64,000 bases of DNA from Dehalococcoidia bacterium. Lineage in GTDB: Bacteria > Chloroflexota > Dehalococcoidia > Lucifugimonadales > UBA6952. Made by a program: the position numbers and the translations under genes. Below are positions 1 to 64,000 of this stretch, in pieces. How positions within the stretch are numbered: the first letter of the stretch is position 1; each line of letters starts with the position of its first letter. The notes under the pieces were generated by a model. It had not been told where the DNA came from. It was given only the letters and a program-made list of their open reading frames with translations, and did no database searches. Where the stretch lies: positions 2,463-66,462 of the forward strand of contig JBJKVQ010000021.1 in assembly GCA_045562575.1 (NCBI GenBank), read 5' to 3'.

Positions 1-475
1 CATTACGACCCATATAGATAATTACCCAAGCATCATTTTCAACTGGTATTTGTTTATGAATATCATTTGGTACATCAGGCCAATAGACAAAATCACCAGG
101 CTTGATTATCGTATCAAGAGTTTTCGTAACTTGATTAGTATCATTTCCTTTTACAACCCACTGTGTGTAGTATTGTTCTCTTATATAACCACATAAAGCA
201 CCCCAACTGCCATGATTATGTATAGCAGTTGGACCATCAAATTTCGCTAATTGTAGCACTGGTCCATGAGGATCATTATCTTCGTATAAAACATAGGATT
301 CAGCAGCATTTGCACCTCTTCCACGATGATTACCAAATCTAAATAAATCTTCAATATTCGCTAGATTAGACAATTCTTCTGCAATCTTTGCTAAATTTTC
401 CTCATTGATTCCTTCTTTTTCAATTATTTCTTTTGAAAAAGCTACAAATTTTACAATTAGATCATTTTTTTTCAT
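1..475 (-). CDS. Cupin, cysteine/thiol dioxygenase-like protein (3' end runs off the window; absent from the ORF track)
   Basis: Manual translation from ATG at 475 gives MKKNDLIVKF...PTAIHNHGSWGALCG...PNDIHKQ..., open to the window edge. H-x-H-x-x-W plus downstream D-I-H fits the 3-His cupin motif of the CDO family. Confidence 0.65.
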   Translation of the reverse strand, partial: MKKNDLIVKFVAFSKEIIEKEGINEENLAKIAEELSNLANIEDLFRFGNHRGRGANAAESYVLYEDNDPHGPVLQLAKFDGPTAIHNHGSWGALCGYIREQYYTQWVVKGNDTNQVTKTLDTIIKPGDFVYWPDVPNDIHKQIPVENDAWVIIYMGRN

Positions 476-486
476 CGAGATTATCC

Positions 487-1464
487 TTATAAGTAAATTC
501 CTGATTTATTTGCAAGCATTTTTGAAAGTCCATATAGTGTTTTAATATTCGGAACTTTTATATCCAATATATCGGCAAGTTCTACTACAGAACCAATAAT
601 ACTTTCTAATTCAATCGGTCGACCTTGTTCATAATCTTGCAACATAGATGTTTTATGTTCCCCAACACTATTTGCACCATCGAGTCGTTGATCAACAGAA
701 ACTTGCATTTTAACACCCAAAGCAGTAGCCACCAGTTCTGCTTCCAACATTACATTTCGAGCAAAATCTCTTGTAAGAGAATCTTCTGTTATATCTTTCA
801 AACTACCCCTGGTTAACATACTAATAGGATTCATGGCTATATTGCCCATTAATTTAACCCATATCTCGTTGCGTAAATTTGGCCTTACCGGACTTTTAAA
901 TCCTGCCTTAATCAATGCAGCTGAAAGAATTTTACATCTTTCGGAAATACTTCCATCTGGTTCTCCTAAAGAAAATCTATCTCCTTCCAAATGAGTTACT
1001 ACACCTGGATTTGAAATAATTGCAGATGGATATACGATACATCCAATTACTCTTGTATTTTCTATGTGTGATTCAATAATACCTTTAGGATCTAAAGAAT
1101 TGAGTTTTGTATTTTTAAAATCTGAATCTAATCCATAAAAATACCACCAAGGTATACCATTTTGAGCAGTTACTACTGCAGTATTTTCATTACACAAATA
1201 TGGTATATTCTCTGCTATTGCTTCTAATCCATTAGTTTTAACCGTAATAAAGAGATAATCCACAGGCCCAACATCTTTTGGATCTTCTGACAATGAAGGA
1301 TAAGCAGTAATGGTTTCTCCAGATTCAACTACTGTCAATCCTGATGTCTGCATTGCTTTTAAATGAGGGCCTCTTGCAATTAATGTTACATCTTCACCAC
1401 TGAGATGAAGTTTAGCTCCCAATAAAGCACCTATAGCTCCAGCTCCATATATAGCTATCTTCAT
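487..1464 (-). CDS. panE: Ketopantoate reductase (ApbA/PanE) family; PanE2/oxalyl-CoA reductase-like
   Basis: GAGAIG Rossmann motif, QNGIPWWYF, IWVKL, KTSMLQD..GRPIE; directly downstream of an oxalate-CoA ligase-like gene. Confidence 0.85.
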   Translation of the reverse strand: MKIAIYGAGAIGALLGAKLHLSGEDVTLIARGPHLKAMQTSGLTVVESGETITAYPSLSEDPKDVGPVDYLFITVKTNGLEAIAENIPYLCNENTAVVTAQNGIPWWYFYGLDSDFKNTKLNSLDPKGIIESHIENTRVIGCIVYPSAIISNPGVVTHLEGDRFSLGEPDGSISERCKILSAALIKAGFKSPVRPNLRNEIWVKLMGNIAMNPISMLTRGSLKDITEDSLTRDFARNVMLEAELVATALGVKMQVSVDQRLDGANSVGEHKTSMLQDYEQGRPIELESIIGSVVELADILDIKVPNIKTLYGLSKMLANKSGIYL

Positions 1465-1481
1465 ATTTTTTCCTTAGAGTA

Positions 1482-2999
1482 TTAAGATGATGCTAATTCT
1501 TCTGCAACTAAACGACGTTGAATTTTTCCAGTCGCAGTTCGTGGAATGGAATCAACGATATAAATTCTTCGTGGGCATTTGAAATTAGCTAATTTTTCAC
1601 GCACAAAAGAAATAAGTTCTGATTCAGTAACTTCTCCGCTTAATACTACTGCAGCAGAAGGTTCCTCTCCATGAACTGTACTTGGTGCACCAAATGCTAC
1701 CGCCTCAGCAACTTCAGGATGATCCATCAATGCTTCATCTATTTCTCTTGGTGATATTTTTTCACCACTTCTATTGATTAATTCTTTTAATCTTCCAGTT
1801 AGACTTAAATAACCATTATCGTCAATTACACCCTGATCTCCAGTTCTAAACCATCCATTGGTGAAAGCAGTGCTATTAGCTTCTGGATTATCTTCATATG
1901 CATCAATTACATTTGTACCCTTAATAACTACCTCACCTAGTTCATGATTCTCAAGTAAGTTTCCTTCTTCATCCATTATTGCAATTTCTATGCCGGTTGG
2001 CGTACCAACAGAGCCTGGGAATCTATCATTTGGTGGTAATGGATTTGATGACATTTGATGAGATGCTTCAGTCATTCCATAAGCCTCCAAAACTGGTACC
2101 TGGAAAATAGATTCCAAATCATCCATCAATATTGGAGCTAATGAGGAACTACAGGACCTAATAAATCTCAATTCAGAATTTATTTGTGCATCTTTACCTT
2201 TGCTTTGACTTTTTATTCTGTTAACAAAAGTCTGGTGCATTGTTGGAACTGCTGTGTACCATGTTACATTAAAATCACTAATCCATTGATTCATTCTTAA
2301 TGGATTAAACCCTGAAGGTATTACAACTGTACCACTTGTAGCCAATGTAGAAAGTAATGATGCAACCAAACCATGTACATGAAATAATGGCATAACACAC
2401 AATGAAACATCACTGTTATTTAAATTATATGTGTCAGCAATATTTGAAATTGATGATAATAAATTACTATGCTTCAATGGGACCCTTTTAGGTCTACTTG
2501 TAGTTCCACTTGTGTGTAAAACTAAAGCCACATCTTCAGAAGAAGCGTATGTGCCAGAAGATGAAGCTTCATCAATATCTTTTAAAGATACCTCACCTTC
2601 CTCAGTAACAACGACTGTTGCCACAGTCACATCATTATTCAAAAAATCGAGATTAGAATGATCAAAATCTTCAGGAACAATAACAACTTTAGCATCTGTA
2701 TCATCTAAATAAAATTCTAATTCATCACGTTTATATCCAGGATTTAACGGGGCAGCTGTACCAATTGACGCTGCAGAAATAAAGCAAAGAACAGTTTCTA
2801 TAGCGTTAGGTAATATCATTGCTACTCGATCACCAGGAGTAACGCCAATATTTTGCAATTGACTATTTATTCTATTAATTTGGTTTAGCACATTAGCATA
2901 AGTTAAACTAATTCCTTCTGGAGTTTTAAGAGCAATGTTGTCTTGTTTAGCATTTGCAATGACGTCCATTAGAATATTAGCATTATTTAAATTACTCAT
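1482..2999 (-). CDS. Acyl-CoA synthetase, oxalate-CoA ligase (AAE3/Pcs60/Oxs)-like
   Basis: LHTSGTTSRPKRVPL, PLFHVHGL, FIRSCSSSL, EAYGMTEASHQM, WFRTGD, TGKIQR. Start moved to ATG 2999, which has GGGAGAG upstream. Confidence 0.85.
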   Translation of the reverse strand: MSNLNNANILMDVIANAKQDNIALKTPEGISLTYANVLNQINRINSQLQNIGVTPGDRVAMILPNAIETVLCFISAASIGTAAPLNPGYKRDELEFYLDDTDAKVVIVPEDFDHSNLDFLNNDVTVATVVVTEEGEVSLKDIDEASSSGTYASSEDVALVLHTSGTTSRPKRVPLKHSNLLSSISNIADTYNLNNSDVSLCVMPLFHVHGLVASLLSTLATSGTVVIPSGFNPLRMNQWISDFNVTWYTAVPTMHQTFVNRIKSQSKGKDAQINSELRFIRSCSSSLAPILMDDLESIFQVPVLEAYGMTEASHQMSSNPLPPNDRFPGSVGTPTGIEIAIMDEEGNLLENHELGEVVIKGTNVIDAYEDNPEANSTAFTNGWFRTGDQGVIDDNGYLSLTGRLKELINRSGEKISPREIDEALMDHPEVAEAVAFGAPSTVHGEEPSAAVVLSGEVTESELISFVREKLANFKCPRRIYIVDSIPRTATGKIQRRLVAEELASS

Positions 3000-3149
3000 A
3001 ATCTCTCCCAAATATTTATTCCATTAGAAAAGCAATTGTACCATGATTTGGAACCTTTGCTTAGTATATGATATACTCAATTTCCACTGTCGCAAGTAAA
3101 GCTTCAATTATTGTTTGGTATTTAAGTAAATTATGGGATATTTAAACAA

Positions 3150-3860
3150 ATGAAAGTAACAATCGTAGATGGTCATTCAGAAGACCCAGAAGAAATATCT
3201 ACATGCATTAAAACTAGATGGCCTGAAGCAATAGTTACTTTAACTACTGCTCAAGAAGACACACTTAGACTTATAAAAAACACACTCCCAGATCTTGTAA
3301 TCATTGATCTTGCACCAAAAGAAGAAAATGGCTTTTACTTATGTAAAGAAATTAGATACTTTTCAGAAGTTCCAATTATCATGCTTTCTAATAATTCTGA
3401 TGATAGGAGTGTTGTAAAAGGACTTGAATGGGGAGCAGATGACTGGATTATTAAGCCATTCAGTTATATACAGTTTTTAGCAAGAATTCAGGCAGTTATA
3501 AGAAGAAGTCGAACACTTCCAACTGTCCCGCTAAGGCAATTAGCCCAAAATGACACTCCCTTTGAAACAAAAGATCTAACAGTTGAATTCGATTCAAAAG
3601 AAGTAAAAGTTCGAGGAAAACAAGCAAAATTAACCTCTATTGAATATAATATCCTTTTCCACCTGATTAAAAATCTTGGACGCCCTATATCTAGTGAACA
3701 ACTCTTAGATAAAGTATGGGGACAACAATACTTAGATACAAAATATCTTCCTAAGATACATATCCAACATCTTAGACAGAAAATAGAACGAGACCCAACA
3801 AAACCAAAAATTATAGTCACCGAAAGAGGTCAAGGCTATAAATTGGTCATATCTCGATAG
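3150..3860 (+). CDS. OmpR/PhoB-family response regulator
   Basis: Receiver domain (VIIDL, GADD, KPF) plus winged-helix output (LT.IEY, VWG, HIQHLRQKIE, T.RG.GY). Confidence 0.9.
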   Translation: MKVTIVDGHSEDPEEISTCIKTRWPEAIVTLTTAQEDTLRLIKNTLPDLVIIDLAPKEENGFYLCKEIRYFSEVPIIMLSNNSDDRSVVKGLEWGADDWIIKPFSYIQFLARIQAVIRRSRTLPTVPLRQLAQNDTPFETKDLTVEFDSKEVKVRGKQAKLTSIEYNILFHLIKNLGRPISSEQLLDKVWGQQYLDTKYLPKIHIQHLRQKIERDPTKPKIIVTERGQGYKLVISR

Positions 3861-3884
3861 AATAAATAAATTAAAAGGACAAAA

Positions 3885-6461
3885 ATGACTACTACTAATG
3901 AATACCAATTATCAACTAAAATAAAACCTACTAATTATAATTTATCCCTCACACCTGACTTTAATAGTATGACCTTTAGTGGCAAAGTAATCATAGAATT
4001 ATCAATGTTTGAGCCTACCAATCAAATTACCATGAATGCAATTGAATTAGATTTGATAAATTCATCTATCACTACAGATTCAGGCATATTGCCTTCTAAC
4101 AACTTCAAATATAATGAAGAAAAAGAACAAGTAACAATAAATTTTGATAAAACTATCAATGAATCTAGTGTTGTTCTATCTATTGAGTTTACAGGAATTT
4201 TAAATGATAGATTGCATGGTTTTTATCGTAGTTCCTATGAAGACGAAAATGGAAATCAGAAAATTATGGCTTGCACCCAGTTTGAGCCAACTGATGCTAG
4301 AAGAGCTTTCCCTTGTTGGGATGAACCAGAAATTAAGAGCACATTTGAAATAGTATTAAATGTTCCACAAGAAATGGAAGCTATCTCAAATATGCCAATG
4401 ACCAAAGAAGAAGTTTCTGAAAATAATTACAAAAAAGTATTTTTTGATAAAACACCTATTATGTCTACATACCTTCTTGCATTCATAATTGGTGACCTAG
4501 ATAAATGTACAACGATAGCCGAAAATAATGTTGAAATTAACGTATGGGCTACAAAACACAATGTAATACACGGAGAATTTGCACTCCAGGTTGCTAAAGA
4601 TTTACTTAAATATTACAACGATTACTTCCAAATTGATTATCCTTTACCAAAACTTGATCATTTAGCAATTCCTGACTTTGCAGCCGGTGCAATGGAAAAT
4701 TGGGGGGCAATTACATATAGAGAAGTAGCCTTACTATTTGATGAAAAGAATTCTGCACCTGCAACAAAACAACGAATAGCTGAAATTGTTGCTCATGAAA
4801 TGGCTCATATGTGGTTCGGTGACTTGGTAACAATGAAATGGTGGAATGATTTATGGCTCAATGAAAGTTTTGCATCATGGATGGCCACAAAAGCCATTGA
4901 CAACCTTTTTCCTGAATGGAATATGTGGACTCAATTTATTTATACAGATTACAACTCAGGACTATCTTTAGATGGGCTAGAAAATTCACACCCAATAGTT
5001 CAAGCAGTAAATAACCCTTCTGAAATTAACCAATTATTTGACGCCATAAGTTACAGCAAAGGGGCATCTATAATACGCATGCTTGAGACCTATGTTGGCG
5101 AAGATAAATTTAGAAATGGTTTAAGAAAATATATGCAACTATACAAATACTCTAATGCAGAAGGAAATGATTTATGGGAGTGCGTCCAGGAAGCATCTGG
5201 AATGGAAATCATACCTATGATGGAAAGCTGGACAAAACAAACTGGATATCCTGTTGTAAACGTTACATGGGAAACAAATTCTAAATTGAATCTCACTCAA
5301 GAACGATTCCTTTACTCTAATAAAACTAACCTTAATGATACTTGGTTAGTACCAATATCAATTGTTAGTGGGAAAAGCATGGATAAAGTCGACTCTTTTA
5401 TTCTCAATACCGAGTCAACTACAATTGATACTCCAACAGATGCTAATAATGGCTTTATGAAAGTCAATTATGACACTGCAGGTTTCTATAGAGTTAATTA
5501 TCCTAAGGAACACTGGAAAAATCTATCAGAACTTATTAATAAACAGTTATTAAAACCTACCGATCGATTATCCGTACAATCTGATGCATATGCTCTAGCT
5601 AAGGCACGTAAGATTAGTGCAACAGTATTTTTAGAATTGATTAAATCCTATAATAATGAAAAAGATTTTGGTGTGTGGAGCGACTTAACTACAAACATGA
5701 GATCTATTGATTTACTACTGAGAAAAACTCAATTGGGAAAAATATATAGAAATATGTGCGTGGAAACCCTCAAACCTATTGGAGAAAAACTAGGATGGGA
5801 AGTAAGCCCAAATGAAGGTCATTTAGAATCCTTACTACGAACTACAATTCTATCTTCTCTTGGAAGCTTTGGCGATAAAGATACAATTAACAAATCAATA
5901 GAATTATTAGAACAATTTTTCTCAGAGAAAATTTCATTAGCACCTGAGCTACGATCTATTGTATATAATTTATCTGCACAAACAGGAGATAAAAAAATAT
6001 ACAACCTTATATTAGACCGAGCGCGTAAAGAACAATTACAAGAGGAAAAACTACGTTTATATGCCTCTCTATGCAGGGTTGAAAATGACGAGTTATTCAA
6101 TCAAACATTGAAACTAAGTATAAGTGATGAAATTAGAACCCAAGATACTGTTTCCTTATTATCACTTATGTCTATTAACAGAAATAATGGTGCAGAAACA
6201 ACTTGGGATTTCATTCAATCAAATTGGAACCTCTTAAACGAAAGATATGGATCTGGGGGATTTGCAATGATGCGACTCGTTGGAATTACAGGAAATTTAC
6301 TTACACAATCCGATTACAATAATGTTGAAGAATTTTTTAATCAACATCCTATTGAATCGGCATATAGAACTCTACAACAATCACTAGAAAGAATAGATGC
6401 AAATATTGCTTGGCTCGAACACCATATTGATGAAATTGAGTCGTTATTACAATCTAGATAA
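3885..6461 (+). CDS. pepN: M1-family aminopeptidase N (puromycin-sensitive type)
   Basis: TQFEPTDARRAFPCWDEP, GAMENWG, HEMAHMWFG...WLNESFA zinc motif, YSKGAS. Confidence 0.95.
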   Translation: MTTTNEYQLSTKIKPTNYNLSLTPDFNSMTFSGKVIIELSMFEPTNQITMNAIELDLINSSITTDSGILPSNNFKYNEEKEQVTINFDKTINESSVVLSIEFTGILNDRLHGFYRSSYEDENGNQKIMACTQFEPTDARRAFPCWDEPEIKSTFEIVLNVPQEMEAISNMPMTKEEVSENNYKKVFFDKTPIMSTYLLAFIIGDLDKCTTIAENNVEINVWATKHNVIHGEFALQVAKDLLKYYNDYFQIDYPLPKLDHLAIPDFAAGAMENWGAITYREVALLFDEKNSAPATKQRIAEIVAHEMAHMWFGDLVTMKWWNDLWLNESFASWMATKAIDNLFPEWNMWTQFIYTDYNSGLSLDGLENSHPIVQAVNNPSEINQLFDAISYSKGASIIRMLETYVGEDKFRNGLRKYMQLYKYSNAEGNDLWECVQEASGMEIIPMMESWTKQTGYPVVNVTWETNSKLNLTQERFLYSNKTNLNDTWLVPISIVSGKSMDKVDSFILNTESTTIDTPTDANNGFMKVNYDTAGFYRVNYPKEHWKNLSELINKQLLKPTDRLSVQSDAYALAKARKISATVFLELIKSYNNEKDFGVWSDLTTNMRSIDLLLRKTQLGKIYRNMCVETLKPIGEKLGWEVSPNEGHLESLLRTTILSSLGSFGDKDTINKSIELLEQFFSEKISLAPELRSIVYNLSAQTGDKKIYNLILDRARKEQLQEEKLRLYASLCRVENDELFNQTLKLSISDEIRTQDTVSLLSLMSINRNNGAETTWDFIQSNWNLLNERYGSGGFAMMRLVGITGNLLTQSDYNNVEEFFNQHPIESAYRTLQQSLERIDANIAWLEHHIDEIESLLQSR

Positions 6462-7508
6462 AATTGAAACTAACTCATCACCTAGTTGCTGTGTAGTAGC
6501 AGTTCCACCTAAATCAGGAGTTAATACATTTTTTTCTTCAACTAGTTGATGTACAGATCGAATTATTTTTCTATCTAATGCTGATTCACCTAAATGCCTA
6601 AGCATCATACCAGCAGATAAAACCGCTGCTATTGGGTTAGATATATTTTTGCCCACTATATCAGGAGCACTTCCATGTACAGGCTCAAACAAAGAAGGAA
6701 AGGTTTTTTCCGGGTTAATATTAGCACTAGGTGCTAAACCCATACTACCTGTAATTACAGCAGCAATATCAGATAAAATGTCACCAAACAAATTGCTACC
6801 AACAATTACGTCAAACTCTGATGGCCTGCGTATTAAATCCATACAAGCTGCATCAACCAATAATGATTCTGTTTGAACATTTGGATATTCCAATGAAACT
6901 TCTTGAAATACTTTATCCCAAAAAACCATTCCATATCTTTGAGCATTAGATTTAGTAACAGAAGTAAGTTTAGGTGTATCAGACCTTGAAATTGAAACTT
7001 CAAAAGCATATCGAATTATTCGCTCAGTTCCTTTTCGAGTAAAAATAGCAGTCTGAATTGCTACTTCATCTTCAGTATCAGGTTTGAAATTTCCACCCAC
7101 TGATGCATATTCACCTTCAGTGTTTTCTCTTACTACAACTAAATCTACACTTGGGTTAGAAAGTGGCGAAACAACTCCTGGAAACAAAGTGTTAGGTCTA
7201 AGACAAACATATTGATCCAAACCTTTTCTCATAGGAATTAATAAACCATTCAAAGTTATATGGTCTGGAATTTCAGGGTCCCCTACGGCTCCAAAATATA
7301 TAGCATCAAAAGTTTTTAGGGTTTCTAAACCATCATCAGGCATCATTAATCCATTTGCACGATAATAATCAGAACCCCAATCAAAATATTCAAAGTGAAA
7401 GGTTATTTCCTCTTGTTCTTCTAATAATTTAAGAACTTTGATTCCTTCATCAATAACCTCAGAACCTATACCGTCTCCCGGTATGACTGCTATGGAATAA
7501 GTATTCAT
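6447..7508 (-). CDS. Tartrate dehydrogenase/decarboxylase (D-malate dehydrogenase)-like, isocitrate/isopropylmalate dehydrogenase family
   Basis: IPGDGIG, RENTEGEY, TKSNAQ, NLFGDILSD, FEPVHGSAPDI. Confidence 0.85.
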   Translation of the reverse strand: MNTYSIAVIPGDGIGSEVIDEGIKVLKLLEEQEEITFHFEYFDWGSDYYRANGLMMPDDGLETLKTFDAIYFGAVGDPEIPDHITLNGLLIPMRKGLDQYVCLRPNTLFPGVVSPLSNPSVDLVVVRENTEGEYASVGGNFKPDTEDEVAIQTAIFTRKGTERIIRYAFEVSISRSDTPKLTSVTKSNAQRYGMVFWDKVFQEVSLEYPNVQTESLLVDAACMDLIRRPSEFDVIVGSNLFGDILSDIAAVITGSMGLAPSANINPEKTFPSLFEPVHGSAPDIVGKNISNPIAAVLSAGMMLRHLGESALDRKIIRSVHQLVEEKNVLTPDLGGTATTQQLGDELVSILSRL

Positions 7509-7517
7509 ACTATAAAT

Positions 7518-8327
7518 CTATTTTATGCTTGATAAATAAAAAGTGTTAGCTTCTCCAGTAGGTAGTTGAATCTCAACTTCCGAACCTGCTGACATACCAT
7601 ATATAGCTCTACCAATTGGGGATTGAATGGATAACTTTCCTTCTTTTGGGTTAGATTCACTAGATTCAACTAGCATATATGAATTTTGTTTATTAGTAGT
7701 CTTGTTTTTTAAAGTGATGGTAGATCCAACAAATGCAGCTGACTTCCCTCTTCTTTTTATACTTTTTGAATCCATTACTCGCGACTTTTTTAACGTTTCT
7801 TCTATTTCACGAATTCTACCTTCATTTTTCCCTTGGGATTCTCTAGCAGCATCCAAAGGAGCATTTTCACTGAAGTCGCCTGTTGCAGCAGCTTTTCGTA
7901 TATCCTCTGCAATATCTTCTCTCCTCAGTCTTAAATCTCCAACTTCTTCTTCTAATTTATTCCAACCTTCTTGGGTCAACATATCAAACTGCTCTTCATG
8001 ACCCTGTCCACTAAAAGCTGTAGTTTTCCTTTTTCGGATTTTTATATATCGAGATAAATCTAAAACAATTGTTTCGTTTTTATATAAAGTCGCAAAAAAC
8101 TTCTTTAAACTTTTCATACTTGCACTAGAATCAACATTGTTATCATTTATACTCGAACAATATTCTTCTACTTCTACTGGACTCAATGTGGTAATGTCTT
8201 TATCCTGACCAAACCATCTTAAAAGAAGGCCCATAGAATTCTCTGATTCAGAAACTGTACCACTTTTCTGAGATTGCAAATAATCAAACATTACAGCTTG
8301 CAAAGTATTGTTAGAATCCTCACCCAA
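7518..8327 (-). CDS. greA: Transcription elongation factor GreA with an N-terminal extension of about 110 aa
   Basis: C-terminal LT.EG..KL..E, A...GDFSENA.LDAARE, IQSPIGRAIYG. Likely TTG start at 8327 after GGAGGG; the ORF track start at 8369 is probably too long. Confidence 0.85.
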   Translation of the reverse strand: MGEDSNNTLQAVMFDYLQSQKSGTVSESENSMGLLLRWFGQDKDITTLSPVEVEEYCSSINDNNVDSSASMKSLKKFFATLYKNETIVLDLSRYIKIRKRKTTAFSGQGHEEQFDMLTQEGWNKLEEEVGDLRLRREDIAEDIRKAAATGDFSENAPLDAARESQGKNEGRIREIEETLKKSRVMDSKSIKRRGKSAAFVGSTITLKNKTTNKQNSYMLVESSESNPKEGKLSIQSPIGRAIYGMSAGSEVEIQLPTGEANTFYLSSIK

Positions 8328-8528
8328 AATATAAACCCTCCAGACACAGTGTATATATATACTATTCAATAAATAAAATTTGAATCTATTGCAAGTATGT
8401 TAGCTAAGGAAAAAATAGTTCTCACTTTATTTTAACTAGTTCATAGTATAAAATATGATTATACACTAATCCTAAAGATATGGCACTAATTGGTGTATCT
8501 AATACTTTTCAAACGAATGGGAGCATAA

Positions 8529-10376
8529 ATGGGATCAGGTTTTCTTAAAAATACTGGAGCATACCTAGGTATAGCACTCATTGTTATTGGTGTTTTTTAC
8601 CTTATGGTATCAAATCAATCCGCATCAGAAATTGCAATTACTGAAGTTATTTCTCTTGCTCAGGACGATAGAATTGAAAATATAACTGTAGATGGAAATA
8701 ATATTACTATATTAACTAATGATTATCCCCCGCAAAAATTTACTTCCCGAAAAGAATCTGATTCTAGCATGGTAGATATATTACAAAACGCAGGGGTAAC
8801 AAACACAGTAAAAATCACTGTTAAAGGGGCGAGTGGCGTCTCTAATTTTCTAGGTATTATAATTAACTTCCTACCGCTAATATTTTTCGGCGCCATACTC
8901 TTATTTATGATGCGACAAGCTCAAGGTTCTGGTTCTCAAGCAATGAATTTTGGTAGAAGCAAAGCAAGGGTTTCTCTAGGTAACAAACCAGGAGTCACAT
9001 TTGATGATGTAGCTGGTGCAGATGAAGCTAAACTTGAACTTGAAGAGGTTGTAGAATTTTTAAAACATCCTGAACGCTTCCTATCTTTAGGAGCTAAAAT
9101 TCCTCGTGGAGTACTTCTAATTGGACCTCCTGGTACAGGTAAAACATTATTAGCAAAAGCCGTTGCTGGTGAAGCAGGTGTGCCTTTCTTTTCGATCAGT
9201 GGTAGTGAATTTGTAGAAATGTTTGTAGGTGTTGGTGCTGCAAGAGTTAGAGACTTATTTGATCAAGCAAAAAAGAATTCTCCAGCTATAATATTTGTTG
9301 ATGAAATAGATGCAGTAGGTCGCCACCGTGGAGCAGGTTTAGGTGGTGGGCACGATGAAAGAGAACAAACATTAAACCAAATACTTGTTGAAATTGATGG
9401 ATTTGATTCTACTAGCAATGTAATTGTTATTGCTGCCACTAATAGACCAGATATACTAGATCCAGCATTATTAAGACCTGGTCGGTTCGATCGACGAGTA
9501 ACATTAGATTTACCAGATATTGCTGGTAGGCAGGCAATACTTAAAGTTCATTCCCAAGGCAAACCAATCGATGGCAATGTTAATCTTGAAGTAGTTGCCA
9601 AAGAAACACCTGGATTCAGCGGTGCTGATTTAGCAAATTTAGTAAATGAAGCAGCAATTTTAGCTGCTAGACGTTTAAAAACATCGATTACTTTTGATGA
9701 ATTTGGCGAATCTATTGATAGAGTCCTACTTGGACCTGAAAGAAAAAGTAGAATAATTAGTCACTTAGAACGTGAAATAACAGCATATCATGAAGCAGGC
9801 CATACAATCGTTGGACATATGCTACCAGATTGTGACCCAGTTCAAAAAGTATCTATCGTATCTCGTGGAATGGCTGGTGGATATACAAAATCTATACCTG
9901 CTGAAGATCGTCATATGTATAGTTTAGATCAATTTAAAAGCATGATGGCAATGGCCATGGGTGGTAGAGTCGCTGAACAAATTATATTTGAAAAAATTAC
10001 CACTGGGGCAAGTAATGACCTTGAAAATGCAACAAGAATGGCACGAAACATGGTTGTTCGATATGGAATGAGTGAAAATCTAGGACCTAGAACATTTGGT
10101 GAAAGAGAAGAAATGGTATTTCTTGGAAGACAAATAAGTGAACAAAGAGATTATAGTGATAATATTGCTCAACAGATTGATGAAGAAGTGAAATCCCTTG
10201 TAACAGAGGCTTATGATCTTGCTCACACTATGATAAGCAAGCATCGAGCCAAACTTGTTCAATTAGCAAGGCACTTATTAACTCACGAAACCGTTGAAGG
10301 TGAAGAATTAATTAGTCTATTAGACTCTGAAGCTCCTCCAATTGAATCTGAGGTTATCCATCAACCAAATGAATAA
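8529..10376 (+). CDS. ftsH: ATP-dependent zinc metalloprotease FtsH
   Basis: Two TM segments, [43 protein letters not shown]. Confidence 0.98.
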
Positions 10377-10656
10377 ATGGATTACAACAACTAATTGGAA
10401 GGAATATATTCCACCTATTAAAGATCAATTCTTGATTGGGTTTTCTTTGATAGTTTTATTGGGAATATATTCTTTTCCAAAACTCTTTTTATACCTTCCA
10501 ATTATGTGGCCATTACTTATAGCTATACCAATAATGGGAATGCAAATTAAACAAAGAATCAAAACAAGATATCAACTTTTAGTTGTAATTTCTTGGTTTA
10601 TTATTAATTTTATAATATTTTTCACAAGTCCAATAAATTTAATTACTTTAAATTAA
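10369..10656 (+). CDS. Small hydrophobic membrane protein of unknown function
   Basis: About three hydrophobic segments. ATG at 10369 overlaps the ftsH stop region. Confidence 0.55.
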   Translation: MNKWITTTNWKEYIPPIKDQFLIGFSLIVLLGIYSFPKLFLYLPIMWPLLIAIPIMGMQIKQRIKTRYQLLVVISWFIINFIIFFTSPINLITLN

Positions 10657-10667
10657 ACCAACGTTTA

Positions 10668-12083
10668 TTATCCACCTGATGGTGAACCTGTTATACCGGG
10701 TTCAGTCATTTGAAAAGGATCTAGAAGTTCTTGCAATTCTTCATCAGTTAAATCAGTCTGTTCTTTTGCTATTTCTCTTACAGTTTTACCAGTTTTTTCT
10801 GCATCTTTTGCAATTTTTGCAGAAGCGTCATATCCAATACGTGGAACCAAACCAGTACATATAGCCAACCCTTTTTCGACCATATTAGGCCCTGCAGAAG
10901 TTGATTTAATACCACGCAAGCATTGCTCAATAAAATTATCAATAACTGAAGCTAATAAGGTAACAGATTGAATTAAGTTATATGCTGCGACTGGCATCAT
11001 AACATTTATTTCAAAGTTTCCAGATTGACCTGCAATAGTTACTGAAGCATCATTACCAATTACTTGAGCTGCGACCTGACAAACAGATTCAGGAATAACT
11101 GGATTTACTTTGCCTGGCATAATTGAACTTCCAGGTTGCACTTCAGGTAAAGCAATTTCAGCAAATCCCGCTCTGGGTCCAGACCCTAACCAACGTATAT
11201 CATTTGCTATTTTCAATAAACTAACAGCAATAGTTTTAGTTACACCACTTGCTTCAACCATATTGTCTAGCGTACTTTGTGCCTGAAAATGATTACTTGT
11301 TTCACGAATATCCAAATTTAAATACTTACTAAGTTTTTGACATATCAAATCAGCAAATTGAGGATGGGTATTCACTCCAGTACCTACAGCTGTACCGCCT
11401 ATAGCAACTTCAGTCAATTCAGATAACGCATGTTGTAATCGTGTTATAGCTCGATCTGATTGTCCTGCATATCCATCGAATTCTTGACCTAAACGTATTG
11501 GAGTTGCGTCTTGTAAGTGAGTTCTTCCAGTTTTTATAACATCATAAAATTCTAAACTTTTTTCTTTCAAGACAGCAGATAGTTTTTCTAAAGCAGGAAT
11601 TAATGAATGTGAAATTACTGAAGCAGCAGTTATATGAATAGCAGTAGGTATAACATCATTGGATGATTGCCCCATATTTACATGATCATTAGGATGAACT
11701 AAGCCTCGTGACCCCCGTTCCGCTCCAAGTATTTCAGCAGAACGATTTGCTATAACCTCATTCGCATTCATATTTGTTGAAGTTCCAGATCCTGTTTGGA
11801 AAATATCCACAACAAAATGCTCTTCAAATTTTCCTTCCATAACTTCATCTGCTGAAGAAATTATTGCCTTGCCTAAATTAACATCAAGTAATCCTAATTC
11901 AATATTTGTTTCAGCCGCAACTTTTTTAATCAAAGCTAAATTACTATTAAATTCTTTTGAAAATCGTAAAGTACTAATAGGGAAATTTAGAACTGCTCGT
12001 TGTGTAGAAGCTCCATAATATGCATCAGCATCAACTTCCATTTCTCCCATTGAGTCTCGTTCTATCCTTTTTTTATCACTCAT
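10668..12083 (-). CDS. fumC: Class II fumarate hydratase
   Basis: QTGSGTSTNMN, HPNDHVN, KTGRTHLQDATP, GSSIMPGKVNP. ATG 12083 follows GGAG. Confidence 0.95.
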   Translation of the reverse strand: MSDKKRIERDSMGEMEVDADAYYGASTQRAVLNFPISTLRFSKEFNSNLALIKKVAAETNIELGLLDVNLGKAIISSADEVMEGKFEEHFVVDIFQTGSGTSTNMNANEVIANRSAEILGAERGSRGLVHPNDHVNMGQSSNDVIPTAIHITAASVISHSLIPALEKLSAVLKEKSLEFYDVIKTGRTHLQDATPIRLGQEFDGYAGQSDRAITRLQHALSELTEVAIGGTAVGTGVNTHPQFADLICQKLSKYLNLDIRETSNHFQAQSTLDNMVEASGVTKTIAVSLLKIANDIRWLGSGPRAGFAEIALPEVQPGSSIMPGKVNPVIPESVCQVAAQVIGNDASVTIAGQSGNFEINVMMPVAAYNLIQSVTLLASVIDNFIEQCLRGIKSTSAGPNMVEKGLAICTGLVPRIGYDASAKIAKDAEKTGKTVREIAKEQTDLTDEELQELLDPFQMTEPGITGSPSGG

Positions 12084-12264
12084 TTTATTCTCCACAATAT
12101 TATTGATTAAAGGTATAAAAATTATAGCTGATCTAACCTGATAATAACAAGATTGAATATGAGTTTTATTTATCAGTCAATTATGTATGACTTTTATGCT
12201 TGTACCAAGTTTCCACATCACTGTAGTATTGAAATATTCACAATTATGTAAAGGTAGGGAAAAA

Positions 12265-13233
12265 ATGGTAAATGAAAATACTTTAGCATTCCAAGATATG
12301 GGTGGTGGATCCAATATGCTACCTAAATCTGAAAGACCAAAAATTGTTGATATGCGATGTAGATTAACAACTGCTTCACAATCAGACTACTTTCGACAAC
12401 GCACACAACACAGTGGAGCATATGACTCTATAAATGCATTTAAAGATGGATCTATTGAATCTTTCTTTCGAGATCTTGATGAAGCTGGCGTTACAACAGC
12501 TGTATCTGTATCAGGAATGAATAAAGGTATGACTTTAGGACATAGTGTATTCCCAGAACGAACAACTTCTAATGACGAGCAAGCTCAAATCCAAAAAGAA
12601 AACCCTGCTAGATTTGTAGCATGTGCGGGTGTAGATGCCTGGGGCGTTTTTCACGATCCGTTAGAAGAAATAGAACGTTGCAAAAAACTAGGATTCAAAG
12701 TTGTATTTATTGAGCCTGGTAGAGGACCGAATTATGCTGATAACCTAGCAGATCCACGGCTTTATCCTATTTACCAGAAGTGTCTTGATTTAGACATAGC
12801 AATTAGCCCCCAAACTTCCGGACCATTAGGTGGACTTAATATTGACTATGCCCATCCTAAATATATTGATCAGGTAGCGCATGATTTTCCAGATCTAACA
12901 ATAATTTGTGGTCATGGCCATTATCCATATATTCGAGAAATCATTACTATAGCAAGTATGAGAAGAGATAATATATATGTATCTCCTGATGCTTATTTAA
13001 CTATGCTAGGTACAGAAGATTGGGTTAAAGCAGTGAATAGTTCTTGGGGTATAGCTGATAGATTTATTTTCGGTAGCGCATACCCACTACTAAACCTAAC
13101 AAATTACACTAATTTCTTTTTCTCCCTTCCTTGGAAAGAAGAAGTGTTAGATAAAATCTGTTGGAAAAATGCTATTAATGCACTCAAACTCCACGATGTA
13201 CCGGAAATTAAAGAACTCTATGGATTAGATTAA
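12265..13233 (+). CDS. Amidohydrolase family 2 (TIM-barrel) protein with an atypical N-terminal motif
   Basis: DPRLYPIY..C, HP.YIDQVA.DFPDLTIICGHG.YPY, FIFGSAYP. Likely start ATG 12265 after AAGGTAGG. Confidence 0.85.
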   Translation: MVNENTLAFQDMGGGSNMLPKSERPKIVDMRCRLTTASQSDYFRQRTQHSGAYDSINAFKDGSIESFFRDLDEAGVTTAVSVSGMNKGMTLGHSVFPERTTSNDEQAQIQKENPARFVACAGVDAWGVFHDPLEEIERCKKLGFKVVFIEPGRGPNYADNLADPRLYPIYQKCLDLDIAISPQTSGPLGGLNIDYAHPKYIDQVAHDFPDLTIICGHGHYPYIREIITIASMRRDNIYVSPDAYLTMLGTEDWVKAVNSSWGIADRFIFGSAYPLLNLTNYTNFFFSLPWKEEVLDKICWKNAINALKLHDVPEIKELYGLD

Positions 13234-13237
13234 TACT

Positions 13238-14134
13238 ATGAATGATGAGCAATTTGACCCTGCATTTCGGCTAGCTGTTTCATACATTGATAAATCACGA
13301 CATTTTTATGCAGCACAAGGATATGAAATTCCTTATCGATGGGCTATAAATGGGGAAGTCCCTTTTCAAAAAATGACTAAACCACTATCCGAATGTAATG
13401 TTGGATTAGTTACTACAGCATCATTACCCAATCCAGATATATCCCTAGATTTTGATCCAGGAATATTGCAAATTGGATCTACTTATCAATTTCCAACTAC
13501 ACCTACACCCAATTCACTTTATACTATGGATAGATCATGGGATAAAAAAGCTACACACACGCATGACTTAGGTTCATTTTTCCCATTAGACCATCTAAAA
13601 TCTTTAGTCAAAGAAAAAAGAATCAACTCAATTTCAGAACATTTTTATGGTGCTCCTACTGACTACTCTCAACGAAAAACTAATCAAAATGTAGCCCCAG
13701 AAATATTAGCTTATATGCAAAAAGACAAAGTTGATGTTGCAATATTAGTACCTCTGTGACCTGTTTGCCATCAAACCGTGAGTTTGGTTGCACGACACCT
13801 GGAGGAAAATAATATTCCTACAGTTATAATAGGATCTGCAAGAGATATTGTTGAACAATGTGGAGTGCCAAGATACATATTTTCTGATTTTCCTCTTGGG
13901 AATCCTGTTGGTCTACCATATGATTCAGAAATGCAGATTGAAATTACGAAAATGGCATTAACACTTTTGGAAGATGCAAAGTTTCCTAGATCAACCATAC
14001 AAACGCCTTACAAATGGGATACTCATAAATGGCGAAAAGAATATATGGAAGTTAATGACTCCAACAGAGCAATTCTGGCACGAGCAGGTGAAATACGACG
14101 AGCTAGACAATCAGATCGTAAAAATGCTAATTAA
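13238..14134 (+). CDS. PrdB/GrdB-like selenoprotein B family protein (298 aa, predicted Sec at codon 174)
   Basis: ORFs 13238-13759 and 13778-14134 are in the same frame, joined by TGA (13757-13759): DKVDVAILVPL-U-PVCHQTVSLVARHLEENNIPTV. N-terminal PF..MTKPLSECNVGLVTTA and C-terminal PR..F.DFPLG.P.G resemble PrdB/GrdB. Confidence 0.85.
13766..13792 (+). promoter_or_regulatory. Candidate bacterial SECIS hairpin
   Basis: UGCCAUCAAAC-CGUGA-GUUUGGUUGCA: 10 of 11 stem positions pair (one G-U, one C/U mismatch). The loop starts 18 nt after the UGA and has G at its second position. Confidence 0.6.
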
Positions 14135-14694
14135 TGATTTGTCGCAGCCTTTCTCACAACATTTTCGCCCCAACAAATTACACGACTATTTTCATTTTTC
14201 AAAACATTTTTAGCTAAATTTTTAAGCCGAGTAATCTCATCGAGACGGCTAGCATCTAAATCTGGCCAAGTATCTAAATAAACAAAATCAAATTTTTTTT
14301 CTGTTACTACTAAATAATTATTTATATCATCATGAATTATTTCCATTTTAGGTGTTTTTATATAATCATAAACTAGATTAATAACATCTCTTGAAAATTC
14401 AACTATTGATATACTCTTAACTTTTTGTTCCAACCAGCGTGGAACAATACCTAACCCCAAACCACCAATTAAGACATCTGCATTATTAGGGCACCACCGA
14501 ACAGCACTTGACATTGTTAAACGTTCTTCTGGTCCATCACTCATCCACATTGTTTCATGATCGATTAACATAGCACCGGTGTATCGTATATATTTACCAT
14601 TAAAAAACAAGTGCGGGTGGTAACGATGAATTATAGAAAAATGGCCTGACCTTCCCTCAGGAATACGTATAAGTTTTGGTTTCTTATTTCTCAT
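14131..14694 (-). CDS. Class I SAM-dependent methyltransferase, spermidine-synthase-like
   Basis: WMSD.P.E, VLIGGLGLG (motif I), IVE....I.LV, IIHDD, FDFVYLDTW. Confidence 0.75.
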   Translation of the reverse strand: MRNKKPKLIRIPEGRSGHFSIIHRYHPHLFFNGKYIRYTGAMLIDHETMWMSDGPEERLTMSSAVRWCPNNADVLIGGLGLGIVPRWLEQKVKSISIVEFSRDVINLVYDYIKTPKMEIIHDDINNYLVVTEKKFDFVYLDTWPDLDASRLDEITRLKNLAKNVLKNENSRVICWGENVVRKAATNH

Positions 14695-15464
14695 ACAGCC
14701 ATTATGTGATAACCAGCATCAACAGGTAAAATTGTGCCTGTAATGCCAGTTGATAAATCACTACACAAAAATAATGCTGCATTACCTACTTCATCATGCG
14801 TTATATTTCGTTTTAAAGGAGCTTTTTCAGCATGAATTTTTTTCATATCTATAAATCCATGAATTCCTCTAGCTGCCAAGGTATCCATTGGACCAGGTGA
14901 TAGGGCATTAACTCTTATCTCTTGAGAACCATATTCTGCAGCTAGTTGTTTTACTTCATTTTCTAAAGCAGCCTTTGCTACACCCATAACATTATAACCA
15001 GGATATACAAATTGAGATGCCTGAAAAGTAAGAGCAAGAATACTCCCACCATTTTTCATTAATTTTGTTGCATTGCTAACTAGAGAAATTAATGAAAAAG
15101 AGCTTATTTCTAAAGCAATATTAAAGCTCTCGCGAGAAGTTTCTGAAAAATTACCTGCCAAATCTTCCCTTGGAGCAAAAGCAATACTATGAACTAAGAA
15201 ATCTATGTTCTGATACTTAGCCTTGAGGTTGGAAAATAAAGCTGTTATTGAATCGTCACTAGAAACATCACATTCTTCTATGGAAGCATTACTGTAGCCT
15301 TCTGTCAGTTTTTCAACACCAGACTTAAATCGTTCATTTTGATATGCAATTGTAACTTCGGCACCGGCATCTAATAGTTTTTGAGATATCGCCCAAGCTA
15401 TACTTCTATGATTAGCTACTCCAAAAACTATCCCTTTTTTCCCATTTAAATCTATATTAATCAT
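14691..15464 (-). CDS. fabI: Enoyl-ACP reductase FabI
   Basis: GVANHRSIAWAI, HSIAFAP, YNVMGVAKAALE, TLAARGI. Confidence 0.95.
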   Translation of the reverse strand: MINIDLNGKKGIVFGVANHRSIAWAISQKLLDAGAEVTIAYQNERFKSGVEKLTEGYSNASIEECDVSSDDSITALFSNLKAKYQNIDFLVHSIAFAPREDLAGNFSETSRESFNIALEISSFSLISLVSNATKLMKNGGSILALTFQASQFVYPGYNVMGVAKAALENEVKQLAAEYGSQEIRVNALSPGPMDTLAARGIHGFIDMKKIHAEKAPLKRNITHDEVGNAALFLCSDLSTGITGTILPVDAGYHIMAV

Positions 15465-15550
15465 ATCTTTTTCCTTAATTTATTCCACGGAAAGAATTAT
15501 ACTTTGTATCTACTATTATTTACACTATTTTCTTTACGAATTAAAAAAAC

Positions 15551-15952
15551 TCAATTTTTTATTTCCATAGAAGAAGTCATCAGATTATCAACTCTTGCAT
15601 AACATTCTCTTTCTACATGTAAATGCCTTACCGGTATCCTACGTAAAAATACTCTATGATAAAAATGCCTCCAAAGATACAAATACGAACCCCATTCCAA
15701 TACTTGATGAGCATGACAATACTGGTACAAAATAAAAGCTAGGCTTTTCTTATCTTTTATTTGTCTTTCTCTATTTAATTTCAATTTCTTTTCAGAAATA
15801 AATATAAGTGCATTCCCAAATATCGATGGCCATGTAAATGAAGGGAACGGAATATAGCGAACAATAATAATACGCGTGTGTTCTAACGTCTTTGAAGAAA
15901 TCCCAAACTCACGCAACAAAGAACCTGTAATAGTCTCTTTTGTATATTTCAT
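15551..15952 (-). CDS. Hypothetical basic protein with a degenerate HExxH-like segment
   Basis: Fills the gap between fabI and the MmgE/PrpD gene on the same strand. Contains LYQYCHAHQ...G..LY...Y...ERECY. Confidence 0.5.
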   Translation of the reverse strand: MKYTKETITGSLLREFGISSKTLEHTRIIIVRYIPFPSFTWPSIFGNALIFISEKKLKLNRERQIKDKKSLAFILYQYCHAHQVLEWGSYLYLWRHFYHRVFLRRIPVRHLHVERECYARVDNLMTSSMEIKN

Positions 15953-16014
15953 TACACTATTATAGCAATTAATCCTAAATCTAAAAGGAAGGTATGAACA
16001 GGATTAGTTATACC

Positions 16015-17391
16015 CTAGTCAATACCTGTAGCAACATTTGCTATAGATGCATCTACTATAGATGTTACATCTTCAACGTCTTCTAAATTATCAATTAATC
16101 CAATGAGTCTTTCTATTTGTGCTTTACTCAGACCTGCAAGCCTAGCATTGTCTCGGAACTTTGTCTTAACATCCTCACCTTGTAAATGACGACCTATTTC
16201 AACTCTATGTGATAATACTGTACCATCGTTCATTTTAATGCTTATTTCATTAAATCTTGCTGATTCTATAGCTCGAGATGGTAAATGTGCAAAATCATTA
16301 TGTTGTTTGATATTTATGCGGCCAATTAAATCTTGAGCTTTAGATCTTAATACTTTTCTATCACTAAATGAATTAATATCCAATTTATTATCTAATAAAT
16401 AAGCAGCAATAACATACCAAAGACTAAATTTACCATTAAAACCAGTTTGAGGATCCCACATATTAGGCGCTATTTCTAATGGTTCTTGGCTAATCAAAAC
16501 CTCAACTTCTGCAATATCATCTGGATTTATCTTTGTTTCTGCACTTATTTCTTCTAAACATGTCAAAGCAGCATGTGTACCCGCACAACATGGCCAAGGT
16601 TTAATTCGTATCGCATTAGAAATTGCAAGTGGGTTTCCTAAGTTTTCTGTAACACCATCTAAATTAGCTTGTTGATCTCCAAAAACTGCAAAATAACCAT
16701 GGCGACCTTCAATGGAAGATGGATTTGCAGTAAAACCTTTTTTCGCTAACAATGCTGAAACAATACCACCTCGTGCAGAATTACCTGGATGATAAGGCTT
16801 GGCCATATACCCAAAATTAGCACGTACACCTGAAGCAGTTGAAGTTGCCAACCCAAGAGCGGCTCTTGTTTCATCTACAGATAAATCTAGAATTCTGCTT
16901 GCTGCAGCTGCACCACCAAGTGCACCCATTGTTGCAGTTTTGTGCCAGCCCCTCTCATAATGATCAGCACCAATATTTAAACCAACTTTTGAACCAACTT
17001 CAAAACCTACTGTAAAAGCATCCATAATTGCTTTACCACTAAGTTTGTATTGTTCTCCTAAGGCCAATACTGTTGGCATCAATACACATGCGGTATGACC
17101 AAAACCTTTACCGCTGTCATCATAATCAGCACCGTGGGTCAATACTCCATTTGCAAAAGCAGCGTTAACTGCAGAGGTTTCTATTCCACTACCTAACAGT
17201 CGAGAATTAGAATTTCCGCCCAACTCTTCTGTAAATTCACTTATTATCCTACCTATTGGACGAATTGTACTTTCTAAACACGTACCTATACCATCCAAAA
17301 TAGATTTCTTTATTTGACTAGAAGCCTCTTCAGGATAGCTATCAAATTGCGATTCAATAACAAATTTAGCTAATTTTTCTGTAGTAGACAT
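16015..17391 (-). CDS. MmgE/PrpD family protein
   Basis: AAFANGVLTHGADYDD, GH, RGWHKT, AKPYHPG, IKPWPCCAGTH. Confidence 0.92.
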   Translation of the reverse strand: MSTTEKLAKFVIESQFDSYPEEASSQIKKSILDGIGTCLESTIRPIGRIISEFTEELGGNSNSRLLGSGIETSAVNAAFANGVLTHGADYDDSGKGFGHTACVLMPTVLALGEQYKLSGKAIMDAFTVGFEVGSKVGLNIGADHYERGWHKTATMGALGGAAAASRILDLSVDETRAALGLATSTASGVRANFGYMAKPYHPGNSARGGIVSALLAKKGFTANPSSIEGRHGYFAVFGDQQANLDGVTENLGNPLAISNAIRIKPWPCCAGTHAALTCLEEISAETKINPDDIAEVEVLISQEPLEIAPNMWDPQTGFNGKFSLWYVIAAYLLDNKLDINSFSDRKVLRSKAQDLIGRINIKQHNDFAHLPSRAIESARFNEISIKMNDGTVLSHRVEIGRHLQGEDVKTKFRDNARLAGLSKAQIERLIGLIDNLEDVEDVTSIVDASIANVATGID

Positions 17392-17484
17392 ATTAACCTC
17401 ACTTCCTTAAAAACATCATCTTTACAAATTATATTTTGAGAAAAAGGTATTATCTACCCATATTAGATATTATTCAATACCATG

Positions 17485-17507
17485 AAAACTATAACCGCTA
17501 TAGTTTT
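17485..17507 (-). terminator. AT-rich hairpin downstream of rpoC, possible intrinsic terminator
   Basis: AAAACTATA-ACCGC-TATAGTTTT inverted repeat about 50 nt after the rpoC stop. Confidence 0.4.
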
Positions 17508-17557
17508 TACCTATATCAAATATAAATTATGTACTGTGACAAATTTGCTTTTAGGGT

Positions 17558-20500
17558 TTATGAATCATCTTCAGATTTATCACTGTTATCATTTTCCACT
17601 TGAAAACCACTAGATAAAAAATCTACACCATCAAGATCTTCCATCTTAATAGAAGCAAATGGGTCTGAAGAAATTATGTCATCAGAAATCGATAAACTTT
17701 GTGCTAAATCTTTGTCTTCATTAGAACTTGAAACAGAGATACTATCATCATAAAAGGGAAGATTATATCTTTCGCGACCTTCTTCAGATATATCTAGTCT
17801 TGCAGGAATTAATCTTCCAATGATTACATTTTCTTTGAGACCGAGTAGTGGATCTGTTGAACCACTTACCGCTGCTTCAGTTAATACTCTTGTAGTTTCT
17901 TGGAAAGAAGCTGCAGCAAGGAAACTCTCTGTATTCAAAGAAGCCCTTGTTACACCTAGTAGAACAGGACTACCTATAGCAGGATTACCATTCTCTTCTA
18001 CAATTTTTCTATTTTGTTCTTCAAAAACAAATCGATCTATCATTTCACCTGGCAAAAGATCTGTATCTCCGGATTGATCTACTCGAATTTTTCTAAGCAT
18101 CTGGCGTACAATTATCTCAATATGTTTATCATTAATCGTTATACCTTGAGATCTATACACGGCTTGCACTTGAGAAATAAGATATTTTTGTACTGCCTCT
18201 CTCCCTAAAATACGCAATATATCTTGAGGATTTTGTGGCCCAACGGTTAACGCTGTTCCAGCAGTAATAACTTGACCATCTGCGACATTTAGACTTGCAG
18301 AAAGAGGAATTAAATATTCACGTCTTTGTATTTCTTTCCATCTCAGCTTTATAGAAGTCTTATTTAACTCTACTATCCCAGAAATTTTAGCAATCAAAGG
18401 TAAATTTTCGTCAGCGTCTTCATCAGATTTCTTAGCAGATTTCTTAGGCTTATATTCTGCTAGTATGTCACCTAATTCAATTGATTGCTTATTTTTCACA
18501 ATAAATTTATAGTCTTCAGGAAGAATATATTCTTCATCAACATCTCTTTCATCAATGACAACAATTTGTCTAACTTCCAAGTCATTAACTACTTCAACTA
18601 TCCCATCAATTTCGCTTAATGTTGCAACACCCTTTGGAACTCTGGCTTCAAATAACTCTTCTACACGAGGTAGACCTGATGTTATATCATCACCAGCTAT
18701 TCCTCCAGTATGGAATGTTCTCATTGTAAGCTGGGTTCCTGGTTCTCCAATACTTTGTGCAGCTATAATTCCTATCGATTCTCCAATAAGTGGAGTTTGA
18801 CCGGTAGCAAGACTTTGTCCATAACATTGTCGACAAATACCACGCCAACAAGTACAAGTTAATGGGGAGTGTACTTGAACCCGTTTTACTCCAGATTCTA
18901 CTATTGTTTTTGCCATCGTTCTATCTATAGTAATCAGCTCATCTGCTAATATTTCTCCTGTATCTGGGTGAACGACTTTTTCAGATACTACTCTGCCAGT
19001 AATTCTATATTCAAATGGTGGACGTAATGGATTCTCAGGTTCATCCTCAATCCAATAACCTTCAGTAGCATCACATTCCTCATGTAATATAATTACATCT
19101 TGAGATATATCGATAAGTCTTCTAGTCAAATATCCACTATCAGCCGTTCTCAAAGCAGTATCAGTCAATCCTTTTCGAGCACCATGTGTTGAGATAAAAT
19201 ATTCCAGCACTGATAAACCTTCTCGGAAACTTGATTTAATGGGTAATTCTATAATTCTTCCACGAGGATTACTCATTAAACCTCTCATACCTGCCATCTG
19301 TTTAATCTGTGCTAAGTTACCTTTAGCTCCAGAATTTGCCATCATATAAACTCCACCATATCCCGGCAAGGATTCTCTTATAACGGCTGTCATATCATCA
19401 CTAGTTTTAGTCCATATGGCAATTGATCTCTGGTAACGTTCTTCATCACTTAATAAACCACTTAGGTACTCTTCTTCAATTTCATCAACATCAAGAGTAG
19501 CTTGGTTTATTAAATCCTGTTTCTTAGGAGAAATTGTAATATCACTTATTGCAATAGTTGTACCAGATTTCGTAGCATAACCAAATCCTATTTTTTTAAT
19601 TGAATCCAATATCTCAGCAGTTTTTAAATTTCCTAACTCTGTGTAACATTCGTTAATCAATTCGCCCAAATTATCTGAATTCATAACAACATTTCTAAAA
19701 GATAATTCTTCCGGAAGAATTTCATTAAATATTATTCTACCCGGTGTAGTATCTATCCATTCCTCTTCAACTTTGACTGTAATCAAATCATGTAGATTTA
19801 TTAAACCTGCATCATATGCTTGTCTGCCGCCAGCTGGATTTAAATATCTATTTTTTGTATGTTCTGCTTCATCTTCAAAGTGCGTGAGGTAGTAGCAACC
19901 TAATACGATATCTAAAGTCGGAGTAACAATAGGTTCTCCAGAACTTGGACGCAACATATTATGTGTGCTTAGCATTATTTCGCTTGCTTCTCTTACAGCC
20001 TCCTCTGACAGTGGTACATGCACAGCCATTTGATCGCCATCGAAATCAGCATTAAAGGCTGTACAAACTAACGGGTGCAACCGAATTGCACTCCCTTCAA
20101 CTAAAACTGGCTGAAAAGCCTGGATTCCCAATCTATGTAAGGTTGGAGCTCTGTTAAGTAAAACAGGTCTTCCTGAAATTACTTCTTCTAATATGTCCCA
20201 AACCTCTTCTCGGCCATTTTCTACCATTCTTTTTGCACTTTTTACGTTATGTGCATGACCTTCCATAACTAATCGGTTCATTACAAAAGGCTTAAATAAT
20301 TCCAGAGCCATTTTTTTAGGTAATCCGCACTGGTGCATACTTAACTCAGGACCAACAACAATTACAGATCTTCCACTGTAATCTACTCTCTTACCGAGTA
20401 AGTTTTGTCTGAATCGTCCTTGTTTACCTCTTAGCAAATCTGATAATGATTTTAATTTGTGATTATGACTTCCAGCAATTGCTCTTCCATGTCTACCGTT

Positions 20501-21667
20501 ATCAATTAAAGCATCAACAGCCTCTTGTAACATTCTTTTTTCATTACGAACAATAATTTCAGGAGCTTCAAGTTCCAATAATCTTCTAAGTCGGTTATTT
20601 CGATTTATTACTCTCCTATACAAATCATTCAGATCGCTAGTAGCAAATCGACCACCATCGAGTTGTACCATTGGGCGCAGGTCAGGAGGTAACACAGGTA
20701 AAACTGTCATTATCATCCATTCAGAACGATTTCCACTACGACGAAATGATTCAACAATCCTTAGTCTTTTCACTGCTTTTTTTCTTCTCTGTCCAGCAGT
20801 AACTTTAATTTCTTCTGCAAGTTCATCTCTGAGATCATCCAAATCAATGCTCTCTAAAATTTCCATGATTGCACTTGCACCCATAGCTGCATTGAATCTA
20901 TCACCTAGTGACTCTCTGAGTTCACGGTATCGGTTTTCAGTTAAAAGTTGCATAAGAGCTACTTGTTCAATATCATCTATTTTAATTTTTATCTGTGCTA
21001 AGGATGTTTCAAAACTTGCTTTAATTTCAGTTGCTATTTGAGAGATTTTAACTAACTCTTTATCTTCATCAGATGCTGAAACCCCTAGCAATTTACCAAT
21101 ATTTGATTCATCGAATACGCCATATTCTAATTTATTATGTTCAATATAATTGTTTACTGCAGTAAGAATTGCTTCCATACTGTTGTTCACAATTTGCTCT
21201 TCTTGATCACGCATTTCACTTAATAGTGAGTCCAAAGATTCTTGATCTAACGAAGTAATAATATATTGCGCGAAATATAAAACTCTTTCTAAATTTCTAG
21301 GTGATATATCAAGCAATAAACCTAACCGTGTAGGAGATCCTTTAGCAAACCAGATATGTGCAACTGGGGCTGCTAATTTTATGTGCCCCATTCTTTCTCG
21401 ACGAACCTTACTTCGAGTAACTTCGACGCCACAACGATCGCAAATAACACCCTTATAACGTAATTTTTTATACTTACCACAATAACATTCCCAATCTTTA
21501 GTGGGCCCAAATATTTTTTCACAAAACAATCCATCTTTTTCTGGACGTAGCGTTCTATAGTTTATTGTTTCAGGTTTTGTGACTTCTCCATAAGACCAAT
21601 TTAAAATTTGCTCAGGAGAAGCAATACCTATCTTTACCGCATTAAATTCAGGAGTTTCAGTTGTCAT
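17558..21667 (-). CDS. rpoC: DNA-directed RNA polymerase beta' subunit
   Basis: KPETINYRT, zinc-binding CYCGKY...CDRC, catalytic [22 protein letters not shown]. Confidence 0.99.
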
Positions 21668-21725
21668 CCTTTTTCTACCTCTTTGTGTATTTATCTATGC
21701 AAATTGATATTATATTTGTTGAAAG

Positions 21726-24700
21726 TTAAAGTTCTTCTTCAACATCTACGGAATCAATAAAACCACCATCTTTCAAATTTGCTAAATTCCCCGCAGTATC
21801 CAAATTAGATCCTAATTCGTCATCCTCAAAGCTTGGAATAATTTGATCCGTATCTATATCCATATCAAGTAAGGCTGCTTCATCAAATTCATTAGAGAGA
21901 CCAAAAGGTTGGTCTGCTTCTCGTAATAGTTCAACAGAAAGACCTAAACTTTGTAACTCTTTTAAGAGAACGTTAAATGATTCTGGAATTCCAGGTTGAA
22001 CTATATCTTCACCTTTAATGATAGATTCGTATGTTTTTACTCTTCCTAATACATCGTCTGATTTAACTGTTAACATTTCTTGTAAATTATGTGCTGAGCT
22101 ATATGCTTCTAACGCCCATACTTCCATCTCCCCAAACCTTTGACCTCCAAATTGAGCCTTACCACCAAGAGGTTGCTGGGTGATTAAAGAATATGGGCCA
22201 GTAGATCTTGCATGTATTTTATCTTCAACTAAGTGAATTAGTTTAAGCATATAGACACAACCTACTGTGACTGGCATATCAAAAGATTCACCTGTTCTAC
22301 CATCAAAGAGTTTTGTTTTTCCAAAGGTAGGTGGAACGTCGTCATGCTTAGCATTTAAGACTTGGATTTTTTCATTTAGATCATCACTTGTTAAACCATC
22401 AGTAGGAACATTACGACTATTTAACCAGATACGATGGCAAGCTTCTGTAGCTAGACCAATCTTATCTTCTCGATATATATCTTCATAATTATATCCTCTT
22501 TCGGATAACCAATCTCTTAGCAAATCTAGATTTATAGATCCATGTTTTTGTATACAACCCGATTCAGTAACGAACCAAGCTTTGGCTAGAGTATCCTGAA
22601 TTCCAACATCGCTTGCACCATCAAATACAGGTGTTACTGCATCAAAATTCATTCCTTTGGCTCCCATACCCAAATGAGTTTCTAAAACCTGACCGAGATT
22701 CATTCTTGAAGGAACTCCTAATGGATTCAATATTATATCGACTGGAGTTCCGTCAGAAGTATAAGGCATATCTTCAACTGGCATTATTCTAGAAATAACT
22801 CCTTTATTGCCATGACGACCTGCCATTTTATCCCCCACAGAAATTTTTCTGGTTTGAGCAATCCAAACTCTTACAAGTTTATTAGCTCCAGCAGGTAAAT
22901 CATCACCATTTTCTCTACTAAAAATACTGACTTTAGTTACCTTACCTCTTTCGCCATGCGGAACTCTTAATGAGGAATCTTTAACATCTCTGGCTTTTTC
23001 CCCAAATATAGCTCTTAATAATTTTTCTTCTGCACTAAGATCAGTTTCACCCTTAGGGGTAATTTTACCGACTAAAATGTCACCAGGGCCAACTTCTGCT
23101 CCAGGCAGAATAATTCCATCCTCATCCAAATCCCGAAGACTTTCCTCTCCTACATTTGGGATGTCTCTAGTAATTTCTTCTGGACCAATTTTTGTATCTC
23201 TAGCCTCACATTCATGTTTTTCAATGTGAATCGATGTAAATTTATCTTCTTGAAGCAATCTTTCACTTACTATTATTGCATCCTCAAAGTTATATCCTTC
23301 CCAGCTCATAAATGCGACTATTACATTTTGACCTAAGGCTAATCTTCCACCTTCAGTCGATGAAGAATCAGCTATTGGTTGGCCTGCATAAACTTTATCT
23401 CCTTTAAAAACAATAGGTCTTTGGTTCATACAAGTGCCCTGATTTGTCCTAAAGAATTTTCTTAATTTATACTCATAATCTTTACCTTGATTATCTTTAA
23501 TAACAATGTGGTCACTTCCACAAACTGTTACTTCACCATCAACGTCAGAAATTACTACCTGCCCAGAGTCGATAGCAACTCTTCTTTCCATACCAGTACT
23601 AACAATTGGTGCATCAGGTCGCAATAAAGGAACTGCTTGTCTTTGCATATTCGATCCCATTAAAGCTCTATTTGCATCATCATGCTCGAGAAAAGGAATT
23701 AAGGCTGTTGAAACACTAACAATTTGTTTCGGTGAAATATCCATATAATCTATTTGATCTGGACTTTCAATTGCAAAATCTTCGCCTCTTCTGACCTCAA
23801 TTTTCTCACTATTAATTTGCCCTTTTTCATCAAGAACAGCATTTGCCTGGGCAATAACATATTTTTCTTCGTCATCAGCAGAGAGGTAATGTATATTTTC
23901 AGGTTTATCGGTTACATATGCCTGGACCTTGATACTCATTTCATCCAAGGAACTCAATTTAGCAAAGGTTCTATTAGTAACTACTGAACCTTTTCTTATA
24001 ATGGTTTTACCTTCTTCATCTCTAACAGGTTCATTGATTGTTCTGCCGATTAATTCACCATCATGTGATTGTAATTCATGGGTGACCATTCTATATGGTG
24101 TTTCAATAAATCCAAATTCATTAGTACGAGCATAAGTCGCAAGGGAACCTAACAGTCCAATATTTGGTCCTTCAGGAGTTTCAATAGGACAAATTCTTCC
24201 ATAATGAGAATGATGTACGTCTCTTACATCAAACCCCGCTCTTTCTCTTGATAACCCCCCTGGTCCTAAAGCTGAAAGTCTTCTTTTATGAGTTAATTCT
24301 GCTAATGGGTTAGTTTGATCCATAAATTGAGACAACTGAGATCCTCCAAAAAATTCTCTCACTGCTGCGCCTACTGGTCTCTGATTAATCAGGGAAGAAG
24401 GCGTGGTTGTTTCAGGGTCATTTATGGTCATACGTTCCTTGACTACTCGTTCCATTCTAACCAAACCAACTCGCAACTGGTTTTGAATCAATTCTCCAAC
24501 AGCACGAACCCTCCTATTTCCTAAATGATCGATATCATCAGGAGTTTCGCGGCCATTATTTATATCAAGAATTTTCTTGACCACAGCCACAATATCTGAT
24601 TTTGTAAGAGTTTTTTCTTCAACGTTATAATCACCACCAAGTCGCTTATTTACTTTGTATCTTCCAACTCTCCCCAAATCATATCTTCGAGGATTAAAAA

Positions 24701-25502
24701 ATAAATTGTGCAACATCGCTTCAGAGTTTTCTAAAGTTGGAGGCTCTCCTGGTCTAATGTGTCGGTATAATTCAATTAAAGCATCCTTACGTTCAATGGC
24801 GTTAGGATCCTTGTCCAGTGTCGTTTTAATATATGTGTGATCTGCATCAGTATCAAATGACTTAAACTCATCAAGAATAGCTTGCGGAGAATCGAAACCA
24901 ATTGCACGTAAAAAAGTGGTTACTGGTATTCTTCTTTTTCTATCAACTTTAACAGAGATTATGTCCCTAGAGCTCGTTTCAAATTCTAACCATGCTCCAC
25001 GATAGGGAACAAATTTTGCATTCCCCATTTTTCTACCTGTTACAGGATCTTCTTCAACAGTGAAATATACTCCTGGAGATCTTACAAGCTGACTGACTAC
25101 AACACGTTCTGCACCATTTATGATAAATGTTCCATTTGTTGTCATAAATGGTATATCAGCAAGAAAGATTTGATTTTCTTTAATTTCTCCAGTCTGTTTT
25201 ATTTTTAATTGTGCAGTTACATATAGAGCTGAAGCATAAGTTTTTTCTAACTCTCTACACTCGGACTCACTATACTTAGGTTCTCTAAACTCATGACCGA
25301 TAAAATTTAACTCATAGCGAGTATTATTAAAGTCTTCAATTGGAGAAATTTCACTTAATAATTCAGTCATACCCTGTGTTTTAAATGATTCAAAGGACTG
25401 ACTTAATACTTGAATTAGATTTGGAACACTTGCTTCTAGGGTGCTAGATGCAAAACTATTTTCAACACGCTTTATATTAGCAGAAGGTTCAATAGCAACC
25501 AT
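21726..25502 (-). CDS. rpoB: DNA-directed RNA polymerase beta subunit
   Basis: [39 protein letters not shown]. Start is probably ATG 25502, 10 nt after AAGGAG (track gives GTG 25511). Confidence 0.99.
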
Positions 25503-25528
25503 ATGAAACACACTCCTTTATTGAAAGT

Positions 25529-25556
25529 AAAAAATACCATTCCATGAGGAATGGCA
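25529..25556 (-). terminator. Terminator-like hairpin plus U-tract inside the rpoB leader (possible attenuator)
   Basis: Minus strand TGCCATTCC-TCAT-GGAATGGTA followed by TTTTTT, about 10 nt before the rpoB SD. Confidence 0.55.
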
Positions 25557-25634
25557 ATACGAATTAGGGATTTCCCAGTTATCTTGAAAACTTATATATG
25601 ATATGATAAGCCTATATATAAATAATAAACTACG

Positions 25635-25663
25635 ATTATATAGTAAATACAATTTTATGTCAA
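25635..25663 (-). promoter_or_regulatory. Consensus sigma70 promoter for rpoBC
   Basis: Minus strand TTGACA (25663-25658), 17-nt spacer, TATAAT (25640-25635): exact consensus. Confidence 0.8.
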
Positions 25664-25670
25664 ATTTAAT

Positions 25671-27902
25671 CTACTTGGATTTTTTACTTATTTCTAAATT
25701 AGCTAAACTCATCAATAATTTTTTTTTGCCAGTGGAACTAAAATGAACATCAATCACAAAATCGTTTCCACTTTCAGTGCATAATAAAACAATTCCTTCC
25801 CCAAAAGATTTATGAATTACTTTTGTTCCTATTTCAATAGGATCTAATAATTCAGTTGCATCCTCTTTCTGTTTATGAACAGTATTTGGATCAAATACCG
25901 TTTTGCGAGCGGCCGAATAAGAATTGGTTTTTTCTAGACTTTGTATATTTAATTCCGAAATATCTGAAAGAAAACGTGAAGGTATACTGGTTTGACTACC
26001 TTGACCAAAACCATATCGTTTATATGCCCTTAATAAATATAACAATTTTTCTGCGCGAGTAATTCCCACGTAGCACAGTCTTCTTTCTTCTTCTAGTTGT
26101 ACAGGATCATCCATACTTCGTATATGCGGCAATAATCCTTCTTCCATACCTGCTATAAAAACCACTGGAAATTCTAATCCTTTTGATTGATGTAAAGTAA
26201 TTAAAGTTATTGAATTTTCATTTGTATCTAATCCATCTATATCACTAACCAAAGCTATTCTGTCCAAATATTCTGTCATTGATGTAATTTCTTCAGTTTC
26301 CTTTAGCTGTATAGCCAATCCTTTTAATTCCATTACATTTTCTAATCGATCAAGACCATTAGTTTCATCCTGTTGTAAAAACGCTTGATACCCCACATCG
26401 ACAATTATTTTTTCAATTATTTCTGAAGGTGTGCTATCGACAGAATCAGAAATTAATTGTTGTAAAAGATTCGAGAATAGATTCAATGAAGTTGCAGCAC
26501 GTCGAGTTAAACCAATTAATTGTTGTAATTCTTCTATACTATTGTATTCAACAATAGTCTGATAAATTGTCTTATTTTTTGATTTAGCAACATCAACTAT
26601 TTTATTGTAACTTGTAGATCCAATTCCCCTTGTCGGCACATTAATAATTCGCCCTATGCTTATATCGTCATCAGGATTAGCTATAACCTTGAGATATGAA
26701 ATTACATCCCTAATTTCTTTTCTACTGTAGAATTTAATTCCACCGACGATTTTATAAGGAATTTTATTAGAAAGACACGCTTCTTCAATTACCCGTGATT
26801 GAGCATTCACTCTATACATTATTGCGCATTGGTCCCATTTATATTTTTCCACCTTTACCAATCGCTCGATTTCATGAATTATTTTTTCTGCCTCTTCTTT
26901 CTCTGAATATCCTTCATCTATAATCAGAGATTCACCTACACCATTATTAGTCCATAGTTTATTAATAATATTTGTGTCATTAGTGGATATAAGTTTAGAA
27001 GCTGCATCTAAGATATTTTGGGTAGATCGATAATTTTGAGAAAGATGAATAACCTTTGCACTAGGATAATCATTTTGAAATGATAATATATTTCTTATAT
27101 CTGCATTTCTCCAAGAATATATCGATTGATTAGGATCCCCTACAACACATATATTTTCATGCTTTTTACCTAACAATCTCATTAAGGTGTATTGAGCTAT
27201 ATTAGTATCTTGAAATTCATCAATCATCAAATGTTCATATTTATCACTATAGTATTCTTGTATTTCTTGAGAATTTTGCAGTAACTGGACTGCCTTCATT
27301 AATAAATCATCAAAATCTAAAGCACTATTTGAATTTAAAGTTTTTTGATAACTTTCATATACTCTCGATACAATCTCATCATAAAAGTTTTTACTAGTAC
27401 CACCCAAAACTTCATATGATAATAAATTACTTTTATGTTTAGATATTGAAGCTAACAAAGACCTAGGAGGAAATCTTTTATGATCTATTTGTAATTCCTT
27501 AAGAGATTCGTTTATAACCTGTAGTTGATCACTATCATCATAAATAACAAAATTCTGATTCAAACCAATAAACTTTCCATGTTGCCTCAATATATACACA
27601 CAAAAACTATGAAAAGTTCCACATCGAAGATTAAAAGCATCTCTACTCATAATCATATTATTTATACGTTCTTTGATTTCATTCGCAGCACGATTTGTAA
27701 AAGTCACAGCCAAAATATTTTGTGAATCGATAGATAATTGACTTATTAAATAAGATATACGATGTGTTATAACCCGCGTTTTACCACTACCAGGGCCTGC
27801 TAAAACCAATAAAGGGCCGTCAGTAGTACTAACAGCATCTTGTTGTTCAGGATTAAGTCCAGAGAAAAATTGATCGTTCACTAATTTATCAAAACTTTTC
27901 AA
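25671..27902 (-). CDS. pcrA: PcrA/UvrD superfamily 1 DNA helicase
   Basis: AGPGSGKT, TFTN.AA, DEFQDTN, VGDPNQSIY.WR, QNYRST, TLHQSKGLEF, EERRLCYVGITRA, C-terminal H..FGEG tudor-like domain. Confidence 0.95.
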   Translation of the reverse strand: MKSFDKLVNDQFFSGLNPEQQDAVSTTDGPLLVLAGPGSGKTRVITHRISYLISQLSIDSQNILAVTFTNRAANEIKERINNMIMSRDAFNLRCGTFHSFCVYILRQHGKFIGLNQNFVIYDDSDQLQVINESLKELQIDHKRFPPRSLLASISKHKSNLLSYEVLGGTSKNFYDEIVSRVYESYQKTLNSNSALDFDDLLMKAVQLLQNSQEIQEYYSDKYEHLMIDEFQDTNIAQYTLMRLLGKKHENICVVGDPNQSIYSWRNADIRNILSFQNDYPSAKVIHLSQNYRSTQNILDAASKLISTNDTNIINKLWTNNGVGESLIIDEGYSEKEEAEKIIHEIERLVKVEKYKWDQCAIMYRVNAQSRVIEEACLSNKIPYKIVGGIKFYSRKEIRDVISYLKVIANPDDDISIGRIINVPTRGIGSTSYNKIVDVAKSKNKTIYQTIVEYNSIEELQQLIGLTRRAATSLNLFSNLLQQLISDSVDSTPSEIIEKIIVDVGYQAFLQQDETNGLDRLENVMELKGLAIQLKETEEITSMTEYLDRIALVSDIDGLDTNENSITLITLHQSKGLEFPVVFIAGMEEGLLPHIRSMDDPVQLEEERRLCYVGITRAEKLLYLLRAYKRYGFGQGSQTSIPSRFLSDISELNIQSLEKTNSYSAARKTVFDPNTVHKQKEDATELLDPIEIGTKVIHKSFGEGIVLLCTESGNDFVIDVHFSSTGKKKLLMSLANLEISKKSK

Positions 27903-29277
27903 TAATATTTTTATAATTTGTATCGTCTTCTCTTACGTCACCTCTATCAATTAATGATTGATTAGTAGGAGAAGCTGGTTTATAACCAGCAGGCATGTTT
28001 CCAACACGCATATCTTGCACCTCTGTACCACTTTTATATTCAGATACAACTTCATCATCTTCAAGATCTAAAATATCATCTTCATCAAGTCCTAATAGAT
28101 TCGACAATACATAAGAATTATGAAATCCAAGAGGTGCAGTTGGATTTTGAATATATCCATTTGTTTTACTCATATTGAATGGCAATCCAGAATATATACG
28201 TTTACCAATATTGGTTTCTTCATAATGTTCTACTTGTTCAAAAAATTCTCGATACTTGTATTGTTTATCCTGTAATAAATCTCTTGAATTATTCACTGGT
28301 GCGGCAGCTATATTTATAGATTGTAGTTTTTCAACAACTTCTTGCTTTGAAAGTTTTTCACTCCAGGTCTTAATATGATTATCAATTTCATCGTGATGAG
28401 TAAAACGATCATCATTATTTGGATATTTATCTGCTACTAAACTTTCACTATTTACTAAACTACAAAATTTTCCCCATTCATCATTAGTTTTAATAGTTAA
28501 AACAAACCACTCATCGTCACCTTCGCATGGATAACAACCTTGTGGTGCAAAAGTATTATGACGATTTCCATTTCTTTGAATATATTTATCGTTATAGGCA
28601 ACATCCAACAAAGGAGAACTCACTACAGGTGTACAAGCTTCTAACATTGAGTGATCTATCCATTGACCCTCTCCTGTTTTATTTCGATGATACAAAGCCA
28701 TAGTGATAGCACTCACAATGTTCCATGCAACTACTAGATCCATGATTGACTGACCCGCTTTACTAGGAGTTTTATCAGGAAATCCAGTCAAATGAGAAGT
28801 AGTAGCAGCCTCAATCACTTGTGCCATTCCTACGTAATCTTTCCACGGTCCACTGTGGCCATATCCTGAATTGGAAAGCATAATTAGATCGGGTTTTACT
28901 TGCTTTAATTGATCATAATTTAAACCTAAATTGGTCATCACTCTCGCAGAAAAATTTTCTGCTACGATATCTGAAATTGATACCAAATGTTTAAATAAGT
29001 CACGACCACTATCTTCAGATAAATTTAAAGTAAAACTTTTCTTGCTTCTATTTGAACCATTGAAAGCACCAGATCGGTCATGCCAATTTATACCAGGATC
29101 GCCGTCGGGAAATGGCCCTAAGAATCTATAAAAGTTTGGCCTTTGTGCATATTCTATATGTATTATTTCAGCACCCATATCGCCCAAGATACTCATTGCC
29201 ATTGGTAAAGCAAGTATATCTGATGTTTCTATTATTCTTACACCATGTAGAGGTAATGGTTTATTATTCATTGTCAC
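27889..29277 (-). CDS. Family III CoA-transferase (CaiB/BaiF), catalytic-type subunit
   Basis: LGDMGAEII.IE, NRSKKS.TLNL, ENFS, SGYG..GP; catalytic Asp position retained (SIMDLVVA). Confidence 0.92.
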   Translation of the reverse strand: MTMNNKPLPLHGVRIIETSDILALPMAMSILGDMGAEIIHIEYAQRPNFYRFLGPFPDGDPGINWHDRSGAFNGSNRSKKSFTLNLSEDSGRDLFKHLVSISDIVAENFSARVMTNLGLNYDQLKQVKPDLIMLSNSGYGHSGPWKDYVGMAQVIEAATTSHLTGFPDKTPSKAGQSIMDLVVAWNIVSAITMALYHRNKTGEGQWIDHSMLEACTPVVSSPLLDVAYNDKYIQRNGNRHNTFAPQGCYPCEGDDEWFVLTIKTNDEWGKFCSLVNSESLVADKYPNNDDRFTHHDEIDNHIKTWSEKLSKQEVVEKLQSINIAAAPVNNSRDLLQDKQYKYREFFEQVEHYEETNIGKRIYSGLPFNMSKTNGYIQNPTAPLGFHNSYVLSNLLGLDEDDILDLEDDEVVSEYKSGTEVQDMRVGNMPAGYKPASPTNQSLIDRGDVREDDTNYKNIIEKF

Positions 29278-30464
29278 TTAATTACCCCTTTGTCTTTCAT
29301 ATCTTTGATAATATTAGAATCAATGTTAAGAATTGTTGTTAAAATATCTTCGGTATGTTGACCTAATGAGGGCGAACCTTCTCTAGGTATACCTTTGGTT
29401 GCATTTAAACCTAAAACATTCGAAACATGAGGTAATCCAGTTAATTTTCCATGATCAATATTAGTAAAATAATCTCTTTCAATTAATTGTTCACAATATA
29501 GTAATTCTTTTGGACTTAATTCTCTACTCGCCATAAGACGCCATGCGTGAGCTTCATGAAAAAAGTCATCTTTATCTATTTCTTGTAGCCGATTTAAATA
29601 TAATGATTTAAGCTCTTCATAATTTTCTTCTCTACCTTGTGGTGTTGAAAATCTCTCTTCATACATTTCAGGAACACCAAGAAATGCTGCAATTTCTTCA
29701 AAATCTGTGCTTCTTATTACTGAAAGTCCCACATGTCCATTACTAGTTGGCCACAAATCCACTCCAAATAGTAATCGATTTTTAGGTCCACGACCCCAAA
29801 TAGCTCCTGTGTATGTGTAATATTGTAAAGCATAAGGGATACACGAAGTTACTACCTCGGCTATACTAACATCAATGTATTGGCCTCCTAAACGATCAGC
29901 GCATAAAAGCGCCATCATTGTTGAACTTAATGCTACTTGACCGGCTACAAATTGAAACAATGGCACCCCAAATGACATAGGTTCGCCATCATAATCACCA
30001 CTAACATACATATTGCCACCGAATGCTTCCAAACTTATTTGAGACCATTCCCAATCACTATTTGGGCCATTCTGGCCATATGGTGTTATAGAAGTAATTA
30101 CCAAATTGGCATTATTATTAACTAAATCAGAAAAAAGTAAGCCTTTTTGTTCCAGAAATTTAGGCGGTGTGCCATCCACAATAACATCTGCCTTTTGAGC
30201 CAGTTGAACAATAAGGTCTATTGAGTTTTCATCATCAAAATTAACAGAAATACTTTTTTTCCCGGTGTTTAAACTTAAAAATAGAGTACTATGATCAATA
30301 TTTGAAGAATCTTTAATAAATGGTTCTTCATTTCTAATCGAATCACCATCTATTGTTTCAATTTTTACAATATTAGCACCGTAATCAGCTAAAATTTTAC
30401 AGCAATATGAAGCAGATATACTTGAGCCTATTTCTAATACTAATACGCCGTCTAAAGGTAACAA
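29274..30464 (-). CDS. Family III CoA-transferase, probable non-catalytic subunit
   Basis: LADYGANIVKIE, LNTGKKSI, ITPYGQNGP; Asp position replaced (PLFQFVAG). TTG start after AGGGAGGAG. Confidence 0.88.
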   Translation of the reverse strand: MLPLDGVLVLEIGSSISASYCCKILADYGANIVKIETIDGDSIRNEEPFIKDSSNIDHSTLFLSLNTGKKSISVNFDDENSIDLIVQLAQKADVIVDGTPPKFLEQKGLLFSDLVNNNANLVITSITPYGQNGPNSDWEWSQISLEAFGGNMYVSGDYDGEPMSFGVPLFQFVAGQVALSSTMMALLCADRLGGQYIDVSIAEVVTSCIPYALQYYTYTGAIWGRGPKNRLLFGVDLWPTSNGHVGLSVIRSTDFEEIAAFLGVPEMYEERFSTPQGREENYEELKSLYLNRLQEIDKDDFFHEAHAWRLMASRELSPKELLYCEQLIERDYFTNIDHGKLTGLPHVSNVLGLNATKGIPREGSPSLGQHTEDILTTILNIDSNIIKDMKDKGVIK

Positions 30465-30483
30465 ATCTCCTCCCTAATGTCCT

Positions 30484-30526
30484 AAAAATCATAGAGCGAA
30501 CCTCAAGATTCTGAGATTCGCTCTAT
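30484..30526 (-). terminator. Intrinsic terminator-like hairpin after the HMG-CoA lyase-family gene
   Basis: ATAGAGCGAA-C-CTCA...TGAG-A-TTCGCTCTAT inverted repeat (30491-30526), followed on the minus strand by GATTTTT. Confidence 0.65.
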
Positions 30527-30544
30527 AAATTATAATCTATGCGA

Positions 30545-31756
30545 TTAATTTGATGGCTTTGGGAACCAGTCTTCTTTCCAAGGCCAATCTCCATCTACCT
30601 CAAACACAGGCAGACCTTTATCTAATCTATCTTTGTATGGGCTAGCAATAGGTTCACGCCAAGGATAAACTCCTCCTTCGTAAGCCTTTGAACCAACTTT
30701 GAAATGTTTTGTTTGTTCCAATGTTTCTACGAAAGGTGCATTCATATCGTACACCTTAGTCTTAACATTTCTACCATCAATACCATTGGAAGGTCTGGGT
30801 CCAGCTCTTGAAACATGTCCCCACAACTGTCTTCCTAGGATTTCTTCAGCCATCCATACAGTCTCGATTAGTTTATCCAAATCTACTCCTGTATCAATAC
30901 CCATGTCTTCCATCATATGCATTGAGTCTTCAGTTGGAGCCATCCCTGTAGCTCTTCCGTTACCACAATAAGGGCAACCACCGAAACCACCTATAGTACC
31001 ATCAAGAGCTAAGTCGTCTTCTGGACCAAGAGCTCTTAATGCTGCATAGTGTGAAGTTACAGCCATTCCTCTACTATTGTGGGAATGTAATGACCAATGA
31101 GTAACTTCTGGCCATTTTTCTTTTACACGATAGATAATTTGTTCTACCTTTTCTGGATGAACCCATCCCATGGGATCTCCCATACTGGCTTGGGTAACCT
31201 GAATACCAGCATCTTCCCAAAGAGCATGTTGGTGCTCGAGTAATGCCATGTATTGATCTACTGAAAAATCTCCCAGAAAGTTAGATCCAAATGAAGCATT
31301 AGCACCGATACCAGCTTCCTTTGCACCTGATTCTATTGCACGGGCAATAACTTTAGGCCAATTCTCCATCTCCTGCATTTGTGATCTATTTGTATTTCTT
31401 CGAACAAATACGTCACACATATGGCAACTGAGAGAAGGTCGACCAGTACCTCGTTCAATAGTAAGCGGTGGGGAATACTCTTTGGCTCTTTCAACTCCTC
31501 TTTCATTGAGTGCTAATGCGGTGTATGTTACACCTTCAATAGGCTTAAATTTGGACATCAATTCATCCATTCTAGCCATTTGTGGAGTATATCTAGGACT
31601 TACAAAAGATCCGACAACAATCTGCTTTAAACCAGTTTCGCCTAAAGCATTAAGCAATTCAATTTTATCATCGATAGCTATATTTGAATCTTCAATTTGC
31701 ATACCTTCTCTTAAACCTTGTTCGGTATAAGTAACTTTTGGATACCTATTAGACAT
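30545..31756 (-). CDS. HMG-CoA lyase / citramalyl-CoA lyase-like DRE-TIM metallolyase
   Basis: EQGLREGMQ, GSFVSPRYTPQMA, HSHN, GG.GGCPY, PTED, TGVDLDKL. Strong SD AAAGGAGGAG. Confidence 0.88.
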   Translation of the reverse strand: MSNRYPKVTYTEQGLREGMQIEDSNIAIDDKIELLNALGETGLKQIVVGSFVSPRYTPQMARMDELMSKFKPIEGVTYTALALNERGVERAKEYSPPLTIERGTGRPSLSCHMCDVFVRRNTNRSQMQEMENWPKVIARAIESGAKEAGIGANASFGSNFLGDFSVDQYMALLEHQHALWEDAGIQVTQASMGDPMGWVHPEKVEQIIYRVKEKWPEVTHWSLHSHNSRGMAVTSHYAALRALGPEDDLALDGTIGGFGGCPYCGNGRATGMAPTEDSMHMMEDMGIDTGVDLDKLIETVWMAEEILGRQLWGHVSRAGPRPSNGIDGRNVKTKVYDMNAPFVETLEQTKHFKVGSKAYEGGVYPWREPIASPYKDRLDKGLPVFEVDGDWPWKEDWFPKPSN

Positions 31757-31811
31757 ATTCTCCTCCTTTCATCGATAACATATAACAAGTAAGTAAAATT
31801 ATTTTGGGCAT
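31749..31811 (-). CDS. Putative 20-aa leader peptide MPKIILLTCYMLSMKGGEYV
   Basis: SD AGAAAGGAG (31825-31817) lies 5 nt before ATG 31811. The ORF overlaps the SD and start of the downstream lyase gene. Confidence 0.4.
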   Translation of the reverse strand: MPKIILLTCYMLSMKGGEYV

Positions 31812-31816
31812 CTTAA

Positions 31817-31940
31817 CTCCTTTCTGACCTTCGGTACCCCCAGGGAGGGGTCCTTGCCTTACATTAAAAAACCCATGATGTGAAATAGCTTTAATGCCTT
31901 CGGATTAAAAACCCTTGCAAACAATCTCATATCACGAGTC
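31817..31940 (-). ncRNA. Candidate structured cis-regulatory RNA with two repeated GCAAGG/CCGAAGG hairpin units
   Basis: Two hairpins share an AA/GAAG internal loop. The first sits in a roughly 22-bp basal stem followed by U6. Locally GC-rich within an AT-rich intergenic region. Confidence 0.55.
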
Positions 31941-32001
31941 AATAAAAACCGATCCTGAATCTAATGTCAATACTAAAGACCTATATATACTATTATAGAT
32001 T

Positions 32002-32655
32002 TCATAATTTATTTACATTGTCTTCAAGTAATGTAATGTTTTGATGTTTATCTAAATATTTTTGGATTTTTACTTGGATTTCTTGATAATAATTATCAGC
32101 AAAAATATTGTCAGCAGTCATAATTATTGCATCTTCTTGATTATCAGAATAATATCTCTTTCTTCTCCCCACTTCTATCAAATCATATTTGGAATATAAG
32201 TTCTGAGCAATTTCATTCGTCACTCTTACTTCTAAAGTCACTGAATTCATTTTCTTTTTAAAAGCTCTTTGAAATGCAGCAATTAAAAGCATTTCACCTA
32301 ATCCCATACGCCTAAACTCATCTCTAGTTGCTATAGAAGTAATATGAGATTCATCAAGTGAATACCATATCCCAATATAGCCAACTATAATTGAATCTTT
32401 GGGGACAGATATTTTTGAAGAAAATAAATTCTGTAATTTTTTTAAGGATTTTTTTATAAATGAAGTATTCAAATTAATTTGAGGATAAACTACTTCATCA
32501 TCTAACTTACAATTTATTACAAAATATTCAGTCAATTTGTTATCGAGTTCTCGTTTAAAAGGTATAGGGGGCCACATAGTAGGAAAGGCTTGCCGCTCAA
32601 TTACTGCGACTTCAGAAATATCATTATTTTTCATTAATCTTACTGAAAAATTCAT
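32002..32655 (-). CDS. rimI: Ribosomal-protein-alanine N-acetyltransferase (GNAT)
   Basis: HITSIA....RRMGLG, TLEVRVTN..AQNLY, RKRYYSDNQEDAIIM. Confidence 0.9.
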   Translation of the reverse strand: MNFSVRLMKNNDISEVAVIERQAFPTMWPPIPFKRELDNKLTEYFVINCKLDDEVVYPQINLNTSFIKKSLKKLQNLFSSKISVPKDSIIVGYIGIWYSLDESHITSIATRDEFRRMGLGEMLLIAAFQRAFKKKMNSVTLEVRVTNEIAQNLYSKYDLIEVGRRKRYYSDNQEDAIIMTADNIFADNYYQEIQVKIQKYLDKHQNITLLEDNVNKL

Positions 32656-32801
32656 AATCCCATATGTAATAAAATTTGATCAGATAATTTATTTTATTAA
32701 AAAATAATGGCTGAATGAAAACAAATTGTTGGCAATTTATCACTATTTAAGTAATAATAGCGGAAGAATTTTTATATTTTATACCTTGAACGTATACTTT
32801 T

Positions 32802-34586
32802 ATGAACGTATTAATCAGATTAGCCAAAAGAACTGCACCATATAAGCAACGATTACTTTTAGCATATCTTTCCATAATAGGCGTAACTGTTTTTGGATTA
32901 ATGATCCCAAAAATAATAGGAACTGCCATCGATGCTGTAATTACTTCTGGTTCAGCACAAGGCTTGTGGCTTTTAGCTGCAGGGATAATATTGGTCAATA
33001 TTTTTCGTGGCCTCATGGCTTATGGCCAAACGTACTTTGGTGAATCACTTGGTCAACAAGTAGCATATGACCTTAGAAATGAGTTTTATACTCATTTACA
33101 AACCCTAAATTTTGATTTCCATGATAAACATCAAACAGGTAATTTAATGTCCAGAGCCACATCTGATATTGAAGGAATTCGAATGTTTGTACAAGGAGGT
33201 ATGATACGATCATTTTTCTGTATTAGTTTAATAATTGGTGTCATGATTCTGATCGTTTTATTAGATTGGAAATTAAGCTTATATTGCTTAGTGTTTGTTC
33301 CTTTTATTATATGGAGAGGAAGTAAATTCATTTTAGCTCAAAGAAAAAAATGGTTCCTTGTCCAAGTAGCAATGGGGCATATGACTACTATCCTTCAAGA
33401 AAATTTATCTGGACAAAAAGTAGTAAAAGCATTTGGAGCTGAAGACTTTGAAGAAAAACGATTTCTTAACCGAACCAGCGAGGTTGCAGAACATGCTTAT
33501 GAAGCTGCTGCACTACAGGCTAATAATGCTGGAATGATGACGTTTTTCTATATGGCTAGTACTGCTCTAATCTTATGGATTGGAGGTACTGAGGTTGTTG
33601 ACGGGAATATGACTGCAGGAGAACTTGCTCAATTCATATTATATCTTGGGATGTTAGCAATGCCTGTAAGAATTGCTGCCTGGGTAACTAATTCTTTTTC
33701 CCGAGGACTCTCTGCTGGAACTCGTATATTTGAAATATTAGATAGCGACCCATCGATTTTCAATCACAATAATGCAGATGGAACAACTAATATTAAAGGT
33801 GAAGTTAAATTTGAAAATGTTTCATTTTCTCATGAATCAGGAAAAGATATTTTGAAAAATATTGATTTCCGTATTAACCCAGGCGAAACTTTAGGTATTA
33901 TTGGACCTCCAGGAAGCGGAAAAACAAGTATTATCAATCTGATTCCACGATTTTATGAACCCACCAATGGTAAAGTAACTATAGACAATATATCTGTAGA
34001 TGCGTTTGAATTAATAAATTTACGAAAAAATATTGGTTTAATTCACCAAGATGTTTTCTTATTCACTGATAGTATTAGGGAAAATATAGCCTATGGTAAT
34101 CCTAATATTTCTTTAGAAGAAATAGAAAAAGTTTCCAAAATTGCCCAGATTCATGACTTTATTATGACTCTCCCACATCAATACGACACTGTTGTTGGCG
34201 AAAGAGGAAGTACCTTATCTGGGGGACAAAGACAAAGAATTTCTATCGCCAGAGCACTGCTGATTGATCCACCAATATTAATAATTGATGATGCTACTTC
34301 TAGTGTTGATACAATCACAGAAAAATATATCCAAGCTCAATTAGAAAAAATTTCCCAAGATAAGACAACAATTATCATCGCCCACAGAATAAGTTCTGTT
34401 CAGAATGCAGATCATATTATTGTCTTAAATAATGGATTAATTGAACAAAAAGGTAATCATACAAAGTTGACCCAAGAAGAAGGTATTTATAAAGAACTTT
34501 ACAACTTACAAATAGCTGAAAACCAACCAGATCAACCTTATATCCAAAATAATATATCCTTGAAAGAAGATAGTAATCATGCTTAA
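32802..34586 (+). CDS. ABC exporter (TMD-NBD fusion), subunit with degenerate Walker B
   Basis: Six-TM domain, GPPGSGKT, LSGGQRQR, IIDDATS. Confidence 0.95.
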   Translation: MNVLIRLAKRTAPYKQRLLLAYLSIIGVTVFGLMIPKIIGTAIDAVITSGSAQGLWLLAAGIILVNIFRGLMAYGQTYFGESLGQQVAYDLRNEFYTHLQTLNFDFHDKHQTGNLMSRATSDIEGIRMFVQGGMIRSFFCISLIIGVMILIVLLDWKLSLYCLVFVPFIIWRGSKFILAQRKKWFLVQVAMGHMTTILQENLSGQKVVKAFGAEDFEEKRFLNRTSEVAEHAYEAAALQANNAGMMTFFYMASTALILWIGGTEVVDGNMTAGELAQFILYLGMLAMPVRIAAWVTNSFSRGLSAGTRIFEILDSDPSIFNHNNADGTTNIKGEVKFENVSFSHESGKDILKNIDFRINPGETLGIIGPPGSGKTSIINLIPRFYEPTNGKVTIDNISVDAFELINLRKNIGLIHQDVFLFTDSIRENIAYGNPNISLEEIEKVSKIAQIHDFIMTLPHQYDTVVGERGSTLSGGQRQRISIARALLIDPPILIIDDATSSVDTITEKYIQAQLEKISQDKTTIIIAHRISSVQNADHIIVLNNGLIEQKGNHTKLTQEEGIYKELYNLQIAENQPDQPYIQNNISLKEDSNHA

Positions 34587-36369
34587 TAAACGAACTGCAG
34601 CATGGACTACTCTGAATGAAGAAGAAATTGGTGCTGTATGGGATTTTGGAGCTGCAAAAAAGCTTTTTCCTTTTCTTAGAGGAAAGTTCATTGTTTTTAG
34701 TTTAGCCATGGTAATGATGGTATTTTACACTTTGACTATAGTTGCTTTACCAAGAATCATAGGATATGTCACAGATGCTTTCATCCTGACCCAAGATAAA
34801 TCTAGTTTAAATCAATGGGGTATAGCTTTATTTGCAGTTGTAACTATTAATTATGTAGCAAATGTTAGTTATCTGAAGTTATTAGCACAAGCTTCTCAAC
34901 ACGTACTTCTTAATCTAAGAATGAAAATGTTCGATCACTTACAAAATCTATCCATTCCATTTTTCGATAAAAACGAAGTGGGTAGAATAATGAGTCGTAT
35001 TCAAAATGATGTAAATCAATTACAAGAATTTTTCCCTATGTTGGCCTTAACTCTTGGTGATCTTCTTAGTGTAGTAGGTATAACAATTGTTATGTTATTA
35101 ATGAATGTTAAATTAGCTCTATATTGTTTTATCGTAATTCCATTCTTGTTATTTATCATTGCTCTCTGGCAAACGAGAGCAAAAGCAGCATTTGTGAAAG
35201 TAAGGCAGGCAATATCAGTCGTTAATTCAAGACTTCAACAAAACATTTCTGGGGTACGTATTGTACAAAGTTTCAATAGAGAGGAAAGAAATGCAATAAT
35301 TTTCGATGGGGTAAATGATGACCATTTACAAGCAAATATTAAAGCTATTAAATTATCATCTGCTTTAATGCCAACCGTGGAACTTGTTACAGCAATATCT
35401 TTAAGCTTAGTAATAATTATTGGCGGCAATATGGTACTTGGTGAAGAATTACAATTAGGCGAATTAATTGCATTTACCCTTTATGTACAAAGATTTTTTG
35501 AACCAATAAGAAGTTTAACAATGCAATATACAGAATTTCAAAGAACTACCACATCTGCAGTAAGAATTTTTGAATTGCTTAGTGTTGAACCCGAAGTCAT
35601 TTATCAAGAATCTATAAAATCAAATAGTAAAATTGAAAAATCAGGTAAATTGAAATTTGATAACGTCACTATGGAATATACAAAGGATCGGTTTGCATTA
35701 AGAAACCTAGATCTAACTATTGAATCAGGAGAAATGATAGCCTTAGTGGGTCCAACTGGAGCTGGTAAAACAACAATAGCTTCACTAGCTGCAAGATTTT
35801 ATGACCCGACTGAAGGAAATGTATTCATTGATGGATTAAATTTAAAAGAACTTCCCAGAGAATATTTAAGACAACGTTTGGGTATGGTTTTACAAGAACC
35901 ATTTTTATATTCATTAACTGTTGCTGATAATATTAAATATAATAAAAATAATGCATCTATGGAAGATATAATTAAAGCAAGTAAACTTGCAGGTGGTCAT
36001 GAATTTATTAGTGAATTAAGTGAAGGTTACAATACAATTTTACATGAACGCGGAATGAATCTTAGTTTAGGACAAAGGCAATTGATTAGTTTTGCAAGAG
36101 TATTATTAGCAGATCCAGAAATACTTATACTGGATGAAGCTACAGCGAATGTAGATACTTTTACAGAAATAAAAATACAGAAAGCATTAACTACTTTGCT
36201 CGACAATCGCACATCTATTGTTATAGCTCACCGACTATCGACAATACGAAATGCAGATAGAATAATTGTGATGGACCAGGGAAAGATTTTGGCATCTGGT
36301 AGTCATGATGAACTAATGAATTCAAGTGAATTTTATCAAAATTTATATAATTTAAACTTCACTGAGTAA
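34579..36369 (+). CDS. ABC exporter (TMD-NBD fusion), partner subunit
   Basis: GPTGAGKT, LSLGQRQL, ILDEATA, IAHRLSTI; overlaps the upstream subunit by 8 nt. Confidence 0.95.
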   Translation: MLNKRTAAWTTLNEEEIGAVWDFGAAKKLFPFLRGKFIVFSLAMVMMVFYTLTIVALPRIIGYVTDAFILTQDKSSLNQWGIALFAVVTINYVANVSYLKLLAQASQHVLLNLRMKMFDHLQNLSIPFFDKNEVGRIMSRIQNDVNQLQEFFPMLALTLGDLLSVVGITIVMLLMNVKLALYCFIVIPFLLFIIALWQTRAKAAFVKVRQAISVVNSRLQQNISGVRIVQSFNREERNAIIFDGVNDDHLQANIKAIKLSSALMPTVELVTAISLSLVIIIGGNMVLGEELQLGELIAFTLYVQRFFEPIRSLTMQYTEFQRTTTSAVRIFELLSVEPEVIYQESIKSNSKIEKSGKLKFDNVTMEYTKDRFALRNLDLTIESGEMIALVGPTGAGKTTIASLAARFYDPTEGNVFIDGLNLKELPREYLRQRLGMVLQEPFLYSLTVADNIKYNKNNASMEDIIKASKLAGGHEFISELSEGYNTILHERGMNLSLGQRQLISFARVLLADPEILILDEATANVDTFTEIKIQKALTTLLDNRTSIVIAHRLSTIRNADRIIVMDQGKILASGSHDELMNSSEFYQNLYNLNFTE

Positions 36370-36984
36370 TTAATATAATCGCAACCTATATTGGTGCATA
36401 CCCTTAAGTAATACTAGTATTGCGCACAACGCTACAGCAAATAAACCTTGTAAATCTGGATAACTATATTTAAAGTCCATAAGAACATATTGATATCTAG
36501 TTATTGAAGCAAAAACTATGAGAAGTATAAACAAAGCACCTACAACAGCAAATGCTTTGGTTTTGAGAATAAGAATTAAAACAATAGGAAATAGTATTAA
36601 AAATGCTAAAGGATTAATTGCACAGGAAACACCAATACATTTCGCCAAACCTGTTCCACCCTGGAATTTAAAGTAAACGGGGAAAAAGGTGCCTAAGAGT
36701 ATGAAACTTGGCAAAGTAATAATTAAGAATGTTTTAAATCCTTCTAAATTACTTGCCAAATAAATTCCAATTGTAAATATAATAAATCCAGTAAAAACAT
36801 CACCCAGAAAAACTAGAAACCCACCGGTTAAGCCGAATTCTCTTGAAAAATTTGCAGTTCCTGGATTATTTGTACCAAAATCTCTAATTTCTTTTTTATA
36901 AAATTTTGTAATGATATTTGCCCATACTAATGAACCACCTAAGTAAGCAAATAAAATCAATAATATAATATTTAGTATATCCAC
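36370..36984 (-). CDS. plsY: Glycerol-3-phosphate acyltransferase PlsY family (divergent)
   Basis: AYLGGS, IR..GTNNPGTAN..R, FPVYFKFQGGTG; multiple TM segments. Confidence 0.75.
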   Translation of the reverse strand: MDILNIILLILFAYLGGSLVWANIITKFYKKEIRDFGTNNPGTANFSREFGLTGGFLVFLGDVFTGFIIFTIGIYLASNLEGFKTFLIITLPSFILLGTFFPVYFKFQGGTGLAKCIGVSCAINPLAFLILFPIVLILILKTKAFAVVGALFILLIVFASITRYQYVLMDFKYSYPDLQGLFAVALCAILVLLKGMHQYRLRLY

Positions 36985-37006
36985 TACTCCTCCTAAATAT
37001 ATTTCA

Positions 37007-38263
37007 CTATATTATCTTGTTTGCTTTCAACTTCTCAATATCACTAGCAGTGAAATTCAACATATGTTTATAAATTTCATTGTTATCTTGACCTAACTGC
37101 GGTGTAGGGGCATGAATTCTCCAAGGAGTTTTATTGAAAATATATGGAGCACCTGGAAAATATAAAGGAGTATCTTCATTTTCGCTACTGATATCAACAA
37201 AAAATCCTCTTTCCCAAAAGTGGTTATCTGCCACATTATCCTCAGGAGACCGTACTAATCCCCAAGGCAACCCAATAGATTGAGCCCTATTAAACACATA
37301 TTCTGTATCTAAGGAATTAATTAAGTGGCCAATATAACTAAATAGGGTAAACATTAGATTAGGCTCTCTATTTCTAATAGTTACCATCTCTTCATACTTA
37401 GGTGTTAATAATTCAGATGCGTCTTGTGATTCTTGAATCCATTCTAATAACATTACCCATCTCTTCAAATCCTGTGGAGGAGTTCCAAATACATGAATCA
37501 TTCCACCATCTTTACATTTATAGATTGCTGGAGGGGTAGGATTAATACTATGATGACGACCCGTTTGTCGTAGTGGTACAGCATTTTGATAAATATACAT
37601 AGGTAAAGCAGCTTCTGTAGATGAAGAGATTGCTTCATGAATTGAGACATCTATATATTGTCCTTCATTAGTCATATCTCGGTATAATAAAGCAACTAAT
37701 GTGCTAATTGTTGCATAATGTGATCCAGTATAATATCCAGCCCAACCATCAGGACACATAGGCGGATTACCAGGTAAATGATCATATCCACAACTAGCAA
37801 CTGGACCACCAAGAGAAAGAGCAACTAAATCAGTTGTTTTATAGTTTGAATAAGGTCCAGTTTTTCCAAAACCCGTTATGGCTGTCCAAATTAATCTACT
37901 ATTTCTCTTATAAATCTCTTCATAAGTTAAGCCCAATTTTTCCAGATAATTATTATCAAAAGATTCTAAAAGTATATCTGCTTTTACGCATAATTCTTTT
38001 AATATTTTTATCCCTTTTTCTGTAGAGATATCTAAGGTAATACTTTTTTTACTAGTATTATGATACCAATCATACAGGCTGGATTCTTCAGTAACGTTGT
38101 CCATAAAAAACGGCCCTATCAATCGTGTTTTATTACCAGATAAAGGCTCGATTCTGATTACAGTTGCTCCCATATCCGCAAGTAATTTTCCCGTATAGAC
38201 ACCTTTTTCGTCAGTGAGATCTAGAACTACAACATCATTGAGAGCATAAGCCTGATTAATCAA
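37007..38263 (-). CDS. Family III CoA-transferase, probable non-catalytic subunit
   Basis: LLADMGATVIRIEP, NTSKKSITLD, ITGFGKTGPY; Asp position replaced (WAGYYTGS). Confidence 0.9.
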   Translation of the reverse strand: MINQAYALNDVVVLDLTDEKGVYTGKLLADMGATVIRIEPLSGNKTRLIGPFFMDNVTEESSLYDWYHNTSKKSITLDISTEKGIKILKELCVKADILLESFDNNYLEKLGLTYEEIYKRNSRLIWTAITGFGKTGPYSNYKTTDLVALSLGGPVASCGYDHLPGNPPMCPDGWAGYYTGSHYATISTLVALLYRDMTNEGQYIDVSIHEAISSSTEAALPMYIYQNAVPLRQTGRHHSINPTPPAIYKCKDGGMIHVFGTPPQDLKRWVMLLEWIQESQDASELLTPKYEEMVTIRNREPNLMFTLFSYIGHLINSLDTEYVFNRAQSIGLPWGLVRSPEDNVADNHFWERGFFVDISSENEDTPLYFPGAPYIFNKTPWRIHAPTPQLGQDNNEIYKHMLNFTASDIEKLKANKII

Positions 38264-39516
38264 AAGACTTCCTCGCTTTCCATTCTGTCTAAGTCTTCTT
38301 GTTTATAACCTAACAAATCAGAAATTATTGATTTACTATCCTGGCCTAATAGTGGAGATGATCTATCCATACGATGGCCTATTCCACTAAATTTTGCAGG
38401 AAAGCCATCAAATTCATATGTTCCAATTTCAGGGTGTTCGATTTTTTGAAAATAATTTCGCTCTTTCAGTTGAGTATCAGAGGTAACCCTATCTCTTGCA
38501 TTCTGTACAACTCCTGCACTAACACCTTCTTTCTGCAATAAATGCATGAGTTCTACTGCATCCCAATGTTTAAGACACTCTTCCAATTCTTTATCTAAAA
38601 CATCTTGATTTGTAATACGTAATTCATTGGTAATGAATAAATTATTTTTTTGTAAATCAATTCTATTTATCACTTTACAAAAGTTTTCCCATTCAACATC
38701 ATTTGAAACAACTATAGATATCCATCTATCTTCTCCAGAACATCGATAAATATTATGAGGAGCCACAATATCAAATCGTGCTCTATTTCCTGGGGGATTT
38801 TCTGGACGTTTATATTTTCTACCGTTCATTAAATAATCTAACAAATATGTTCCTGTAAGAGCCATGCCTGTTTCTACTTGCGAAATATCAATTGATTGTC
38901 CTTCTCCCATATTATTCCTATGATGTAAAGCTAATAGTAATGCTATTGCTCCATAATACCCAGCTGTATGATCTAAAAATGAATACCCCCAACCAGAAGG
39001 ATATTCATCAGGAATACCTGACATATAAGTTAATCCAGATAGTGCCTGTGCAGTAGGTCCCCACGTTGTGTAATCTTGCTTACTTCCACTATGGCCAAAT
39101 CCTGACAAGCTTAAATAAATTATGTCCGGTTTGATTTTTACCTGTTCCTCATAATTTAATCCCCATCTCTCCAACACTTTTGAACTAAAATTTTCAATCA
39201 ATATATCTGAGACACTAATGAGATTTTTCAAAACATCCATTCCGTCGGGATGCATAACATTGAGACTAAGTGAAGATTTATTGCGATTTAAATTATTAAA
39301 AAACCCACTACGATTTATACCAGATATACCATCTGCAAATGGTGGTGCTCCTCTAATGTAATCTGGAGATTCTTTATACTCAACTTTTATAACTTCGGCA
39401 CCTAAATCTGCAAAAATCCTCGTTGTTTGAGGACCAGCAACTATCCATGTTAAATCAACTATTCTTATACCTGATAATGGTAGTGGTTGACCTTTATCAT
39501 TATGGTTAAAAATCAT
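38260..39516 (-). CDS. Family III CoA-transferase, catalytic-type subunit
   Basis: AGP...R.FADLGAEVIKVE, NRNKSS, ENFS, SGFG; catalytic Asp retained (SFLDHTAG). Confidence 0.92.
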   Translation of the reverse strand: MIFNHNDKGQPLPLSGIRIVDLTWIVAGPQTTRIFADLGAEVIKVEYKESPDYIRGAPPFADGISGINRSGFFNNLNRNKSSLSLNVMHPDGMDVLKNLISVSDILIENFSSKVLERWGLNYEEQVKIKPDIIYLSLSGFGHSGSKQDYTTWGPTAQALSGLTYMSGIPDEYPSGWGYSFLDHTAGYYGAIALLLALHHRNNMGEGQSIDISQVETGMALTGTYLLDYLMNGRKYKRPENPPGNRARFDIVAPHNIYRCSGEDRWISIVVSNDVEWENFCKVINRIDLQKNNLFITNELRITNQDVLDKELEECLKHWDAVELMHLLQKEGVSAGVVQNARDRVTSDTQLKERNYFQKIEHPEIGTYEFDGFPAKFSGIGHRMDRSSPLLGQDSKSIISDLLGYKQEDLDRMESEEVF

Positions 39517-40316
39517 ACACTACCCTTCCATTGAGGACTTCTTTTTTCTACAAAAGCACTCATTCCTTCTAATCTATCGGGAGATGCCATATGCAAGTCT
39601 ATCCAATAATATGTTTTGTTAAACGCAGCTTCTAGAGGTAAGTCGAACCCAAGAGTTGAGGCTTCTTTCGTTCCCTGTATCGCTAATGGAGCACATTTGA
39701 TAATATCTGAAGCCCATTCTGATACTACAGAATATAAATTATCTAAAGTACATACTTGATTAACTAAACCATAACCAAAAGCATCCTGGGCAGAAAGTCT
39801 TCTTGCTGTAAGCATCATACCCATAGCAACCTTATATGGTATTTGTCTTGGTAATCTATGCATACCTCCAGCTCCTGCAACTAATCCTACAGTCGGTTCT
39901 GGTAAACCAAATTGTGCATGATCTGCTGCAACAATAATGTCACATGCTAAGGCAAGTTCAAATCCACCTCCCAAAGCAAATCCATTTACTGCTGCAATTA
40001 ATGGTTTTGACATTCTATATCGAGGATTCGTTATACCGCCAAATCCTCCCAATGGCATATTCCCTAATTTATTATGATCTAATCCTTTTTTTGCCAATTC
40101 GGTGGAAAATTTTAAGTCATTACCTGCACTAAATGACTTATCGCCAGCACCTGTTAAAACCGCTACTCTAATATCTGGATCTTTATCAATTAAATTCCAA
40201 ATATTAAAAAGCTCAACATGTGCGGGTTGATGTAAGGCATTTCTTACTTCTTCTCTATTTATCGTCACCCATGCTACTTGATCTTTAACCTCAAATTTCA
40301 CATATTCATAGCTCAT
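39513..40316 (-). CDS. Enoyl-CoA hydratase/isomerase (crotonase, CaiD-like)
   Basis: FSAGNDLK, AAVNGFALGGGFELALACD, FGLPEP.VG (both catalytic Glu present). Confidence 0.93.
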   Translation of the reverse strand: MSYEYVKFEVKDQVAWVTINREEVRNALHQPAHVELFNIWNLIDKDPDIRVAVLTGAGDKSFSAGNDLKFSTELAKKGLDHNKLGNMPLGGFGGITNPRYRMSKPLIAAVNGFALGGGFELALACDIIVAADHAQFGLPEPTVGLVAGAGGMHRLPRQIPYKVAMGMMLTARRLSAQDAFGYGLVNQVCTLDNLYSVVSEWASDIIKCAPLAIQGTKEASTLGFDLPLEAAFNKTYYWIDLHMASPDRLEGMSAFVEKRSPQWKGSV

Positions 40317-40341
40317 AGTTCCTCCTCAAATTGGTCATTAT

Positions 40342-41091
40342 TTAATATGTTGCTCTTCCTCCACTAATATCAAAAACAGCTCCTGTACTGAATGAACATT
40401 CTGAGGATGATAACCACGCAACTAAAGCTGCAATTTCAGTTATTTCTCCTGTTCTACCAACTGGAATTTTATCGACCATATATTTCACTTGATCTGGTGT
40501 GAATTGATCAAGAATTCTCGTTTGTACAACTGCAGGGGTAATACAATTAGCTAACACCCCTGTCCCAGCTAGTTCTTTACCTACTGACTTGGTTAAGCCT
40601 ATAACAGCTGATTTTGTAGCAGAATAAGGTACCATGCGTGGATTACCTTCTTTGCCAGCAATGGACGCTATATTAACTATTCGCCCATAATCTTTTTCAA
40701 TCATATGAGGTATTACTTCATGACAAAAAGAAAAAACCCCTCTAAAATTTGTTCTGTAAACTCTATCTAGTTCTTCAACATCTAGTTCCCAGATATTACC
40801 ATTTTTACCTCCAATACCAGCATTATTAACAAGTATGTCTATTCTTCCCCACTTGTCTAATGCTTTCCTAACCGCTTCTTGAGCAGTCTCTGGATTAGCA
40901 ACATCACCTATACATATTTCTAAATCTACTCCATTTGCAGCCAGCTCAGTCCCCGATTGTTCTGCCAAATCTGCATCAAAATCAACCATAACAATATTTG
41001 CACCATCATCTGAAAGCCTCTTAGCTATACCGTAGCCAATTCCAGTAGCGGAACCTGTTACAATAGCTACTTGCCCATCCAGATTACCCAT
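40342..41091 (-). CDS. Short-chain dehydrogenase/reductase
   Basis: TGSATGIG, NNAG, YSATK, FSTGAVFDISGGRATY. Confidence 0.93.
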   Translation of the reverse strand: MGNLDGQVAIVTGSATGIGYGIAKRLSDDGANIVMVDFDADLAEQSGTELAANGVDLEICIGDVANPETAQEAVRKALDKWGRIDILVNNAGIGGKNGNIWELDVEELDRVYRTNFRGVFSFCHEVIPHMIEKDYGRIVNIASIAGKEGNPRMVPYSATKSAVIGLTKSVGKELAGTGVLANCITPAVVQTRILDQFTPDQVKYMVDKIPVGRTGEITEIAALVAWLSSSECSFSTGAVFDISGGRATY

Positions 41092-41106
41092 ATTTCCCCC
41101 TTAGGT

Positions 41107-42045
41107 TTATGTTGTTGTATTTAAAAACGACTCTACTTCTTCTAATGTGGGCATAGATTCTTGAGCACCAGATTTTGTGACTGCTAACGATCCTATAGTA
41201 ACGCCCATAGCTACAGATTCTTGAAAAGAATTTCCTTTTAATAAGTGTGCTGTAAATCCAGCGTTAAAAGCATCTCCAGCAGCTACTGTGTCTACTGCTT
41301 TAACTTTTTTGGCTTCAATAAACCCAGAATATTCATGATTTAGATAATAAGCACCTTTTTCACCTAATTTAATAATGACCCCCTCTTTTACCCCTCTCTC
41401 AAGCAACGTTGCTGCTGCATCCATTATTTGTTCTTTTGATTGAACTGGGTGGTCAACTAAGATTTCTGCTTCTGTTTCGTTAGGAATCAAATAGTCAAAA
41501 TATTTATACGATTCTAGCGGAATAATTCCTGCAGGTGCAGGGTCCATTACGACAAGCTTTTTTACTTTTTGTGCATATTTGGCAGCTTGTAATGAAATGT
41601 CTAAAGGGAGTTCCATCTGTAATAAAAGTGCATCAGCCGTAGTGTCTAATTTTGATATAATTTTATTAATTTCCACATCAGAACAAGTAGCATTAGCTCC
41701 TCGGATAATAATAATTTTATTTTGACCACTATCATTGACTGATATGTGTGCAATACCAGAATTCATATTCTTCTGAGTACCGACCATTGTTACGTCTACA
41801 CCAAATGTTTTTAAACTATTAAGAAGTTCTTCTCCATAATAGTCGTCACCAATTCTACAAACCATATAGGTTTCTATACCTAATCTTGATAAAGCTACAG
41901 CTTGATTGCCACCTTTACCACCTGCAGAAGTATAAAAGTTTTGGCCTATTACTGATTCTCCATCTAAAGGAAATGTTTTCGTTTTTGCAATCAAATCATA
42001 ATTTACTGACCCAAAAACGACGGCAGATATCGTAGACAAATACAA
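41107..42045 (-). CDS. rbsK: Ribokinase (PfkB family)
   Basis: GSVNYDL, GGKGGNQAVA, PNETEA, DTVAAGDAF. Confidence 0.88.
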   Translation of the reverse strand: MYLSTISAVVFGSVNYDLIAKTKTFPLDGESVIGQNFYTSAGGKGGNQAVALSRLGIETYMVCRIGDDYYGEELLNSLKTFGVDVTMVGTQKNMNSGIAHISVNDSGQNKIIIIRGANATCSDVEINKIISKLDTTADALLLQMELPLDISLQAAKYAQKVKKLVVMDPAPAGIIPLESYKYFDYLIPNETEAEILVDHPVQSKEQIMDAAATLLERGVKEGVIIKLGEKGAYYLNHEYSGFIEAKKVKAVDTVAAGDAFNAGFTAHLLKGNSFQESVAMGVTIGSLAVTKSGAQESMPTLEEVESFLNTTT

Positions 42046-42069
42046 GCCTCCATTTTGATATAAATTTAG

Positions 42070-42393
42070 TTAACGTAAAGGTGAATAATACGTAGGAGTT
42101 AATATTGAATTAGTTACTCTTGCAACAATAGGTCCATTTTTTTCTGTTTCTGCAAAAGCTTTAAGTCGTTCTTCATCGGCTCTAAATTTTGCCCATGATT
42201 CTTGTCGATGATTTAAGTCATTAAATTCTAATATATACGTCAATTTTGTATTATCTCCAAATTCATCAGTCCAAAATCCAACAACTTTCATATCATATTT
42301 TTTAAAATATCCTAAGGTTATAGTATCGAATCGTTTATTAAGTTCAGGTAATTTTCCTGGTATTGCTTCATATATTCTCAATTCATGAATCAT
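42070..42393 (-). CDS. NIPSNAP family protein
   Basis: IHELRIY...PGK, VGFW, W..F..D, L.PT.YSPL. Confidence 0.88.
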   Translation of the reverse strand: MIHELRIYEAIPGKLPELNKRFDTITLGYFKKYDMKVVGFWTDEFGDNTKLTYILEFNDLNHRQESWAKFRADEERLKAFAETEKNGPIVARVTNSILTPTYYSPLR

Positions 42394-42410
42394 TGTTTTC
42401 TCCTTAGTAT

Positions 42411-43430
42411 CTAAATTAAATTACCCTGTTTACCAAGAGTATATTCTTTACCAAATAAATCGTATGCCAATTTCGTTGCAATTCTGCCCTTAGGAGTTCG
42501 AGATAATAGGCCTATTTGCAATAAATATGGTTCATACACTTCCATAATTGTTTCAGATTCTTCATTAATAAATGCTGCCAAGGTATCTAACCCTATAGGC
42601 CCGCCTGTAAAATTCACCACTATTGCTTCTAGTAGTCTCATGTCTATCTCATCAAGTCCTGTAGAAGTTATTCCTAATTTTGACAAACTTTCATCTGCAA
42701 TTGAAGCTGTTATTTTTCCATTAGATTTAACTTCAGCATAATCTCGTACCCTTTTTAATAAACGGTTTGCTATACGAGGTGTTCCGCGAGATCTGACAGC
42801 AATTTGTTTTAAACCTTCATTATCAAATTTTATATTTAAAATTGTTGCCGATCTATTTAACAACTGAACAAGTGAATCAACATCATAATAATCAAGGCGA
42901 TGGATAAGGCCAAACCTATTGCGTAATGGTGAACTTATTGATGCATATCTTGTTGTAGCGCCAATAAGAGTGAATTTTGGTATTTTTAAATTAACGCTTC
43001 GTGCCCCTAAACCTTTTCCCATAACCCAAGATAAGAAAAAATCTTCCATAGCAGGGTATAAAACTTCTTCGACTGCTCTACTTAATCGATGAATTTCATC
43101 GATGAATAACACATCGTGTTCCTCAAGCGACGTAATAATTGCCGCCATATCACCAGATCGCTCAATAGCAGGTCCTGCAGTAACACGAATATTAACTCCC
43201 ATTTCAGAAGCAATAATATTTGCTAGCGTTGTTTTTCCGAGTCCTGGTGGACCATAAAAAAGAACATGATCTAAAGCGTCGCCACGTTTTCTAGAAGCTT
43301 CCATAGAAATAGATAAATTATCTTTTACAGATTTTTGACCTACATAGTCAGTAAGTTTTTTAGGACGCAAATTTGTTTCTAAGGAGACATCTTCACCTTG
43401 TTCTTCTGATGAAATTATGCGTTCTTCCAT
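42411..43430 (-). CDS. ruvB: Holliday junction branch migration helicase RuvB
   Basis: [54 protein letters not shown]. Confidence 0.98.
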
Positions 43431-43486
43431 ATATCTTTTCCTGTAAATTCAATTTTCTAACTTTTTAACATACTATTTCTAATTAC

Positions 43487-46400
43487 CTATGAGAGTCTAA
43501 TAGTGGCAAGAATAGGACCATGATCCATTGATTCTGCATAATTATGCCCCGAATTTACAACTTTAATTCTATAGGTTCCAGTTTCCATAAGGGTATGACT
43601 CTCAATTATACTAATGACTTTTCCTTCACTTGTTTTCCAATTCATAGTTGATCCTGAGTAATCAATTACCTCACTTCTAAGGCTAGGAGAAATCAATTCA
43701 AGTGTAGGGTTTTCGGTATTGGGCTGATTCCATATAGCTTCTAGGTTTATGGTATTACCTTTGACGCCTTCAAAACTTAAATATCCTCCATGAAGAAAGC
43801 ACTGAATACAACCTTCATATCCTTGATAAGTTGGTTCGAAAACATCATCTGGGTACTGAATATCATAACCTTTAGTAGGAACTTTATATTTATAGCAACC
43901 ACTCTGACTTCGGGTATACGCAGACCCATCTGAAAGACTGTCACACCCTGAAGCATTAAAACTAACCTCTACAGCTTCTCCCATGCTTATTGGAATCGGC
44001 GTGGTATGAATTGGATATGTTATCAGCTGGCCTGGTTTCGGATCGTAAAGTTCTTTACCAATCATGTATTGGCTAGTATTTCCTACCGGTTGTAAACCCT
44101 TCCAAACAGGAAGTTTTGCATCCCATAAACGACAAGATTCTGTCCATGGGCACACATAATCACTACTCTGTCCAGTTAGTTTCCAAAGATCAATATTTTC
44201 ATTAGGTGTATGGAAAATTTTTCCGTAATCTGGATCGTCCTGAGGCGCGATATCTCCTTGAGAAAGTGATAAGCGGTAGGTTCCTGTGTTACCACCTTCA
44301 ATACGTCCATCCCAAACAGAAGCTTTACCTGCTGTGCCACGTGCTCTGATAATATATGTACCATCTTGAGTTAATCGATGTCTTATAACCAATGGTTGAT
44401 TAATAGGGTTTCCGAAGTAACTTAAGATGTTTTGCGCAAATGCCACACAATTATCATGTGGAGTAATCGCTACACCTTTAGCAATATCATAAGAAGTATT
44501 TGGTGCATGAACACTACGTGGACAAATCGTTCCACTATAGTCTTCTGCATATTTTGGCTGTAAAGCATTTGAATATTGTTGTGCTGACTTTGATGGAGCA
44601 ATGTAATCAGAGTGCCTTTCTAGCGTAATTGAATACTTTCCTGTAGATGGATGGGTAGATGATCCGTATGTATTTATCACACCAGATGATTCAAAACTCA
44701 AATCTTCAAATATCTGTACATCAATTGCTCTGCTTTTAAGGGTATACCAACCAGTTTCTTTTAACTGAATAGATCTACCCTCTCCTAGAGAAGAACAGCC
44801 TAAATTAATACAAGCTGCATTCCGATGAATTATACCATTTGGACTTGGCCAAACATTGCCTGAATATTCCATTTGTGGTCCACTATTATATCCTTCTAAA
44901 GTACCGCTTGGTGATACCAATTGTAGTATAGTTTGCATACAAGGATTTTCCTGTTGGTACATCCACGGTGACCCATCATGAATAATCTTTCCCTCTGCAT
45001 CTCTTCGTTCATTTTCATAGATAGCAATCTTCAGACAGTCAACTGATTTGTCTAATTCATTTTCTTCTCCATTTACCGCAAATCTATCAAAAAATTCAAT
45101 CTTTGTGAGTGTTGGGGTCAGCATAGCTGAGATTGATTCACCAGCTCTACCATAAAAGTGGTAGGAATCAACTTCTCCATTAAACTCAAAATCTGTATCA
45201 ATAGTTTGCTCATACTCAATAATTTCTCCAGTATATCCAGCCTGAAGTAAATCTAAAGATATTGTATTTGGTCTTTCATTCCACACTTCAGGAGCATCAG
45301 CTATTTTTGTTAGTGATACTTGATAGACAGGGAATCCTGCACCATCATAAAATCTTGAATCCGATGGACAAGGGTCGCTACAATCTCTCCCCTCCCAGCT
45401 ACTATTAGCTGATATGTGGATCATTTGAGATCCAGTTTCTTTTATCTCAATACTGTTATACTCTCGTCGACTATTATTATTAGCCCACATAAATATCGAT
45501 TGTGGCCCACCAAGTGTAGTTCCATTTTTCCTCTTAGGACATTCGGCATTTGTATCACCAAAAGTTCCATTTAAAGGCCAACATTCAACTGGGTCTGGAG
45601 GTGTCCCATAAATATACGTCATTAGAGGACCATGTTTTAGATGATATTCCTTAGTTGATAAAGGCATACCTGTATCAAAGTTTTTTCCGTATCTTTGTTC
45701 GGATGCAATCCCTAGATTAGGATTAAACTCAATAACAATATTATATTTTTCACCTGCGATAGCTTCAAATTTCCATATATCTGTATCACGAATAGATTTA
45801 ATGTAGCCACCTTTAGTTTCACCTGGATATATCTCTCCACTTGAGCAATAACTTGCATAACAAGAAATATCTTCTCCAACCGGAACACCTAGATCCACAG
45901 ATTTAGAGAAAGGAACTGATCCTGATGGGAGATTAGGAGCTACAAGTTCAAGAACAGGTATTAATTTATCAAGATTAGGTCTGTAACTCCACTTATCCCC
46001 CAAATATGTAGGGTCCATGGTAATTTCAACCCACTGTCCAGCTTTACCTTCAAACGGCCACTCATCGATCTCTCCATCGACGGTAATTTCTGAATTCACA
46101 CACCCTGCATAAGAAGGAATAGAGTTTGGATATAAACTATAATTTAATAGAAGATCTTGGCCTACTTTACCTGGCACACGAGAAGTACTATGCATAGAAT
46201 TAGCATTCATATCCCATGAAAAATCAATCGGCTGTCCATCATATCCTACGAGAGACCTCCTAACCGAGTTTGGATCCATTATTGTTGTAAGGGGAGTTCC
46301 GCAATCTACACTATAGGTTTGTGGTCCATTCTCTTCTGGATCACAAAAATCCTTAAGGCTCCTCGGCAAGTCAGGATCTGGGCATAAAAATTTGGTTTCT

Positions 46401-48940
46401 CTAAAATATGTAGCTTGACCAGTATTGTCCCAATTTACTGTATTTGCATATGCTGAAAATGGTGAAGGTTTAGTAGGGATAACTGTTTTAGAACCACCTA
46501 CATAGGCTTCACTACTACTTCCCTTTTCATTGTTTGCAGTTACATAAATATAATATCTAAGACCATTGGTTAATCCATTAAGTGTAGCGCTTGTTGCATC
46601 ACTTCCGACAGTAACTGTTATTCCTGGATTATTTGCCCTCGCTTCTAGGCTTCCGTGTGTTTCTTTAGTTCGTGCTCCGATAGTATAACCATCAATTATC
46701 GGATTAGATCTTCCCTCTATATCCATTGTAGGGGCTAACCATGTTACTTTAACGCTACCAGCACCTGCTTCTGTTGAAATTGATGTTGGGGCAACAGGTT
46801 TAACAACACGAACTCCTCCTTCAGTAAGGCTAACAGTAATTTTTTCTCCATACTGATCATCAGTAAAGTGGCGTTCAGTTTTTGTCCCGATTAATATGCT
46901 TGCTCCATTCCACCTTTTGTGGTTTTGAGCGAATGTACCATCTTGAGCTCTATCAGCAGTTACCGTGTTATTATTAACAACTTCCGTTACTTTAAATATT
47001 TCTTGATTAATTGTCCACATAGACCCAACGAGCTCTAGATTTCTTGCATCTCCAAACTCAACAATATTTTGCATAGTGTTTATATTTACAGACGTTCCAG
47101 TATCATCTATGTCTGACCCAAGCTGAAAACCTTGTAGCCAATTAGGTAAAGCAACATCAGGACCTATGGCTTGTACCGTTATGTTATACGTTCCATCTTC
47201 TGGTAATGTACCTATAAAACCTTTTGAAAATTCTGTACCAAGTTTAAGTTCCCCGTCCCAATCATTGCGATCCAAACTACTTGTGTTAGACGGTCCACCA
47301 GGAAGTTTTTGTTCATTGAAAATAAACGTCTTTTTTGTGCTTGCATGTTCTAATAGCATGTTTGGTCTTGTATTAGAATTCTCAGGAACACTAACATCAA
47401 TTTCAAAATATTGCCCCTTAGTTCCTGTAAAGGTATAACTATTTGCAGCAAAGTTTAAACCACCGACACGACCACCCTCCCATGAACGCTTGATATATTC
47501 TGTAATTGTATCTCCAAAATTTATCGGCCTACGGTCGAGCGTTGCGGCAGTATATTCATTCGTTGTTAGAAAACTATTATCATTTAGTCTTATGCATGTC
47601 GTCCATTGGCACTTATCATCAAATTGAAGGTCTGCTGGCCAATTTTCTTCTATAGGTTTCCAGGAGTAATGAGTATTACCTGCATATTGCGAAGAATCGC
47701 CTACAATCTGTGAAGCTCCTAAGCTACCTGTCCAGATTCCTGTTACTGGATCGGGTCCAGCAATAGATTTTGTTTTTCGTAGTTTCCCATCTTCATTTGG
47801 AGCAGCAAGAGAGTATACATATGGATCTGTTACACCTGTTCCAGCGTAAAGAAGATGAGATTGTTCACTATAGCCAGAATTTGCACCTGCTTGTGGAATA
47901 ACTTCCAATTCAGGACCAGTTTCTATTTCTAGGCTTGCCTCTTCTTCTGCTTGTAATTCAGCTGGGGTCTTTTCTATTGGTGCTGGATCATACAAAGTTA
48001 GGTCTATTGATGTTGAAAGTTGTTCTATTGAACTTTCAACGTTGTCTTTACTCTGAAAAACCCATTCTAATTCAGAAATATCAATTGTACCTACTTGTAC
48101 TGGTTCTTTTAATATAAACAGTTTTTCAAATGATATTTTTTCCGAAGTAAATTCGTGAGCATTATTTTCAATAGGTCCTGATTTGCCTTTTTGTAATCTC
48201 CCGTCCCCCCAATAACTAGATTGAGCGCCATAGGAATTTTTTAACGTTAATCGTTCCCAACTGTAATTACCTACGGGTTTCCAAAAGTCATCTTGAGATT
48301 GAAGATTTAAAGTACATCCCTTTGCAGTTCCTTCCAATAGGAAAAATGGCGCACATCCTACCCCTTGAATTTCACCATTAGGGTTTTTAATAAATAAATT
48401 TGCTTCTGACATAGAACTTGCGTATGTATCAGCTTCTAAAGAAAAACTAATGTAATCACCTAAATTATCAATTGATAGTGCAGTTAATTTTGGTCCATAA
48501 AATTCAGCATCTGTTTCATCTGCTGGTAGAACAACTGCAGGTTCTGGCGTAGCTATAGGTGTTGGTTCAGGAGTAGCAACAGGAGTTGGTTCAGGTGTTG
48601 GTTCAGGTGTTGGTTCTGGGGTAGCTACAGGTGTTGGTTCAAGGGTAGCAACAGCAGTTGGTTCAAGGGTAGCAACAGCAGTTGGTTCAGGAGTAATTAA
48701 AGGTATTGGATTCCAGGCTGGAGTTGAGGGTTCTGCAACAGATGCAGGTTCAAAGGTTACTACTGACGTTGGTTCAGGTGTTGGTTCAGGGATTTCTGTA
48801 GGTGTAGGGATTGCAATATTTTCACCTTCTTCAACTTCAGATAATTCAGCCAAACTACAACTAAAAGTAAATAAACTTGCTAAGAGTAAAAACAAAATCA
48901 CTTTCGTGGGCTGTGTTACCAAACCAATTATTGAACTCAT
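43487..48940 (-). CDS. Giant (1817 aa) secreted/lipid-anchored surface protein with Pro-Thr-Glu linker, five PPC-like beta-sandwich modules and one FN3 domain
   Basis: Signal peptide ending FTFSC (possible lipobox); PTPE/PTAVATLE repeats; repeated F.G..G..(I/V) and L...G.Y.I motifs; FN3 motif VTW.AP...GY...LNGLTNG..Y...V.A.N..G.S. Confidence 0.8.
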   Translation of the reverse strand: MSSIIGLVTQPTKVILFLLLASLFTFSCSLAELSEVEEGENIAIPTPTEIPEPTPEPTSVVTFEPASVAEPSTPAWNPIPLITPEPTAVATLEPTAVATLEPTPVATPEPTPEPTPEPTPVATPEPTPIATPEPAVVLPADETDAEFYGPKLTALSIDNLGDYISFSLEADTYASSMSEANLFIKNPNGEIQGVGCAPFFLLEGTAKGCTLNLQSQDDFWKPVGNYSWERLTLKNSYGAQSSYWGDGRLQKGKSGPIENNAHEFTSEKISFEKLFILKEPVQVGTIDISELEWVFQSKDNVESSIEQLSTSIDLTLYDPAPIEKTPAELQAEEEASLEIETGPELEVIPQAGANSGYSEQSHLLYAGTGVTDPYVYSLAAPNEDGKLRKTKSIAGPDPVTGIWTGSLGASQIVGDSSQYAGNTHYSWKPIEENWPADLQFDDKCQWTTCIRLNDNSFLTTNEYTAATLDRRPINFGDTITEYIKRSWEGGRVGGLNFAANSYTFTGTKGQYFEIDVSVPENSNTRPNMLLEHASTKKTFIFNEQKLPGGPSNTSSLDRNDWDGELKLGTEFSKGFIGTLPEDGTYNITVQAIGPDVALPNWLQGFQLGSDIDDTGTSVNINTMQNIVEFGDARNLELVGSMWTINQEIFKVTEVVNNNTVTADRAQDGTFAQNHKRWNGASILIGTKTERHFTDDQYGEKITVSLTEGGVRVVKPVAPTSISTEAGAGSVKVTWLAPTMDIEGRSNPIIDGYTIGARTKETHGSLEARANNPGITVTVGSDATSATLNGLTNGLRYYIYVTANNEKGSSSEAYVGGSKTVIPTKPSPFSAYANTVNWDNTGQATYFRETKFLCPDPDLPRSLKDFCDPEENGPQTYSVDCGTPLTTIMDPNSVRRSLVGYDGQPIDFSWDMNANSMHSTSRVPGKVGQDLLLNYSLYPNSIPSYAGCVNSEITVDGEIDEWPFEGKAGQWVEITMDPTYLGDKWSYRPNLDKLIPVLELVAPNLPSGSVPFSKSVDLGVPVGEDISCYASYCSSGEIYPGETKGGYIKSIRDTDIWKFEAIAGEKYNIVIEFNPNLGIASEQRYGKNFDTGMPLSTKEYHLKHGPLMTYIYGTPPDPVECWPLNGTFGDTNAECPKRKNGTTLGGPQSIFMWANNNSRREYNSIEIKETGSQMIHISANSSWEGRDCSDPCPSDSRFYDGAGFPVYQVSLTKIADAPEVWNERPNTISLDLLQAGYTGEIIEYEQTIDTDFEFNGEVDSYHFYGRAGESISAMLTPTLTKIEFFDRFAVNGEENELDKSVDCLKIAIYENERRDAEGKIIHDGSPWMYQQENPCMQTILQLVSPSGTLEGYNSGPQMEYSGNVWPSPNGIIHRNAACINLGCSSLGEGRSIQLKETGWYTLKSRAIDVQIFEDLSFESSGVINTYGSSTHPSTGKYSITLERHSDYIAPSKSAQQYSNALQPKYAEDYSGTICPRSVHAPNTSYDIAKGVAITPHDNCVAFAQNILSYFGNPINQPLVIRHRLTQDGTYIIRARGTAGKASVWDGRIEGGNTGTYRLSLSQGDIAPQDDPDYGKIFHTPNENIDLWKLTGQSSDYVCPWTESCRLWDAKLPVWKGLQPVGNTSQYMIGKELYDPKPGQLITYPIHTTPIPISMGEAVEVSFNASGCDSLSDGSAYTRSQSGCYKYKVPTKGYDIQYPDDVFEPTYQGYEGCIQCFLHGGYLSFEGVKGNTINLEAIWNQPNTENPTLELISPSLRSEVIDYSGSTMNWKTSEGKVISIIESHTLMETGTYRIKVVNSGHNYAESMDHGPILATIRLS
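48541..48811. repeat. Coding tandem repeats (12/24-nt period) for the Pro-Thr-Glu-rich stalk
   Basis: Repeated GTTGGTTCA(G/A) units; exact 24-nt duplication GTTGGTTCAAGGGTAGCAACAGCA at 48633-48656 and 48657-48680. Confidence 0.85.
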
Positions 48941-48964
48941 ATCACACCATATTTCGTTTATAAT

Positions 48965-50941
48965 TTATTTTTTGTTTCGTTTTAGTTTCCTACTGTGAAT
49001 AATAACAGCATTCGCTACCAATGCGAAAGATATTAGCATAGCAGGGAGAAGAATTCTATTTATATCGCTTAAAAGTCCATCAAGTATTATTAAACTCACA
49101 TCACCTAACTCTAAATATGTCAATTTTATGGCTTTTAGGTTAGCAGATTCTGCAGATTGAATAAAAGCTTCTAAGATTAAATTTTTCAAAAAGAAGGTAT
49201 ATCCACCATTCAAAATACTAAAAGTTACAACTGATGTAATTAATATTGGAATAGCACTCCAACCAAGTCTACCGTACCAAGTTTGTCCACCTATAATACC
49301 TATAGCGATGATGAATATACAAGCTAAGGTATATAAAATAATTTTGATATACCTATCACCAGTCGACTTAATAATTTCACGTACCAGATTTGTATTTAAA
49401 TAAGTATCTAGATGTGGAAGTAAGTCTTTTTCAGTAACGGTATATCCTGAACGTATTATATTTTGTATTTTTTCAATATGATTTTCTTCAGACTCTACAG
49501 AGTTTTCATACCCTCGACGACTTATGTAAAACTGATTAAGATATTCATCATCAAAATTCAATCCATCTATCGACCATAACCTGATCTCTTCAATAAGCAT
49601 CAATTGAGTAGGAGAAAGATATGATCTCAATTCTTCCTCAGTGAATACATAATTTGTTGGAATATTATTATTCAGGATGGATTGCACTTCTTGCAATAGA
49701 GAAGATTTTATATCTATGATTGAATCTTCCAACATTTTGTCATATATATATAAATCGTCAAAATCTATTGATAATATAGCTAAAATAAAACGTAATTCCA
49801 TACTATCTGGAAGAGAAGATAATTTTTGTGGATAACAATTAGGAATCGTATCTATATTTTGAGATAGCAATCCTAAAGTCACTTCAGTACTACATATAGG
49901 TAATTGTTCTATAGTAGAATCTAATTGATTTTCTACTTCTTTTATAATTAACTGATTTATTTTAGGAGTGAGGTCTTTAATATCAATTTCTATTTCCATA
50001 CTATTAGATTTCCCAATCAAATAAAGATATATTTGATCAACTAAATCATCCCCTATTTCATTTATAATATCTTGATCTAAATTGGAACTAAAACTGTCAG
50101 AATTTGCATTCAGAGAAAATTCATTATTGAAAGCAACTCCTTCAGGTAAATTGAAAGAATTTAAATCAAATTGTGATACTATCAAACTTCCTGCTTTATC
50201 GATTGCAAGATTATAAACATTTTGTTCTTGTAACAATTGTTTAAATGGATCAAGAACTTGCCTTATATTATTCTTTATTTTGATATTCAAATCGAATGTT
50301 TCAGTTTCACCTGACAAGTAATCATAGGTTGTATCTAAAGTTGAATTGTAGGTAGTCTCATACCATTGGTAATAAAGTAAAGACGTAATTAATAATTCGA
50401 TATCAGATCTTTCTAAATTAATACCCAAGGGTAAGTCTTCAGCATTTTTTACACGAATTGAAAGATCTTCAATAGTTGTTTCAGTTACGGCTGTATATAT
50501 ATCCTTTTTAAATTCATCATTCTTTAATTCAATCATTAATTGATCAGTTAACGTTTTTACGTCCAAATAAACGCTTGCCTGATCATTGATGCCTGTTAAA
50601 TAGGGTATAAATTCCTGTAAAGTTGATAATACTATTTGATCAACCCAAGAACTTGGAATAGTCTTTGTGATGATTCTATATACATCATCTTTTATATCGT
50701 AGTTTTCTCCCTTCAACTGACCAGGTAAAGTTTCATCTATGAGAATAGGAAGGATAGTATTATAAACTCGATCTGAAATATTAGTATCTGTATAATTTTT
50801 CATATAAAATTCTGAATCCAAAAGAACAGCACGCGCGTAAACAAGTAATATTAGAGGGAAAATAAAAACTATAAATACAACTAATAATGGTGGGATTAAC
50901 AGCCGTCTTAAAACAATCATATAGTAACTATGACCTCGCAT
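48965..50941 (-). CDS. Membrane protein with a large acidic extracytoplasmic repeat domain
   Basis: One N-terminal TM and about three C-terminal TMs; internal YL.G repeats; LPICS...PNCYP Cys pair. Confidence 0.7.
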   Translation of the reverse strand: MRGHSYYMIVLRRLLIPPLLVVFIVFIFPLILLVYARAVLLDSEFYMKNYTDTNISDRVYNTILPILIDETLPGQLKGENYDIKDDVYRIITKTIPSSWVDQIVLSTLQEFIPYLTGINDQASVYLDVKTLTDQLMIELKNDEFKKDIYTAVTETTIEDLSIRVKNAEDLPLGINLERSDIELLITSLLYYQWYETTYNSTLDTTYDYLSGETETFDLNIKIKNNIRQVLDPFKQLLQEQNVYNLAIDKAGSLIVSQFDLNSFNLPEGVAFNNEFSLNANSDSFSSNLDQDIINEIGDDLVDQIYLYLIGKSNSMEIEIDIKDLTPKINQLIIKEVENQLDSTIEQLPICSTEVTLGLLSQNIDTIPNCYPQKLSSLPDSMELRFILAILSIDFDDLYIYDKMLEDSIIDIKSSLLQEVQSILNNNIPTNYVFTEEELRSYLSPTQLMLIEEIRLWSIDGLNFDDEYLNQFYISRRGYENSVESEENHIEKIQNIIRSGYTVTEKDLLPHLDTYLNTNLVREIIKSTGDRYIKIILYTLACIFIIAIGIIGGQTWYGRLGWSAIPILITSVVTFSILNGGYTFFLKNLILEAFIQSAESANLKAIKLTYLELGDVSLIILDGLLSDINRILLPAMLISFALVANAVIIHSRKLKRNKK

Positions 50942-51017
50942 TATGTGTTTAATATAGATTATTTTTTCTTATCTAGATTTTACAGTATAATGCATAAATA
51001 AAATTAATGGTGCGAAA

Positions 51018-52649
51018 TTGAAAACAAACAATTTTAAAAATTGGAAAGAAAAAGTACTAAAACCGTTTATCACAATTAATGGTGAACGAAAATCGCTTTT
51101 TACCACTCTTTCTAATCAAGAAATACACCCTACATATAACAATCAAAGTAATACTAAGGAAGAGTTTCCTGGAGAGTTTCCCTACACTAGGGGCATTTAT
51201 CCTAGTATGTACAGAAGTAGATTATGGACAATGCGCCAATATTCAGGTTTTTCTAACCCAGAAAAATCTAATGAGCGATTCAAACACCTTCTAGAACAGG
51301 GCCAAAATGGACTATCTGTCGCGTTTGATCTTCCTACACAAATAGGGTATGACTCTGATAACGAAATTGCGCAAAGTGAAGTTGGTAAAGTTGGTGTCCC
51401 CATTGATACTCTTGCTGATATGGAAACTCTATTTAGTGATATTCCTCTAAATAAAATTAGTACATCAATGACAATAAATGCTACTGCCCCGGTTTTACTT
51501 GCTATGTATGTTGCTCTAGCAAAAAAACAAAATATTCCTCTTGAACAATTACGAGGAACACTTCAAAACGATATCTTAAAAGAATATATTGCCCGAGGTA
51601 CGTATATATATCCTCCCAAAGAATCAATGAATCTTATTACTGATGTTTTTGAATTTTGTTCAAAAACGCTACCTAAATGGAATCCAATAAGTATTAGCGG
51701 TTACCATATTCGCGAAGCAGGAAGTACTGCAATACAAGAATTAGCGTTTACCTTTTCTAATGCTATTGAATATATCAAATCAGCAGTTGAAGCAGGATTA
51801 TCAATTGATGAATTTTGTCCTCAAATTTCTTTTTTCTTTGTTGCTCAAAATAATTTAATCGAAGAAGTAGCTAAATATCGTGCAGCAAGAAGAATTTGGG
51901 CAAAGATAACTAAAGATATGTTCAATGCAGAAAATCCAAAATCCTCTATGTTGCGATTTCATGTACAAACTGCTGGTGTAACTCTTACAGCCCAACAACC
52001 TGATAACAATATTATAAGAAGCACAATACAAGCGATGGCTGCAGTTCTAGGAGGAGCACAATCACTTCATGTAAATTCAAAAGACGAAGCTCTGGGCTTA
52101 CCATCTGAAAATTCAGCTGTTATTTCTCTAAGAACACAACAAATAATTGCTTTAGAAAGCGGAGTTGCAGATACAGTCGATCCATTGGGTGGTTCATACT
52201 ATCTTGAAAAACTTACTGATGATATTGAAAATGAAGCCTTCAAATATATCAATGAAATAGAATCTATTGGCGGCGCCCTAAAGGCTCTTGAAACACAATT
52301 CCAAGAAAATGAAATAGAAAACTCTGCCTATATGTTCCAAAAAGAACTGGAAAATCAAGAACGTTATATGGTAGGAGTAAATACATACAAAGAGGAAAGC
52401 AGTGAAAATATTACTTTCCAAAAAATTTCAAGAAAAGAAATTCAACAACAAATCAAAAAACTTCACTTAGTCAAAAAAAATCGAGATACAAAAAAAGTTG
52501 TTGAAAGCTTGGAAAAATTAGAAAAAATTGCCCGTACTAAAGACAATACAATGCCTGCTATTATTGAAGCTGTAGAATCCTATTCTACAATAGGTGAAAT
52601 TAGTGATATATTTAGAAAAGTATACGGTGAATATTCCCCAGATTATTAA
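51018..52649 (+). CDS. B12-dependent acyl-CoA mutase, stand-alone substrate-binding large subunit (methylmalonyl-CoA mutase-type)
   Basis: [53 protein letters not shown]; no B12-binding domain. Confidence 0.93.
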
Positions 52650-52667
52650 TCAATAAAAGGATCAAAA

Positions 52668-53825
52668 ATGGATAACCTACTATACAATGAAACTGAATTA
52701 ATGCTTGCAAAAACAGTCCAAGACTTTGCACAAGATTATTTAGCCCCTATGGCACCTATTTTAGATGAACGTGAAGAATTCCCTATGGAAAATTTTCATC
52801 GTCTTGCTAGCATGGGTTTACTCGGAATTACTATTGATGAAAAATATGGGGGATCTGGTGGGGGATTTAAAGAGTTTTCAATTGTAACAGAGGAAATAGC
52901 TAAAGCTTGTGGTGCTACATCTGCAATATATGGATCTCATATAGGCTTAGTTTTACAAAGTATAGCCAGATTTGGGAATGAAGAACAAAAGTCAAAATTT
53001 TTACCTCCACTAATCGATGGAACATCAGTTGGCGCATGGGGACTTACCGAACCTGAATCAGGTTCAGATGTTGCATCAATGTCTACAACTTGTACACCAG
53101 CAGATAGCTTATATAAGTTAAATGGAACCAAACATTTTATAACAAATGGAGATGTGGCTGATACTTTTGTGATTTATGCTACACAGAACCGAGAACTAAA
53201 AGCCAAAGGTGTAAATTGTTTAGTAGTTGATAGAAATACTCCAGGATTTCAAACTATAAAACAGGATGGAAAACTAGGAATGAAAGCTTCGAGTACTGCT
53301 GAATTGATATTTGAAGATTGCCCAATCCCAGAAGAAAATCGTTTAGGTGAAGAAGGTACTGGTTTTTATTCAGCAATGCAAATATTGGAATCGAGTAGAA
53401 TTGCAATTGCAGCACAGTCAGTAGGTATAGGCCAAGCATGTCTTGAAGCAGCAACAAATTATGCAGTTTCCAGAAAAACTTTCAATAATCCGATAGCTTC
53501 CTACCAAGCTATACAATGGATGTTAGCTGATATGGCTACAGAAATAGATGCAGCAAGATTACTAACCCGAAGAGCAAGTATATTGAAAGATATGAAAGAA
53601 CCCCATAATAAAGAGGCATCCATGGCTAAACTTTTTGCATCTGAAAGTGCCAACAGAGCTGCAACTAAAGCTGTACAAATTCTTGGTGGTTATGGATACT
53701 TTAAATCTAGCCATGTAGAGAGATATTTTAGAGATGCAAAAATAACAGAAATCTATGAAGGCACGAGCGAAATACATCGCATGATTATATCTCGATCAAT
53801 CATTAATCAAGCTAATAATAATTAA
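52668..53825 (+). CDS. Acyl-CoA dehydrogenase (short/branched-chain type)
   Basis: GLTEPESGSD, NGTKHFITNG, R..F..PI..YQ, QILGGYGY, IYEGTSEI. Confidence 0.95.
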   Translation: MDNLLYNETELMLAKTVQDFAQDYLAPMAPILDEREEFPMENFHRLASMGLLGITIDEKYGGSGGGFKEFSIVTEEIAKACGATSAIYGSHIGLVLQSIARFGNEEQKSKFLPPLIDGTSVGAWGLTEPESGSDVASMSTTCTPADSLYKLNGTKHFITNGDVADTFVIYATQNRELKAKGVNCLVVDRNTPGFQTIKQDGKLGMKASSTAELIFEDCPIPEENRLGEEGTGFYSAMQILESSRIAIAAQSVGIGQACLEAATNYAVSRKTFNNPIASYQAIQWMLADMATEIDAARLLTRRASILKDMKEPHNKEASMAKLFASESANRAATKAVQILGGYGYFKSSHVERYFRDAKITEIYEGTSEIHRMIISRSIINQANNN

Positions 53826-53826
53826 C

Positions 53827-54225
53827 ATGAATAACAATGAAATAAGAGTACTTATTGCAAAACCAGGGCTTGACGGGCATGACCGTGGAGCTAAGGTTAT
53901 TACTCGATATTTGTCCGAACAAAACATCAAAACTAAATTTTCAGGGATTAGAAAAACCCCTGAACAAATAACAGAATTAGCTTCAAAAATGGATGCAAAT
54001 ATTATTGGAATAAGCATTTTGTCAGGAGCTCATCTAGAACTTGTTGCAGAGCTATTTGATTGTCTCTACAAAAAAGAAATGGATCATGTGAAAATACTAG
54101 TCGGTGGAATTATACCCGAATCAGATAAAGAAGCCCTAAGTTCATTAGGAGTAAAGGGCGTTTTTGGTCCTGGAACCTCACTGGAAGAAATCGAAACATC
54201 TATACGGAATGCATATAACGAATAA
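53827..54225 (+). CDS. Cobalamin-binding small subunit of acyl-CoA mutase
   Basis: KPGLDGHDRGAK (DxHxxG), S.LSGAH, VGGIIP, FGPGT. Confidence 0.95.
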   Translation: MNNNEIRVLIAKPGLDGHDRGAKVITRYLSEQNIKTKFSGIRKTPEQITELASKMDANIIGISILSGAHLELVAELFDCLYKKEMDHVKILVGGIIPESDKEALSSLGVKGVFGPGTSLEEIETSIRNAYNE

Positions 54226-54249
54226 TTATACAAAGAAAGGTATTCTTTC

Positions 54250-54699
54250 GTGCTTTTACAGTTAGGAGATTTATTAAAATCAGCTACAGGAACCAAAAAA
54301 CTTCATAATGTTTTTTGTGATGAAATAATACTAGATGAATTCGATATAGTTTCAAGTTCTGGTATAATTTGGCTAACAAAAATTAATATGGGTGTATGGG
54401 CAACTACCAATATACTACTAAATATCACATCTACTTGTGATCGTTGTTTAGAAAAATATAACCAAGTTGTAAATATAGAATCTGATGATATTTTCTATCA
54501 TTTTGACTATTTAGGAAAAAACCCTGAATTATATGATAGAATAGACAGTCCTGAGATTTTTTATATAAAAGATAATATGATCGAGTTAACAGAATCATTC
54601 AGGCAAAACATATTAGTTAATATGCCAATAAAATTATTGTGCGATTTAGATTGCCAAGGCATAGTGAATAAAAATAATACTATATCAAATAGAAATTAA
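54250..54699 (+). CDS. yceD: YceD/DUF177 protein
   Basis: CDRCL and P.K.LC..DCQG motifs; directly upstream of rpmF. Confidence 0.85.
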   Translation: MLLQLGDLLKSATGTKKLHNVFCDEIILDEFDIVSSSGIIWLTKINMGVWATTNILLNITSTCDRCLEKYNQVVNIESDDIFYHFDYLGKNPELYDRIDSPEIFYIKDNMIELTESFRQNILVNMPIKLLCDLDCQGIVNKNNTISNRN

Positions 54700-54732
54700 A
54701 TCGATATCGAAAATAGATAAGGAGAAAATACC

Positions 54733-54927
54733 ATGGGAGCTTTACCGAAAAAAAAGCGAACACAGTCACGAAGAGGAGCTAGAAAAAGCCATATAAGTTT
54801 AACAGCACCAACTTTAACTACATGCCCGCAATGTGGCCAAAAAATCCCAACTCATCAAGTTTGTCCTGAATGTGGATTCTATAAAGGCCAAATGGTTAGA
54901 GAAACCAAAGTTCAGGAAATAATTTAA
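54733..54927 (+). CDS. rpmF: 50S ribosomal protein L32 (zinc-ribbon type)
   Basis: MGALPKKK.T.SRR..R, CPQCG...H.VCPECGFYKG. Confidence 0.97.
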   Translation: MGALPKKKRTQSRRGARKSHISLTAPTLTTCPQCGQKIPTHQVCPECGFYKGQMVRETKVQEII

Positions 54928-54963
54928 CAATAATATATATTGATAATTTACGGTTGGTGATAG

Positions 54964-55893
54964 ATGGATAATGCAATAATTTTTCCAGGGCAAGGTGCGC
55001 AAGAAGTAGGTATGGGGAAAAGTCTTTTTGAAAACTCTGAAGCTGCTAAGGATGTCTTTCTACGGGCAGATGAGGCTTTGGGCATATCTTTATCTGACAT
55101 AATTTTTGAAGGGCCCTCAGAAGAATTAGAACGAACAATAAACACACAACCTGCTATCCTCACTGTGAGTATTGCCTGTTTCGAAGCATATAAATCAATG
55201 CATTCTCTTTCAGTTTCTGAAATAGCAAAATTTTGTGCAGGACATAGTTTAGGTGAATATAGTGCATTAGTTGCAAGCGAAGCAATTACTTTAGAAGATG
55301 GAGTAAAGTTAGTCAGAGAACGCGGAAGATTGATGCAAGAAGCATGTGACCGAGTTGATAGCGGAATGGCAGCAATCATTGGGTTAGATGAAGATGTTGT
55401 TCAAGAATTATGCAAAGAATCGAACACACAAGCTGCGAACGTCAACAGCCCTGGCCAAATAGTCATAAGTGGACTTAAATCTGATATAGATAACGCAGTT
55501 AAGATTGCATCTGAACGCGGTGCTAAACGAGCAATCCCATTGAAAGTTAGTGGGGCATTTCATTCATATCTCATGAGCTCAGCCCTTTCTGAAATGAATA
55601 ATGCCATTAAAAATGTTACTTTTAATAATTCTTCAATCCCTTTAATTGCTAATTGTTCTAGTAAACCAATGAGTAACGTTTCCGAAATACGGGAAGAATT
55701 ATCAGAACAATTATGTGGATGTGTATACTGGCAAAAAGGAATTGAACATATGGCAAATGAAGGTATAACAACCTTCTACGAATTTGGTCCAGGAAAAGTG
55801 CTATCTGGTATGGTAAAAAGAATATCAGAAAATTCCACAACACACTCGGTTTCAGACTATGAATCTTTGATTAATTTGCAACCTGAAAATTAA
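54964..55893 (+). CDS. fabD: Malonyl-CoA:ACP transacylase
   Basis: [33 protein letters not shown]. Confidence 0.97.
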
Positions 55894-55900
55894 GGAAATT

Positions 55901-56320
55901 ATGGATCCTCTACGGTTACGAAAAGATCGCGAGTTAATAATAAAAATACTATATGAAATCGATAGTACCTCTCATGAACTGGAAACTATTATAAACAATA
56001 CCTTTAAACGTATTAAAATAAATGCTTCCAGAAGAGACTATATATCATCTACTTCAGAAGGAATTCTTGAAAACCTATCTTCTATTGACGAAACATTATC
56101 AGAATATGCAATTAGTTGGCCAATAGAACAAATATCACTAATTGACAGAAATATTTTACGCTTGTCAATTTATGAATTGCAACATTCTGATACAAACACT
56201 ACTAGTATTGTTATCAATGACGCTGTAGAATTAGCAAAGAATTATGGAAGTGACCATTCAGGAAAATTTATTAATGGAGTCCTAGGCTCCTACGCCAGAA
56301 AAACACTAAATAAAACATAA
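55901..56320 (+). CDS. nusB: Transcription antitermination factor NusB
   Basis: [23 protein letters not shown]...[10 protein letters not shown]. Confidence 0.93.
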
Positions 56321-56343
56321 CATATTACTTGAGGAGGAATATT

Positions 56344-56601
56344 GTGGCGACAATTTTAGAAAGAGTACAACAACTTACAGCGGAACGTTTAGGAGTCGAT
56401 GAGGCATCGGTTATTCCTACAGCTTCCTTTATTGATGACTTAAATGCAGATTCTCTCGACTTGGTAGAATTGATTATGGCACTTGAAGAAGAATTTTCAA
56501 AAGATGGTGACCCTTTGGAAATCCCTGATGAAGATGCAGAAAAAATTGTTACTGTGCAAAGCGCAGTTGATTATATTCAATCAAAAGGTATTCAAGATTA
56601 A
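56344..56601 (+). CDS. acpP: Acyl carrier protein
   Basis: [33 protein letters not shown] 56344 follows GAGGAGG. Confidence 0.97.
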
Positions 56602-56622
56602 ATAAACTCAAATCTTGGTCTT

Positions 56623-57222
56623 ATGAAAAATCTGACTGATATTTCAGAACTAATAAAAAATTGTACAAATTGTGAATTATCATTAACAAGAACACATGCA
56701 GTACCAGGTGAAGGTTCCTTCAATGCTAAAATAATGCTTGTAGGAGAAGCACCTGGGCATTATGAAGATAATAGTGGTCTACCTTTTGTAGGTGCTGCTG
56801 GTAAATTACTTACAAAATTACTCAACTCTATTAGTTTATCAAGAAATGATGTATTTATTACAAATATAGTAAAATGCCGACCACCAAACAATAGAGACCC
56901 GTCTCCAAATGAAATAAGTCAATGTTCACCATACCTGAGTAAACAAATTGAGCTTATCAATCCTACACTTATCATAACTTTGGGGCGCCATTCTCTTTCA
57001 TACTTTGTCCCCAATACTCCTATAGGGAAAGCTCATGGTACTATTATAAAACAAGGCGGATATACTATTTATCCAACTTATCATCCTGCTGCAGCTTTAC
57101 GACAAACAAGATTCAGCGAAATCCTTTCTGAAGAGTTCCAACGTATTCCAACTTTAATAAAATCTTTAGAAACAAAAGAAGAGAACCCTCAATCTACTAA
57201 CAATCAGTTGGAGTTATTTTAA
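56623..57222 (+). CDS. Family 4 ([4Fe-4S]) uracil-DNA glycosylase
   Basis: C..C, GEAPG, PFVG.AG, N.VKCRPP.NR.P, YHPAA. Confidence 0.95.
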   Translation: MKNLTDISELIKNCTNCELSLTRTHAVPGEGSFNAKIMLVGEAPGHYEDNSGLPFVGAAGKLLTKLLNSISLSRNDVFITNIVKCRPPNNRDPSPNEISQCSPYLSKQIELINPTLIITLGRHSLSYFVPNTPIGKAHGTIIKQGGYTIYPTYHPAAALRQTRFSEILSEEFQRIPTLIKSLETKEENPQSTNNQLELF

Positions 57223-57295
57223 ACTTATACGAATTAGACATATTTCATTTTTTTGTCTAAAATTATCAAGAATTACATAAAAATGAGAATGATAT

Positions 57296-59518
57296 ATGTT
57301 CACCAGCATTCTAACAAATATAAAGAAGCTCATACGTGAACTTTCAGATAACCCATCTGCACAAGCTGCAGTTCTATTTGCAGCTTCAGTAATAATTATT
57401 TACATCCAAAGAGAATACCTCCTTGAAACTTTCATACCTAATATTAGTGAGATTATTCTTACTTATGTTGGCTACGGATTTGTAACATTTTCAATATTTT
57501 TTATTGGGGTGATAGCAGCAGTAATTCACTTTAAAAAAGATTTCTTGATATTTTGGCCTCAATTAATCGCATCAATATTAACTGTTATATCTATTCAATT
57601 ATTAATGGGAGCTTTTAAAGGACCACAAGGAATTGTTTTTAAAGAAACCACTGGTGGAAAATTAGGGAAATATTTATGGCAGGATTTTTATATACCAGGT
57701 CCAATTTTATTATTACTTTTAGTAGCAATTGCATTTTATATTTTTTGGCCAAAATTTTCTTTAGATAAATTAAAAATATTCAAGATATACTTCCTTTCTT
57801 TTATATATTCCTTAGCAAAAATATTTAAGTCAGAGCCTAAAAAACCAAGGATAATTGAAAAAAAATCGTATCAAGAACCAAAAGATAATCCAAAACCAAA
57901 AATAGAAGAATCTAAAGGAAACTCTTCCTCATATAATAATCAACCAATAAGAAAAAATGTACTAGCTGAACAAAAGATAAATAAGATCGAAGAAAAAATT
58001 GATACTTCCCAAAAATCGACACGTGCATTTACTTTTGGAAAACCATGGGCTATACCAGAAATGTCATTACTTGAATATGGTCCTGAAGCTTCCATTTCAT
58101 CTGATGAATCAAAACTAGTTGCTGAAAAAATCGAGGAAACTTTATTAAATCATGGAATCGAAGTTAGAGTTAATCAAATTAAACCTGGACCAACAGTTAC
58201 GATGTATGGCCTCACACCAGGTTGGACAAGAAAAACAAGAAAACCCAAAAAAAATGATGATCAAGAGGATAATTTAGATGAAGAAACTAGCAGAGGTACA
58301 CGGGTAAAAGTAGATAGCATTGTTGCAAGAGAAAAAGACCTAGCATTGGCTCTTGCAGCACCTAGCTTAAGAATTGAAGCTCCTGTTCCTGGAGAATCTA
58401 TTGTAGGTATAGAAGTTCCTAATAAAAAAGCACTCATGGTAAGTCTAAGAAAAACATTAGAACATGCCAAAGTTAATACTATAAAAAAGAATCTAGGTAT
58501 TCCCTTAGCTTTAGGGCAAGGATCTAGTGGGGAAGCAACAGTTACTGATCTACGCAAATTACCACATCTTTTAATTGCTGGTTCTACTGGTAGTGGAAAA
58601 AGCGTATGTATTAATACCCTACTAGTTTCAATGATTGCCAAAATGACACCTGATAAACTACGGCTATTACTCATTGATCCTAAGCGCGTAGAGCTTACAC
58701 CTTTTAACGGTATTCCTCATTTAATATCCCCTGTTGTAGTAGAACCTGATGAAGCAGTTAAATCTTTAAAAGGGCTTCTCGAAGAAATGATAAGAAGATA
58801 TAAAGTTCTTGAAGAAATAGGTGTCAGAAATATAGATAGTTATATCAATCATCCCAAAGCAATTGAACCAATGCCTTACTTAGTAATAGCAATAGATGAA
58901 TTAGCAGATCTAATGATGACAGCACCTTACGAAGTCGAACAAACGCTTACCCGATTAGCTCAACTAGGAAGAGCAACAGGTATACATTTAATAGTCGCAA
59001 CTCAAAGACCATCAGTAGATGTAGTAACCGGACTTATTAAAGCTAATTTCCCTAGTAGAATTAGTTTCGCTGTTGTATCCCAAATTGATTCTAGAACTAT
59101 TCTAGATTCTAGTGGCGCAGAAAGATTGTTAGGAAAAGGAGATATGTTATTTCTATCTTCAGATTTCCCAAAAGCGCAACGAGTCCAAGGTGCATATCTA
59201 AGTGATGAAGAGATTAACAAACTAGTAAATTATTGGGCTACTGAAAAAGGTACACCATTACCTGAAATATCCTTAGAATTACCAGTAAATGATATAACCA
59301 ATCCAGACTTTGATTCAGGAGATTTCCCAAAAGACGAACTATTTGGTAAGGCTTCTGAATTAGCAGGAAGATACTCTCATATATCAACATCGCTTTTGCA
59401 ACGAAAACTACGTATTGGATATCCCAGAGCTGCTAGATTAATCGATCAACTAGAAGATGCTGGTGTTATAGGGCCAGAAGAACCAGGAAAGTCTAGAGAA
59501 GTTCTTATACAATCTTAG
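57296..59518 (+). CDS. ftsK: DNA translocase FtsK/SpoIIIE
   Basis: N-terminal TMs, PHLLIAGSTGSGKS, IDELADLM, ATQRPS, GAERLLGKGDML, gamma domain LQRKLRIGYPRAARL. Confidence 0.97.
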   Translation: MFTSILTNIKKLIRELSDNPSAQAAVLFAASVIIIYIQREYLLETFIPNISEIILTYVGYGFVTFSIFFIGVIAAVIHFKKDFLIFWPQLIASILTVISIQLLMGAFKGPQGIVFKETTGGKLGKYLWQDFYIPGPILLLLLVAIAFYIFWPKFSLDKLKIFKIYFLSFIYSLAKIFKSEPKKPRIIEKKSYQEPKDNPKPKIEESKGNSSSYNNQPIRKNVLAEQKINKIEEKIDTSQKSTRAFTFGKPWAIPEMSLLEYGPEASISSDESKLVAEKIEETLLNHGIEVRVNQIKPGPTVTMYGLTPGWTRKTRKPKKNDDQEDNLDEETSRGTRVKVDSIVAREKDLALALAAPSLRIEAPVPGESIVGIEVPNKKALMVSLRKTLEHAKVNTIKKNLGIPLALGQGSSGEATVTDLRKLPHLLIAGSTGSGKSVCINTLLVSMIAKMTPDKLRLLLIDPKRVELTPFNGIPHLISPVVVEPDEAVKSLKGLLEEMIRRYKVLEEIGVRNIDSYINHPKAIEPMPYLVIAIDELADLMMTAPYEVEQTLTRLAQLGRATGIHLIVATQRPSVDVVTGLIKANFPSRISFAVVSQIDSRTILDSSGAERLLGKGDMLFLSSDFPKAQRVQGAYLSDEEINKLVNYWATEKGTPLPEISLELPVNDITNPDFDSGDFPKDELFGKASELAGRYSHISTSLLQRKLRIGYPRAARLIDQLEDAGVIGPEEPGKSREVLIQS

Positions 59519-59865
59519 TTAGGGTGCTTTACAACTTTACCTTGAGTATTGAGGTAGTGAGTATCATCAGTTTTATTATTATTTTTTACTATCACTTCGT
59601 TTAAAGCACTTATTGCTAATTCTTTATCAATTGAAATTATCGTTCCAAGCGCTACATATAGAACATCAACAGCTTCATTTGCAACATTATTCATGGATTC
59701 AGATTCTAGAGCAACTTTAAGTTCATCTACTTCTTCTCTTTGGATAGCAATTCTATCTAGAAGTTTTTCTCGATTATAATTATCTAATAAATCAAATCTA
59801 TCGTGAAAATTATAAACAGATTGAAATAATTCTCCAACTTTTGCTTTCAATTCTTCTATAGCCAC
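59515..59865 (-). CDS. All-alpha NTP pyrophosphohydrolase (MazG/PRA-PH-like)
   Basis: EEVDEL...NEAVDVLYV (EExxE/ExxD), KN..K, GKVVK. Confidence 0.7.
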   Translation of the reverse strand: MAIEELKAKVGELFQSVYNFHDRFDLLDNYNREKLLDRIAIQREEVDELKVALESESMNNVANEAVDVLYVALGTIISIDKELAISALNEVIVKNNNKTDDTHYLNTQGKVVKHPN

Positions 59866-59975
59866 AACTTACTCCCAGATATTTAATACTTTTATTTACC
59901 GAAAATTTTTATAATGAATTTATTAGTCAAAGACACTACGATATTTATTACATTATAAATTACTGAGAGATCAAA

Positions 59976-61079
59976 TTGTACGTATCGGACATAGAATTAA
60001 CACAATATAGAAATTTTTCTAATATTCACTTAGAGTTTTCACCTGGGCTCTCAATAATTTCAGGAAATAATGGGGAAGGTAAAACCAACTTACTTGAATC
60101 GCTTTATTTAATTTCTATAGGAAAATCATTTAGAGCAAGAAACGATTTTGAATTAATCCGCCATAAATCTCCTGATCAGGTAAATAAATTTGTTTCACAA
60201 ACAACCATTCATGGAGTGACCAAATTTGCGGATGAAAAAAATAATATTGTCATAGCACTTCCTTCAGACACTAACCAATCAAAAGAAATTAAGTTTAATG
60301 GAATCAATATAGCTGCATCACAATTAGTCGGCAAAACTCCTACTGTACTTTTTACTGCGCATGATATGGACATCGTTTTAGGCAGTCCTGGGAAAAGAAG
60401 ACAGTTTTTAGATATATTAATTTCTCAAGTGAATCAAGAATATCTCATCAAATTACAAAAATATCAACAAATATTAACTCAAAGAAATTCCCTATTAAAA
60501 GCAATAAGAGATCATCAATCATCCGAGGACGAATTACTATATTGGAATACTGAATTAATTGAATTAGGGAAATTTATCATTATGAAACGGGCAGAAATTA
60601 TCAAACTTATTGATGCTGAGATACAAGGGATTCATTCTGAATTTTCTTCTTCAGAAAAATTGTCTTTCCAATATATCCCTTCAGTTACCATTGAAAAGTT
60701 TGAGGAAACACTCAATTCTACTCTGCGACAACAAATCCTTATGGGAATTACTGATATAGGGCCTCAAAGAGATAACATTTTAATTCAAATCAATGGAATA
60801 TCAGCATATAGTTTTTCATCAAGAGGGCAGGCTAAAAATATAGTACTTTCACTAAGGTTATCCGAGGCAAAGATAATACAATCGACAATAAATGTACAAC
60901 CCATACTACTTCTTGATGATATACTTTCAGAACTTGATGAGTTTAGAAGAAAAAAGATTATTGAAAAGATGCGTATGTATAATCAATCTATAGTCACAAC
61001 ACCAGAACCTGATTTAATAGATTCAACTTATGCAAATAATATTATTAATTTACAAAATGGTGAAATTCAAAGCGATTAA
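59976..61079 (+). CDS. recF: DNA replication/repair protein RecF
   Basis: YRN, GNNGEGKTNLLE, G.P..RRQFLD, GPQRD, SRGQ, LLLDDILSELD..RR. Confidence 0.96.
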   Translation: MYVSDIELTQYRNFSNIHLEFSPGLSIISGNNGEGKTNLLESLYLISIGKSFRARNDFELIRHKSPDQVNKFVSQTTIHGVTKFADEKNNIVIALPSDTNQSKEIKFNGINIAASQLVGKTPTVLFTAHDMDIVLGSPGKRRQFLDILISQVNQEYLIKLQKYQQILTQRNSLLKAIRDHQSSEDELLYWNTELIELGKFIIMKRAEIIKLIDAEIQGIHSEFSSSEKLSFQYIPSVTIEKFEETLNSTLRQQILMGITDIGPQRDNILIQINGISAYSFSSRGQAKNIVLSLRLSEAKIIQSTINVQPILLLDDILSELDEFRRKKIIEKMRMYNQSIVTTPEPDLIDSTYANNIINLQNGEIQSD

Positions 61080-61097
61080 GGAACGAGGAGGATTTTT

Positions 61098-62510
61098 ATG
61101 TCAAATAATTCTATTGATTTTATGACAATATCTGAATTATCAGAAAATATTCGTGAAAAAAAACTTTCACCTACTGAAATTGTCAAAGAGCAACTCAAAA
61201 CAATTAACAAATTAAATGATTCGAACAAATCTTTTTTATATATAGCTGAAGAACAAAGTGTCAAAGAAGCTAAAATTATCGAAAAAGAAATATCATCAGG
61301 CAATTACAAAGGCCCATTACACGGGATACCTATTGGACTAAAGGATTTGTATGAAACCAATAATATGCCCACAACCTCAGGAAGTGTAATCTTCAACGAC
61401 TATCAATCAAATAAGAATGCAACAAGTGTCCAAAAGTTAATCGATGCAGGCTCGATTATTATAGGAAAGCTAAATATGCATCCTTTTGCATTTGGTGCTT
61501 TTGGTACTAATTCTGATTTCGGCACACCTCCAAACCCTTGGAATACTTCTCATATTCCAGGAGGATCTAGTAGTGGTTCTGGAGTAGCTGTTGCATCTGG
61601 TATGATTCCTGGTGCTACTGGGTCAGATACAGGAGGCTCAATAAGAATCCCCTCTGCAGTTTGTGGGATTGTTGGTATAAAACCAACGTATGGGAGAATT
61701 AGCAGATATGGTTTAACTCCATTATCATGGTCCCTAGATACTGCAGGACCAATGACAAGAAGTGTAAAAGATTGTGCATATATGCTGGAAGCAATGTCTG
61801 GATTTGATATCAATGACGATTCTTCTTCTACAAGAGACGTCCCTCAATTTTCTAAAGCTTTCGATCAAGAACCTCGGAAATTTACAATAGGTGTCCCAAA
61901 AAATCAATATTTTACTAATATACACTCTGAGGTTGGAACAAAAGTAAACGAAGCTATAGAAACACTGAAAAGCCTTGGTTTTTCCATAGTAGAAATAGAT
62001 ATCCCAACTCCAGAAGAAGCAGGAAAAATTCAAACGAATATTATCAATCCTGAAGCTGTAGCCTTTCATCAAGACAGGTTACGAAATGATATTGATAGGA
62101 TTGCACCAGATGTCAGGGCAAGACTTGAATCGGGGGTGTTTATTCCAGCAGTCAATTATATCCAAGCTCAACGATTACGAAGACAATTTATCGGTCGTAT
62201 GGTTGATTGTATGTCAAATGTAGATGCTTTAATTACCCCCACTGAGCCAATATGCACACCAGAAATTGGTCAAACTACTACGATTATTAATAATGAAGAA
62301 GTAACCATACAATCATTATTAACAAAATTTACCTCACCATTTAATTTATCAGGTTTGCCAGCTATAAGTGTACCTTGTGGATTTGACACTGTCGGCTTAC
62401 CAATAGGACTTCAAATTGTTGGAAAACATTTTGATGAAATGACAATTTTGCAAATAGCTCATATATTTGAATCTAATACTGAATGGCACACAATGAAACC
62501 ACCTTTATAA
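61098..62510 (+). CDS. Amidase signature family enzyme
   Basis: GPLHGIPIGLKD, PGGSSSGS, GSDTGGSIRIP (Lys-cisSer-Ser triad). No gatC/gatB neighbours, so not called gatA. Confidence 0.92.
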   Translation: MSNNSIDFMTISELSENIREKKLSPTEIVKEQLKTINKLNDSNKSFLYIAEEQSVKEAKIIEKEISSGNYKGPLHGIPIGLKDLYETNNMPTTSGSVIFNDYQSNKNATSVQKLIDAGSIIIGKLNMHPFAFGAFGTNSDFGTPPNPWNTSHIPGGSSSGSGVAVASGMIPGATGSDTGGSIRIPSAVCGIVGIKPTYGRISRYGLTPLSWSLDTAGPMTRSVKDCAYMLEAMSGFDINDDSSSTRDVPQFSKAFDQEPRKFTIGVPKNQYFTNIHSEVGTKVNEAIETLKSLGFSIVEIDIPTPEEAGKIQTNIINPEAVAFHQDRLRNDIDRIAPDVRARLESGVFIPAVNYIQAQRLRRQFIGRMVDCMSNVDALITPTEPICTPEIGQTTTIINNEEVTIQSLLTKFTSPFNLSGLPAISVPCGFDTVGLPIGLQIVGKHFDEMTILQIAHIFESNTEWHTMKPPL

Positions 62511-63569
62511 TTAATGCAAATATGGATCTAAATTCCCTTTGATATCAGATTCTTCAGCAAATTTATTGATATTTGCAACAGTCGTATCTTCTACATATAT
62601 TCCGTTTTGAATACGATCTTGCTTAGTAATATGTTCAATTTCACCAGGATAATAAACCCGATCATAACCGGAAGCCACTTCAGTTGAACTTAAATCTAAA
62701 GCAAAATCAGTTACTTCTTGTTTAAAAACCTCTAAATCTCTAAAGGCTTCAACATTCATAACAATCATTAAACAACCATCGTTATGAATTCCATCTTTTG
62801 AAACACCAAAACCCAATCCGGTCAATATTCCTGAAAATGTTTCCACTGCAGCCGAAAGACCATATCCTTTGTGACCTTGATCTGCTCCTAATGGTAAAAT
62901 AGCACCACCTTGGCTAAAATCATTTGGATCATTTGTTTGATTTCCATCTTTATCCAAAATCCAACCAAATGGAATATCTTTTCCTCTACTTCTAGCTAAG
63001 TTTATTTTACCAGCAGCAACTGATGAAGTTGCCATATCTACAAACATCGTTCCATCTAAATTACTTGGAAACGCTATGCAAATAGGATTAGTACCCAATT
63101 TCCTTTCTTTACCTCCGAAAGGAACAACCATTTTAGGACCTCTACCTGAATCTGCTGTCATAATGGCTATCATGCCTTCTTTTGCAGCCATGAGTGGGTA
63201 ACTTGCAACTCTTCCCACGTGACTTTGCTGCACGACAGTAATAGCAGCTATATTATCTTCTTGAGCTTTCTTTATTGCTAATTTCATAGCAAAATCAGAT
63301 ACATAATAACCAAATCCCCAATTTCCATTAATTCGAGCAGTTGTACGAGACTCATTATTTATTTCTATTTCAGCACCTGGTTTGATATGTCCACGCTGAA
63401 TTCTATCTATGTAAGTAGGAATTTGAATTACTCCATGAGAATCATGACCTACTAAATTAGCTTCAACAGAGTGCTCTGAAATAAGTGTTGCCTCATCTTC
63501 ACTTGCTCCATATGCTTGCATCAATTGTGAAATAAAAGTTCTTAAGTCATTATGGTTTATTAAAGGCAT
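62511..63569 (-). CDS. Ldh_2 family oxidoreductase (malate/L-lactate/ureidoglycolate/sulfolactate dehydrogenase-like)
   Basis: GHDSHG, SHVGR, PFGG....GTNP, DMATS, HKGYGL, YYPGE. Confidence 0.92.
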   Translation of the reverse strand: MPLINHNDLRTFISQLMQAYGASEDEATLISEHSVEANLVGHDSHGVIQIPTYIDRIQRGHIKPGAEIEINNESRTTARINGNWGFGYYVSDFAMKLAIKKAQEDNIAAITVVQQSHVGRVASYPLMAAKEGMIAIMTADSGRGPKMVVPFGGKERKLGTNPICIAFPSNLDGTMFVDMATSSVAAGKINLARSRGKDIPFGWILDKDGNQTNDPNDFSQGGAILPLGADQGHKGYGLSAAVETFSGILTGLGFGVSKDGIHNDGCLMIVMNVEAFRDLEVFKQEVTDFALDLSSTEVASGYDRVYYPGEIEHITKQDRIQNGIYVEDTTVANINKFAEESDIKGNLDPYLH

Positions 63570-63679
63570 TTCTATCTCCTTATCTCAATATAATCAAGAA
63601 TAACTATATTCATCTTCTAGGTAAGTTTGTATATTATACTCATTATCATAAATTTTTATATAGAAAGAAATGTACAAAT

Positions 63680-64000
63680 ATGAAAATCACAAATATAGAA
63701 ACATTTTTGGTTGATTCTGGATGGTGGCCATTTTTATTTGTAAAAATTGAAACTGATGAAGGGATAACTGGATACGGTGAATGTACTGAAACTAGGCAAC
63801 CGCATGGAGTTGTTGGATCTATTGAAGATTTTTCAAAGCTATTAATTGGAAAAGATCCTCGATCATTTGAAATGCTGTTGTTAGACTTAAAACGTATATC
63901 TATACAAAGTAGAGGCGGAATTGCATACAAAGCTATATCTGGAATCGAATTAGCTCTGTTGGACATTAAAGCCAAGGCTTTAAATATTTCTGTCGTTGAA
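63680..64000 (+). CDS. Mandelate racemase/muconate lactonizing enzyme (enolase superfamily) protein, runs off the window
   Basis: Manual translation MKITNIETFLVDSGWWPFLFVKIETDEGITGYGECT...LIGKDP...AISGIELALLDIKAKAL; absent from the ORF track. Confidence 0.9.
   Translation, partial: MKITNIETFLVDSGWWPFLFVKIETDEGITGYGECTETRQPHGVVGSIEDFSKLLIGKDPRSFEMLLLDLKRISIQSRGGIAYKAISGIELALLDIKAKALNISVVE

Follow-up and report, generated by a model that had tools for sequence, protein, structure and literature searches.

In the D-proline reductase of clostridia the selenocysteine of the PrdB subunit is essential, and a U151C form of the protein is reported to be inactive (PMC11229817). Proteins carrying the same name have been catalogued from the sea. 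The Sargasso Sea survey of 2005 records a marine 'Proline reductase PrdB', a UxxC selenoprotein, with 42 genes (PMC1088965), the GOS survey of 2008 counts 235 Sec versus 110 Cys forms of PrdB (PMC2398784), and selenoproteome surveys place the family among the thiol-based UxxC redox proteins (Table 3 of PMC1088965). The passages of the Sargasso and GOS papers that deal with the family name it proline reductase and make no mention of a missing PrdA (PMC1088965, PMC2398784). A literature search returned no paper under the name 'PrdB-like' and, going by titles, none on SAR202 selenoproteins. 'PrdB' proteins of the UPVCHQ type, to which the protein described here belongs, are abundant in ocean metagenomes.

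The stretch of DNA that was analysed (64,000 nucleotides, referred to as the window) comes from a SAR202 genome and contains an amidohydrolase-fold gene (gene A) followed by a selenoprotein gene (gene B). The features of the locus are collected in Table 1. An open reading frame (ORF) table together with the sequence confirms the spacing of 4 nt between the two genes (13234-13237) given in the original prediction; it also offers an alternative ATG for gene A upstream at 12187. The divergent fumC named as one boundary is present and is recognized by both of its domains. At the other boundary a convergent ORF is indeed found. This ORF has no Pfam match, and its similarity to aminopropyltransferase/SpeE (E 1e-4) lies far under the cut-off, for which reason the 'methyltransferase' assigned to it is a guess at the fold. 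A promoter and terminator scan was uninformative, with nine promoter-like sites versus 10.0 expected from shuffled sequences and no terminator found 3' of gene B. Translation table 11 cuts gene B at its TGA into ORFs of 173 and 118 amino acids, while recoding gives a single 298-residue protein with the motif U174-P-V-C177-H-Q.

Table 1. Features of the gene A-gene B locus (positions are those of the window)
Feature	Position	Strand	Basis
Class II fumarase (fumC), upstream, divergent	10668-12095	-	Lyase_1 and FumaraseC_C
Gene A, Amidohydro_2-fold, 322 amino acids	12265-13233	+	ORF table and Pfam
Gene B, PrdB/GrdB-like selenoprotein, 298 amino acids, one in-frame UGA	13238-14134	+	ORF table, Pfam, NCBIfam
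UGA selenocysteine codon (U174)	13757-13759	+	Column conservation, Sec machinery
SECIS-type hairpin	13766-13792	+	Fold, pair counts
Convergent ORF, downstream, overlapping the end of gene B by 4 nt	14131-14694	-	Weak SpeE-like similarity

The UGA at codon 174 is a genuine selenocysteine codon and gene B is a real selenoprotein. Among 80 homologous loci from many phyla this column holds TGA in 68 and Cys in 12, and among the order-level SAR202 loci it holds TGA in 29 of 30 and Ser in one. Conservation of both reading frame and sequence extends through the UGA in more than 90 homologues, and dN/dS over the 124 codons on its 3' side is 0.06-0.12 in three comparisons within the lineage. The genome encodes tRNA-Sec, selA, selB and selD, with each of the protein families scoring above its cut-off, and contigs from RNA libraries span the codon.

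The hairpin that follows the codon consists of a lower stem (13766-13768 with 13790-13792) and a 7 bp stem (13770-13776 with 13782-13788) closed by the apical loop CGUGA (13777-13781). All seven inner pairs are canonical in 58 of the 88 Sec forms but in none of the 12 Cys forms, and three pairs show compensatory changes (C-G 55/U-A 20, G-C 73/A-U 9 and A-U 65/U-A 11). The proportion of paired cells in the Sec forms is 92%, compared with 14-36% in a control where the 3' partner was slid out of register. The folding energy is less telling: the MFE z-score of the hairpin is only -1.6, and z-scores over the 60 nt that follow the codon fail to distinguish the Sec from the Cys forms (Mann-Whitney p 0.85). 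The question was decided by the pair-by-pair counts and not by folding energy. An Rfam scan of positions 13000-14400 gave chance-level matches only (E of at least 2) and no SECIS family.

Residues 43-260 of gene B align to positions 20-234 of 238 of the NCBIfam PrdB model TIGR04483 (E 1.7e-27), and the score of 96.4 bits is below the equivalog cut-off of 300. The match to PF07355 (GRDB) passes the gathering cut-off (23.6 versus 22 bits) and covers only model positions 213-345 of 347, and that to TIGR01918 (32.6 bits) falls below the subfamily cut-off of 65.45. Compared with the full-length TIGR01918 architecture of ∼430 residues, the N-terminal two thirds are missing from the 298 residues of gene B. 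The AlphaFold2 model (pLDDT 92.4) is a Rossmann-like three-layer α/β domain in which U174 sits between the strand 167-171 and the helix 175-190. The best PDB matches of this model in VIA-align are LacI-type and SDR proteins with Z of 8-10, a Foldseek search returned nothing at E ≤ 1e-3, and neither sequence nor profile searches turned up a solved PrdB or GrdB relative in the copy of the PDB that was searched. The sole sequence-level match in the PDB is to the CPHC region of the DsbG-like protein 3TDG (E 0.037). No functional inference was taken from the structure matches. As the fold search gave only generic Rossmann-like and LacI-type matches (best Z 10), the redox mechanism proposed below is built on the motif and on analogy with the family.

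Homologues of gene B occur in SAR202, Acidimicrobiia, Pseudomonadales and Alphaproteobacteria, among other lineages. These lineages are mostly aerobes. The nearest orthologues outside the genus belong to genomes G151 (55% identity) and G099 (53% identity). The genome of the window encodes a second PrdB-like paralogue that lies directly 3' of a hydrolase-superfamily (FAH) gene; a tblastn search of the other PrdB-like loci examined with the FAH protein found no further pairing of this kind. Fused forms of the selenoprotein carry a kinase domain, and a search of all loci and of the genome with this domain yielded a single weak, non-adjacent match (locus L083), so the fusion points to no general partner.

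The original prediction had noted that partner genes are missing from the window. For the pyruvoyl proprotein and GrdA this holds and extends to the whole assembly: neither PF09338 (PrdA/GrdE) nor PF04723 (GrdA) has a match anywhere in the 1.45 Mb, 88%-complete genome. Thioredoxin is a different case, with four family matches in the genome, all of them on other contigs. PF09338 is also without a match in all three genomes of the genus (the two genus mates are 92% and 98% complete) and in five complete genomes with gene B orthologues. The same searches are positive in other SAR202 genomes, and the description 'without Stickland reductase partners' stands. As a positive control, a PF09338 match is present in 15 of the 200 genomes searched from this order, and the 19 genomes whose UPVCHQ-type loci were examined include none of these 15. 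PF04723 gave matches in three of five genomes tested and none in either genome that carries a nearest orthologue. In the one genome examined in detail (G004, locus L215) the B subunit of the Grd cluster is a different, full-length GrdB-type gene that scores 434 bits against PF07355, and the cluster additionally holds a long PrdB-like paralogue. Four additional f5 genomes carry PF09338 at a distance of 3-4 kb from a long paralogue of this kind.

Gene A matches Pfam Amidohydro_2 (PF04909) with 79.2 bits compared with a gathering cut-off of 26.4 (E 5.8e-22). It was rightly called atypical. Model positions 1-47 are unmatched, and the N-terminal strand reads D29-x-R31-C32-R33, a sequence that is nearly invariant in a 64-sequence family alignment. 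The N-terminal HxH motif, which we take to be the metal site of canonical Amidohydro_2 members at this place, does not occur in gene A. The closest solved relative is BB4693 of Bordetella bronchiseptica (PDB entries 3IRS and 3K4W; profile match with E 8e-61 over 263 positions), which belongs to the same Amidohydro_2 subfamily and is itself described as an 'uncharacterized protein'. The next matches are distant (E 1e-9 to 1e-15) and comprise ACMSD, γ-resorcylate and 5-carboxyvanillate decarboxylases and 4-oxalomesaconate hydratase. Relative to its lineage variants gene A has a dN/dS of ∼0.007-0.02. Recurrent neighbours of the amidohydrolase family are TctC (24 of 81 loci), ATP-grasp-like proteins (16 of 81) and GT2 (14 of 81).

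The amidohydrolase-selenoprotein pairing is peculiar to a single SAR202 lineage and not a conserved system. Adjacency of genes A and B is seen in three of 30 order-level loci, all from the genus of the window, and on five metagenome contigs that carry a 98-99% identical amidohydrolase. In G151 and G099 the amidohydrolase is not adjacent to the orthologue of gene B. None of the 80 loci from many phyla has an adjacent amidohydrolase, and in three of them a weak match of amidohydrolase type lies no more than 6 kb away. In total, the pairing is missing from 107 of 110 PrdB-like loci; looked at from the amidohydrolase side, 76 of 81 loci of that family lack a PrdB-like gene in the flanking DNA. A family HMM matches four of 806 neighbouring ORFs in the 110 loci, and three of these four come from the genus. 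The largest neighbour cluster covers at most 13 of 110 loci; CoA-transferase III recurs in nine and HAD in four. Peroxiredoxin is not among the top annotated clusters, which cover part of the neighbours. The neighbourhood comparison that had been proposed for a conserved amidohydrolase, run here in both directions, thus speaks against the two-gene functional system of the original prediction, for which uniqueness of the pairing had been named beforehand as refuting; essentially that outcome is observed. Elsewhere, a different Amidohydro_2 gene comes after a distant PrdB-like paralogue (locus L125).

Our reading of the locus as a whole, to which we assign a probability of about 0.62, is that gene B encodes a stand-alone selenol/thiol oxidoreductase of the PrdB/GrdB branch that works independently of PrdA, and that the neighbouring amidohydrolase is incidental. 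Gene B encodes a stand-alone member of a short 'UPVCHQ' branch of the PrdB/GrdB superfamily, translated through UGA174 with the aid of the hairpin. The product is most likely a selenol/thiol oxidoreductase. Sec decoding, the lack of partner genes and the confinement of the pairing to one lineage are established by the data above; for the mechanism, reductant and substrate class we infer the following. Sec174, located after a β-strand and just ahead of a helix N-terminus, would attack as the nucleophile, and Cys177 would resolve the adduct to give a selenenylsulfide. The latter could then be re-reduced by a thiol system such as thioredoxin, genes for which are present in the genome. No pyruvoyl PrdA/GrdE subunit would be involved, and the enzyme would be neither a D-proline nor a glycine reductase. 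By analogy with the family, the bond that is attacked may be a carbon-heteroatom bond beside a carbonyl borne by the substrate itself. The amidohydrolase-fold gene is probably that of an independent, strongly constrained catabolic enzyme; its position 2-4 nt away from the selenoprotein gene arose in a single SAR202 genus, the genome of which is very compact. In this genus both genes probably share a transcript but do not make up a dedicated two-component enzyme. The two-gene system being a local accident of gene order, it gives no handle on the substrate.

Three other explanations were weighed against this reading. That the UGA is a true stop, leaving two short ORFs or a decaying gene, would agree with the output of table 11, with the lack of an Rfam SECIS match and with the modest folding energy of the hairpin, but the comparative data refute it: the frame runs on across the UGA in the homologues, 12 of which have Cys at this place, covariation in the hairpin is restricted to Sec forms, selection remains purifying after the codon and the Sec machinery is complete. 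We regard a true stop as having next to no chance. Gene B could also encode subunit B of a canonical D-proline or glycine/sarcosine/betaine reductase with its partners encoded in the unassembled 12% of the genome. The homology to PrdB over the whole domain, the incompleteness of the assembly and the existence of true Grd-type clusters in other SAR202 families all fit such an enzyme. Against it stand scores far under the equivalog and subfamily cut-offs, the absence of PF09338 from the genus, including the 98%-complete genome, and from the five complete orthologue genomes, and the use of a different full-length B subunit by the Grd cluster of G004. A canonical reductase is therefore very improbable and close to refuted.

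The link between the two genes could instead be real and confined to this genus, where the Cys-bearing amidohydrolase devoid of metal ligands and the selenoprotein would share a pathway or a complex for the cleavage of a C-N, C-S or similar bond in some dissolved organic compound. A spacing of 2-4 nt is kept in all eight lineage sequences despite dS values of 0.25-0.94, and the junction is bridged by contigs of the RNA libraries X1, X2 and X4, which come from three studies (X3 may duplicate X1), with no cover at 13814-14300 or upstream of 12256. Purifying selection acts on both genes, their dS values are similar, and they have therefore been co-inherited. In the same direction point the near-invariance of Cys32 in D-x-R-C-R, where metal ligands would be expected, the position of both PrdB-like paralogues of the genome directly 3' of a hydrolase-superfamily gene, and the Amidohydro_2 gene that follows the L125 paralogue. 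However, neither the nearest orthologues outside the genus nor the great majority of loci of either family show the pairing, and both families keep other neighbours elsewhere. Tight spacing is moreover common in this genome, where 36% of same-strand ORF pairs are at most 10 nt apart, and a contig that carries both genes is no proof of a single transcript; DNA can also occur in RNA libraries. We consider this lineage-restricted link unlikely. Rather more doubtful still in our view is a wider proposal in which short UPVCHQ-type 'PrdB' proteins would be PrdA-independent selenoenzymes that perform Grd/Prd-like reductive carbon-heteroatom cleavage on substrates with an activating carbonyl of their own (such as α-substituted acids, CoA thioesters or ketoamines), wired in this genus to a metal-free Cys-bearing amidohydrolase-fold protein as a new route by which a dissolved organic compound is processed in two steps.

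Compared with clostridial PrdB, gene B is homologous across the whole PrdB domain (TIGR04483) and shares with it a Sec within a UxxC motif. It differs in conserved extensions of ∼40 residues at both ends, and in that its own genome, its genus and five other genomes with orthologues are without the PrdA pyruvoyl proprotein. The protein B components of glycine, sarcosine and betaine reductase (GrdB, GrdF and GrdH) belong to the same superfamily and have the same Sec-bearing C-terminal module, whereas gene B is without their N-terminal part of ∼210 residues and no GrdA or GrdE was found alongside it. With the CxxC/UxxC oxidoreductases of the DsbA/DsbG and glutaredoxin type it has in common a redox dyad positioned where a strand ends and a helix begins, the first residue being followed by a proline. 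Those enzymes have the thioredoxin fold and gene B is Rossmann-like, so the likeness is one of working mode and not of identity.

Gene B most likely belongs to the 'PrdB' family of the Sargasso and GOS catalogues, which shares with it a marine origin, the UxxC motif, pfam07355 and an excess of Sec over Cys forms. UxxC, pfam07355 and occurrence in marine metagenomes are all found for gene B when it is set beside Table 2 of the GOS survey (PMC2398784), and its membership in this family is deduced from motif, Pfam assignment and habitat. Which reaction the marine 'PrdB' proteins actually catalyse is a question about how selenium is used in the sea. D-proline reductase needs a partner that the carriers of gene B lack; the absence genome by genome, set beside the positive controls that true Grd clusters of this order provide, makes it clear that the label 'PrdB' is a misnomer.

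The window lies on contig C21 of a SAR202-type genome (G000; 1.45 Mb, 33.7% GC, 44 contigs, 88% complete), with SAR202 and Dehalococcoidia MAGs as the closest named relatives. The ORF table and profile matches confirm the gene pair, its spacing and the orientation of its flanking genes as originally predicted. The gap between the amidohydrolase gene (gene A) and the PrdB/GrdB-like gene (gene B) is 4 nt. Translation with table 11 truncates gene B at TGA 13757–13759, and the readthrough product carries the motif U174-P-V-C177-H-Q. PF07355 (GRDB) matches gene B with 23.6 bits (cut-off 22) over the C-terminal third of the model only; NCBIfam PrdB is spanned over all of its 238 positions with 96 bits (cut-off 300).

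Features of the gene A–gene B locus and of the Grd-type cluster of another SAR202 genome (G004, locus L215)
Feature	Position	Strand	Remarks
Gene A, Amidohydro_2	12265–13233	+	Pfam 79 bits, matched from model position 48 onward only
Gene B, PrdB/GrdB-like selenoprotein	13238–14134	+	298 residues on UGA readthrough
Hairpin 3' of UGA	13770–13776 with 13782–13788		7-bp stem, loop CGUGA, short lower stem
Class II fumarase			divergent flank of the pair
Convergent ORF			other flank; overlap 4 nt; weak SpeE-like similarity
L215: GrdA			in-frame TGA
L215: GrdB/F/H-type gene			full length; 434 bits to PF07355
L215: GrdE/G-like gene
L215: component C beta subunit			614 bits, above cut-off
L215: long PrdB-like paralogue			C-terminal extension of ∼190 aa

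The UGA of gene B is a selenocysteine codon. G000 encodes tRNA-Sec (contig C8), selD, selB and selA, each protein family scoring above its curated cut-off. Homologues of gene B occur in 81 of 200 genomes of the same order, with exactly one in-frame TGA in nearly every match. The Sec column is TGA in 68 and a Cys codon in 12 of the 80 loci drawn from many phyla; in the 30 order-level loci it is TGA in 29 and Ser in one. A SAR202 paralogue (L123, G053:C87:52582–56280) reads S-P-V-C, with Ser replacing Sec/Cys, and has no in-frame TGA. In the hairpin, 92% of the inner-stem cells are paired across 88 Sec forms (87 distinct sequences), against 14–36% in a control with the 3' partner slid. Three pairs have undergone compensatory change, in part at synonymous positions. 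Canonical pairing at all seven positions is seen in 58/88 Sec forms and in 0/12 Cys forms; one particular pair is disrupted in 11 of the 12. Crude MFE z-scores do not separate Sec from Cys forms, and no Rfam family matches the hairpin. Relative to three lineage variants (dS 0.28–0.73), dN/dS is 0.06–0.12 over the 124 codons past the UGA. Contigs from marine RNA libraries cover gene A and gene B, including the UGA. One contig of run X2 fuses the two strands at 13636/13712, close to and 5' of the Sec codon and hairpin (window 13636–13813), probably through misassembly.

A second PrdB-like selenoprotein paralogue of G000 lies on contig C30 (L001, G000:C30:22406–25816; gene at 1246–2220 of the locus, TGA 1912–1914). 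It carries the motif U-P-V-C-N-R, scores 175 bits to TIGR04483 and follows a fumarylacetoacetate-hydrolase-family (FAH) gene (322–1236) after a gap of 9 nt; contig C30 holds two further FAH paralogues. In-frame TGAs are also present in a thioredoxin-like gene (G000:C37:5380–5667) and in selD (G000:C4:29339–30262), so that this 1.45 Mb genome keeps several selenoproteins.

The original prediction was right that gene B stands without Stickland partners. Neither PF09338 (PrdA/GrdE/GrdG) nor PF04723 (GrdA) has a match in G000. As positive controls, PF09338 is present in 15/200 order genomes and PF04723 in three of five tested genomes, with its own TGA. PF09338 is absent from all three genomes of the genus of G000, the other two being 92% and 98% complete, and none of the 19 genomes with fetched loci of the short branch that includes gene B (UPVCHQ-type) is among the 15 positive ones. 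It is likewise absent from five complete orthologue-carrying genomes (Dehalococcoidia, Myxococcota, Pseudomonadales, Ca. Poriferisodalis and Bordetella), and PF04723 has no match in either of the two genomes with the nearest gene B orthologues. Thioredoxin genes are present in G000, on contigs other than that of the window; the main one lies ∼40 nt from tRNA-Sec (G000:C8:10668–11099). In G004 the PF09338 and PF04723 matches belong to a real Grd-type cluster (L215, G004:C1:1974500–1986500), near which an Amidohydro_2 gene is found. Full Grd-type reductase clusters are encoded by some SAR202 families, including in genomes G049 and G053.

The proposed two-gene system with the amidohydrolase finds no support beyond one genus, and the pairing does not amount to a conserved system. 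An amidohydrolase lies directly 5' of the gene B orthologue in G000 and in both other genomes of its genus (3/30 order-level loci) and on five metagenome contigs, where it is 98–99% identical; the gap across the lineage is 2–4 nt. The nearest orthologues beyond the genus (G151, 55%; G099, 53%) have no adjoining amidohydrolase, their 5' genes being an OpuAC-like and a pentapeptide-repeat gene. Of the 80 loci of other lineages, three have an amidohydrolase-like tblastn match no more than 6 kb away, and none has one adjacent. The amidohydrolase-family HMM matches 4/806 neighbour ORFs of the 110 loci, three from the genus and the fourth a different Amidohydro_2 beside a distant paralogue. Among 97 upstream neighbours scanned, the three from the genus are the only Amidohydro_2 genes; the remainder are heterogeneous (TPP enzymes 5, CoA-transferase III 4, SpoU 4, MFS 3, Zn-ADH 3 and many others). 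No flanking-ORF cluster occurs in more than 13 of the 110 loci, the commonest being AMP-binding (13), SDR (10), CoA-transferase III (9) and Zn-ADH (8). Conversely, gene A orthologues are rare in the order (4/200 genomes), and the flanks of 76 of 81 amidohydrolase-family loci hold no PrdB-like gene. Genes that recur beside this family encode TctC-type receptors (24 loci), an ATP-grasp-like protein (16) and a GT2 (14). The loci of a cluster of seven represented by L040 (Ca. Poriferisodalis; also L036, L042, L043, L045, L065 and related) all (7/7) carry an alpha/beta-hydrolase gene immediately 3' in the same orientation, another lineage-specific neighbour.

A functional link confined to the lineage, i.e. 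the genus of G000 and close metagenome contigs, is kept alive. The spacing is retained in 8/8 lineage sequences despite substantial synonymous divergence, and RNA-library contigs from three studies span the junction, which is not proof of a single transcript. Tight spacing is itself ordinary in G000: 91% of the sequence lies within ORFs of at least 100 aa, and neighbouring ORFs on one strand are ≤10 nt apart in 36% of cases. The amidohydrolase subfamily has D-x-R-C-R, with a nearly invariant Cys, in place of the expected N-terminal metal ligands, and is under extreme constraint (dN/dS about 0.01). The C30 paralogue, too, is directly 3' of a hydrolase-superfamily gene.

Compared with lineage loci L135, L137 and L139, the gene A protein is 98–99% identical at a synonymous divergence of 0.35–0.76 (dN/dS about 0.007–0.02), and constraint on the gene far exceeds that on fumC, fabI or the adjoining selenoprotein gene. 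Contigs of all four RNA-library runs (X1 and X3 may duplicate each other) start at 12256 or 12262, 3–9 nt 5' of the gene A ATG (12265). None reaches further upstream, which hints weakly at a very short leader.

The AlphaFold2 model of the gene B product (67-sequence alignment; pLDDT 92.4, pTM 0.91) places U174 between strand 167–171 and helix 175–190. Sequence and profile searches find no relative among solved structures, Foldseek returns nothing at E ≤ 1e-3, and the VIA-align matches are limited to generic Rossmann-like proteins of the LacI and SDR types (Z 8–10); a mechanism is therefore drawn from motif and family. Sec174 would be the attacking residue and Cys177 would resolve the adduct to a selenenylsulfide, which a thiol system may re-reduce; the substrate would be other than proline bound to a pyruvoyl subunit. 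Of five longer homologues found, four are fusions to an APH/fructosamine-kinase-like domain. These C-terminal fusions are seen in Cys-form proteins of 655–660 aa from four clusters (P0243–P0246). No other locus has the kinase as a neighbour, so the fusion is only a lead, a possible Rosetta-stone hint.

Literature searches returned no paper on "PrdB-like" and none joining SAR202 and selenoprotein. Excerpts of four papers (PMC1088965, PMC2398784, PMC9312934 and PMC13188914) make no mention of the missing PrdA. According to the first two, the UxxC family "Proline reductase PrdB" ranks third by abundance among the selenoprotein families of the Sargasso Sea data set (42 genes), and its GOS members comprise 235 Sec and 110 Cys forms; the latter two, later reviews, name D-proline reductase as one of the most widespread selenoprotein families. 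Clostridial PrdB, as described in part of PMC11229817, requires PrdA and PrdH, and its U151C variant is inactive. Gene B is a genuine selenoprotein gene and belongs to a known but uncharacterised family.

Follow-up and report, generated by a model that had tools for sequence, protein, structure and literature searches.

A selenoprotein gene of the PrdB/GrdB superfamily predicted to be read through an in-frame UGA in a marine Dehalococcoidia genome, and probably not a D-proline reductase

Comparative evidence makes it very probable that positions 13238-14134 of the window, by which we mean the whole 64,000-nucleotide stretch of Dehalococcoidia DNA that was analyzed, form a single, intact gene that encodes a PrdB/GrdB-superfamily selenoprotein. 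Its UGA would be decoded with the aid of a hairpin, and its product is predicted to be a stand-alone U174-P-V-C177 enzyme whose substrate is probably not D-proline. Under translation table 11, the region is returned as two open reading frames, 13238..13759 (173 aa) and 13778..14134 (118 aa, with a GTG start). A sequence-only reading of this DNA had proposed that the two are a single frame, and this proposal stands: between the ATG at 13238 and the TAA ending at 14134, the 298-codon frame contains one in-frame stop, the TGA at 13757-13759, which is codon 174. The read-through product carries the motif V-P-L-U-P-V-C-H-Q and reads ...VDVAILVPL-U-PVCHQTVSLVARHLE... or, quoted at greater length, ...KVDVAILVPL-U-PVCHQTVSLVARHLEENN...; across the Sec site itself, it reads ...VPL-U-PVCHQTVSLVAR. 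Because the protein matches PrdB on both sides of the TGA and the TGA column is conserved in homologs, the single frame is not a product of chance. The gene and its predicted active-site codons are located as follows.

13238..14134, + strand: PrdB/GrdB-like selenoprotein gene, 298 residues, with ATG at 13238 and TAA at 14132-14134
13757..13759, + strand: UGA codon 174, predicted to be read as Sec, the first residue of the U-P-V-C redox motif
13766..13768, + strand: TGC codon of Cys177, likely the resolving cysteine of U-x-x-C

Matches to the read-through protein (P0001) were found in 28 of 60 related genomes, and a TGA lay inside 40 of the 41 matches listed. When 21 relatives were aligned, the TGA fell in a single column in 20 of them, and the proline after it and the cysteine three residues on were invariant; the Cys177 column was invariant in a 66-sequence alignment as well. 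The one remaining relative (L030, on contig C87 of genome G054) has serine at the position of codon 174, in the motif V-A-V-S-P-V-C. To judge from its sequence, this form, which has no redox-active residue there, may be noncatalytic or altered in function.

A scan of one genome per species yielded at least 584 relatives, and the best 80 loci, 49 to 88% identical, were analyzed. Codon 174 is TGA in 79 of these best 80 loci and TGT (Cys) in one (L085). Their hosts are Dehalococcoidia and other Chloroflexota, Acidimicrobiia, Myxococcota/Deltaproteobacteria, SAR324, Alphaproteobacteria, and Gammaproteobacteria, and the closest named record among them is a Dehalococcoidia metagenome-assembled genome (MAG) at 88% identity. 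Among the Acidimicrobiia there is a cultured carrier, Ilumatobacter nonamiensis (ortholog L119). Both relatives from the host's own genus keep the TGA, at 86 to 88% protein identity. The 120 database proteins retrieved comprised 115 with a Cys-form motif (some of these "Cys" entries may be Sec forms displayed as C), 3 with W, and 2 stubs of 173 aa. The Cys-form relatives are continuous proteins of about 291 to 298 aa, some of them named from Bradyrhizobium strains. The expectation of the sequence-only reading, that homologs would have TGA or Cys at codon 174 with conservation on both sides, was thus borne out by TGA in 79 of the 80 loci, TGT in the other, and the 115 Cys-form proteins.

The part of the gene beyond the TGA was compared with that of the two genus orthologs. 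For codons 175-298, the numbers of codons with synonymous-only and with nonsynonymous differences were 37/12 and 34/17, much like those for codons 1-173 (50/22 and 51/24), and 39 of 52 and 43 of 58 differences after the TGA were at third codon positions. In light of the synonymous excess and the third-position differences, we conclude that the C-terminal part is translated in the same frame.

The host is a marine Dehalococcoidia of the SAR202 type with a small, AT-rich genome, represented by an assembly of 1.45 Mb in 44 contigs that is 88% complete. Its genome had been predicted to encode selA, selB, selC, and selD, and all four were found: a tRNA-Sec (57.8 bits; called tRNA-SeC, anticodon tca, by ARAGORN), selA (519.5 bits), selB (348.8 bits), and selD (350.6 bits). 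All score above the family cutoffs, and all lie on contigs other than that of the window. The selD gene itself contains an in-frame TGA, so that the host selenophosphate synthetase appears to be a selenoprotein as well.

Host contig C4, 29339-30262 (L018:1441-2520): selD, with one in-frame TGA in the N-terminal active-site loop, ...SHCAGUAAK...

We take this TGA site to be the known Sec/Cys position of SelD. Among 700 stop-to-stop frames of at least 300 codons in the host genome, 485 end in TAA, 145 in TAG, and 70 in TGA; since TGA ends 70 of these long frames, a general reassignment of the codon is excluded.

In bacteria, the SECIS element is a stem-loop that directly follows the UGA at a characteristic spacing and has a G in its apical loop. 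A candidate element of this kind, with a 7-bp stem, a CGUGA loop, a start 10 nt past the UGA, and three compensated pairs, is located within the gene.

13770..13788, + strand: SECIS-like upper stem-loop, 7-bp stem AUCAAAC/GUUUGGU starting 10 nt after the UGA
13762..13797, + strand: extended hairpin, which adds a weaker lower stem (13762-13768 with 13790-13797), -18.2 kcal/mol

In the upper stem, 13770-13776 pairs with 13782-13788, closing the apical loop at 13777-13781. The case for this putative element is carried by comparative evidence, not by folding energy. Folded alone, the hairpin is unremarkable (z = -1.19; 25 of 200 shuffled sequences match or exceed its stability), its lower stem is poorly conserved across loci, and a search of the whole window against Rfam at gathering thresholds gave no matches. 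Nearly all Sec-form loci fold the identical 7-bp stem and loop, the exceptions being L068, which has no canonical hairpin, and L107, L108, L110, and L114, which have a mismatch. RNAalifold, to which the structure was not supplied, recovered a 6-bp core of the upper stem. Compensatory changes were seen at three pairs when 78 distinct rows of the alignment were counted: pair 21-37 is CG in 67, UA in 5, and UG in 5 rows (CG to UA five times); pair 24-34 is GC in 70, AU in 4, and GU in 4 (GC to AU four times); and pair 25-33 is AU in 69, UA in 2, and GC in 1 (AU to UA or GC three times). The CAA/UUG of the window stem is itself a compensated variant, the majority of loci having CAG/CUG. Overall, 81.0% of cells pair, against 28.8 to 42.5% with the partner slid by one to three columns, in a count that favors the window structure because the structure counted was derived from the window sequence.

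The loop hardly varies, even at the third positions of its Thr and Val codons, and this holds in the 34% GC window and in visibly GC-rich loci alike. The valine encoded by the loop GUG is found in 79 of 80 Sec forms, compared with 71 of 115 Cys-form database proteins, and L085, the sole Cys form verified at the DNA level, is without the hairpin. Part of the hairpin conservation is due to the protein, since the hairpin lies inside the conserved coding stretch H-Q-T-V-S-L-V.

An alternative account of the TGA would be that it is a recent nonsense mutation of a TGC or TGT cysteine codon and that the gene is a pseudogene. Cys-form homologs do exist, and TGY to TGA takes a single base change, but the same TGA is shared by 79 of 80 orthologous loci from many phyla and by both genus relatives, synonymous changes far outnumber nonsynonymous ones after it, the hairpin is conserved, and the full Sec machinery is present; together these observations leave the pseudogene explanation highly improbable. 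We give just as little credence to two separate genes (one of 173 aa and one of 118 aa from the GTG at 13778), or to a TGA that means Trp or Gly under an alternative code, even though table 11 yields exactly those two frames and three database entries have W at the codon. The stretch from the TGA to the GTG encodes P-V-C-H-Q-T, residues that rank with the best conserved in the family, with Cys177 invariant; the Cys-form relatives run through the junction as continuous proteins of about 291 to 298 aa; TGA is a working stop that ends 70 of the 700 long frames; and the residue aligned in homologs is Cys, not Trp or Gly. The reading of the gene as encoding a 298-aa selenoenzyme, made from the sequence alone, is therefore the one we retain as very probable, supported by the Sec machinery, the conserved TGA, the hairpin, and the coding constraint after the TGA.

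The read-through protein was queried against family models with C written for U. On TIGR04483, the NCBIfam model of PrdB, it scored 96.4 bits (E value of 1.7e-27), with an alignment that covers residues 43-260, spans the TGA, and takes in model positions 20-234 of 238; in the host-genome search, the 13238-14134 gene scored 90.8 bits on the same model. The equivalog cutoff of TIGR04483 is 300 bits. Scores were lower on the GrdH model (43.7 bits), on TIGR01918 for the GrdB/F/H subfamily (32.6 bits against a cutoff of 65.45, and 298 aa against about 430), and on the GrdB model (28.2 bits against a cutoff of 602), while the Pfam GRDB family PF07355 was passed marginally, with 23.6 bits against a gathering threshold of 22 and over residues 40-171 only. 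From the scores on these five models, we conclude that the protein belongs to the PrdB/GrdB superfamily and is the equivalog of no characterized enzyme. The original label "PrdB/GrdB-like" is apt in just this sense: the protein is neither a PrdB nor a GrdB equivalog, and a PrdA/GrdE partner was not found.

The window protein resembles PrdB (TIGR04483; Clostridium sticklandii) in having Sec in a U-x-x-C at the equivalent place. It is also of similar size, with 298 aa compared with about 26 kDa for PrdB in the available part of a review that traces the C. sticklandii enzyme to Kabisch et al. 1999 (PMC13188914). It differs from PrdB in an extra conserved N-terminal segment, in which Y16, Y24, and W35 are invariant in the 66-sequence alignment, and in its setting, which is without prd operon context and in which the PrdA proprotein/pyruvoyl subunit was not found. 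Whereas PrdB comes from amino-acid-fermenting clostridia, the hosts here are marine and other environmental lineages plus the cultured Ilumatobacter. The superfamily and the Sec position at the start of U-x-x-C are common to the window protein and to GrdB, GrdF, and GrdH (PF07355, TIGR01917/TIGR01918). The latter are proteins of about 430 aa that are paired with GrdE and work with GrdA; in contrast, the window protein has 298 aa, scores 28 to 44 bits on their models, and has no PF09338 neighbor.

In the classical enzymes, a pyruvoyl subunit (PrdA or GrdE, PF09338) is indispensable, and PrdA is the one that holds D-proline. PF09338 had no match in the host genome, whose 88% completeness leaves absence unproven, none in two genus relatives (98% and 92% complete), and none in five more ortholog carriers (four chromosome-level assemblies and I. 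nonamiensis). As a positive control, the model matched 7 of the 60 relatives at 220 to 380 bits, and in at least five cases the match directly adjoins a long GrdB-type gene that likewise contains a TGA; from these matches beside long GrdB-type genes, we conclude that the search works and that the long forms keep their partner. Among the 28 genomes that match P0001, 21 have no PF09338. GrdA (PF04723) had no match in the host genome, with a model that matched no control genome either.

The gene immediately upstream in the window encodes a member of the Amidohydro_2 family.

12187..13233, + strand: Amidohydro_2 (PF04909) gene, 78.9 bits, upstream and 4 nt from the selenoprotein start

Of the 80 loci, L044 (88% identical) is the only one to share this adjacency, and just 4 have a relative of the amidohydrolase gene at a distance of up to 4 kb. 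Amidohydro_2 was rejected as a conserved partner on these counts and is regarded as lineage specific. A Pfam scan of 78 upstream neighbors found no recurrent family among them beyond close relatives; they were a mixture of thiolase, acyl-CoA dehydrogenase, AMP-binding, acyltransferase, SDR, GST, EthD, TPR, Lon, and others. An SDR neighbor cluster of 48 loci, obtained by all-against-all BLAST, was set aside as not clean, being contaminated by shadow ORFs of GC-rich genomes.

A rival reading, implied by the database names, is that the gene encodes the B subunit of a genuine D-proline (or glycine/betaine) reductase and that the PrdA/GrdE pyruvoyl subunit is encoded elsewhere. PrdB TIGR04483 is indeed the best family match, relatives are named "D-proline reductase (dithiol) PrdB" or "glycine reductase" in databases, one of the 78 upstream neighbors is a proline-racemase-family gene (L106), and the host genome is 88% complete. 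The scores nevertheless fall short of the enzyme-model cutoffs (96.4 against 300 bits for PrdB, 32.6 against 65.45 for TIGR01918, and 28.2 against 602 for GrdB); PF09338, for which 7 of 60 relatives gave strong matches beside long GrdB-type genes, had no match in the host, the two genus relatives, or the five further carriers; GrdA was not found in the host genome, in a search without a positive control; and the 78 upstream neighbors hold no recurrent partner gene. We consider a genuine reductase B subunit improbable. Because the pyruvoyl subunit PrdA was not found, the substrate is probably not D-proline, and we favor the view that the protein is a U-x-x-C selenol/thiol oxidoreductase that works alone. 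It is likely, though with less assurance than for the window gene itself, that the short "PrdB" proteins without PrdA are a separate class of stand-alone U-x-x-C selenoenzymes, not proline reductases, present in at least six bacterial lineages and with the SECIS within the H-Q-T-V-S-L codons.

If decoding follows the standard bacterial Sec pathway, SelB and Sec-tRNA(Sec) would bind the hairpin at 13770-13788, directly 3' of the UGA, and selenocysteine would go in at position 174 in place of termination. The stand-alone enzyme would then have as its active site the U174-P-V-C177 pair, which in a three-layer alpha/beta fold would lie where a helix begins. Its chemistry may parallel that of PrdB and GrdB: attack on the substrate by the selenol, resolution of the adduct by Cys177 with formation of a selenenyl-sulfide, and reduction of the latter by a dithiol, for example, thioredoxin. 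An AlphaFold2 model built from the 66-sequence alignment (pLDDT 90.5, pTM 0.90) places Sec174 between a strand (167-171) and a helix (175-190). In the PDB, no sequence reached an E value below 0.5 in a profile search, and no structure had an E value of 0.001 or better in a Foldseek comparison. VIA-align returned only generic three-layer alpha/beta matches, of the LacI/periplasmic-binding type and SDR, with Z scores of 7.8 to 10.2, a commonly seen range. The modeled fold is a generic three-layer alpha/beta sandwich, from which we draw no functional inference.

The host genome contains a second PrdB-like gene with an in-frame TGA.

Host contig C30, 23891-24592 (L043:1261-2238): second PrdB-like selenoprotein gene, 325 aa, one TGA

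Its product is 30% identical to that of the window gene, has the motif S-T-U-P-V-C-N-R-S, and scores 169.5 bits on TIGR04483; the gene starts 10 nt downstream of an FAA-hydrolase-family gene. At another locus (L031), a gene of this second type is followed by an Amidohydro_2 gene. Long GrdB-type selenoprotein genes adjoin GrdE/PrdA-family genes in genomes G006, G034, G039, G046, G050, G054, and G057 (for example, L126 to L129). The long GrdB-type genes reach seven copies (in G054), which points to expanded glycine/betaine-type reductase systems in the order of the host genome.

Proteins of this description have been catalogued in the sea for some time. In the available part of the 2005 Sargasso Sea study, "Proline reductase (PrdB)," with a UXXC motif, is the third most abundant selenoprotein family, with 42 Sec and 1 Cys sequences (PMC1088965), and the GOS survey of 2008, as far as its available text goes, gives the PrdB family (pfam07355) 235 Sec sequences in 38 samples and 110 Cys homologs (PMC2398784). 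D-Proline reductase (TIGR04483, UxxC) is listed among verified selenoproteins in the accessible portions of later reviews (PMC13188914, PMC9312934). The window gene has in common with the families of the two marine surveys, as these are described there (PMC1088965, PMC2398784), a relation to pfam07355, the UxxC Sec motif, a marine origin, and a preponderance of Sec over Cys forms. By the description of the survey sets, it is most simply placed as a member of this marine "PrdB" selenoprotein family and, as an ordinary member of a long-catalogued family, is a gene of low novelty.

The same surveys, in the parts available, treat the family as D-proline reductase, whereas here PrdA was looked for and not found. 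The available texts of PMC1088965 and PMC1794560 contain no mention of "PrdA," literature searches under the terms tried turned up nothing on PrdB forms without PrdA, and those joining SAR202 with selenocysteine returned only unrelated papers. For GrdB-like proteins, the literature found was listed under fluoroacetate dehalorespiration in Synergistota. The family is thus among the most abundant marine selenoproteins, yet the name "D-proline reductase" is unsupported by the genomic evidence here, and the customary name is probably wrong. Since the name lacks this support and both a cultured carrier and Bradyrhizobium Cys forms exist, the real substrate is an experimentally approachable question.

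Automatic annotation had been expected to break the gene, and it does so: the 173-aa stubs P0003 and P0010 end in ...VPL at the TGA, and P0010 carries the record name "hypothetical protein [SAR202 cluster bacterium]." Three further entries (P0002, P0084, and P0115) are full length, with W at the Sec position. These evidently come from contigs called under TGA=Trp, a wrong genetic-code assignment caused by the selenoprotein gene. Once the read-through is annotated, a conserved enzyme is recovered and the lineage can be recognized as one that uses selenium.

At its 3' end, the selenoprotein gene meets a convergent ORF of 187 aa (14131..14694, - strand), and the stop codons of the two overlap in the palindrome TTAA at 14131-14134. 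The convergent ORF has only weak spermidine-synthase-like matches (E value of 0.002, below cutoff).

In metatranscriptomes from three studies, parts of 12252-13813 are represented by low-depth contigs, including three that run across the boundary between the amidohydrolase and selenoprotein genes; none of the contigs covers the 3' third of the gene. Such libraries may contain DNA, and a piece that crosses the TGA is an inverted chimera, so that these contigs offer weak support for expression at most and have no bearing on read-through. DNA nearly identical to 12187-14134 was found in marine or seawater metagenome runs from at least eight studies, with fragments in the three metatranscriptome studies. 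From the occurrence of this near-identical DNA across marine metagenome and metatranscriptome studies, we conclude that the lineage is widespread in the sea.

Follow-up and report, generated by a model that had tools for sequence, protein, structure and literature searches.

An intergenic region within the 64,000-nt stretch of Dehalococcoidia DNA analysed here (hereafter the window) carries on its minus strand, upstream of an HMG-CoA-lyase-like gene, two small hairpin units that share a conserved internal loop, and this two-hairpin leader is most likely an uncatalogued cis-regulatory RNA and a riboswitch candidate. The element is conserved in 15 distinct leaders, in each of which it occupies a metabolic gene's 5' UTR in sense orientation, and its covarying stems surround highly conserved unpaired nucleotides, all of which are features by which riboswitches are recognised. 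Time and again, structured leaders that combine invariant loops with covarying stems have proved to be metabolite sensors, and orphan classes among them flag unrecognised metabolism. The motif is well supported and testable, but it is rare and its hosts are uncultured.

Two similar hairpin units upstream of the lyase gene

The minus-strand sequence contains both units exactly where the initial annotation had placed them (Table 1). Unit 1 reads UGC-AA-GG-(GUUUUUAAU)-CC-GAAG-GCA, with the signature GCAAGG at 31918-31913 and CCGAAGG at 31903-31897, and unit 2 reads GGC-AA-GG-A-(CCCCUCCCUGGGG)-GUA-CC-GAAG-GUC, with the same two elements at 31857-31852 and 31834-31828. Under our covariance model of the unit, R1, they score 34.3 bits (E 7.6e-8, genome) and 50.6 bits (E 2.2e-13), respectively. 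The pattern GCAAGG-N(3-30)-CCGAAGG occurs twice in the window against 0.01 matches expected, a number reached in none of 100 shuffles, and the two units are also its sole matches in the whole genome assembly (1.45 Mb, 88% complete), in which the reversed control pattern gave no match.

Table 1. Features of the lyase leader and its surroundings in the window, and the groups of distinct leaders
Feature	Position	Strand	Remarks
Intergenic region	between rimI-like acetyltransferase gene (32655-32002) and HMG-CoA-lyase-like gene (31756-30545)	-	holds both units
-35-like hexamer TTGACA	31965..31970	-	read from sequence
-10-like hexamer TTTTAT	31942..31947	-	17 nt after -35 hexamer
Transcript 5' end (approximate, probable)	31935..31935	-	7 nt after -10 hexamer
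Domain 1, long imperfect hairpin	31875..31935	-	unit 1 near tip; MFE and consensus fold
Unit 1 core	31895..31919	-	P1 UGC/GCA, internal loop AA/GAAG, P2 GG/CC, short apical hairpin
Linker GGG-U6-AAUGUAA	31859..31874	-	predicted 5' arm pairing with start-codon region
Unit 2	31826..31858	-	P1 GGC/GUC, loop AA/GAAG, P2 GG/CC, then distal part
Unit 2, distal part		-	1x3 inner loop (A / GUA) and P3 hairpin
Shine-Dalgarno (SD) AGAAAGGAG	31817..31825	-	1 nt after unit 2 P1
Short ORF, 20 codons	31749..31811	-	uses unit-2 SD; stop overlaps lyase start (ATGTCTAA)
HMG-CoA-lyase-like gene, 403 aa	30545..31756	-	sole gene always behind motif
Two family-III CoA-transferase genes	29274-30464 and 27889-29277	-	Pfam CoA_transf_3; NCBIfam hits below cut-offs
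Low-GC marine leaders (n = 5)			window, L033, L034, L053, L054
High-GC two-unit leaders (n = 9)			L037, L038, L039, L044, L049, L050, L051, L052, L064
Single-unit leader (n = 1)			L042

Folding of the minus strand to minimum free energy (MFE) yields both hairpins (-45.1 kcal/mol vs -31.8 kcal/mol for the plus strand). Against shuffled sequences this energy is not significant (z = -0.48), and support for the structure therefore rests on comparison with other sequences and not on folding energy. The long basal stem proposed earlier for unit 1 (31940-31870) is only partly retained: a long hairpin is indeed predicted, but its outermost 5 bp (31940-31936) probably lie upstream of the transcription start. 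Compensatory changes are found at five pairs of this domain in the consensus fold of the five low-GC leaders, and an equivalent extended stem is present in nine high-GC leaders.

Covariation and architecture of the module

Two alignments were examined, one of 26 units and a second, model-fitted one of 29 hits, which includes one false hit of 16.8 bits and leans towards the model. In the former, the core C-AA-GG / CC-RAAG-G is invariant or nearly so at its C, AA, GG, CC, AAG, and G positions, the first base of the 3'-side loop being G or A. The stems around this core vary and still pair: the outer P1 pair is G-C in 18 units, U-A in five, and A-U in one, the middle P1 pair is G-C in 20, G-U in five, and A-U in one, and the first P3 pair is U-A in 8-9 and C-G in 8, besides others. 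Overall, 90.6% of the cells are paired, and the covariation score is 0.298 compared with 0.133 +/- 0.018 in shuffled alignments, none of 500 of which reached it, although such counts overstate the number of independent events because the sequences come from a few related lineages. When the 3' partners were slid by 1-3 columns, pairing fell to 23-61% and covariation collapsed. The model-fitted alignment gave the same result for P1 and P3, and RNAalifold predicted both units in the nine high-GC leaders, with a long extension of the P1 of unit 1, and likewise in the five low-GC leaders. The earlier view of a strand-specific structured RNA, whose two units have a common conserved internal loop and whose stems differ yet keep their pairing, is thus upheld across these 26-29 units. 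P2 (GG/CC) is invariant apart from one G-U pair, and we treat it as a presumed pairing because it almost never varies.

Beyond P2, a second small loop follows in unit 2 (A opposite G-N-N, or in L064 G opposite A-A) and in most high-GC copies of unit 1 (0x2 or 2x2), and it is absent from low-GC unit 1. Terminal loops measure between 3 and more than 16 nt, without conservation of their sequence, and the spacing between the units varies from about 39 to 60 nt, at times with an inserted hairpin. The module consists of a P1 of 3 bp or more that is closed by an invariant C-G pair, an asymmetric loop (5' AA, 3' RAAG), and the GG/CC step, beyond which come, in most cases, another small loop and then a hairpin that varies. 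A pseudoknot between the unit-1 loop and the SD region could be drawn by eye in three leaders (L037, L039, and L044) and not in the others.

The AA/RAAG loop, asymmetric, purine-rich, and placed between G-C-rich helices, presumably resembles kink-turn, tetraloop-receptor-like, and UAA/GAN-like modules, and we assume that sheared G-A and A-A contacts are possible within it. A kink-turn is built of a 3-nt bulge followed by tandem sheared G-A and A-G pairs. In the 29 hits the pair after the loop is always C-G, and the next pair is G-C in 23, G-U in five, and A-U in one; the kink-turn assignment was rejected because the position that should be a sheared A-G pair is a covarying Watson-Crick pair.

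Distribution of the leader

Homologous leaders were collected by searching genome and metagenome contigs with the lyase protein. Ten loci were obtained from genome contigs and the motif was found at six of them: both units precede the lyase on four groundwater Chloroflexi contigs (61-63% GC) and at a locus of the same genus as the window (L036), and L042 has unit 2 only. At least two of the four loci lacking the motif lie inside operons. Both units are also present in two genomes of the same genus. Metagenome contigs gave 80 loci, 77 of which were examined, the N-terminal part of the gene being missing from L063, L079, and L122; a regular expression detected the motif in 10 of the 77 and the covariance model added L051, where it stands before the first of two tandem lyase copies, five loci having less than 100 nt upstream, too little to judge. 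After removal of duplicates, 15 distinct leaders remained, all directly upstream of orthologous lyases, and they span from 30% GC marine to about 65% GC groundwater Dehalococcoidia/Chloroflexi (Table 1). The internal loop proposed in the initial annotation is conserved throughout these homologous leaders. In L052, unit 1 has two changes at otherwise invariant positions and unit 2 has the top score of all units (57.4 bits).

The motif-bearing lyases are 76-100% identical to the window lyase, and the motif is absent from 23 loci whose lyases are 68-76% identical. Close lyase homologues (E<=1e-170) occur in 75 of 400 sampled genomes of the order. When 100 relatives were searched with R1, hits of at least 29 bits were confined to the six motif-bearing genomes and one further genome (G091). 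The G091 hit (L134, 30.6 bits) was judged to be a chance match, as it is part of a long palindrome flanked by two minus-strand genes and no gene follows it on its own strand. Weak hits (<=26 bits) were present in 26 of the 100 relatives, and the eight inspected fell in coding or unrelated sequence. A search of 151 genomes of the class gave six hits outside the window's own genome (24-30.5 bits, five genomes), and these fell in long open frames. The literal pattern was also surveyed over 200 genomes of the order and matched in 168; this survey is uninformative because the reversed control matched about as often in GC-rich genomes. Among 30 pattern loci inspected, only one weak candidate (L027, 14 bits) was motif-like, and in the two same-genus genomes matches were present and the control had none. 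Taken together, the R1 and lyase searches imply that the element is uncommon, occurs in only a few lineages, and is linked to a single gene.

The palindrome of L134 (1501-1600) is long and perfect and lies between pyrophosphatase and glycyl-tRNA synthetase genes; it is probably a bidirectional terminator that matches the motif by chance.

Promoter and transcript

Hexamers resembling a -35 and a -10 element precede the leader (Table 1), and, by reading, the high-GC leaders have TTGACW, a spacer of 16-17 nt, and a TAWGKT-like -10 element at the same relative place. A simple promoter scan omitted the window promoter because its -10 hexamer has no A at position 2. Sampled words of 31300-32100 were found at 69-74% in six metatranscriptomic runs and at 88-100% in 14 DNA runs. 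Four RNA runs from four studies gave one contig each that extends unbroken over the lyase and its leader, so both units lie in the lyase mRNA. These contigs cover 31300 upward and end at 31935, 31935, 31919, and 31912; past 31919, the third continues as a loose end of 23 nt without a match in the window. In all four runs RNA depth is zero over 31946-32300 and the upstream gene is uncovered. The 5' end of the transcript is probably near 31935, with the caution that contig ends are weak indicators of exact starts and silent on abundance. Rather than beginning downstream of the motif, a case that the initial annotation had considered adverse to its proposal, the contigs reach 31912-31935.

Start region and the short ORF

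Unit 2 had been described as abutting an SD sequence, and this arrangement recurs in every leader: P1 of unit 2 ends 1 nt before the SD in 15 of 15 distinct leaders. In the window, AGAAAGGAG is followed by an ATG at 31811 that opens a short ORF. Such an ORF is found in all five low-GC leaders (20-21 codons, with variable middle residues), its stop lying 4-7 nt after the lyase ATG in each, which suggests that it may be translationally coupled to the lyase in the window genus. In the high-GC relatives, the corresponding SD and ATGCC start the lyase directly; since the ATGCC of the short ORF equals this high-GC lyase start, the ORF looks like a duplication or insertion of the initiation region. 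No conserved ORF that could encode a leader peptide was found inside 11 leaders, two of which lack any ORF of at least eight codons. Leader-peptide attenuation was excluded, the 20-codon ORF of the low-GC genus being located after unit 2, on the unit-2 SD.

The low-GC consensus fold continues P1 outward past a small internal loop, and in it GGGU-UUUUAAU (31874-31863) pairs with GUUAAGA-UGCC (31817-31806), burying the AUG. In the five closely related low-GC leaders, only 6-56 of 500 shuffled arms paired as well with the start region. Complementary arms can be drawn for most high-GC leaders (UUCCGG/CCGGAA, UCCAGG/CCUGGA, and GCCUG/CAGGU), but in ten high-GC leaders such pairing was matched by 19-88 of 100 shuffles in one test and by 83-465 of 500 in another; being no better than shuffles there, the sequestering helix is supported for one genus and conjectural elsewhere. 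Sequestration of the SD was likewise discarded as a conserved platform, its pairing partners differing from leader to leader.

Comparison with known RNA classes

The Rfam 15 collection (4227 models) gave no hit at gathering thresholds over the whole window, only two unrelated chance hits at E<=10 in 31700-32050, and, at the same relaxed cut-off, none in the leader regions of five homologous loci, in agreement with the initial annotation, which had not recognised the motif as a known family. No description of the motif was found in the accessible portions of the literature, and it may appear as an unnamed entry in the supplements of surveys (PMC5737381, PMC8632094). The NAD+-I riboswitch (nadA motif) has two similar stem/internal-loop domains in tandem and is confined to one bacterial phylum, where it is found before a single enzyme gene and nowhere else (PMC6859854), and the lyase leader resembles it both in its tandem stem/internal-loop domains and in its single-gene association. 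It differs from NAD+-I in its conserved nucleotides, in its gene (the lyase instead of nadA), in its phylum, and in having no Rfam match. Guanidine-II RNAs (mini-ykkC) have two small hairpins with a common short element, a variable linker, and an SD beside the second hairpin. Unlike in guanidine-II, conservation in the lyase leader falls on an internal loop, its terminal loops are variable, and the genes are unrelated to guanidine; membership in that class was rejected, as there is no conserved tetraloop and no Rfam match. These two classes appear to be the nearest architectural analogues, and the leader belongs to neither.

Tandem riboswitches, such as the glycine and tandem complete arrangements, also have two like aptamers, and single-aptamer variants of them exist; the leader is comparable in that its accessory copy can be lost, but its modules are much smaller and Rfam indicates no homology. 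Two further candidates were considered and rejected. CsrA/RsmA leaders present GGA motifs in hairpin loops, and the GG of our motif occupies a stem position opposite CC. Targets of ANTAR proteins are tandem hairpin pairs in which the hexaloops are conserved and the second hairpin overlaps a terminator; in the lyase leader the loops, of 3 to more than 16 nt, are unconserved and an SD, not a terminator, follows unit 2.

Possible modes of regulation

We consider the chances to be about even that the leader is a new orphan cis-regulatory RNA of the lyase in the form of an effector-binding riboswitch that acts on translation. Unit 2 stands alone where unit 1 has been lost (L042) or has decayed (L052), and it is thus taken to be the working part; the constant position of its P1 beside the SD implies that it acts at translation initiation. 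In such a scheme, unit 2 would recognise an effector, the likeliest being a small metabolite from the pathway of the lyase. Binding would organise the AA/RAAG loop together with, in unit 2, the loop next to it. The organised loop might lock P1 and an extension helix, thereby changing ribosome access and presumably lowering initiation. In the window genus, this helix would be formed by GGG-U6-AAU with GUUAAGAUGCCC, covering the AUG, and control might then pass to the lyase through the 20-codon ORF. Unit 1 would serve as an accessory second copy that provides cooperativity or a second site. An OFF switch seems somewhat more probable than an ON switch, although it does not offer an obvious logic for a catabolic enzyme. 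A more specific proposal, which we advance tentatively and rate a little below an even chance, is a new riboswitch class, confined to SAR202-like Dehalococcoidia/Chloroflexi, in which one or two minimal AA/RAAG aptamers detect a metabolite arising in the breakdown of branched C5-dicarboxylates or hydroxy-acyl-CoAs and gate translation of the lyase; a CoA thioester, free CoA, citramalate, itaconate, mesaconate, HMG, and acetoacetate are candidate ligands.

Several observations weigh against an effector-binding riboswitch, and some of them would suit a protein operator, in which the two modules bind an RNA-binding protein, possibly dimeric, that represses or activates lyase translation. The association with a single gene points to no ligand and is also what autogenous operators show, so that the lyase itself, as well as a dedicated regulator encoded elsewhere, might be the binding protein. 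With about 13 fixed nucleotides, the module is small and of a size also typical of protein-binding sites, its duplication at a spacing of about 39-60 nt would suit a dimer, and no clear ligand-dependent alternative structure was found. We nevertheless regard a protein operator as rather unlikely. No conserved gene for an RNA-binding regulator stands beside the leader, one unit is enough in L042, and leaderless lyases have the same domain layout, including the C-terminal extension, with no mark of an RNA binder. The AAGGA strand of unit 2 is similar to CsrA sites, but no csrA gene (PF02599) was detected in six of six motif-bearing genomes searched (86-98% complete), while control genomes were positive. 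The expression platform of a riboswitch is not conserved. The absence of a conserved switch-like alternative fold, together with an SD that is largely single-stranded in several predicted ensembles, would fit an effector-free, constitutive folded 5' UTR that stabilises the mRNA or serves as a ribosome standby or enhancer platform. Such a role appears improbable to us: protective hairpins do not require that some 13 nucleotides of the loop and its closing pairs stay invariant in two copies from 30 to 65% GC, and the invariance of these nucleotides while the stems drift points to specific recognition.

A further possibility concerns unit 1, which had initially been assigned to transcription termination, with unit 2 assigned to translation, so that two switches would act in series. 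All five low-GC leaders have GGG and 6-7 U after the domain-1 hairpin (the U6 run of the window at 31871-31866), and a precedent is the HMP-PP riboswitch (thiS motif), a very small, terminator-embedded aptamer inside a regulatory hairpin (PMC6478431), which the low-GC genus recalls in that unit 1 caps a long hairpin followed by U's. The sequence and gene context of HMP-PP are unrelated, and the terminator reading is unsupported outside one genus: in most high-GC leaders, domain 1 is not followed by a U-tract of this kind. If transcription starts near 31935, moreover, the stem stops 3 nt short of the U-run. The RNA contigs continue across the U6 run in all four runs, although contigs cannot measure termination efficiency, and a terminator scan listed nothing here, although its simple stem-loop rule would miss such a hairpin. 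The low-GC consensus fold assigns the U-run to the start-codon region instead of to a terminator tail, and this pairing explains the U-run without termination. Coupling of unit 1 to termination has accordingly lost ground; we judge the split mechanism to be quite unlikely, and it would be limited to one genus and compatible with a translational riboswitch.

Whichever effector acts on it, the motif marks a widespread, uncharacterised HMG-CoA-lyase-like enzyme of uncultured dark-ocean and groundwater Chloroflexi, and the identity of the effector would be a direct chemical clue to what this lyase degrades or makes. The module, being very small and present in one or two copies, is easy to synthesise and probe. 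If the ligand carries CoA, the leader would be the first natural CoA-sensing RNA; if the effector is a protein, it would reveal a post-transcriptional regulator in Chloroflexi, a phylum in which, to our knowledge, none has been described.

The lyase and its gene neighbourhood

The lyase matches the Pfam HMGL-like family (1.5e-22), and its best solved relatives are HMG-CoA lyases (1e-34), and it falls below every NCBIfam cut-off. It may cleave a 3-hydroxy-3-alkyl-acyl-CoA of the citramalyl- or HMG-CoA type, which would fit these matches. The R-citramalyl-CoA lyase of Chloroflexus reportedly belongs to the same family and adjoins a family-III CoA-transferase. Control of the whole CoA-lyase cluster, as initially proposed, would hold for the lyase, which is always downstream of the motif, but not for the CoA-transferases, which are replaced or absent in relatives. 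The CoA-transferase pair follows the lyase only in the window genus; elsewhere the next genes are those for a ThDP enzyme and one CoA-transferase (L038), an Fe-S protein (L049), or a CoA-transferase (L064), and L037 and L042 have none on the same strand. Lyases without the motif are usually located after an MmgE/PrpD-like gene and before a MaoC-like dehydratase gene, and more distant ones between enoyl-CoA hydratase and acyl-CoA synthetase genes, neighbours that suggest hydroxy-acyl-CoA cleavage and indicate no regulator or ligand. No conserved regulator gene was found beside the leader in the neighbourhoods of the window and its relatives.

Several other features of these neighbourhoods were observed. 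Tandem lyase copies (two or three, 76-80% identity) occur in relatives (L051 1076-3703, G142:C84 5121-8950, and upstream in L040), with the RNA motif before the first copy only. A rimI-like GNAT acetyltransferase gene lies directly upstream of the lyase in the window (32002-32655, minus strand), L042 (2139-2801), and L064 (383-1267), and on the far side of the lyase, on the opposite strand, in L176 (2740-3411); the window and L042 also have ABC exporter genes on the other strand. The lyase neighbourhood thus appears, from gene order, to be old though the downstream genes differ. In L038 (4387-7206), the ThDP-dependent enzyme behind the lyase has TPP_enzyme N/M/C domains, and its pairing with a family-III CoA-transferase recalls that of oxalyl-CoA decarboxylase or 2-hydroxyacyl-CoA lyase with formyl-CoA transferase. 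In the window, a PcrA/UvrD helicase gene (25671-27902, minus strand) shares 14 nt with the end of the second CoA-transferase gene and may be co-transcribed with the lyase operon.
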